A stretch of DNA of 42,420 nucleotides, taken from NCBI RefSeq assembly GCF_001194135.2, contig NC_068983.1, positions 76,407,224 through 76,449,643 on the forward strand. Reading direction: 5' to 3'. Positions within the stretch are counted from its first letter, which is position 1; the number at the start of each line of letters is the position of its first letter. Both the position numbers and the translations under genes were made by a program. This DNA comes from Octopus bimaculoides. Taxonomy: Eukaryota. Shown one piece after another: positions 1 to 42,420 of the stretch. The notes below the pieces were generated by a model that saw only the letters and a program-made list of their open reading frames with translations, was not told where the DNA came from and ran no database searches.

Positions 1-40
<40 letters not shown>
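1..40. repeat. (TA)n microsatellite
   Basis: Direct reading; cut by the window edge. Confidence 0.95.
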
Positions 41-46
<6 letters not shown>

Positions 47-2040
47 ACAAAAGAATACTAAAGTTCACCAGGAGAAACCAAAGAAACCGAAGGTGAAGAC
101 ATGTCTAGAGGAGGGCAACAACAGCAAATTCAAGCAGGAGAAACAAATGAAGACAAAGGTATCTGCGCACCGCCGAGCTGAGAATGGATGTGGGTCCAAG
201 GTGGATTTACAGGAAAACGAAATAGAACCTTCAAAGGCATATGGCTCTGATAGAAAGGGCACCAAACCAGTCTGCAAGGTCTATGTAAAGGTTATGTACT
301 GGCATGGTGACATTAGGACAGGCTGCAGATTTGCTCATCCCAAATGCCCTGTGAACAGTACTCATTCAACTTGCGCGAAGACCAGGAAGAACAACCTCCA
401 TCGATGTAGAGTCAGATCACATGATGTAATGCCACCACCATGGAATTGTATGGATGGTGCACGCACAATTTTCAGGAGGAAACAAACTGTGGAAGCAGTG
501 CAGATAGCGGCTACTGAACAACAGACTTTTTGGGAGGTTGCACAGAAGATTGGAAGGTATCTGAGATGGCTTCACCAGTCACTCAATATGAGGAACACTT
601 ATCGCGACCACCTCAAACAGCAGATGTTCGAGGGTGGCCACCTCTCACACCTCTGCAAATATTAGACTAGTGGCAACTACCAATCTCTACATGTCACACC
701 AATATTCTTGCAGAACATCAGTGGCCTCGTAACATCCCAACAACGCAAACACAGTACTTGTGAGACTTAGTAACATGTAACCAAGCAATATGCGTGTCAC
801 TAACAGAAGCACAGCTAAACCGAGACATATCAGATGAGATACACATACCACGGTATGTTGTGTTTCGAATTGACAGGAGAGAAACAAGTCATGGTGGAAT
901 GGCAATGTACATCTGAGAAGATGTACCTTCTCTCCAGTATATCACTGCACGGCTTGAGACATGCAGAATCTCTCCTTGACCTCATTGACATGCTCTTTAT
1001 GAATCAAATAATGCTCCATGCACGAAGGGGAAAATATCCTGGACCTCAGCTTCACAAACAATGCAGTGTTAATCCATAATGTTAAGGTGACACCGATGAT
1101 TTTCTAGGACCATAACTTAATAGAGATAAAAATATATGGTCCGCAGAAGACTACAGACATGTAGGCTTCTAGAAGGACCCAACTGCTCTCCAGCCTCAAC
1201 TTTCACAAAGGTGATTGGAAGGGCACCGTGAAAGAGACCATGGAAGAAAACTGGTCTGCCAGTCTCTCTGTGCAAAGTATTGACATAAAGCTACAACACA
1301 TTATGACAATCATGCATGACATATGCAGTAAGTTTGCTTCAGAGAAAATACCAATCCAGCAGAAAGATATATTACCCTGGGATAAGAGGATTCTAATGAG
1401 ACGACCAGCAAAAATCACAAATCGTTTAAATAGGCCACTAAAGAATAACAAACAATTCTATCTCAAACAAACATTGCTCGAGATCGAAAATGAACTCAGA
1501 TACTCTCATGAAAAGGGGAGGGCAGAAAAGGAAGCCAGAGCTGTCAAAAATATTAAGAGAAACCTTAAAGCCTTCCATAGATATTCAAATGAGTCTGCTT
1601 CAGTACGGTACAAAATAGGGCCACTATTTGAAGAAAATGGCTCACCGACTGCTGACCCGGAGGATCAGTGAAATAGTCAATGAGCAATACGAGAGTGCTT
1701 TCACCACTCCATTGGGACACTTGTAATGAGCTATGCCTGATGAGTTCTTTGGCTACAAAGCTCTACACAACAAAATCCTAAAGAACGCCTTGCCAAAACA
1801 TCTGAGAGATCTCCATAGAGTAGAGGTAGATGTTTTCAAGTAACAATTTCACGGCTTGCTACCCAAGATCCCAGATGAACCAATATCAAAGCAAAACATT
1901 CAAAACCGGGCAGAAGTGTCATATTTCGACCTTCACCAAAAGCCAATCACATAGAATTGGCCAGTTAAAATGTGATTACATTGGCGGTGCCTTAACATGG
2001 CCAAAGCCTCAAGGCTGAAACATATGAAAGAATAAAAGAG
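41..2040 (+). mobile_element. Degenerate CR1-group non-LTR retrotransposon with internal deletion of the RT domain
   Basis: ORF1 remnant with CCCH-like finger; APE motifs (IFLQNISGL, VSLTEAQL, RIDRRETSHGGMAMYI, DLSFTNN, DHNLI) with stops and frameshifts; EN-RT linker (IKRNLKAFHRY...IGPL...EQYESAFT) joined at about 1785 directly to the ORF2 C-terminus (LPKHLRDLHRVEVDVFK...KIPDEP); 3' tail GGCGGTGCC...GAAAGAATAAAAG. Clade assignment from motif recall. Confidence 0.85.
93..665 (+). pseudogene. LINE ORF1 remnant with degenerate CCCH zinc finger
   Basis: CKVYVKVMYWHGDIRTGCRFAH at 273-338 = C-x7-(Y, TAC likely from TGC)-x8-C-x3-H; aligns with the finger of the second copy at 33465-33530. Confidence 0.6.
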
Positions 2041-2149
2041 CACACACACATGCATATATATAAATAGAAAAAATATTATTTCTAAATCTCTCAACGAGAG
2101 TAAGAGTACTCTAACGTAAATATTATTTGTCAACAATGTGGTAGTTCTG

Positions 2150-2533
2150 TTATTTAGCCCGGGAAAGATGGTCTCCAGCTGGTTATTTGACACACTATCT
2201 GTGTCCTTGTATTTTCTAACGAGGGACTTTAACGTCCCCACTCAGAACAGAGCAATATCTGCGTGCTGCATTTTCTGGGTTATTCCACTGATCTATTTAG
2301 TAGATCAGTGTGTGTGTTTCACTTCGAAAATTATATATTTTTGAACAGAAATTTAGCAGCGCCATCTATCGCCAAGCAGTTACTCTGTGCTGACGAAGAG
2401 AACCCAGAAACCGTGGTACGCAGGTATTCCATTGTGCTGAGTGAGGACGCTAAACTCCCTTGTTCGAAAATATAAGAAGACAGATAGTGTGTTGTATAGC
2501 CAACTGGAGACGATGTTTCCTGGGGCTAAATAA
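2150..2533. mobile_element. MITE-like non-autonomous DNA transposon, about 384 bp, about 36-bp imperfect TIRs
   Basis: Left TTATTTAGCCCGGGAAAGATGGTCTCCAGCTGGTTA (2150-2185) versus reverse complement of right end TTATTTAGCCCCAGGAAACATCGTCTCCAGTTGGCTA (2497-2533); no coding capacity; internal perfect 10-bp hairpin at 2286-2310. Confidence 0.7.
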
Positions 2534-2601
2534 GAGTATCATTCGTCCTAACCATGACTGTCGCGTTATGTTGTCAAATAATCTTTACTATATATATATG
2601 T

Positions 2602-2865
2602 NNNNNNNNNNNNNNNNNNNNNNNNNNNNNNNNNNNNNNNNNNNNNNNNNNNNNNNNNNNNNNNNNNNNNNNNNNNNNNNNNNNNNNNNNNNNNNNNNNN
2701 NNNNNNNNNNNNNNNNNNNNNNNNNNNNNNNNNNNNNNNNNNNNNNNNNNNNNNNNNNNNNNNNNNNNNNNNNNNNNNNNNNNNNNNNNNNNNNNNNNNN
2801 NNNNNNNNNNNNNNNNNNNNNNNNNNNNNNNNNNNNNNNNNNNNNNNNNNNNNNNNNNNNNNNNN
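2602..2865. other. Assembly gap (N run)
   Basis: N run preceded by (TA)n. Confidence 1.
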
Positions 2866-3008
2866 TTACATGGTTAAAGTATATATTTAAATTATGTCAG
2901 AAAAATGTTATAAATTTTTTTTTGGTATATAAACATTGTATTTGGAGAAATAACCGGTTTCGTGTTGTCTTTTGAAATTTCTCTACTTCATTGTAACGTG
3001 TTCGCTCC

Positions 3009-3011
<3 letters not shown>

Positions 3012-3058
<47 letters not shown>
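3012..3058. repeat. (CA)n microsatellite
   Basis: Direct reading. Confidence 0.95.
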
Positions 3059-3062
<4 letters not shown>

Positions 3063-4271
3063 TATATATGTATATGGTTGTGCTGCATTTCCATTTTGTT
3101 AATCTTGTAGTATTAATGGCGTCAAGGATACGCTAGCGCTGCTCTTGAGATGCTTATATTAAACTGTAGTTAAGGTAGGAGAGTAATTAAAGTAGTAGGG
3201 GAATTGAACTCTTGGCAGATAAAGTAATATTGAATGTGTGTATGATTAGGTATTTCCCACCGTGTTCTGATTGCGTACACAGAAACACACTCACATATAG
3301 TAACGTATGTATATATGCATTCTAGACATAGCGTGCCTTACAATTTTATATATAATTTAGTTTTTGCAAACACGGCATCAATATTGTTACAATATAGCTA
3401 AAATACAACTATATAAATATGTATGTTTTTATACATTTTAATATAGTTTAGAACAACACAATCTATTCTAGTACATATTAATATAGATATCTATTCGAAA
3501 TCTATTTTCCTATCTACTAGTATTTTGTAATATCTTTTAGGATATTTACATTAATATATACAAGCGCAGACTACATTCTTTTCATAGTATTTAAATATAT
3601 AACTTCATAAATAAATATATTGCTTTATTATGTCTGAATCATTCTATACGGAGCAAATCTCTTGCTATATCGGTTTTAAAAATCAAAAATATACAACAGT
3701 GGATGTAATATATTATATAACTAGAACTTTTAATAATTCACTTTAAGTATTTGTTTTGCAAGATTCTTGATATGAAAATGTGTGTTGAAACAGATATTGT
3801 AATATTTGGGCATGACCATTTTGCCAATAAACACACGCATTATTTGTTCAGCTGTCTGTTGCATCATGTCTGGACATAAGGTTAGAGAGAAGAAAAGATA
3901 TAGAGAAAAAGATCACAGTCATTGAAGAGGTTAAGAATGTGCGAAGAAAGAACTCGGACAAATAAACTTTATCTAATAACAAATCTCAAGAAAATTTTTT
4001 TTTAAATAGTGGCAAAATGACTGTCACCACATACAGCAATATTGGCTATTTCCTTTAATGAAACTTTCCTGACTTTCTAATGGTGTTGTTTAATACGTGG
4101 GAGATTGAAATTACAATCCACTTGCTTGTATTTTCCCGTCCATTTTCTTGAATTGTATACCAGAAATAGACACCTTATTTCGTCTTCTGCAGCAAAGTTT
4201 TCGCGTCTACAAACATACCATTGATGAAAAAGAAAACAAACAAATGAAGAGAGTGAGAGAGAGTGAATGAG

Positions 4272-4347
4272 ACACGGACAGGTCATTCGGAATTTTCTCT
4301 CTTCAGTCGAGATCCAGATTATCATTGCAGGAATGACCTGTCCGTGT
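4272..4347. repeat. Perfect 17-bp inverted repeat with 42-nt spacer
   Basis: ACACGGACAGGTCATTC (4272-4288) and GAATGACCTGTCCGTGT (4331-4347) are exact reverse complements. Confidence 0.9.
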
Positions 4348-4544
4348 TTTCTTTGTATCGTCTATCTGGATGTTTTGTCCCTTTCTTGTATCACCTAACT
4401 GTATTGACGTTTCGCGTTCTTGACCCATTCTGTATTATATATATATCTGTAAAAATATGTGACACTTATTCGGTAGCCATGATAAATTCCTCTATTTACA
4501 TAATATCGAGGTCTCTTTCTTTCTTTTGTTGCCCTTCCTATCAA

Positions 4545-4619
<75 letters not shown>

Positions 4620-4642
4620 ATATATATATATATATATAGATT

Positions 4643-4684
<42 letters not shown>

Positions 4685-4701
4685 CAGGTAGTTAGATGGA
4701 T

Positions 4702-4758
<57 letters not shown>
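4545..4758. repeat. Compound microsatellite (TATC)n-(TA)n-(GATA)n-(GA)n
   Basis: Direct reading; the TATC and GATA blocks are mutually inverted. Confidence 0.95.
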
Positions 4759-4762
<4 letters not shown>

Positions 4763-5239
4763 TAGAGAAAGAAAGAGAAAGAATGTGGAAGATATGCAGT
4801 TCGAGACAAAGAATATTTGAGATACTTGAAATCGAAAGCAATTTAACTGGAAAGTTATCGTACAATAAAATATAAACAGCAGATATATTCAAATTATATC
4901 CATACACAAAAGAACTGTCTTGTTAATTCTAGAGGTCACTGAATAATAATTGTTTCATGTGACATTTAAATAAAACAATTGATATATAGCAATACATCAG
5001 GTCAGTTCTTCTTCAGAAATGTAATACTGGCAGTATCCAGTTTCTTTTCTCAATATTCTTGTGTGTAGTAGAATCTGAGTCACATTTACATTTCAATTAT
5101 CTTGGGCTCTATAAAATAAGTGTACCAGATAAGTCATATGAAAGCCTGGTTATAATTAACATTACACCTACCTTACTAATACTTGGCCTTATAAAAAAAG
5201 AAACAAATCATCATCACCATCAGTTCTATCGATATTCTT

Positions 5240-5757
5240 ATTATTGAGTGAGAGAGTAGCGTATACCATGAAAGTGACGCTGGAATACAAATATACGAAC
5301 CTCAATATTCTCATCATGACTACCCAGGCACATGCGTCACACTCATATGTGCATAACACGGTAATCACATATCAAGATAAACAGCGCACGATCGTTCAGG
5401 TGGGCACTGTTAGATCCTGTAGCCAACTCTGCTTAAAAAGGTCTCTGAATAAGGTTGTTTAAGAGTGATGAACGAAACACCATTTTCCAGAGGTATATCA
5501 TTCAAAATTCAAGAAATTTCTCTCAACACATCACCATGATACCCTCCCCAGTATCCCCGCTTGCAATCATAGATGCACGTATGTTTAGCCTCAAATGGAC
5601 ATGTTCAACTGGTTAAGTTTACCAACTGACAAGAAAATCACCGGGATGAGCAGGATATTTACTGTAGAGCATCTTAGCACCAAGCAATACATGTACACTT
5701 CCAAAATAATTAAATCAGAAGCTATCAGAACCACTGTCTGAGACTGCATCAGAACAT
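5240..5757 (+). mobile_element. Unclassified (TAA)n-tailed interspersed repeat, probably a non-autonomous retroposon or LINE 3' UTR
   Basis: Bounded by ATT and TAA repeats; resembles, from recall only, an abundant Octopus repeat (ATTGAGTGAGAGAG...CATCAGAACATTTA); no ORF. Confidence 0.5.
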
Positions 5758-5758
5758 T

Positions 5759-5760
<2 letters not shown>

Positions 5761-5844
<84 letters not shown>
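5761..5844. repeat. Perfect spacer-less 84-bp palindrome (TAA)14(TTA)14
   Basis: Counted by hand: 42-nt arm 5761-5802 and 42-nt arm 5803-5844. Confidence 0.9.
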
Positions 5845-5846
<2 letters not shown>

Positions 5847-5875
5847 ACTATTGTTATTATTTTTATTATATAACT

Positions 5876-6423
5876 GTTCAATATTTGATAAATTGAGCCA
5901 AATTTCTACTGCATCACGTGCTACACCTCTGTGTTGCCGGGGTGTGTGCAGCATTGTGTTCTTTTCTGCTGTTGGAAGCGTGCGAACTCTTCCCGGTACT
6001 GTATTGCGTTAGCATTTTTTTGTATTGTGTATTGAGAGTGTAATGCTTTGGTTTTCTGGATTGCCGATGAGAGTTTATTTTACTGGGTAAATGCTGAATG
6101 TTTTGTATTTGTGGGTTGTTTTGCTTAAGATGTATTATTGGATCGATAGCGTAGCCCTTGTAGGGCTATTTTTTGGACAGTGTGTAGTGTTGAAGTTTCA
6201 GGCATAGCTTCTACATTTTTCGTCATATGATCTTTTTTTTATCATGCTCAATGCTCCAATTATTACTGGTATTGTTCTTACCTTTACGCCCCGCGTTTTG
6301 AATACTTCAATTTCGAGGCCTTTTTACTTTGAGAATTTCTCCACTTATTTTTTGACAATATTTTAATCAGAAGGGACTGCAATATCTATCAGTAAGCAGG
6401 TGTTTTCCCCAATCCTTGACTAC
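5876..6423 (-). mobile_element. R4/Dong-like LINE 3' fragment (RLE domain, 3' UTR, (TAA)n tail)
   Basis: Minus-strand peptide TCLLIDIAVPSD*NIVKK*VEKFSK*KGLEIEV...TIPVIIGALSMIKK...VQKIAL matches the restriction-like endonuclease C-terminus of R4-clade elements; 5'-truncated. Confidence 0.85.
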
Positions 6424-6476
6424 CCGATGGCACGAATCTTTACACGACTGTTGCGAGTAGAAGGTCGTGATATCAC

Positions 6477-6806
6477 TTGTGCAGGTTCTCAAATGACCCG
6501 AAATCTTTTTGCATTCCACTCGAACTAGGATGTGGGAAAATTGTGTTGGTATATGCAGACGACGAGACCGTCATTGTATCGAAAACCAGACACATAGACC
6601 TGATCAGCTTTGTTCTAAAAAGATACAGAGCGGTGACAGGAACAAAAATTAACCAAATAATATGAGTGGGCCTGCAGCTCGGCACCTGGAGAGGTCGATC
6701 CATGGAGTTTCATAACGTTGTGGGACGCTGGGCTTAGGGACCAGGTAAATTGCATGGTGTGTGGTTTGGTCCGAATCTCCAGGTGGAGAAGTGTTGGGCG
6801 AGGTAA
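6477..6806 (+). mobile_element. L1/Tx1-like reverse transcriptase fragment
   Basis: VYADDETVIV...YRAVTGTKIN...VGLQLGTW...GPGKLHGVWFGPNLQVEKCW with in-frame stops; YADD plus downstream motifs typical of L1/Tx1 RTs. Confidence 0.75.
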
Positions 6807-7084
6807 AAAAGGAAAGTGAGGTTAGAGCGGGAGGTACTTCCCCCCCCAGCAATTTTGTTGAAAGGTGGGTGAATGTAGCAAGAAGATCCCGAGTGAACGG
6901 ACCAACTATAATCATGTGCTAATATACGATAAGGAAAAGGAACTTACCCTATTGGTCAGGACCTCCGTGGTTTTGTGGGGTTTCCTCAAGCAGCCCTTCG
7001 AAATTTCCCTCTTTGGGAGTATTTCTCATTGTACCGTTCCCAATATTTTTTATGAACCCTTAGTGGATGATAAAGTAAAAACTG

Positions 7085-7086
<2 letters not shown>

Positions 7087-7152
<66 letters not shown>
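7087..7152. repeat. (ATT)n microsatellite
   Basis: Direct reading. Confidence 0.95.
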
Positions 7153-7153
<1 letters not shown>

Positions 7154-7155
7154 CT

Positions 7156-7337
7156 GCGGCAGCTAGCTGGCAAAATCGTTATTGTACCGGACAAACTGCT
7201 TAGCGGCATTTCGTTAGATTGAGTTCAAATCCCGTCGGGGTGTAGAAAATAAGTAAAAGTTGAGTACTTGGGTTTATGTGATCGATTGTCCTCCTCTCCA
7301 CAAAAATCCAAACCTTTTGCCTTTAGTTGAAATGATT
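7156..7337 (+). mobile_element. tRNA-derived SINE (Octopus OK/OR-type), degenerate
   Basis: Head GCTAGCTGGCAAAATCGTT...GAGTTCAAATCCC, body similar to the copy at 18110; ends in ATT repeats. Confidence 0.7.
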
Positions 7338-7355
7338 ATTATTATCATTATTATT

Positions 7356-7505
7356 AAGACGGTGATCTAGCAGAATCTTTAGATTGTTGGAGAAAATAGT
7401 TGGCAGCATTACTCCCGGTTTTTAATGTTATAATATCAAATCCTGCCGCTGTTAACTTTCCCTTCAACCTTCCGGGGTCAATAAAATAAGTACCAGTTGA
7501 GCAGC
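7356..7505 (+). mobile_element. tRNA-derived SINE, in tandem with the previous copy
   Basis: AAGACGGTGATCTAGCAGAATC...GGGGTCAATAAAATAAGTACCAGTTGAGCA. Confidence 0.7.
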
Positions 7506-9094
7506 ATCCTCCTTCACCAGAAGTCATGAAACAGTTATTATTACTTGGTTATTTCTTTCATTTAAAATGTCGTGCATCGCTTCGTAATGCTTGAAAATCA
7601 CAACTCTCTAATAGTCATTTTTCGAACATGGTGTTATTTTTTAGACCCATTTTTATTGCAGAATGAAACATGATGCAAAGAGACGGATTTGTTCCATTGT
7701 TTAGTATTTTGTTGGGGATTATATAAGTATTTTTAAAAAATATATTTTAATGAAAATTTCGTTCGAAACATAGCACTATATATGCCAAGCAGTTATTAAG
7801 AATAGTTGGCGAGATAAACAATGAAAAGTGAGGTGGTAGAATTTGCTATTTAGACTGAAGTGTTACACATCACTTCGACGCAAAATACATCTACCGCTAT
7901 CATTAACACCACTGCTTCGACAAAGCTGATTGATGAAGAATGAACAGCATCAAGAATGATTGATGAACAACACCAATCTGTCGAACAGAACAACAACGAA
8001 TCTAAAATCATTATCAGCAACAAGAACGAAAATATGATAGCGGTGAGAAGAAAAACAAAGTATGGCTAGCGGCAAGAACAGTAAGAATAATAACGTCCAA
8101 TTAATCAAGTTCACCAGCATAGAAAACAAACCCATTACCATCCTCATCACCAGCAGCAGCACCGTCATCACCACTACTACCGAGATCTCGCTTTGCTGTG
8201 ATTGACAATACACAAATCCGCGCTAAAGCTGCAATATCTATAGATGTTTGTGAAAATTGACAAAGCGCATTCACCCTTTCTTAGACACGTGTCTCCAAAT
8301 TCTCATTTCATTTACTGACCTGCTGCCTTAGGTGAAGCGAAGAGCAAAATCAGGTGTCAGATTTCTATATACTATGAAACAGTCATAGAAACAGTCATTT
8401 TCACATCATACGATGCGGCGAGTACAACGTCTCACCGTAACATTCTGAAAGCCTTAATTTTAGACGACTAGGATAAATAAAAAGATTGATTTGTTTTTTG
8501 TGCTGGGACTAATGACAGAACAGTATGGATAACCTCCACGATGACATAGCCTACAACTTCGACAGAAACCTTACAAGCAAGGAAATGCCCTCAGCTAGGT
8601 CTCTCTGAGATGGATGCAAGCTGATAGATTAATTTTTCAGTCAGTCTTTTCACGTAAAGGGTTCACTCATACAAACATATCTAACTCCCTTTCGTAGCTA
8701 TGCCTATAGACGTTTCAGAATCGTTAAAAAGAGGACATTTTCAGTGAAACATTCGTCAAATTTGTGATGATCCATTTCTATATTATGGGTGAAGGTGTTT
8801 GAAAAATGGATGAAAATGGTGAATATGGCCCGAGTGAATAGGTCTACCTTCAGTAGGCACTTGTAAACAAAATAATAGCAACTGAGAGAAGGTACTTATC
8901 ATTTGTGGCCAGGGTTATTCTGGATTTGTGAGGTATTTAATTTCATTTGGTTGCCTTCTCTACTGGTTTTCTATTTTATTTTATATTGTTGTTGCTTGCA
9001 TTCTGTACGATGTAATTAATGCCTCATCGTTGTATTTTTAACTTTGTACTTTCCTCGAACATAATTGCAGCCAATAGAAATTATTATTATTGGT

Positions 9095-9300
9095 AACACT
9101 GAATCGTTAGCACGTCGCACAATATGCTTTACCGCATTTCTTCTAGCTTTATGTTGCGAGTTCAAATGTAGCCAAGGCCAACCTTTTTTTACCTCCTTTT
9201 AGAGTCGATAACATAAGTAACAGTTAAAGACTGGGGTCGATGTAATCGATTTTCACCTCCCTCAAAATTCTAGGCCATGTGCCAATAATAGAAACGAGTA
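9095..9300 (+). mobile_element. tRNA-derived SINE, degenerate
   Basis: GAATCGTTAGCACG...GAGTTCAAAT...GTCGATAACATAAGTAACAG...CTGGGGTCGATGTAATCGA. Confidence 0.7.
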
Positions 9301-9574
9301 TTATTATTATTGTTGTTGTTCATAAAATCATCATCATTCTCCTTATGAGTGCTCGATCGATTAAAATTATACATCCATCTATATATGCTCTGACTGCACT
9401 AATTTTTAGCAAGACTGGCATAGAAATTTCTTTCTCCGATACGACAGTTACCCTACTCACTGCTCGTCAGCTTGTGGGGATGCCACTTGGCAGGTTATTT
9501 GTCAAGACGTAAAGCTCTTGAAAAGATACCATAAAGCATCGTGCGATAACATCTCTCGATTTCGGTAATCAACC

Positions 9575-9720
9575 ACACTTGTAGGTACTTCGTTATTCAT
9601 CCCGGAATGATGAAGATCAAAGGTAACCTCAACTGGTCTTGAACTCAAAAAGAAAGATTCTCGACTGAAACATAACAAGACATTCGATTTAGTGCCAATT
9701 CGTCTCCTCTAACTCATTAT
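9575..9720 (-). mobile_element. SINE fragment, highly degenerate
   Basis: Reverse-orientation similarity (GGTACTTCGTTATTCATCCCGGAATGATGAAG...TTGAACTCA) to the other copies. Confidence 0.45.
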
Positions 9721-12344
9721 TGAGCATATTTACATTTCGATAGAGGTCTCTAAAAAAAGATGGCTTATCATCAAATTTTAAAGGAAGAAATTGTTTTAAT
9801 TATTTTGTAAACAGTGGGCTTCGAAACGTTTGTTAGTCTATCCTAATGTCTGAAGTTTACTACAGACTTGCTATTTAGATATCAATTGACATCTTGTCGA
9901 ATAATTTTCTTGTGTTGACAATCTATTCTATTAGAAGAGGAGTGATAGGCATTAACAAAATAGGAAATAACAATAGGCATTCCCCCTGAGAAGAAAATGA
10001 TAAAATAATATTTGAATGCACGAAAACAAAATTAATAATTGATGAAATTTCAGATAAAACTAAAAATAAAATGCTCAATTCGTAAATTCGTTTGTAGAGG
10101 CAGTTATCATTTCAAACTTGTAGACGCAAAAGCTATAATCAAAATTTTATGTAAATAGATAATTTAAAATATAATAGCAAATATTCTATACAAAGTGTCT
10201 GAAGAAAAAGCTCTAATATCATTCAACATCTTGGGAGATTTCCGTTTATTGGACTGGCGTCAGCTTTCCACACTTAGTTATAGAAGAGAAACGCAAAGTG
10301 CCTATGCGCTGCCAAAAATACATCAGATTTTCGTATTCTTACCAAGAAGGAGTTTGAAACAGCCCCGGTAGACACTACATGACTACAGAACAAGACCAGA
10401 TTTGTAACCTGTATTGAGTGTTGACTCGAGGAACTTAAAATTAGGAATTCAAGGTACATAAACCATCTTTTACTCATGTGGGAGAAAATCTTATTCAGAA
10501 TCTTTTTGCGAAGAGAAAGTGTAACAAATACTATAAAAAAAAAAATAAAAGCCATATAGAACTAACGCTGCTCACACAAGTGCCTATAGCTATAAAAAGT
10601 ACAATATGGAAAATATATAGGAAACTAAATCAGGAATATTAGGTATCCTAATCAACACAAGTAGACATTCTAAACTACATTTTATTTTATTTTATTCCGT
10701 TCTGTTAGGTATTGTATAATGCCCTTCGCCCCTCACCTTCATAGAAATTATCTGTTGCATCCTACAGGCCTTTGAAAACTTCGTGTTTAAAATTTCATTA
10801 TACATTTAGGTTCTCTACATAACCCTGTGTCTACTAAAGTGTTATTTTATTATAATTATTTGCGCAGTGTTGTGTCATGTCTCCAGGCATCTGTTCTTTC
10901 TCTTCACGATATAATTTAATTACAGTATGACCTAGCAATGCTCAGGCACTAAAAAAAAATTACTCTTTTCTATATTCTTCATATATATGAATACTAATTT
11001 CAAATGAATTATTTCTAAGTGAATTAATTTTAATGAGCCATTTTTTTTTTTGTCTTCAGAGTATGGTTTCCCCTTTTTGTACAAAATCTGTCGGTAAAAT
11101 ATATTTGCATCATAGAGAGATACAACAATTAGGATGCCGTAGTGATATTTATCGCCATGTTAACACACATTGCGCAGACTTGTAACCGAAAGTTTTCCCA
11201 GATTTCATTATCTCACCTGCTCCCTTTCAGGCATAGTACACTTTGGAAAATATTAGCCAATATATTTTCACATTTTAAAGTTTGTCATCGGCCGTCATCT
11301 TCATTCTTTCAACTAGAACGAAAGCGGACGTAATCATTCCCCACGCACTCGATCCTTCATATCAATTACGGTCGCAGGTTTAGGTAATTATTCTTGGTAA
11401 TCAAGAATGGGGCCACTGCGCTGAATTTGGCCTATTTTAAGCGTTGCTCGATGGCGACTATGAAATTTGTTGCTGTAAGTACAAGTATTTTCACCAGCTC
11501 TTGAGGATAACTGTGTATATTGAGTTGCTTAAACCGTAGCAACGCTTGTCTGTCAGATAATTTGTTTCACTTTTCTTTCAGTTTCAAAGTTTCTGCATAT
11601 ATCTTCGATGTTGCACTATATCCAGTGACGAAGTCATAATAAAAATCAAGCAACTTCGCAAAGGTTTCCTTGTGTGTTCAAAACACGAATTTATTGAGAA
11701 GAGGAATAAAACCTAAAAAATGTAATTACAAATCTGGGTAGATATTTCTTGAAGTGACGCAACGTAAAGCAAAATGTGTATAACATGCACTATTTGCTAC
11801 TCTCATTGGTAGGGACTTGACAGCCATCTAAATGTTTTAAATACTGTGATCCTATGAGATACTTTTAAAATGCGAAATAAATATTTGCAATTGATGTAGA
11901 AACAACTCAAGAGCTGCTGGGAATGTTAAGGTGACTTTAAATATAAATGTAAACGTATTTCAGAAGAATGTATAGAAAAACGAAAATGCTTTTGCTACCA
12001 TGTCCATTGCGTAGACTACGTGGAAACTATCCGACACAAAAAAATTGAGCTCAAAATATAATTTTATATCGTCTTAAGTGCCTTTCCTTTGCGTACAAGA
12101 GCAGCCACTACTCTTCAGAACTTAGTGATCTTCTATTATCTCCGCTCAAGTGTTCTTCGATCACTCATCTACTCTCCAGTTATCAACTGAAATGTGGCCA
12201 CCACATCAAGATCTGCAATAGTCCCTATACACAATTTCCTATAAATTCTTCGAGTATTGTTCTACTGAAGGATATTTTTCCAACAACCATTGGCGTGCAA
12301 TCATTCAAGCGTAACGTTAACTACATCAATTAGCTCAGTCTCAG

Positions 12345-12874
12345 CAGTTTGTCATGTGGTACCGAAACATCGTAGCGATTTGGGTACCCAAACTTTTCCA
12401 GGTGTTCATGGACGACGGATTTCGATAGGTTTAGGCTTTCTGCCAATTCTCGGTTTGTGTAATGTGGTATATTCTCAATTAATGACTTGATTTGGTCATC
12501 ATCTGTAGTGGATGGTGTGCCTGATCGCTCTTTATCAATAAGGCTACAATCTCCAGCTCGGAAACTTGCGAACCACTTCCGTACAGTTCTTTCGGATAAA
12601 GAAACATCACCATAAACTGCACATATTTCTTTGGTTGCTTGTGAGGCATTTTTCCCTTTACGGAAAAAGAAAAGCATCAAGTGCCGAAAATGAACTTTCT
12701 TATCTTCCATTTTAAAGGGTTACAAAATTAACACAAGTTATAGGAACATAAACCTTCTTCCACGAAAAGATAGCTTAAAGTGTGCTCCAAATGGAGGTGT
12801 AGTCAAATCCTATTTTCTGGACTCAACCATGCTCTAAAATAAGTCGAAAGGCAACAACTTTCCGGACAACCCAA
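12345..12874 (-). mobile_element. Mariner 5' fragment (mellifera-like TIR and N-terminal HTH); catalytic domain absent
   Basis: Minus strand TA+TTGGGTTGTCCGGAAAGTT; ORF 12330-12710 MEDKKVHFRHLMLFFFRKGKNASQATKEICAVYG...RKWFASFRAGD...RSG.P...SVPH (degenerate WVPHEL); homology ends at about 12345; second TIR not found. Confidence 0.9.
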
Positions 12875-12876
12875 TA

Positions 12877-13520
12877 TATATATACGAAACACAGGATGTG
12901 TGTCAGTCTGTGTGTTTGTCATGCCGGTAAAACTCGAGATCCACCCAACAGATTTTAATGAAATGTTATACATGCATTACATAGAATCCATACAGTGTCA
13001 TGGGCCGAAACAATTTTCAACTTCTTGCCTAATGAGGGCCCAAGGCCACACAAACCGCATTTTAAAGCATTTTCGCAGTGTTAAATCCTTGAAGAGTATC
13101 CATTTTCACAGTGTTAATACCTTGAAGAATCGCTTTCCTCCAAATTATCATTATTAATCAGTCTCCTCGAATGCATTTTAATCAGATTTGAGTATACTGC
13201 ACTGGGTTTTATCTTTGTTTTAGGCCACTTTCCGACGATAAAATATTGACACTACTTATACATTATAAGTAGGGTATAATATTTCATGAGAACCTTTTTG
13301 TCCAGTTTGGCAGAGGAAATGAGGAAAACATTAAAATTTTTGGCGGTACCCTGTTGATGCTTCATGTTACCATCCTACGCACCACCGGGCCATGTGCGTG
13401 TGTGTGCGGCTGGGTAAAGGCACAACAAACACATTCAACCATTCTCTAGAAGTGCCCTGTTGATATTTCACGTTTCCAATCCTGCGCAACGCAGCATGGC
13501 CCGGCAGCATGTCTGCTTTC
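12877..13520 (+). mobile_element. Possible non-autonomous Helitron-like element
   Basis: TATATATA head followed by GTCTGTGTGTTTGTC and CAACAGATTTTAATGAAAT, a 3' hairpin (GCAGCATG...CATGTCTGC) and a 33-bp tandem duplication at 13068-13133; CTRR terminus not clean. Confidence 0.35.
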
Positions 13521-13662
13521 TATGTCATCCATGTCTGAAATATGTAATGCAAAATGTTCATACAAAAAAAAAAAAAAAAATTCGCGTATGGAACTGATCT
13601 TTTTTCTACTTCAATTATTACATGTTTTTTCTTATGAAATACACACATACAGGCGGTGTAAA

Positions 13663-13910
13663 TCTCTTTATATATAATAACACTTTGAATGTGCCTCCCG
13701 AGAAAGAATAAAAGTAATTACCCGATCAATGACGGTATTACTGCTAGTGTATCTATAAAAGTAGAAGAAATGACTACTCAAAGAAACGTGTTTCCACTCA
13801 TCGTTACTATATGCCACCAACTTTTTCTCAGCTACTATCGTCCAATTTTCACAACACACCTCCCTTTCTGTCTGCCGAAATTTGGGTCACGCCGTGGCGG
13901 TAGACACTAA
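13663..13910 (+). mobile_element. Possible short Helitron-like element
   Basis: A|TCTCTTTATATATAATAA 5' end; 9-bp stem TGTCTGCCG/CGGTAGACA (13869-13906) followed by CTAA. Confidence 0.3.
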
Positions 13911-14444
13911 CATTCAGTACCAGGACCTCCTGAATCATTAAGTACAAAGTTGGTCAACGTATTGCTGGAAACTCGCACACAGAACACATACATATCCTAA
14001 TTTGTTACACGCCTCATTATGGTTTTGCTACTACGTAGTGTCTCTTCAACCAGGACCCACTGAATGGCTTTACATTACCCGTGTCAAAGATGTTTATCAG
14101 CTTTGACAATGTTATCTGTTTCAAACATGTAAAAGTACGACCGCTATTTTTATCACCCACAAGTGGCTTGCAATTACTTTACTAATTGCCTCTTCTTATC
14201 ATGTAGACAAACCCTCCTCTAATTTATAGTCTACTATTTTTATTTTTAGTATATTTTAAGGCTTTGACTCTAATGATACTGGCAAGAGTCACGTGAACAT
14301 TTCTTGATGGCTATCTTCGACAACTCTCGATTAGCTACTTCCCTAATCCTGTGAATCTGCCCCAAGAATGAGGATTTGAGAAATGTTCAACCTAGACAAG
14401 TATTTGATTGAATGTGTAGATAGCTTATTTCTCGTCTGTATAGA

Positions 14445-14650
14445 CCACCAACCGAAAATGATTATGCAGGGATCAATCTTGAGAAGGCTAGTCAATTACA
14501 TCGACACCAGTACCTTTACTGGTACTTATTTTATCGACCCCAAAATTAGTAAATTCGACCTAGGCAGCATTTGAAATCAAAGCGTAAAAACGAACAAAAT
14601 ACGGTTAACCATTTCCCTGGCGTCCTAACGATTCTGTCAGTTCGCCGTCT
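14445..14650 (-). mobile_element. tRNA-derived SINE
   Basis: GTCAATTACATCGACACCAG...GGTACTTATTTTATCGACCCC...CTAACGATTCTGTCAGTTCGCC is the reverse complement of the SINE pattern. Confidence 0.75.
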
Positions 14651-15151
14651 AGAGTTTAGTTAATAATAAAGCAAGGAACAACTAGGAATTAAGTCTTTAT
14701 AAGATATTTTTCGAAATAATTACATATGTATAAGTAAATATAAGAATATATAAATATATTATATATTTCCTGCCTCTTTGTGATTGACATATATAGTGCT
14801 TCTTATCCTCATTTTTATTTTTGTGATCACTGTCTATAGAATATTAAACAGAGAAGAAGCAGTGAACATTGAAATGAGACAGTATTAATGTGCCACGAAT
14901 GAAAATTCCGAACAGTATATCTTTTACAGTTTATTTTTTTTACCATAAAATCAAAATGGGTGCGACAACAACACTTTATCAATATATGTAACAATATATG
15001 GAACAAACATTTGCTAAACTGAAGTCTGCATATGTCTATTGAAATTACACCAGAGGTGTCAAAGATTTTAAGGGATATCCTCCGAAAGTTTGTATAAGAT
15101 TGTGAGAAATATTGGAAATGTTTGCTTCAGATTTTGACACAATCCCATCAG

Positions 15152-15326
15152 TTTTGTGGGGAGGGGCGATGTCAATTACATCAACTCCCAATATACATTT
15201 TATCGACTCTGAAAGAACGAAAAGGGAAGTCGACCTCGGTGAGATTTGAACTCAGAACGTAAGGACGGGCGAAATGTGTCAACGTATTTTGCCTGGCATG
15301 CTAACGATTCTGCCACTTCGCCGCTT
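15152..15326 (-). mobile_element. tRNA-derived SINE
   Basis: AAGTCGACCTCGGTGAGATTTGAACTCAGAACGTAAG...GCTAACGATTCTGCCACTTCGCCGC. Confidence 0.8.
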
Positions 15327-15389
15327 TAATTATCTCTTAATACTCAAGCACAAACGTTCAGATTAATTTCCCTTGACAGTGGCAAAACG

Positions 15390-15540
15390 GTTATTGGTTT
15401 CTAATTGAGGGACAAGGTCGACTATTTTGAGGGAAGGAATTTTAATATCATCAACCCTAGTATTAGACTGATAACCTATTTAGGAGGGAGGAGAGGCAAG
15501 ATTGACATATGCGGGATTTGAACTAAGAACATAAATACTA
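15390..15540 (-). mobile_element. SINE fragment, degenerate
   Basis: ATTGGTTTCTAATTGAGGGACAAGG...GGATTTGAACTAAGAAC. Confidence 0.5.
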
Positions 15541-15629
15541 CTCTAGTTCACGCCTGTTAACATTACACAATTTGAAAGAAGAAATATAAGTTAAGAAACG
15601 TCTTTAAGCTGTTGTTATATAAAAACATA

Positions 15630-15850
15630 CAAGGTGTTCGAACGAGCAGAATCATTCGCACACCATATAACATGGCTAGGTACATTTTTTGCGGCCCTTT
15701 ACTTTCAGAGTTGAAATATTGCCGAAGTTGTCCTTCCCTTTCATCGTTTCGGGATCAAAAATATAAGTCTGAGTCTAGTACTCAGGTCCATGTAATCGAT
15801 TATCTTTCTTTCCAACAATTGCAGGTTCTGTGCCTAAAATAGAAATAATT
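15630..15850 (+). mobile_element. SINE, degenerate
   Basis: GAGTTGAAATATTGCCGAAG...CCTTTCATCGTTTCGGGATC...ATGTAATCGA...TGTGCCTAAAATAGAAA. Confidence 0.55.
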
Positions 15851-16559
15851 ATGTAAAGACGAATCTCTTTTGCCGGGTCGTTATTGCCAAGTGTCTGGAA
15901 TAAGTGTGTCTTTAACCTTAGCCTTCACTGATGAGATAAAATTGATAATAAAATGTAAATAGATTACAGTAAACTGTATTAAATATACAAGACTTCATCA
16001 ATCAAAACATACACAAAATGTCAGCCAAAACTCTATTCATACAACCATTTTCTTTTATGATACCAGTCTTTTTTAGGGAAAACTTTTATACAAAGTATTA
16101 TCAGGAATTAAATTCAGCAGGAAAAAAATTACACAATACAGAGAAAATTATGTTTGTCAATATTTTGCATGAAAAGAGAACATTTTCAATATTTTCTATG
16201 AAGAGACAAAAAATAGATTACTTTAACTTATAGAGACTTCAGTCAGAATATAAACAGACTTTTTGTCATGTAAAACTTTTTATTAGATGTATACCTTGCC
16301 ACCAAAAAATAATCTCATTCAAAATTTAGCTTGCAAAATATTGTAATCTGGACGCTATTTTCTTACATAGATATTGAATAGTTTTACAAGATACACGGAT
16401 AATTATATATAGTAAATGAAACGTAGTGGTCTATGTTTTTCTCAAGAGGGATATGTCATAAGTCAAGTCAATTGACTGAACCAATGAAGTCACTGTTTTC
16501 TTTTTGCAAATTTAAATCATTTGGCTGCAGCGACGTTAAAAATGGGAACATCTCGTCTT

Positions 16560-16745
16560 CTTTACTGGTGTATTATATTCCGGCCATTAACATCCTGAGT
16601 GAATATTCCGCTGAAATCAATTTTATAATTGATACTTTTGGAGTCGATAAAATAAGTACCAGCTGAATAATAGTGTCAATGCAATCAACTAACCTCCTTC
16701 CCCTAGATTTACCGGCTTTGTGTCACAAGTTGTAATCATTATATT
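16560..16745 (+). mobile_element. SINE, degenerate
   Basis: GGAGTCGATAAAATAAGTACCAG...GGCTTTGTGTCACAAGTTG. Confidence 0.55.
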
Positions 16746-18026
16746 CCAAATTTCCCAGCCGAATGTTTTTACCCATATGTAGTGTAGCTATGGAAAGAAT
16801 TTTAAAGATAATCGTTTGCCTTGCTGAATTACAAAATAATAACATAACAGCACAGTGTGCATCATAGTAATATGCTCAAAAATCCAAACGACAGAAATGA
16901 AAATAAAACAGATCACCTGGACATGCTAGTACCAATAGACGGTTAACAAATAAAACGTCACCCCACACAGTATATATCGTTACATAATAAAAATTGTCTG
17001 CACACACGCACGTATATGAAGTCAGAGAACACTTCCAAAACACTATAATGAAAAAGAGAATTTTCCCACACAACACCCAACCCCCTAAAAAAAAACATAC
17101 TCTGAGAAATAATTACAAGGACTCAATAGCCCCTAAGTAAACCACCTGAAGTGGTGTGAAGTAAACCACCAACGATTAGAGTAGGTGAAGGTTGCATTCT
17201 GTGTTTTCAGTGCTTGAGAGCAACACTATATTTTTTTAGGTGTACAGACTATACAGAGAGTACACTATCACACGACACTACATGCACGAATCATTAACTT
17301 TATGGAGAGTACATAATCCTCTTCATTTTGGCAGAGACCTACTATATATGGAAGGACAGATCTGTGTGTTGGTATCGCGCTTACTCGTCCTGTTCAATAT
17401 TTCATGCGATGGGTATTATCGATAAGTGTGTATATTCAATATCCTGTGTATACTTATTTCTTTTCTACGTTTTCAATAAATAAAATATTATAACACAAAA
17501 CCTATATTAAGTGAAGTGATCATTGTCATAATTATGAATTAGCAGAGACTTCCTTTCTTTAGTTGTTATACCTCATCACCTGTTAAACCATCGACACACT
17601 TAGTTTTAAGTATCAAAGCAATTTTTCCACATGGGAACATAACTGGCAGCTATTTTTATATTATAGAATTGTCTAGTTCTATAAAACTGTATAAAAATGA
17701 AACACTGTAAGCAAATATCTCGGATTCTCAAGTATGTATAGTCTGAATTGCTGAATTTTTACCCTTGCAGATATTTATGTCGAAAGGCAATTTGAATTTG
17801 TAGATATTTTGCAATAGCTGAATAATTAAGATTTTAACCCGAAAGGATAGAACTATGGGAAGGTAGTTTCTAATGACTGGTCGTTAAGAGACTGTCAGCA
17901 TCCAGACATCATAGCACCATGATACTTGATTAAAGGTCAGTCATTTCTCTTAATTAGATCCAGTTATTCTTTTGATGTTGATCAGTGGATTTTTGAAATA
18001 CCAATAACAAAAAATAATTTTATTGC

Positions 18027-18030
<4 letters not shown>

Positions 18031-18087
<57 letters not shown>

Positions 18088-18108
18088 GTTGTTGTTGTTG
18101 TTGTTGTT
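18031..18108. repeat. (ATT)n(GTT)n microsatellite
   Basis: Direct reading. Confidence 0.95.
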
Positions 18109-18109
18109 T

Positions 18110-18292
18110 AAGACGGCGAGCTGACAGACTCGTTAACACACCGGACTAAATGCTTAGCGGTATTTCGCCCGTCGCTACGTTCTGAGTTGTAATCCCACCG
18201 AGGTCGACTTTGCCTTTTATCATTTCGGGGTCAATAAATCAAGTAACAGTCAAGCATTGGGCTCGATGTAATCGACTATTCCTCCGCCCCTC
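18110..18292 (+). mobile_element. tRNA-derived SINE head and body, 3'-interrupted
   Basis: AAGACGGCGAGCTGACAGACTCGTTAACAC...CGAGGTCGACTTTGCC...GGGGTCAATAAA...GATGTAATCGAC; breaks off after CCTCCGCCCCTC. Confidence 0.85.
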
Positions 18293-18297
18293 ACACA

Positions 18298-18489
18298 AGG
18301 GTCCTGTCCTGGACTGAAGACCCAGATTGGCCTCCGCAGGTAACTGCCGAGGTCATAATGGAGGATGATATGTTCAGGGTGTTGGACTCCTTTCTCAAGG
18401 ACCAATATAGGTTTGCCTTTTGGAGCCCCGACTTAGAACTGCAGGATTGCCTGTGGGAGGCATATAGGCTGGTCGGGGAGGAATGGTAA
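18298..18489 (+). pseudogene. Unidentified coding-like fragment (63 codons plus stop, no upstream ATG context)
   Basis: RVLSWTEDPDWPPQVTAEVIMEDDMFRVLDSFLKDQYRFAFWSPDLELQDCLWEAYRLVGEEW*; hand count 101/192 GC and 42/63 G/C at third positions, in an AT-rich context. Confidence 0.45.
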
Positions 18490-18771
18490 GAGGCCTTAGT
18501 AAGCCTCAATTTGAATTTGTATCTTTGGTAAGAGGTTCAGTGCCTCAATTGGTAAGGACGATTGCGTCCATTCTTTGAACTGAGTTAAGAGATACGATAC
18601 TTCATTTTGTTTTGTTGGAAAAAAAAGAGAACAATGTTTTCGAGAAGCATCAATCGGCGGGCGTTGTCTGCTTCTCCCACCAACCATTTTTTTCATTCCA
18701 TTATCATTGTGTCTTTGTCTAGACCGCAGCGTCTCCATCTTTGTAAGACAGCATAGTCAATTTTATTAATG

Positions 18772-18832
18772 AAGGCGGTGCTCCAGCATGGCCACAGTCA
18801 AATGACTGAAACAAGTAAAAGAAGGTAAAAAG
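18772..18832 (+). mobile_element. SINE/LINE 3' tail
   Basis: AAGGCGGTGCTCCAGCATGGCCACAGTCAAATGACTGAAACAAGTAAAAG, same tail as at 27678-27735 and 1981-2040. Confidence 0.8.
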
Positions 18833-19144
18833 GATTAATTAAACTCCACCCAGTTTAGCGATGAAATATATTGTACGGTGGTGGAAAAATCCAACATACA
18901 TTTATTAGGTCGATGATTTATCATAGTTACTGGGTGAAATATCAACACACGGTAGTAAAGTGCCACAGGAATAACAGTGTTAAACAAAGAGCTTAACGTC
19001 CTAGTAAACATGCTCAATACGTTGAGGAGTAGATCCATATGAGGATGTAATTTTAGAAATATCTGATATAGAAAAAGAATTTAGACACCGCGTGAGGTTG
19101 TCAAATGCAACAGCGCTGGTTTAAAAAATGTTACAATCACACAT

Positions 19145-19280
19145 AGACAGAAACATGTACACACACACACACACACACACACACCCACACACACACCCAC
19201 ANNNNNNNNNNACACACACACACACCCACACACACACCCACACACAAACACACAAACACACACACACACACACACACACA
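19145..19280. repeat. (CA)n-rich microsatellite with a 10-N gap (19202-19211)
   Basis: Direct reading. Confidence 0.95.
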
Positions 19281-19413
19281 TGTCTCAGGAACACACAAGA
19301 CTATAAACCATTAAATTTTATTTACGATGAAAGTATCGTAAAGTTGAATTTATCGTTAGCGTCTTATGGAGCTAAATTTATAAGCTCTAAAATTGCAGAA
19401 GAATCCGGTGCTG

Positions 19414-19484
19414 GGCAGTTTAGTTTAATGGTAAAACCCTTGACATATATTCACAGAGATGTGAGTTCGAGTCTAATGGCTGGC
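19414..19484 (+). tRNA. Degenerate tRNA-like sequence (pseudogene or solo SINE head); identity unassignable
   Basis: 71 nt; D-arm GTTT-AATGGTA-AAAC; T-loop GTTCGAGTC; acceptor, anticodon and T stems carry mismatches; loop CATATAT at the anticodon position. Confidence 0.4.
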
Positions 19485-19729
19485 TGGTAACGTATCTTTC
19501 CGCATTATATGGATAATTTATCCTGATCAAGTTATTTATAGCATTATCACGCGTTTGAGAAATAAATATATTTCTGGATATTAAATTTTATCATCTTAGA
19601 ATAAAATTACCAAAGATAAGAAACAAAAAATGTAATGTAATCACCATAAAATTTTACAATCTTACGAGAATGAACAAGAATTCAGAATAAGAAAACCTGA
19701 AATTAAATAGGATACATATGCAATTTATA

Positions 19730-19937
19730 TCACATCTATCTATCAATCAACCTACGTACCTATCCATCTATCAATCTACCTACCTACGTACCTATCCATC
19801 TATCAATCTACCTACCTACTTACCTATCTATCTATCTACCTACCTACTCACCTATCTATGTACCTATCTATCTATCTACCTACCTAACTATCTATCTATC
19901 TAGTTATCTATCTATCTAGTTATCTGTCTGTCTGTCT

Positions 19938-19973
<36 letters not shown>

Positions 19974-19985
19974 ATCTATCTATCT

Positions 19986-20030
<45 letters not shown>
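19730..20030. repeat. Compound (CCTA/TCTA)n-(TC)n-(TA)n microsatellite
   Basis: Direct reading. Confidence 0.9.
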
Positions 20031-21284
20031 TAAATGAGCATATGACCTATTCCCTTAGACGCTTAAGTGTTTTGAATTCTCATTTTAAGTTGCACACATT
20101 TCGGTGTAATAAAACATTTGATCGATGAAAATGTTAAGTTCCTTTCTATGATGAACTGCGCTTAGAGTTGAATTATAAATGCAAATACATTCGTACTTTA
20201 CTGAGTACAAAATTTTAAATTTGCTTTGAACTATACTTGGGTTCGTGTTTGACTAACAGAAAATTTAATCAAAAAAAAAAAGTCAATCAACCAATAACTC
20301 CTCTCAATCAGTAGTCTGTTCCTCCGTTTCCTCTTACATTCCCTCTTCCTCCTCTCTCTTGTAATCACCCTCTGTGCCATCATCATCGGAAATTTCATCA
20401 TTAAAAGATCATTTACTATTTGTTTGAAGTGTGTTTTTCCAGAACAATACCGCTTGCTTTTCCGCGAATGACTGCAGAAAATGTACAATTTTAGACGATA
20501 AGCACTAAGCGTATAAGCAGCAATGTAACAAACAAATTGAACTAATGAGTTGGTTTCGATTCCGATCTGAATAAAGAAATTTACTTTATTAAATCTACTA
20601 AAGAGTCTAAAACCGCTAGGAAACTTGTTTGCATTCACAAACTTGTATTTTCACTCAATCTCTTTCTGTTATTTTAGTTCTCTTCTAAATCTGAAGGGCT
20701 TATGAATCTTAGGAAAAGAAGTTGGTATACTACTTGCAGTTTAGACGCTGTTTGTATGTTTACTTGTTTCAACGGATATCCGTAATATTCTTCCTTTGAA
20801 CATCGACAGTTCTATGTTTCGAGGTTGTTTCCTGGTTGTTGATGGAATGACACCTTCCCCACAGACAAATGCCTTAAAAAGAGATATTTCAAAGACTATA
20901 CATATATTTTGTAGCAACATTTTACAGATCAATGAAAATCACATGAACAATACATACTAAAGTAATCTCAGAAGGTAAAAGCAACTAAGCTATATTTGAT
21001 TTCTAATCTCACGAGTAACAGTTTAGTCTTTGTTTTTGCTGGCAGGTTAAATACTTTAACATAGAGCATGTAAGGATGTGAACTGTTTATCGGAACATCA
21101 TGAATGCATATTAAATACATAACAAAAGGATATCGATTAATATGTTTTATTTATATACATATGTATATGAAGATGCTCACGCTTACACACTCTACACACT
21201 ATTTCATCTTATCCGTTATTTTGTGTATGCGGCAACATACACATGAGATAGCGTCACACAATCCCTTCACACACACAAATACAC

Positions 21285-21420
21285 ACATAATGTATACATA
21301 CATAAATCCATCCATCCATCCATCCATCCATCCATCCATCCATATGTATATACATATATATACACATGCATATACATATATATATATACACGCATACGTA
21401 CATACATACATACATGAGCA
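21285..21420. repeat. (CATC)n/(CATA)n/(TA)n low-complexity tract
   Basis: Direct reading. Confidence 0.85.
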
Positions 21421-22087
21421 CAAACTTTCAAATACATTATATATTTATTTATACATGCTCATACATAAATTCACACCCGCACGAAAAGAAAACGCTTAAT
21501 CGCCAGTACAACATTAAAAAGGCGAAAAAGGTACTTTCGTGTTTGTGTATGGTCATATATATAAATTATATATGTACGAAAGCTGCATAAAATAGTATAT
21601 TCATTTAAGCTTTTAATTATAATATAAGTTGCATAAAATCCCCGAGTGATTCATTACTGTAATTTTTACATGTATGATTGCAAAATCTCCTTCAAACTCC
21701 AGATCTTCAGAAGAAAATAGTAATTTGATCCATTACACATATGCACACTTTCTCATTACAACCTTATCTCATTCCAATCTTATCTCATTCAATAGAAAAA
21801 AAATAAGCAAACCAACTCGCTGCAGTATCGCTTATAAGAAGACATTATCACACCTTAGCTCACATATCTTAAACAAATAGGAACTTGCTAGAACTTTCCA
21901 TAACGGAATAATTTTTCCGCTGCTGAGCGCACACCGTAAACACAAAGACTATTCAACTCCCGAAAATACATCATTCTTAATAAAATAATTAAAAACAACT
22001 CTATACAATCTCTGGTGAGAATGTCAATGTTGTAATTTTCTCATGTAATACTATACCGCTGTTATAATTGATGAAGGGTAAAACACT

Positions 22088-22400
22088 CTTCGATCATGAC
22101 TGACCATGGGATTGCACCTAGAAAGTTATCCTCCGAGGCACAACTCCGGGAGACCAGCAGTTGCCCGTGCATACCAGTCTCCCCTTGGATAACATTCTAC
22201 CGATGTTATCCAAGGGAAAGGCAAAGGCTTATACAGCATGGGACTTGTGGAGTCGCAACTCATTTCTATAGCTGATTGAACTGGATCAACGTGAAATAAA
22301 GTGTCTTCCCCAAGAACAAAACACAGCCCGGTCCGAGAATCGAACTCACTACCTCATGATTGTGAGCCGGACGCTCTAACTACTGAACCATGTGCCTTCA
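22088..22400 (-). mobile_element. tRNA-derived SINE of a second family
   Basis: Minus strand: A-box TGGTTCAGTAGTTAGAGC, B-box GTTCGATTC, then TTGGGGAAGACACTTTATTTCACGTTG...AAATGAGT central region. Confidence 0.8.
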
Positions 22401-22599
22401 CTGGTGTTATACACCCATATTTTGGGGTGGTGGTGCTGATACGTCTGTGCTGTTATGCACATATGTTTTAAACTACATCTAAAGACCACTTGTGTGATAT
22501 GCAAGTTCATACAAACACGCGCCCAACTTCCGTTTTTTGAGGTCAGTAGCATGCTATGGGATTATAATATCGTAAGGTGTGTCGGCGAGCCAGTTGCGT

Positions 22600-24100
22600 C
22601 TTCTACTCTATAAACACTGGAAGTGTTAGGTCTTCTCTTTCATGCTTCTTTCTTCTGGACAGTAATGACCTTCTTAACGTGTGTCTATACTTAAACAGAT
22701 GATAGAGTTTCTCACTATATTTGCTAGAAGTATCAGAGATATCCTCAAAAGCAATGGAGGAGAAAACCTCTCCAAAATATCTTTACTTTTCGTGCTCCCT
22801 TCATTGTTTCACAAAATAAAAGTCTGTTAATATTATTATTTATCCTGATTGCCTTAAGGCACCCCAAAAGCCAATAATCATATGCTTCCTTATAGTTATT
22901 CAACCAAAAGTTATGTCGTTCAATATCCATACTTCACTTTCTATCGATATACAACAGTTCATCTATTCCCCTCCAAATCTTTCTGCATCCTCTAGTTTTT
23001 CTGGTAATATATTTCCTTTTCCAGTAAGCTATATTTTTCATACGAAATGAAGCAAGTAATATCCAAAGTAGTAGTAAGCATATAACAGACTTAGAAGTGC
23101 TAATTTCCCTGTTCTTCTCTTATCTTTCTGCATTAATGCTGTTTTTTTTAACCGTTTTTTTATGCATGTTGGTGTTCCATATCCTACACAGTTAATAAGG
23201 AGATGGAGCTGACATAAAATATCTGAACACCAATCAGATCCTCGTGCTTTCCAATTCATTATGTTGTTATCCATTTGTGTTCACTTTCTCTTTTGCAATA
23301 TTTATATCATCTTATTTACCTAACGAGATTACTCCTCTATTATATTGAATTTATTTGCTCCAAATAACTGACTAAAGGTTCTTAGCAGCTTCAACATCTG
23401 CGGTTCTTCATCCTGATTGTTCATCAGTTGATAAATGTTCTTTTCACTGTTTTTGAAGAGCCTGTTCTGTTGACACTGCTTTATTCTATGTTTGATATCT
23501 AGTATTTCCCACCTTGTATTGCTTTAATTGTTTGTCGCATCTCCTCGGTTGTTACTTATCCTTGTGATAATAACGCTGTACCTTCTTTGAAGCTATTTTA
23601 CCATGTCTTTCCCTCACCATCTTCGTTTTCCTTAAATCATTTATCCTTCAAGGCATCTATTCAGCAGTTAAACTTGATTCTCAAGTGTTTTCGGGCAACG
23701 TTCTTTATCTACTTTTATATGCTTCACTTTTAACCCCAAGAATGTCTGCAGCAAAAGAGGCTTCACAATATATGAGGTCATTTACTCGTGTCATATTCTT
23801 AACTTTGATTTTCAATAACATTCCATCCGGTCTTTTACTCTTTGGTGCAGTTTTTCACATCGATTCCTCTCAAAGTTGGTAATTTTGTTGTATTACTAAT
23901 CCCCTTCTTTGCAAAACCATTTCCCTTCATGAAATAAAACTTGTTTTCACCCTCACAATGATTTCTAACCTTCAACTGCGTCATCGATCGTTCTTCTATT
24001 TCTTATGAAACTTGCTCTTTTATATAGGCTTCATCTTTCGTTTTAATGACGATCTCTTCCTGTTTAGGATGGGATAGCTTTCTTTTAATAGGATCGGAAC
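22600..24100 (-). mobile_element. R4/Dong-like LINE fragment (pre-RT region and RT N-terminal half), strongly decayed
   Basis: VNDLIYCEASFAADILGVK, QQNRLFKNSEKNIYQL, MNWKARGSDW (WKAPGPDG-like), NYKEAYDYWLLGCLK...INNNINRLL. Confidence 0.75.
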
Positions 24101-24244
24101 TGTCAAATCTAGAAGTATGTTACCATGACCATGTTCACCACTGTTGTCGTCGTCGGCAACAGTAACGTTATCCTCACCAGTACCACCGCCGTCACCACCA
24201 CCATCACCACCACCACCACCACCACCACCACCGCCAGAACTAAG

Positions 24245-25385
24245 TAGGTATTTCTGAATGAGCTTTGGTTATTCATTTCCCTAAATCTCAAGAATTCTAG
24301 TAATGTTTCAGTAGCTTTTTGGACATCTCTTGTTGCCAAAATTGTCCTTTCTTCACTACTTACAACATAATTTACAAACTCAACATCTCAGTAATAGTGG
24401 CGTCTTCTGCATTGTACAATGCTCTGTTTCATTCCTTTCTTAAAAAGTAGAGCCTGTCGATATAGGTCGGTGAGTGTTGTGTAAAGAATGAAGTTTCTTA
24501 CGTCTCTCATGGTTTTTAACGGGTTTTAGCTTCCAGTCGTTAGATGTTTCAAGCTATTTGGCCAGTCCAATTGTGGTGATTTTGTAAGATGTTTCAAATT
24601 GGAGCAAACAACAATCTTCTTGGGCTCTGGGAAGGTTTAGACGATCTACGTCAGCCTTTGGGTGGTACATCTTATTACAAGTGAGCAGCATACAGAGTTT
24701 CCTGTCACCCTTACTTATTTCACTCATACTGAAGTTCAAGACATTTAAACTGTAATTAACAGCTGGAACTGCCAGGAATTAATGGCTAACACCGTTTTAC
24801 GTGCATTTAACTTAGATTTTAGGACTTCTCGGTCTCTCATGTAACATTCCTTCACGATCTTTTCTTTCGTGCTTGCATGCTGAATGCCAGAGCTCTAATT
24901 TATTTCGAGGTATTTGTAAGTTCCTCCTCAAATTGTTATTTAAATGTGTCAACATCTAACACCACTGAATTTGTGATCTTCAATTTACCTTTCTGGAAAG
25001 TGGCCTTGTCACATTTCTCAAGACCAAATTACATGCCGATGTCTTCACTGAATGCTTTCACAGTACTCAATAGCCCTTGAAGCTCATTATCATCTTTGCC
25101 ATAGAGTTTTAAGTCATCCGCATAAAATAGATGGCTCATTTTCTGGTCATCAATTTTATACCCATGCCCTATTCTGTTAAGTTCATTTGTACGGGGTATT
25201 AGGGCTACGCAAAAAAAATTAGAAGTGAAAGTGAGTCACCTTCGAAAATGCCATGGCTGATATTAATCTTGTTTGTAATCAGTACTCCATTAGAGTGGGA
25301 TAATTGGACATTCGTATTCTGCACTGACATGTTGTACTTCCAGAAGTTTGAAATCAAAGGAGAAATTTTGAAGATATCCAGTGAT
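24245..25385 (-). mobile_element. R4/Dong-like LINE fragment (RT core)
   Basis: KSLDIFKISP...GIFEGDSLS...SHLFYADDLKLYGKDDNELQGLLSTVKAFSEDIGM*FGLEKC...HPKADVDRLNLPR. Confidence 0.9.
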
Positions 25386-25386
25386 T

Positions 25387-25398
25387 TCATTATTATTA

Positions 25399-25448
<50 letters not shown>

Positions 25449-25493
25449 ATTATTATTATTATTATTAATATTATTATTATTATTATCATCCTC

Positions 25494-25571
<78 letters not shown>
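25387..25571. repeat. (ATT)n-(CAT)n compound microsatellite
   Basis: Direct reading; separates two R4-like fragments. Confidence 0.95.
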
Positions 25572-25572
<1 letters not shown>

Positions 25573-26125
25573 ATGATATTATTATATGCCAATTTCATTA
25601 TCAGGAATGCTGTCTTGAAGTTTGTTGAAAAGAAGATATCTCGAGTTTTCCGATTTCTATAGAATTGCACTTTTCTTTAGAGCGGTAATGCTCATCGATG
25701 TCCCAATATTTTCCTGTCTTTGAGTTGGCAGTTTTTGAGTTGTGCTCAAATCTCTAGTTACTATGTGTACGATAGTTACATTTCACTTCCAGAATTTATT
25801 AATCTGTCTAAGTCCTGCAATTTCTCAATGTTTTAAAAAAATTATTTGGTGTCAACTCCACTATCATATGGAATTGCAAAGTCACTGTAAGTTTATTCCC
25901 TTTGCGACTACATGTCTTCCTTTTGCTTCAATAGTATGGTTAGTGTTTGAGATGAAATCCCATAAAATTCTATAATTATCAGCCACCATTATAGCCTTGG
26001 CTCGCGTTCATATCAATTGGCCGCCACTTTCGTGCCTGCACTTATAGGCTTTATGCGTTAGCTTACTGTATCCACTTTAGCGACGGTTAATGTGTTCGTC
26101 TATCCTCCTTTTCATCGTCGGCGTA
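25572..26125 (-). mobile_element. R4/Dong-like LINE 3' fragment (zinc-knuckle remnant and RLE)
   Basis: EHINRR*SGYSKLTHKAYKCRHE, NYRILWDF...NHTIEAK, DFAIPYDSGVDTK across frameshifts. Confidence 0.7.
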
Positions 26126-26144
26126 TTTGATATTCTTCTTCTTC

Positions 26145-26180
<36 letters not shown>

Positions 26181-27349
26181 TACCCAAGAAGTTTATAACA
26201 TATCGAATTCGAAAAATGCGTTAGGCAACATTTAAGACAGGATAATTAAATAGAAATGCTAATAAGATGTTAGCTAAATAAACTGAGATAAGAGAATTAC
26301 AACAACCACTACATACAAATAAGTAGAAAGCATGTTATAGTTATGGTGTTCAAAATAGAATTGCAAGTGAACTATCAAGAGTAATCAAAAATCAACGACA
26401 GCTTAACAGGACCCTTGCATGAGTATGCTTACCATAACAGAGAGTTAGGGAGTGCCTTATGTAATTACGAAATTATTATAGTCGTAACCTAGTAAACTAT
26501 CATAATGTATCCTATTTAATTGTGTTGCCGCTTGGTTATCTAAGATTATCAGAAAACAAATAATCCTGGAATAGATGATATTTACTCTCGGGTGGAGAAT
26601 TGCCGCGAAATGCAAGAAGTATTACGAGCGAGACTGAAATGATATTTCGGCACGATGGAAATGTTCAAGGGTCGGCAAAGCCCGTAATAAAAGGAAGACA
26701 TTTTATTTCACTTACTCATACACAAATGCATATGTGATTCGTGCTTTCAATCATAGTTATTCCATGCAAATTTTACTTCTAGCCGGTTAACCTTCTCAGT
26801 CTAGCAGTCTCTAATACACACTACCACCTCCTGCACAAGAACACAAATAGGGACGAACAATTCCGATTCACTTAATATTTTAAGTTTCTCACTGTTGCCC
26901 TTCATTCTCAAATACAGAAGTTTTATATTGGATACACATCAACGTAACATACGTTGGTATATTTCATCTCCATCTCTACTACATTGACAAAAAGGAACTG
27001 CGTATTTCAATACGAAATAAATAATAACCAAATAAATAATAAATAACAAATAATAATTTAAGGAATAATAAGAAAATAAAAGATAAATAAAACTTTCACG
27101 AACTTAAAACGGTTTAACAGGGAATACCCTCTCTTGCAAATGGAAACACTACACTGGCCAGAAATATGAATCAGGTACAAATGGCTCAAAACCAGTCTTT
27201 ATTTCTTGCTCCATTACAAATCGAATGCACACATTGATACGTTTCAACTTTAAGGGAGGTAATTCGGTGATGTGAAATAGCAAATAAACGGTCGTGGGCG
27301 CGGAAAAAGAAGAATAAATTTTCAAAAGGACACAGAGAAAGTGAATTAG

Positions 27350-27740
27350 ACTCTCTGTGTAGTAAGTAGCTTGCTTACAAACCACATGGATCCGAGTCCA
27401 GTCCCACTCCGTGGCACCTTGGGTAAATGTCTTCTACTATACCATATGGCCGGCCAAAGCTTTGTGAGTGGATTTGGTAGACGGAAGCTGAAAGAAGCCA
27501 GTCGTATGTATATATATTTATATATGTGTGTGTGTGTGTTTGTCCCCGCCAACATCGCTTGACAACCGCTGCTGGTGTGTCTACGTCCCCGTAACCAAGC
27601 GGTTCGGCAAAAGAGACCGATAGAATAAGTACTAGGCTTCCAAAGAATAAGCCCTGGGGTTGATTTGTTCGAATAAAGGTGGTGCTCCAGCATGGCGGCA
27701 GTCAAATAACTGAAATAAATGAAAGAATAAAAAAGAATAA
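27350..27740 (+). mobile_element. Near full-length tRNA-derived SINE with CORE-like centre and CR1-type tail (OR-type)
   Basis: Head TGTGTAGTAAGTAGCTTGC...; GTGGCACCTTGGGTAAATGTCTTC; internal (TA)(TG) repeat; tail GGTGGTGCTCCAGCATGG...GAAAGAATAAAA. Confidence 0.8.
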
Positions 27741-27818
27741 ACAATTCGAATGATATTCTACCGACGGCGTAACCATGAGCATTCGCTACCTTGTGCAGCA
27801 ACGCTGAGACTCGTTGTA

Positions 27819-28552
27819 CAGGGAGGCCCAAAAATCACTGGGGGAGGGCAATTTTTGATAATTCTGTTTTTTGTCATCTTTGTTTTGTTTTCAGGGACTG
27901 TATGGGAAAATATGGTAGCGCACAATGCACACGAGTGATGAAATAGTTCTATCAAAATCAGGGGTCAAATAATTCAAATCCATAGAAGTGCCCCAAATGA
28001 GAGATTCTCCAAGTGAAAACACAATTAGAAACTTAGTCTGTCGTTTTGAAAAAACAAGGGCAGTAAGTGATCTCCCACGATCTGCAAGATCTGATGAGGT
28101 AAGGGAACGTCAGAACTGATGAGTTAAGGGAACACTGCCAGAGCTGAGAGGTAAGGGAACGAGTACAAGAAAGTATTGAACAGAATCCGGGCACGTCGAC
28201 TCGAATTTGGTCTAGACAGCTTGAAACTTCACAAACCTCGCTGCAAACAGTTCTCAGGAGTCTTAACCTTTTCCCATAAAAGATAAGTTGGTGTTGGTTC
28301 AACAGTTGAAGCCCCACGATTGTTAACACAGGGTCCATTACGCTATCAAAATCCAGGAATTGGCACAAAATGACTCAAATTTTACACAAGAATTGATCAT
28401 GTCTGATGAAACTAACATTTATTTGAATGAGTTGATCAACAGAGAAAATTGCCGATTTGGGGGCACTGAGAATCCGAAAGCACTACACGAAAGAGAATTG
28501 CACCCCATAAAGTCTGAAGATGTCATTAAAAATATCATTTTTCCTCACGTAA
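27819..28552 (+). mobile_element. Tc1/mariner-superfamily (Tc3-like) transposon relic, internally deleted
   Basis: TA+CAGGGAGGCCCAAAAA left end; PSENTIRNLVCRFEKTRAVSDLPRS, NPGTSTR, IMSDETNIYLNELINRENCRFGGTENP..LHP.K; jumps to the C-terminal IIFLT*; right TIR not found. Confidence 0.8.
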
Positions 28553-29383
28553 TGCAGAGCTATGTTGAAAAATGACTAATGCTAATTGGTCGCCATTATC
28601 TCTTCCGTACTGAATTAAAATTTCATACATCTATTTGTAAAAATAAGGGTGTTATTAAATAGTAAGCCTCCTCAGCAATTTCTGGGCTATATTTTGAGAA
28701 GAACCGATGAACAAATACCTAAATTATTACATATAAATGTTTTTGGCTTTAAAACAAAAAAAAAAAGAAAAACTTTTTCCGCACTAATGCATTCCATGTT
28801 CCTTTTCAGACTTGCTTCTTCTTCATTCTTGTTATTACTTCAATTATTTTCCCTTTTTTTTTTATAATCTATTAAACTTCACTTTCAAATGCATGTCTGT
28901 GTATATATGTATATGATATGCAGACCAAAAGCGCACTTGAAATCACGATAGTCTACAAACAGTTTAAACGAACTTCTTATAACAGTCTATTTTACTTTCA
29001 TCTTCATAAATTTCAGCCGGTTAGCGTGACATACCTTAATTTATATCAATATTATGTTAACGCGAGACAAATAAGAGCCTACCAACTCGAGATCACCACT
29101 CGTTAAGCGGAAAACTATATTTTGTCATTTATATTGGTTGTCATCAAATACCTCGGTTCTGAAGGGCAAGGTAAGGATGATAACACAAAGAAAGTAAGTG
29201 CTTCATTAAAACGGTTATTTTCAACTGGCTACACTATCAAATACCATCACTGAGCAGAATGCGCTTCCAATAATGTTCACTTTACACTTCTCTTCTGTTG
29301 GGTCCGAAATGTTGATTAACATATTTCTGTATGTTTGTGGAGAAAAGAAATCCCCACATGCACACACACACACACACACACAC

Positions 29384-29748
29384 NNNNNNNNNNNNNNNNN
29401 NNNNNNNNNNNNNNNNNNNNNNNNNNNNNNNNNNNNNNNNNNNNNNNNNNNNNNNNNNNNNNNNNNNNNNNNNNNNNNNNNNNNNNNNNNNNNNNNNNNN
29501 NNNNNNNNNNNNNNNNNNNNNNNNNNNNNNNNNNNNNNNNNNNNNNNNNNNNNNNNNNNNNNNNNNNNNNNNNNNNNNNNNNNNNNNNNNNNNNNNNNNN
29601 NNNNNNNNNNNNNNNNNNNNNNNNNNNNNNNNNNNNNNNNNNNNNNNNNNNNNNNNNNNNNNNNNNNNNNNNNNNNNNNNNNNNNNNNNNNNNNNNNNNN
29701 NNNNNNNNNNNNNNNNNNNNNNNNNNNNNNNNNNNNNNNNNNNNNNNN
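29384..29748. other. Assembly gap (N run)
   Basis: Flanked by (CA)n and (TA)n. Confidence 1.
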
Positions 29749-30416
29749 TATATATATATATATATATATATATATGCATATTAATGCACTTACTCATACG
29801 TGTTCCAATTCTGGCTATAATTTACTTAATGTATACACATATCAGCTATAAGAAACATTTACACTCTGCTGGAAACTACATTTTCACAGCTTGAGACCGA
29901 CATGATTCAATGAGTTGCTATTCAATAAACAAATGCTTTGTTCTCATTTAACAAATACCATTTTATAACTAAACAGGTATATAATTTATGTTATTGAATT
30001 TTCTTCATACTTTTTTCATGACGAACATAATATTGTTGTTGATGATGACAACGGGTATGAAAATTATATCTTTATGGTAATGATGTCGTGAGGCATAGAT
30101 CAGTTGTGATTGATGTTGCTGTGTATTATTATATTAACTTACTGGTTTCAGTCAAGTAGCAGTAAATATGCTGACGCACTGCCTTCATAGGTTTTTAGTA
30201 CTAATTTCAATGTTACGGTTTCTCAATAGCATTCTGCTGCGTGGGTAGTTGGTCGTTTAAGAGAAATTGACACATGGTGAGATGCTGTTCGGCGTATGCA
30301 TATAGAAACATGCACACGCGAGTACACAAACACCTACGCTCAAGCACATTCAATACATGTAAGCAAATCAATCATACGAACACTCACTGACACTCACTTA
30401 TACATACGTGGTTACA

Positions 30417-30463
<47 letters not shown>

Positions 30464-30464
30464 A

Positions 30465-30512
<48 letters not shown>
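30417..30512. repeat. (TATC)n microsatellite
   Basis: Direct reading. Confidence 0.95.
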
Positions 30513-30514
<2 letters not shown>

Positions 30515-30527
30515 ATAATCTGTATAA

Positions 30528-30648
30528 TGATTTTAAAATTTGGCACAAATCCAGCAATTCTGGAGGAGGGGATAGGTCGATTACATCGAATCCAATGTTT
30601 AACTATTTAAATTATTTTACCTATTTCATCGGGCCCCAAAAAGATGAG
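30528..30648 (-). mobile_element. SINE 3' half
   Basis: TTTTAAAATTTGGCACAAATCCAGCAATT...GTCGATTACATCGA. Confidence 0.65.
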
Positions 30649-31991
30649 AGAATTTTCCTTTTTAAGCATTTTCTTCGCTATGCTAACAATTATGCAATCA
30701 AGGCGCCTTATTAAGAATGATTGCCTCATCTTGTCAGATGAGAGCCTTCTTACATTGAGCCTCACTGTTGTGATTTACTTCCATCCCTGCATGTCCGAGA
30801 ATACCCATCAAGAAATGAATAGCATTGAGATATCTGCACCAAACTGGATTCAGGTGACAAAAGCTTGTACGACATTTTTGCCATTCTCTCAAAGTAAATT
30901 CCGGTGACAAGCATTGCAATATGACTAGTACAACTTTGACTGCAATATTTATGTTAGAGTATCATTCTCCTAGAAGTGCTACCTTGTCCAGGTCTTTGCG
31001 AAAAATAACGAGAGCCTTTCTACCTTTTGGACATCTATAATACCCATAGACGTTGGTGTTTGGTGCAACCATATGATAATGAAGAAATAACATATTTCAG
31101 TCAACACTGGTTCCATAGATTTTTAGTAAACCTTACATAGAGACAATGGAAAGATTTAAACAGGTCATTTTATGCAAAGTCAACGTTGAGAAATATTTAT
31201 TGAACGCACATAATAGTTTCAGTCTGTACCAAAAGCTAAACAATAGGCTACATGTGTCTAAATTCTCATACAAACGCTGCGTATATATTTAACATGATTA
31301 AGGGATTTATTGAATTGGACGCACGAATTTCCATAAATAATGCATTAGCTTCTTGAATAAATTGGTGGTGCGTTAGAAGCGTTAAATTTTGGTATTACAA
31401 TGTACTGCAGAGTGAATCTATAGACTACAGACAATACATTGTAATTTACATTTAATGAAGTAAAGTATTAACTCGTGGAAAAATCGTATATTTGTATGAT
31501 ATATCCATGGGCAGGAAAAGTGAGACAATGCACTGTTGTTCATTATATCATTGCCTGTATGTATATATGTCTGTATGTGTATGTGTTTGAGTGTATGTGT
31601 ATGCGATTGAGTGTATGTATTTGCACGCATGTGTTTGTGTAAGTGTGAGTGTATACTTGCGTGTGCGTGTCTGTGTGTGTGTCCGTGTCTGAGTGTGTGT
31701 TCGTACGGGCGTATGTATGTGCTTGTTTGCTTATTATATCAAAAGTCGACAGTCTAGAATGAACAAGATTGATCGAACGCGAAACGAGTCACAATTGATG
31801 GGAACAACGCATCCTGGTTCAAGATTCGGAGAATACTATCAAATATTAAAGTGTTAAAAATATCTGAATAGTCCATTGAGGGCATGGCGGTTTGCAGTAG
31901 ATAATGTTTGAAAAAAAAACTTAATGGATTTTATTGTTACATTGTGATCTACATACATACGTGGATATATGTATATATATATATATATATA

Positions 31992-32177
31992 NNNNNNNNN
32001 NNNNNNNNNNNNNNNNNNNNNNNNNNNNNNNNNNNNNNNNNNNNNNNNNNNNNNNNNNNNNNNNNNNNNNNNNNNNNNNNNNNNNNNNNNNNNNNNNNNN
32101 NNNNNNNNNNNNNNNNNNNNNNNNNNNNNNNNNNNNNNNNNNNNNNNNNNNNNNNNNNNNNNNNNNNNNNNNNNNNN
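31992..32177. other. Assembly gap (N run)
   Basis: Flanked by (TA)n. Confidence 1.
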
Positions 32178-32566
32178 ATATATATGTGTGTGTGTGTGTG
32201 TGTATATATGTATATACACACAGACACACACACATATATACATATGCATTCACATATTAATGTATATAGTTTTCCATTGCTATGAAATAATAACGCTGTG
32301 TGAAACTACATTCTTCTAGCTTGACAGTGTGATAATTCAATAAATTGGTATTCAATAAAAAATGTTTTGTTTTCACATAACGAATGCCATTTTACCACTT
32401 ACCAACGGTATAAATTAAATTTATTGAATTTTCCGCTTGTTCTTGTTTCGTAAATATCGTATTGCTGTCGGCGATGATGAAAATATGAAAATGATGATAT
32501 TGCTATATCGAAGGGATCGTGGATAATGTGACATGTGTCTGTGTGTGCGTATGTGTACACACACAC

Positions 32567-32618
<52 letters not shown>

Positions 32619-32624
32619 GTATAT

Positions 32625-32812
32625 AGTCTTTTATTTTTTACTTGATCCCGAGATTAGACCGGTGTCTTGGACAATTTTTAGTCGAATGAACTGACTCCAA
32701 TACCTAATTTCGTTTTCGTGCTAAGCCTGGTACTTATTCTATCAGTATCTGTTTTCGATCACATACATTACGGTGGCGTAAATATATCAGCACTTATTGT
32801 CATTGCCAAGGG
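32625..32812 (-). mobile_element. OR-type SINE 3' portion, degenerate, running into a gap
   Basis: TTTTACTTG...TTTAGTCGAATGAACTGAC...AAGCCTGGTACTTATTCTATC is the reverse complement of the 27600-27730 segment. Confidence 0.6.
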
Positions 32813-33205
32813 NNNNNNNNNNNNNNNNNNNNNNNNNNNNNNNNNNNNNNNNNNNNNNNNNNNNNNNNNNNNNNNNNNNNNNNNNNNNNNNNNNNNNNNN
32901 NNNNNNNNNNNNNNNNNNNNNNNNNNNNNNNNNNNNNNNNNNNNNNNNNNNNNNNNNNNNNNNNNNNNNNNNNNNNNNNNNNNNNNNNNNNNNNNNNNNN
33001 NNNNNNNNNNNNNNNNNNNNNNNNNNNNNNNNNNNNNNNNNNNNNNNNNNNNNNNNNNNNNNNNNNNNNNNNNNNNNNNNNNNNNNNNNNNNNNNNNNNN
33101 NNNNNNNNNNNNNNNNNNNNNNNNNNNNNNNNNNNNNNNNNNNNNNNNNNNNNNNNNNNNNNNNNNNNNNNNNNNNNNNNNNNNNNNNNNNNNNNNNNNN
33201 NNNNN
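32813..33205. other. Assembly gap (N run)
   Basis: N run. Confidence 1.
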
Positions 33206-34720
33206 ATATATATGGATGAATCACCCACCCCTGTGAACGACCTGGCAGAAAAGGATAGTGGAGCCAAAGAAGCAGCAACTAGACGCCCCTCTGTGCCAGT
33301 GGTCCTACAAAGGAAAGGAAGGAAGGAAAAAGAAAAGGCAAAAATGAAAAAACCAAAACCGAAAGCACAATCCGCTAAACAAAAAAAACAGAAAACCTCA
33401 AGGAGGATCCAATGCCATCCAAAAGCCGACAGGATAGAAAACATTTGGAAGGCACCCAAGAACTTGCAAATTTTAAGTACAAGGCAAATGTTGGACTGGG
33501 GAAGATGGCAAAATCTGCCAGTTTACCCACCCGACACCCTGCAAAAGCTATAAAGGCCTTAAGGAGAAAATCTTCCCTGAAGAAAGACAACAGATGTCTC
33601 CAAGGAAAAAATTTTACAAAAGGAGTGTACATGGCGCAAAAGATTGTGCAGCAGCTGACGTGGCTGCACCAAGCACAAACAAGGAACCTTGCCCACCACT
33701 GCGCAAGACCACCACAGTCAACAGACATGGGACGACTTCCCCTAACGCCTGCACAGTCCTCACGCCAATATTGTTACTAAATATTGGGGACTGTTGCATT
33801 ATAATAAAAGAAAAATTTCTTCCCTGAGAGACCTTGCTGCATGCAATCAAGCCCTATGCATAGCACGCGTGGAAGCTCACCTCAGCCGTGATATAGAGGA
33901 TGCAGAAGTACACGTACCAAAATATGTCATACTGCGAACATACAGAAGGTAAAGGAGCCATGGTGGATTTGCTGTATACATCCGTGACGACCTCATACCC
34001 CAGGTCTTACTGTCATACCCAAATTCGGTATGTGACACTCTAACTGTATACATAAGACGACATGATATAGTCATATGCAATACATATTGCCCACCGGATG
34101 CTCCAAACCGCATAGGCAAATTTGAAGATTGCCTCACAAGAATTAAAGAAATCCTCATGGAACTGGAACACCACGTGACCATATTTCTTATGGGTAATTT
34201 CAGCGTCCCCAATGTCAAATGGCCCGAAGGTTTCATACTCTCAGGAATGGCTCATCGCAAGCAAGCACAAGTGGAGTCCCTGCTCAACCTCACTAATACC
34301 CTATTCATGGAGCAAGCTGCTCTCAGACCAACTAGAGCGAATAACGTTCTGGATCTCTGCTTCACGAACAATATGGGCATCATTCATGACGTGAAAGTGA
34401 AGCCGACATTAGTCTCGAATCACAACATAATAGGGCTGTCTATGTTTGGGCCGAAAGTAACCAGAGAATACAGCCTAAAGGAAACACCCGAAATCTCTCC
34501 AATCTGAACTTTCACAAAGCAAAGTTGAAACCGATCCAAAAAGAGATCCTCAGAGAGGACTGGCCAAAATGTCTCTCCACACCAGACATTGACATGAAAC
34601 TAGAATGTTTCATGTCTTTTGTGAAAGCCACATGCCAGAAATATATCCCAGAGCACAAGACCAAAACAAATAGGAACAAGATTCCGAAGGAGAGGAAAAT
34701 CTTCATGAGACGACGGACGA
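33206..34720 (+). mobile_element. Second CR1-group LINE relic (ORF1 with CCCH finger, APE, start of linker), 3'-truncated
   Basis: CKF*VQGKCWTGEDGKICQFTH (33465-33530); APE ILLLNIG, EAHLSRDIEDAEVHVPKY, SHGGFAVYI, YCPPD, FLMGNFSVPNVKW, PTRANNVLDLCFTN, SNHNII; linker LNFHKAK...IFMRRRTK homologous to 1195-1410. Confidence 0.9.
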
Positions 34721-35186
34721 AGGCTATTTATTGCTTTTTGGGGCCTGCAACCGTGTGTATTATTGATTCTGTTATTATCATCTTTAATTGTTACACTAGA
34801 TAATAATAGTGTCAATGATATCTTCGCAGATATATTTTTCTCCTGAATTATTTCCTCCGTATTCAAATTATAAATGGTAGCTGCCATGATTCAACGCAAA
34901 ACGAATCAGTTGCAGCGAAGACTTCAACGTGAAGAGTTGAGACTCTCCATCACGGTAATGCATGCTGAGGAAGGTGAGGCTGTAATGCCAGTCCTGAAAC
35001 AGGTCCACGTGAGTCCAAATAATTGAATGTGTGCTAAGAGATTGTCTTAGCCCGTTTACCTTCAGGCAGTTGATTTGTTTAGTTATTACCAGTGTATTTT
35101 GCAGATGTAATTAAGAGTTTTCACTGTTATTTCCAGCAGGTAGACACCCTTAGTATGTCCTTCGTATATATATATATATATATATA

Positions 35187-35324
35187 NNNNNNNNNNNNNN
35201 NNNNNNNNNNNNNNNNNNNNNNNNNNNNNNNNNNNNNNNNNNNNNNNNNNNNNNNNNNNNNNNNNNNNNNNNNNNNNNNNNNNNNNNNNNNNNNNNNNNN
35301 NNNNNNNNNNNNNNNNNNNNNNNN
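35187..35324. other. Assembly gap (N run)
   Basis: N run after (TA)n. Confidence 1.
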
Positions 35325-35795
35325 CTACCAACAGTAACTTCTAGTATATAATTTTTGCCAATAACATGGGCTTCTTTTATTTAGCCTGGTCGCAGTTTAT
35401 TTTCGCTCAGCGTCTGGCAGTGTCTTAGAAGTGCACTATGTCAAAATATATCCTTGTTATCTATAATCGTAAAAATTGAATGTGATTCAAATTGCATGTT
35501 TTCTTGAAACAATAAATTTCTATAGAGATTAGTATTTAAATTCCAATCTATGAAAAGTTTCCTTTCTACAATATTCTTAAAGGAACGAAAATCTATCCAG
35601 CAACTTGGGCTAATACGAACGAGCTAAGTCAGTGTGAAAAGACTAACTGGGATGCCTTGTGAAGAGTACAGCCGACAGTTATTTCACTGATGTCTGTTGT
35701 ACACTGAATTGTCGTTATTTGAATGTTATTCTGTGCGTCTGTGTGCAAATATGGGTTGTGTTTGCAAGGTTGCTTTATCTTAACTCTTAACTTAG

Positions 35796-35880
35796 AAATG
35801 GAGAAAAGCATAGTGCTATATATAAAGAAAGCCATTTGGGGCTAAAAATAAAGCGGAAATATGTGAAATTCTTCGAGCAG
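35796..35880 (+). CDS. Candidate internal exon of an unidentified host gene (85 nt)
   Basis: Acceptor TTTATCTTAACTCTTAACTTAG, donor CAG|GTATGT, a single open frame NGEKHSAIYKESHLGLKIKRKYVKFFEQ; no homology recognised. Confidence 0.3.
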
Positions 35881-36380
35881 GTATGTGTCACGTGCGAAAT
35901 TTGTGATGAACTCGAGATTGCGTAGAATTACATAACTTAAAATGTAAGTTCTTCATAATAAATTTCTAGAGAGAAAACAGCAATGTGATTTTTGTCATCA
36001 ACATGCAATACTACAGAAGTACATTTTTTCAAAATGATGTGATTATTTGAAAAACTTCAAATTGGCTGGAAGAAAGTTGAGAAGATCACCAGAACCTTTT
36101 TCTAAATCAGTTTAGACTTTGCATAAAAATCATTTCTTATAAGAAAGAAACCTTGAACATTATTTCTATATTTTGTATCTCTATCAACAAGACATATGTA
36201 AACCGTTGGAAAACAGTTTATAGCAGATACTCCAGCTAAGAAGATCTGAAGAAGGAATTGTAATTCAGAAATATCATCGGACTATAGATAACCAAATTAC
36301 AACAGGTATATAGTCCATGTTTTGTTTTATAGTGCATTGTTGTACCAATCTAAACTTTTATTCTTTATATATATATATAT

Positions 36381-36559
36381 NNNNNNNNNNNNNNNNNNNN
36401 NNNNNNNNNNNNNNNNNNNNNNNNNNNNNNNNNNNNNNNNNNNNNNNNNNNNNNNNNNNNNNNNNNNNNNNNNNNNNNNNNNNNNNNNNNNNNNNNNNNN
36501 NNNNNNNNNNNNNNNNNNNNNNNNNNNNNNNNNNNNNNNNNNNNNNNNNNNNNNNNNNN
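36381..36559. other. Assembly gap (N run)
   Basis: N run after (TA)n. Confidence 1.
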
Positions 36560-38691
36560 TATGCGTGTATATGCACGCGCGTACGCAAACACGCACACAC
36601 GCACACACGCACACACGCACACACGCATATATATGTAGACTGAACAAGAAATTCAATTTAATTTCATATAAAATATTGATTGTTTGAAATGTGTGAAGAG
36701 ATACAAGACATAACAATATTGTTTACTAAATGTATTTCCAATCTAAGCCAACTAAGTCAAGATTTATTTTTAGAGGTTGGAATTTAATTTTGACTCCATG
36801 ATGTTCTCACAACTACATATTAACCGACTTACGGAAAAATTATACATACATCTTAAGTATAGTTGAGCAACTCGTAAGACACGCTCTTCAAAATATTTTA
36901 CAATTGATCGTTTGATCGCGATAAAGAGAAAACCTCACGTACACACGTCCGTATACAATAAAAACGAAGTTTATCTCTTCCTTAGAATAATTAAATGAGA
37001 AAAAAGGGTTAAAGCATCAATAGCTATTTTACCAAATACTGTGCAGCATTGACAGTTAGTTTCAGGAAATCCTAAGAAAGTAAGATTGATTACCACGAAG
37101 CAACTGATTTTAAGTTTCCTGTTTTTGTTACAGTAACTACAAACATCGTCAATCATATATGAATAGATTGGACAGCAAAACAAAGGCAACTCCACATTAA
37201 CTGCCACATTCCATACCACTGAACAAATCACATCATGTCAGAATGTACAGTATGGTGCCAGTTCAGTGTGAATAATGGCCTATATGGCATGCTCCAAATC
37301 ATTCAACTGACTACGTGTGTGTGTTTCGTAAGTCTATTCAATCATATCCTGAACAGCAAAAATAAGGCTGCATCAGCTAAGAAAATAACAGCAGCAATAA
37401 CAAAAACGATAATAACAACAATAAAAAAAGAAACATTAAGCACTAAATATTTACAGGGCTTTCTACAAAATCCGCATCTGCTGCTCGTATTGATGTCAGT
37501 TGCCCTGTTAATCAACATATTCCTTTTCTAGTTAAACCCATTAGTAGATGCCTTGTGTTACAATAGTTCCACTTGTATACAGGAGCAACAGATATCACAT
37601 GAAACTGGATGAAACCATTTCTTAAATAAACAACAAAACTTATAATCTACTACATCATCACATGGTAATTTTACTTTCACTTTATTAGCTACTATGAATG
37701 AAATTGATGTTTTCTTTTTATCTATTTATTCCCTTTCTCATATAATCAGTGCTCTGTGCGCTTCGGTCTGTCTTTTCTACATTTACAAAGACATGTAGGC
37801 AAGTTAGCGAATACATAGTTATTAAGCTGTTAGACATAGAAATTAGAATTCCCTTCAATCACAGTTGCTCATCTTACGTAAAATAAAGTACATCTGCGAA
37901 AAATTAAATAATTATAATGAAATGATATAAAGAAATAAAAGCAAGTAATGGTCTATGGTTGACAATCTTTGATTATAACTTTGCTTGATTTGATCTGATG
38001 TAGTGCTAAACAAAACGATGAACCATTACTACAAAATTTTCTATCTACTGAGTGGACTATTAGTGTATATGTTGCTACAAGCGTATCACAAAGCCCCCAT
38101 ACCATCACTTATTTTTATGTCTTACGAGTATTATTGAATACAGCAGCTTCATTGATACATGGCGCATATTTTTCTATACTTTGTATTAGATTCAATGTAA
38201 CCTCCAGCACAATGCGCATAACATTTCTTCAAAATATATTGAAATTTAGATCACCAAGATTAAAATCACTCACATGAGAGTGAAAACCAAGATGTTAAAT
38301 AAGTAATTATCAGTGATATCATCCTTAAGTGTAAATAATTAAAATGCAAAAGCAAAAGAATATAAATTATTATTTTTCATGTGGTCTAGAGTGAATTCCG
38401 TTGATGCTTGTGATAATTTTCTGTCCAATTTATGATGAACTTGAAATGGTATATGAAACGGAAACTCAGCAACTACTTAAAGCTGGTATTTGGTTCAGAA
38501 AAATATGTTGTGGTCGACTATTAAAAGCAGATATCTTCCATCCATGTCATATATACATATATAACCTAATCGGCAGAAATTCAAAAGTAACACAAAGGGC
38601 AAGAATTTCATGAATTGAGAGTTATCAAACTTATCAGTGCATGAATCTCTCAGCTCCTGAGTCACTGTGTAAGTCTGGCAATTATATAAAC

Positions 38692-38739
<48 letters not shown>

Positions 38740-38978
38740 CTGTATTTTCCGCCATAGGAGGTGACGTAGAAGAGAGTGTAAACATTCAAACTTCACCATT
38801 ATATTTCCAAGTTCAGCTGCATTTCACATGGAATATTTAATCCTCGAAAGTTGACCTTGTGTGTAAGTCAACCTATGTCAGTTGAAATCCTTTGCCTAAT
38901 TTCTCTGTAAAACCGAGCACAATATTTGTCGTGCATTATATCAGACCAAACGCATTCGAAGTAATATTTCAGCTGACA
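38740..38978 (+). repeat. Left 239-bp inverted arm (TIR-like, pogo/Tc2-like terminus)
   Basis: TA|CTGTATTTTCCGCCATAGGAGG...CAGCTGACA; gapless match to the reverse complement of 41787-42025, 20 mismatches in 239 by hand alignment. Confidence 0.95.
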
Positions 38979-39335
38979 CCACTACACAAACGAATCACCA
39001 CAGCATATAATTTACAAATACACATCTAAATGAACATCATAAATTCTGTTCCTCTCACTACTCCTCTATCCAACGATGAAGGTTGAATGTGGTCGCCTTG
39101 ACAACATACAAGTTCTCTTATTGAAACCTAAATGCTTCAAATCTCGCCCCATTGTCTTACAGACAGAAATTCAAAGGGCAAAACTGTAGTCCCATATACA
39201 TCCTAAACCTATATTTAATATCATGGTTGGAGCGTTTTGATCACTCTACTCATAAATGTCATCCTGGAAATAAACAACGATTACAGCAACGCTTGACAAG
39301 AATCGTCTCTTTTTTTTATCTTTCAACCATCATTA

Positions 39336-40231
39336 CGAGATGCGTTCAAAATGTATCAGATTTCCTTTCCCCGCCAAAACTAATGCTACGTGGTCAAAAT
39401 TGTTTGGGTGGGAGATGACAACACCCTTTCTGTGCATGCGTGGTAAGCTGCCACAAATCTCGGCTATTACGCGTAATGTACAGACGTGAAGTGCGCCTGC
39501 GTCAGATTTTCTTTCACACCGAACGAACCGAATAGAGATGTTCCATCAGTTTTTTTGCCAAAAGCTGGTTTATACTCAAGCTCAAACTATCTAGAAGATT
39601 CGGCAGGCTTTTTACGACGATGCTTGGGTAAAATCACATCAAGGTGTGGTACAACCACTTCAAATATGGTTGCTCCTCAGTGGAAAGCGCAGTACGCTTA
39701 TACAACTTGCATGCACAAGCGGAAACGAGGAGCCGATAGAGAATATGCGGTGAATAGTCATGGAAGGCCCTCGTGTAACAATCCTCCAAGAAATTACTCA
39801 GAAAGTGGAAATACGCAAAGGATCAGTGCATTTCCATTTTAACAGAGGATTTGTGGATCCAGAGAGTGTCGCCGAAATTCGTCTCCAAAGTGCTAATAAA
39901 CCAATGGAAGCTACTCTGTATGGAAATCGTTTAGGACATGCTGGACTGTGCAAACTACCATCCGGACTACATGAGGAGCACCATCACTGGTAATGAGACT
40001 TATGGACTCTGCTCAATATGTTCTGATACCTTCCACGTAAAGGAAACTCTGACAACCGTGCAGAACACGTCTGTAATCTAGGCACAACAGTGGGGATCTC
40101 ATGTGGCCTACCGGCGCGAAGGTTTTCAAGCGTTTCAAGGAAGGCTGGCGTCACCTCCCACTCAAAAGAGTTTGTGCATGCGGCATTAGTTTTATCTTGA
40201 AAATATTCGGATACATTTTTAAACGCTTTCA
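39336..40231 (+). mobile_element. Mariner (irritans-like), internally deleted, both TIRs present
   Basis: TA|CGAGATGCGTTCAAAATGTATCAGA and reverse complement of right end TA|TGAAAGCGTTTAAAAATGTATCCGA; frameshifted peptides FCQKLVYTQAQT, VWYNHFKYG, PKFVSKVL, DMLDCANYHPDYMRSTITGNET. Confidence 0.85.
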
Positions 40232-40686
40232 TATAAAGCTTTAATTATCTTATTATCTCGTAAATTAGTAAAATATACACGCACCTTACCATTTGTTTCT
40301 ACACCAATATAATACAGTGCTATTTTGGTTAGTGAAACGTTTTAGTCAAAACAAAATACCCTAGTCCCGCTCATTGTGTCCCTGTAACATTAAAATATTC
40401 TACTACTATAATTTTTATGTTTACGAGAACAAAATGAACTTTGTAGATAAAATAGTTTATCTTTCAATAATACTTCTCTAAGAAACGTTGCTTAAAGCTA
40501 ATATTGATGTTTTTCAGCTGAGATAAGGAATATAACTGCGGCACTGAATAAATGTATTCTTACAAGCAAAGTTTAATTTTATTCTTCTGATATTTATATT
40601 GCTTGTCATAGAAATTTCCATTCTGCATGATTCTAATATGATTTTTACTTTGATTAATGAGGTAAATACTAGTAAAATAATGAATA

Positions 40687-41786
40687 TATTTCAAGGTCGG
40701 CTGAAAAGTTCATAAGCTGACCCAGATACACGCATGGAATGTCCCCAATTAAAGTTTAAGTTTTCAACATAGTCCTTTTAGCGGACGACGCACATCTTCT
40801 TTCAGCGTTGTAAGACTTGGATGAGATTGGTGAAGAAGCTTTTATACTGTTGGCAAAAACATTCATCAACAGCAGTTGCGATGGCTTCATCACTACGATA
40901 GTGGTCCCCAGCGAAATGATTTTTCTTGTTGGGGAACTGATGATAGTCAGACAGGGCCAAATGAGGCGAATGGGGAGGATAATCAACCAGTTGAAATCTA
41001 CAGTCACACATAGCAGCCATTGAAACCTTGGACTTGTGTCCTGGAGCATTTTCCTGGGCGTTTGGAATTAATAGACTTTCATAACTTATCGCGTTGGCAC
41101 AGTACTCTCCGTTGATAGTATGGTCTCTTTAAGGATAATCAAGGAATACAATGCCCTTTGCATTCCCCAAAATGGAGGCCATCACCTTTCCTATAGATGA
41201 AACTTTGGAGCAGGATTGTGTCTGGATTGTGTCTGGCCCAGAGCGATGAATCCAGCTCTTGTCTTGGGCGAAGAAAACGTTCAAGAAAACTAGCTGATTA
41301 GAAAACAAATCATAATGTGATTAGCCTAGGGCTCTTCTTCTGATTGCTTGTCATACAAATTTCTTGGCGATTAGCCTAGTGCTCTTTTGCTCGGGTGTCA
41401 GCAGGACCTTCGTCATTCCACGCTCATTGTACAGAATATTCAACTCTCTCACGGGATATGCTGATAGCATTGCCTTTTTGATTTATAGACAATGGTCCGT
41501 TATCCATCACCATGTTGTGAACACGGTCAGTGTTTACTTCCGTGGTGACAGTTGCAGGACATCTGGACTCGGGTCATCTTCAAAATTTTTCTCGTCCTCT
41601 CTTAAATCCAGCTTCCCACTTTTGCACTGTTTGCATAATTGAATCTTCATCACTTAATGTAGCTACCATGTCAGTACGAATATTGCTGGTGTTAAAACAG
41701 TTTCTGAAGGTACTCGATTACACCACGATGGAAAGTTTTCTTTGTTTTCAAGAGAAGTCGCTACTAATTACATTTGAATTCTACTT
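40687..41786 (-). mobile_element. Mariner (irritans/Hsmar2-like), decayed, 5' end cut off
   Basis: FQLVDYPPHSPHLALSDYHQFPNKKNHFAG..YRSDE (YSPDLAP-like), GKVMASI.WGMQRA, NFEDDPS, HRGVIEY; one TIR GGTCGGCTGAAAAGTTCATAAGCTGAC at 40694-40720; 5' end abuts the right 239-bp arm. Confidence 0.9.
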
Positions 41787-42025
41787 TGTCAGCTGAAATA
41801 TTACTTCGAATGAGTTTGGTCTGATATAAATCGAGACAAATATTCTGCTCGTCTTTACAGAGAAATTAGGTGAAGGATTTCAACTGACATAGGTTGACTT
41901 ACACACAAAGACAACTTTCGAGGATTAAATATTCCATGTGAAATGCAGTTGAATTTCGAAATATAATGGTGATGTTTGAATGCTTACACTCTCTTCTACG
42001 TCACCTTCTATGCCGTAAAATACAG
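41787..42025 (-). repeat. Right 239-bp inverted arm
   Basis: Reverse complement of 38740-38978; followed by TA and (TA)n. Confidence 0.95.
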
Positions 42026-42049
42026 TATATATATATATATATATATATA

Positions 42050-42420
42050 CCCACAATAACCACTAAGTTAAAGTTAGAATTATGGTCTAATACAGACCAA
42101 GTAATTAATTGGTTTAGATCAATTGAACATAAAGAAGAAACAAAATTTATCCAATTTGATATAGCTAACTTTTATAGATCAATTAACCCAATAGTACTAA
42201 ACAAGGCAATGTGGTTCTTCCATAAAAAAGCAGGCCTCACTAAAGAAGAATTTAAAGTTATAACAGCAGCAAGGAAATCGTTTATTAGCTTTAAGGATAA
42301 GATATGGGTAAGGAAAGATACCCCTGGAGCATTTGATGTTGCCATGGGAAGTTCCGACTCAGCTCAAATAGCTGATATGGTGGGATCATTTATCCTCTAT
42401 GAATTAAATGATCAATTCCC
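42050..42420 (+). mobile_element. Penelope-like element RT fragment, open to the window edge
   Basis: About 123 uninterrupted codons: LWSNTDQVINWFRSIEHK..KFIQFDIANFYRSI...ARKSF...WVRK...FDVAMGSSDSAQIADMVGSFIL; PLE RT motifs A and B'; 5'-truncated at (TA)n. Confidence 0.85.

What the first reader, a model, noticed from the sequence alone, without database searches (positions are those of the whole stretch)
38740..42025. Candidate Pack-type composite transposon: 239-bp inverted arms around 2.8 kb of apparently captured older DNA
Seen: gapless arms with 219/239 identity, identical inner breakpoints (...CAGCTGACA), TA on both outer sides within (TA)n, and an interior of AT-rich DNA plus two convergent mariner relics full of frameshifts. 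The right arm cuts the second mariner just upstream of its ORF, removing its 5' TIR. From recall, the terminus CTGTATTTT.CG.CATA resembles pogo/Tc2-type TIRs. Established: cargo-carrying TIR elements (Pack-MULEs and similar) are well known in plants and less documented in animals. Inference: arms look younger than the cargo, so a long-TIR or fold-back element captured a genomic segment, possibly at its fragile palindrome centre, and may move as a unit.
Basis: partly seen in the sequence, partly recalled or inferred. Interest (0 to 1): 0.7.

Follow-up and report, generated by a model that had tools for sequence, protein, structure and literature searches.

The report
Inverted 239-bp repeats bracketing dead mariners
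Two 239-base inverted copies of one repeat bracket 2.8 kb of junk DNA inside a TA microsatellite of an invertebrate-type genome; this looks like one decayed cut-and-paste transposon copy carrying foreign filler, an ordinary kind of thing, but two separate insertions of the same repeat cannot be excluded without the rest of the genome.

Summary
Arms 38740-38978 and 41787-42025 are gapless inverted copies, 219/239 identical, and homology stops exactly at their inner ends and at the flanking microsatellites. The 3,286-bp unit sits between (CA)16(TA)6 and (TA)12. The interior holds 357 bp of non-coding DNA, an internally deleted mariner (A) with its own ends and TA duplication, 457 bp of AT-rich DNA, and a near full-length dead mariner (B) whose 5' inverted repeat and most of its 5' UTR are missing at the right arm.

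New here: each arm carries three copies of TTCARCTG, and the arm's inner end is the end of a 13-nt inverted repeat. The right flank is a 5'-truncated Penelope-like retroelement, a class reported to prefer (TA)n.

"Identical inner breakpoints" is a tautology, the pogo/Tc2 resemblance is not borne out (terminus CTGTA, not CAGT), and "younger arms" is weak. No other copy could be found in any collection I could search, so copy number, donor locus and empty site remain untested.

Best reading (about 0.4): one non-autonomous inverted-repeat DNA transposon copy with foreign filler. Rivals are two solo (TA)n-tailed units, a Penelope-style double-primed retro-insertion, and a local inverted duplication. 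Interest is low.

The parts
38695..38739 (.). Left flank: compound microsatellite (CA)16.5(TA)6, the presumed target array
   Evidence: the same (CA)n(TA)m polarity occurs at about 3012, 29361/29749 and 32572
38740..38978 (+). Left arm, 239 bp; outer terminus CTGTATTTTCCGCC, inner end ...ATTTCAGCTGACA
   Evidence: 219/239 to the right arm, no gaps; found nowhere else in the window
38812..38819 (+). Motif copy 1 in the left arm (TTCAGCTG)
   Evidence: 6 of the 15 window matches lie in the two arms, against about 0.05 expected per arm
38876..38888 (+). Motif copy 2 (TGTCAGTTGAAAT), inverted partner of the arm's inner end
38966..38978 (+). Motif copy 3 (ATTTCAGCTGACA), which forms the exact inner boundary of the arm
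   Evidence: 47 of 200,000 shuffles and 0.6% of real 239-mers of the window show such a boundary repeat
38979..39335 (.). Interior segment 1: non-coding, no family match; the first 60 nt are unusually A+C-rich (top 1% of the window)
39336..40231 (+). Mariner relic A: internally deleted, own imperfect inverted ends of 110-130 bp, TA on both sides, only part of the N-terminal coding region left (1 stop, 2 frameshifts in 85 codons)
   Evidence: (I2)
40232..40688 (.). Interior segment 2: AT-rich (27% GC), non-coding
40689..41786 (-). Mariner relic B: nearly whole transposase reading frame (aa 3-344 of 345; 6 stops, 6 frameshifts), 3' inverted repeat kept at 40689-40720, 5' inverted repeat and most of the 5' UTR absent
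   Evidence: (Transposase_1)
41787..42025 (-). Right arm, 239 bp, reverse complement of the left arm; motif copies at 41787-41799, 41877-41889 and 41946-41953
42026..42049 (.). Right flank: (TA)12
42050..42420 (+). Context: 5'-truncated Penelope-like retroelement. Its reading frame is open from the microsatellite edge to the end of the window and matches residues about 220-350 of 600-900-aa proteins that end in a GIY-YIG-like motif

Best explanation
The 3,286-bp stretch is one decayed copy of a non-autonomous, terminal-inverted-repeat (cut-and-paste) DNA transposon. Its two 239-bp arms are the only parts belonging to the element itself. Each arm has a short terminus (CTGTATTTT...) followed by three copies of an 8-13-nt motif (TTCARCTG(A)CA) in mixed orientation, which are inferred to be transposase-binding sites. 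The innermost motif marks where the functional arm ends. The element inserted into the (TA) part of a native (CA)n(TA)n microsatellite, splitting it into (TA)6 and (TA)12. The 2.8 kb between the arms is foreign filler: older genomic DNA that already contained the dead mariners A and B. It was probably acquired when a break between the arms (the centre of a near-palindromic 478-bp element) or an excision gap was repaired by copying or ligating other DNA. One edge of the filler cuts mariner B 41 bp before its start codon. The other edge lies in a CA-rich tract that offers microhomology to the arm's terminal ...ACA. Published base rates make filling in place after insertion more likely than movement of the whole composite. 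Shown: the anatomy, the flanks, the motifs and the truncation of B. Inferred: the transposon nature of the arms, the role of the motifs, and the filling mechanism and its timing.
For: The inverted arms are gapless at 219/239 and homology ends sharply on both sides. Both outer ends abut TA within (TA)n, while the inner flanks are CC and TT, so a single insertion into one array is the most economical reading. Native (CA)n(TA)m arrays of the same polarity lie elsewhere in the window. Each arm has three TTCARCTG copies, 6 of the 15 in the window. The arm's inner boundary coincides with the end of a 13-nt inverted repeat, seen in only 47 of 200,000 shuffles. Mariner B lacks its 5' inverted repeat exactly at the junction, while A is a complete nested element with a TA duplication. 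B shows 6 stops, against about 2 expected at the arms' level of decay (my own estimate; supplies only the count of 6). The structure fits the break-and-fill model of Pack-TIR formation, including microhomology at breakpoints and internal breaks (PMC8277862).
Against: No second copy of the arm, no autonomous partner and no empty site could be found or even searched for. The terminus CTGTA is not the CAGT/CAGG/YYAGGT of known TA-targeting families. The two ends of a single arm are not inverted repeats of each other. The duplication length cannot be read in (TA)n. No donor copy of the filler lies in the 38.7 kb upstream, although more than half of published cases have a donor within 15 kb. The A+C-rich start of the interior, next to (CA)16 on the other side of the left arm, is a 1% coincidence that hints the left arm could be a solo insertion into a CA tract. 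A (TA)n-seeking retroelement sits right beside the right arm.
Confidence: 0.4

Rival explanations
1. Two independent insertions of one 239-bp non-inverted-repeat element (read 5'-TGTCAGCTGAAAT...AAAATACAG-3'). The element either carries a (TA)n tail or is primed on (TA)n, like a short retroposon. The interior is native DNA. The left copy landed in a CA-rich tract. The right copy landed in the 5' UTR of mariner B, and the Penelope-like element later entered the right copy's (TA)12, pushing the rest of B out of the window.
For: (TA)n lies at the same end of both units and never at the other end. A single unit has no inverted repeat between its own ends. Both units start at the same nucleotide, which is also the end of a 13-nt stem. 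The sequence next to the left unit's other end is in the top 1% for A+C, continuing the (CA)16 beyond the unit. (TA)6 is a normal native length after (CA)n. 8.4% divergence is typical of two members of a family. The window has one microsatellite per 1-2 kb, and a (TA)n-seeking Penelope-like element is adjacent.
Against: It needs two same-family hits 2.8 kb apart in the one tails-outward orientation, while the other 39 kb of the window hold none. There is no tRNA, 5S or 7SL head, ribozyme or any Rfam match. No clean target duplication is seen around either unit. The left flank is exactly a native (CA)n(TA)n array, so a 'tail' is not needed. Three dispersed copies of a motif with a palindromic core are more typical of transposase-binding ends.
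Confidence: 0.25
2. A Penelope-style retro-insertion at a break in the (TA)n array, in which both DNA ends primed reverse transcription. One product is a short copy of the 239-nt unit (the right arm). The other is a 3-kb copy of a read-through RNA that began in the 5' UTR of mariner B at a source locus, ran through B and the DNA downstream of it, and ended at a 239-nt unit there (5' transduction). This gives inverted repeats around the whole insert.
For: [quoted passage not shown] Such an element abuts the right (TA)12. Both outer junctions are the same end of the unit joined to (TA)n. Mariner B is cut 41 bp before its start codon, a plausible transcription start, and B is in sense orientation relative to the left unit.
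Against: The arms show no reverse transcriptase, GIY-YIG or hammerhead signal and no similarity to the part of the neighbouring element that lies in the window. Its 3' end, which this model predicts the arms resemble, lies outside the window and could not be compared. The 30-40-bp 'tail' extension described for this class was not looked for. The model needs a source locus and a non-autonomous partner that nobody has seen.
Confidence: 0.12
3. A local inverted duplication: replication or repair switched templates at the hairpin-prone (TA)n array and copied the adjacent 239 bp in reverse 2.8 kb away, deleting the 5' end of mariner B. On this reading the 239 bp is not a mobile family at all.
For: One boundary of the homology lies in a self-complementary (TA)n and the other at a short inverted repeat; both are known to favour template switching (established knowledge). 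The arm has no other copy in the window or in any collection searched.
Against: It needs two coordinated junctions (arm to B, and (TA)n to the Penelope-like element). It does not explain three motif copies per arm, nor why the outer ends sit as a clean split of a single array.
Confidence: 0.12
4. A larger long-inverted-repeat transposon whose own interior was invaded by mariners A and B and then partly deleted, so nothing was 'captured'.
For: A has a clean TA duplication, as a nested insertion would. Because the homology boundary is set by pairwise comparison, a deletion reaching into the right arm would look the same (reasoning).
Against: B appears more decayed than the arms (weak). The boundary coincides with a motif end, which a random deletion would not. 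No transposase remnant other than the mariners lies in the interior.
Confidence: 0.08

Closest known systems
Pack-TIR elements of animals (Tan et al. 2021, Nat Commun 12:4280, PMC8277862)
   Same: Two ends of one inverted-repeat element enclose 100-5,000 bp of unrelated DNA. TA flanks occur, as in the 115 Tc1/mariner-associated cases. The break-and-fill origin with microhomology would fit.
   Different: Those cases need an annotated consensus element and a unique donor copy at 90% identity or better; neither is available here. The cargo here is about 70% dead mariner rather than host or gene sequence. No donor lies in the 38.7 kb upstream.
Long-inverted-repeat Tc1-like elements (IR-DR group: Sleeping Beauty, Minos, S, Paris)
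   Same: Inverted repeats of about 230-255 bp, a TA target, and internal protein-binding repeats within each arm (from established knowledge).
   Different: Their binding sites are direct repeats at the outer and inner ends of each arm, and the termini begin CAGT or similar. Here the motif copies are in mixed orientation, none lies at the terminus, the terminus is CTGTA, and there is no matching transposase gene.
Penelope-like element insertions (Craig et al. 2021, MBE 38:5005, PMC8557442)
   Same: The (TA)n target; inverted repeats flanking the whole insert, made of the same element end; a genuine member lies next door.
   Different: No reverse transcriptase, endonuclease or ribozyme lies in or between the arms; the interior is mariner debris.
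Inverted pairs of short interspersed repeats (e.g. inverted Alu pairs)
   Same: Two diverged copies of a short repeat in opposite orientation a few kb apart, each with a simple-repeat tail at one end.
   Different: No polymerase III head, no clear target duplications, and both 'tails' read as the two halves of one native microsatellite.

Membership tests
Pack-TIR (criteria of Tan et al. 2021) | Both flanking pieces cover the termini of one consensus TIR element | not testable with these tools
   No repeat library or source genome was available. The arm has no other copy in the window or in the collections scanned.
Pack-TIR (criteria of Tan et al. 2021) | Internal sequence of 100-5,000 bp | tested here: met
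   2,808 bp between the arms.
Pack-TIR (criteria of Tan et al. 2021) | Unique parental copy of the internal sequence (90% identity or better) elsewhere, not flanked by the same element | tested here: inconclusive
   None in the 42-kb window; the rest of the genome is unavailable.
Pack-TIR (criteria of Tan et al. 2021) | Cargo is non-transposon host sequence | tested here: not met
   About 1,990 of 2,808 bp are mariner relics A and B. The rest has no coding or family signal.
Tc1/mariner/pogo superfamily, non-autonomous member | TA target-site duplication | tested here: inconclusive
   TA lies on both sides, but inside (TA)n any even length from 2 to 12 bp fits, including the 8 bp of hAT.
Tc1/mariner/pogo superfamily, non-autonomous member | Termini of the CAGT/CAGG (Tc1, pogo) or YYAGGT (mariner) type, shared with an autonomous element | tested here: not met
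   The terminus is CTGTATTTT. It does not match the ends of mariners A or B. The inner-end likeness to B's inverted repeat is 10/11 with p about 0.03. The consensus termini come from my own knowledge.
IR-DR Tc1-like elements | Direct repeats at the outer and inner ends of each long inverted repeat | tested here: not met
   Motif copies lie at arm positions 73-80 (+), 140-147 (-) and 229-236 (+), with none at the terminus.
Foldback elements | Arms built of tandem sub-repeats | tested here: not met
   No tandem or direct repeats in the arms.
Composite transposon in the bacterial sense (two complete elements around cargo) | Each arm is a complete element with its own inverted ends and its own target duplication | tested here: not met
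   The outer end CTGTATTTT and the inner end TGTCAGCTG (reverse complement) are unrelated. The inner flanks are CC and TT, not TA.
SINE | Head derived from tRNA, 5S or 7SL with a polymerase III promoter | tested here: not met
   ARAGORN found none. Rfam at E<=1 gave no relevant match.
SINE | Simple-repeat tail at one end and a target duplication around a single unit | tested here: inconclusive
   (TA)n lies at the CAG end of both units. CA-rich sequence lies on both sides of the left unit. No clean duplication is seen.
Penelope-like element insertion | Reverse transcriptase plus GIY-YIG coding, or a hammerhead ribozyme, in the unit | tested here: not met
   None in the arms or the interior. 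Only the neighbour at 42050+ qualifies.
Penelope-like element insertion | (TA)n target with an inverted 5'-truncated copy forming flanking inverted repeats | tested here: inconclusive
   The geometry matches, but the arms cannot be compared with the element's 3' end, which lies outside the window.

The most novel reading that the evidence does not exclude
The unit is a retro-insertion made by Penelope-like machinery at a (TA)n break. Both DNA ends primed cDNA synthesis, one on a 239-nt non-autonomous RNA and the other on a 3-kb read-through transcript that started at a mariner's own promoter. This would be a documented case of 5' transduction of host or transposon DNA by a Penelope-dependent element, producing a structure that mimics a long-inverted-repeat DNA transposon.
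Probability: 0.1. Interest if true: 0.5.

Novelty: new member of a known kind. Interest (0 to 1): 0.2.

Why it matters
If the leading reading is right, this is one more non-autonomous inverted-repeat element with foreign filler. Hundreds of these are already catalogued in animals, and here the cargo is dead transposons, so no new gene or principle follows. Its modest value is as a worked example. A clean pair of inverted arms with TA on both outer sides can arise by at least four routes, and in a microsatellite-rich genome that hosts (TA)n-seeking retroelements, flank evidence alone cannot separate them. The motif architecture of the arms would help define a new family once the genome is searched.

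Tried and rejected
1. Six-frame translations of both arms against the 5.8-billion-protein collection gave no hit.
2. Arm patterns were scanned in JGI metagenomes, GTDB genomes and IMG/VR. Nothing related was found. The palindromic motif-pair pattern hit two unrelated perfect hairpins, L001 and L002.
3. I tried to reach the source genome by exact look-up of 11 window reading frames. None is on record.
4. The homologue search with mariner B returned one fish SETMAR-like protein at 45% identity. It served as a ruler only.
5. The word-indexed search with the Penelope-like fragment found nothing. The exhaustive search found 1,569 relatives, but their DNA could not be fetched.
6. An 'empty site by paralogy' test failed: the 220 residues upstream in the Penelope-like protein are not encoded left of the unit or anywhere in the window, so the flanks are not two halves of one element.
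7. No tRNA, ribozyme or other RNA family lies in the arms. The SCARNA7 and mir-297 hits are microsatellite artefacts below threshold.
8. The arm as a single strand does not fold better than shuffles (z = -0.17).
9. The likeness of the arm's inner end to mariner B's inverted repeat is 10/11, p about 0.03, so I treat it as chance.
10. A full-text search of the literature for the terminal sequences gave only chance primer matches.
11. An assembly palindrome is rejected because the arms differ at 20 sites.
12. Helitron, solo-LTR and DIRS readings are rejected on termini and flanks, by inspection.
Full report
**Observation.** The window is a draft eukaryotic assembly with runs of N. It is about 35% GC and extremely rich in microsatellites. 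The reported inverted repeat is real.
- Arms 38740-38978 and 41787-42025 align without gaps at 219/239, with 9 transitions, 11 transversions and no indel. The Kimura distance is about 0.089.
- The repeat finder extends the pair to 252 nt only because (TA)n is self-complementary.
- Beyond the inner ends (400 bp each) and beyond the microsatellites (300 bp each), inverted similarity equals that of shuffled controls.
- The arm occurs nowhere else in the 42 kb.
- With 20 differences, an assembly palindrome is excluded.

**Anatomy.**
- Left flank: (CA)16.5(TA)6, at 38695-38739.
- Right flank: (TA)12, at 42026-42049.
- Segment 1 (38979-39335): no coding or family signal. Its first 20-60 nt are in the top 1% of the window for A+C.
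- Mariner A (about 39336-40231, + strand): TA on both sides and imperfect inverted ends of 110-130 bp. Only part of the N-terminal region aligns to the reference (aa 41-125; 85 codons, 1 stop, 2 frameshifts). By eye the frame continues to an ITGNETY motif. It is an internally deleted but otherwise complete insertion.
- Segment 2 (40232-40688): 27% GC.
- Mariner B (about 40689-41786, - strand): aligns to residues 3-344 of a 345-aa SETMAR-like transposase, with 6 in-frame stops, 6 frameshifts and several codon-level gaps. It matches Pfam Transposase_1.
- B keeps a 3' inverted repeat that matches the Himar1 end, as I recall it, at 15 of 20 positions. Its start codon would be at about 41745, only 41 bp from the right arm, and those 41 bp bear no likeness to its 3' repeat.
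By analogy with 1.3-kb mariners, roughly 100-160 bp are missing (inference).

**New features of the arms.**
- Each arm contains three copies of TTCARCTG, at arm positions 73-80 (+), 140-147 (-) and 229-236 (+). These six are 6 of the 15 matches in the whole window, where 3.5 are expected by chance.
- The two inner copies extend to a 13-nt inverted repeat: TGTCAGTTGAAAT and ATTTCAGCTGACA, 77 nt apart. The second forms the exact inner boundary of the arm.
- An arm ending in an inverted copy of an internal 13-mer arose in 47 of 200,000 shuffles and in 0.6% of real 239-mers of the window.
- This matters because 'identical inner breakpoints' is otherwise a tautology: pairwise homology always ends at the same place in both copies. 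The motif shows that the boundary is a structural one.
- The two ends of one arm are not inverted repeats of each other. There are no direct or tandem sub-repeats. The single strand does not fold unusually well.

**Context.**
- Immediately right of (TA)12 a reading frame is open to the end of the window.
- An exhaustive profile search found 1,569 relatives. In the 600-900-aa members the match begins near residue 220-260.
- Two members I read end in a GIY-YIG-like motif. By my reading of the motifs (FDIxxFY, AMGS), this is a 5'-truncated Penelope-like retroelement.
- The upstream 220 residues are not encoded anywhere in the window. The unit therefore does not interrupt that element, and an empty site cannot be rebuilt from paralogues.
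- Penelope-like elements are reported to prefer (TA)n. They often carry an inverted 5'-truncated copy, so that inverted repeats flank the whole insert (PMC8557442).
- Compound (CA)n(TA)m arrays of the same polarity occur at about 3012, 29361/29749 and 32572. The left flank is therefore a native motif.

**Search for other copies.**
- Six-frame arm translations found no protein.
- Exact-pattern scans of JGI metagenomes, GTDB genomes and IMG/VR found nothing related.
- Eleven window reading frames are not on record, so no further DNA of this genome could be fetched.
- A full-text search of papers for the termini gave only chance primer hits.
- Copy number, donor locus, autonomous partner and empty site are therefore all open.

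**Weighing the models.**

*A single inverted-repeat DNA element with foreign filler (about 0.4)* explains the most with one insertion.
- One native array is split into (TA)6 and (TA)12.
- The inner flanks are not TA, which rules out two solo TA-duplicating elements.
- The arms carry repeated motifs like transposase-binding sites, and the arm ends at the last motif.
- The cargo edges are arbitrary: one lies in B, the other in a CA tract that offers microhomology to the arm's ...ACA.
- In animals, Pack-TIRs arise mostly by repair of breaks inside a resident element. The rate is about 2 per 10,000 TIR elements, and only 1.4% are multicopy. If this is such a case, filling in place is more likely than movement of the composite.
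- Against it: the terminus CTGTA is unlike the known TA-targeting families. The duplication length cannot be read. No donor lies upstream. The cargo is mostly transposon debris.

*Two independent hits by a one-ended, (TA)n-tailed 239-bp repeat (about 0.25)* would account for three things.
- (TA)n lies only at the CAG end of each unit.
- Both units share the same 5' end.
- The CA-rich sequence continues across the left unit.
- The model predicts that the missing 5' end of B lies beyond the Penelope-like element, outside the window.
- It requires a same-family pair 2.8 kb apart in the one tails-outward orientation, with no other copy in 39 kb. The unit also has no polymerase III head.

*A Penelope-style double-primed retro-insertion carrying a read-through transcript from B's promoter (about 0.12)* fits the geometry and neatly explains why B starts 41 bp before its ATG. 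Nothing in the arms points to a retroelement.

*A template-switch inverted duplication at the (TA)n (about 0.12)* and *a larger element with nested mariners and a deletion (about 0.08)* remain possible.

**On age.** At the arms' decay of about 4.4% per arm, I would expect about 2 stops and about 5 indels in B's 1,035 bp. The alignment shows 6 stops and 6 frameshifts. That leans towards an older B. But mariners commonly insert already defective, and inverted arms can homogenise each other, so the argument is weak.

**Comparison and verdict.** The closest known kinds are:
- animal Pack-TIRs (same architecture; membership criteria untestable or, for the cargo type, not met);
- long-inverted-repeat Tc1-like elements (similar arm length; the motif layout and the terminus differ);
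- Penelope-type inverted insertions;
- ordinary inverted pairs of short repeats.

None of these readings would be a new principle. I rate novelty as 'new member of a known kind' at best, and interest as low.

Noticed in passing
window 42050-42420 (+), running off the window end: A 5'-truncated Penelope-like retroelement abuts (TA)12. It has 1,569 relatives at E<=1e-3. The 600-900-aa members carry a C-terminal GIY-YIG-like motif, yet three full-length relatives gave no Pfam match (at E<=0.01), and the one tried against solved structures (P0008) gave no match either.
   Followed up: partly
window 12330-12710 (-): An intact 126-aa reading frame with the Mos1-type HTH_48 domain (E = 9e-22): the N-terminus of a third mariner from a different family than A and B. 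The rest of that element was not examined.
   Followed up: partly
whole window; e.g. 3012-3075, 29361-29775, 32572-32625, 38695-38739: Microsatellite density is very high (54 tandem-repeat rows in 42 kb). There is a recurrent compound (CA)n(TA)m motif of fixed polarity, and several assembly gaps sit inside (TA)n or (CA)n arrays.
   Followed up: partly
window 39322-39450 and 40120-40245: Mariner relic A has unusually long (110-130 bp, about 72% identical) imperfect inverted ends around an internally deleted body. This suggests a long-inverted-repeat or MITE-like mariner derivative.
   Followed up: partly
window 41213-41236 and 41320-41385: Inside mariner B there is an 11-bp tandem duplication (GGATTGTGTCT x2.2) and a nearby duplicated 'gattagcctag.gctctt' segment. 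These are small slippage-type duplications that add to its frameshifts.
   Followed up: no
window 93-665 and 1228-1671 (+): Two reading frames of 190 and 147 aa lie in the GC-richer first 2 kb, with no Pfam match. The second looks to me like the linker region of a non-LTR retrotransposon protein, but this is unverified.
   Followed up: partly
L001 1058-1158 (JAAUYH010151702.1): A high-GC bacterial-looking contig ends in a long perfect palindrome that folds coding sequence back on itself. It is probably an assembly artefact and is unrelated to the finding.
   Followed up: no
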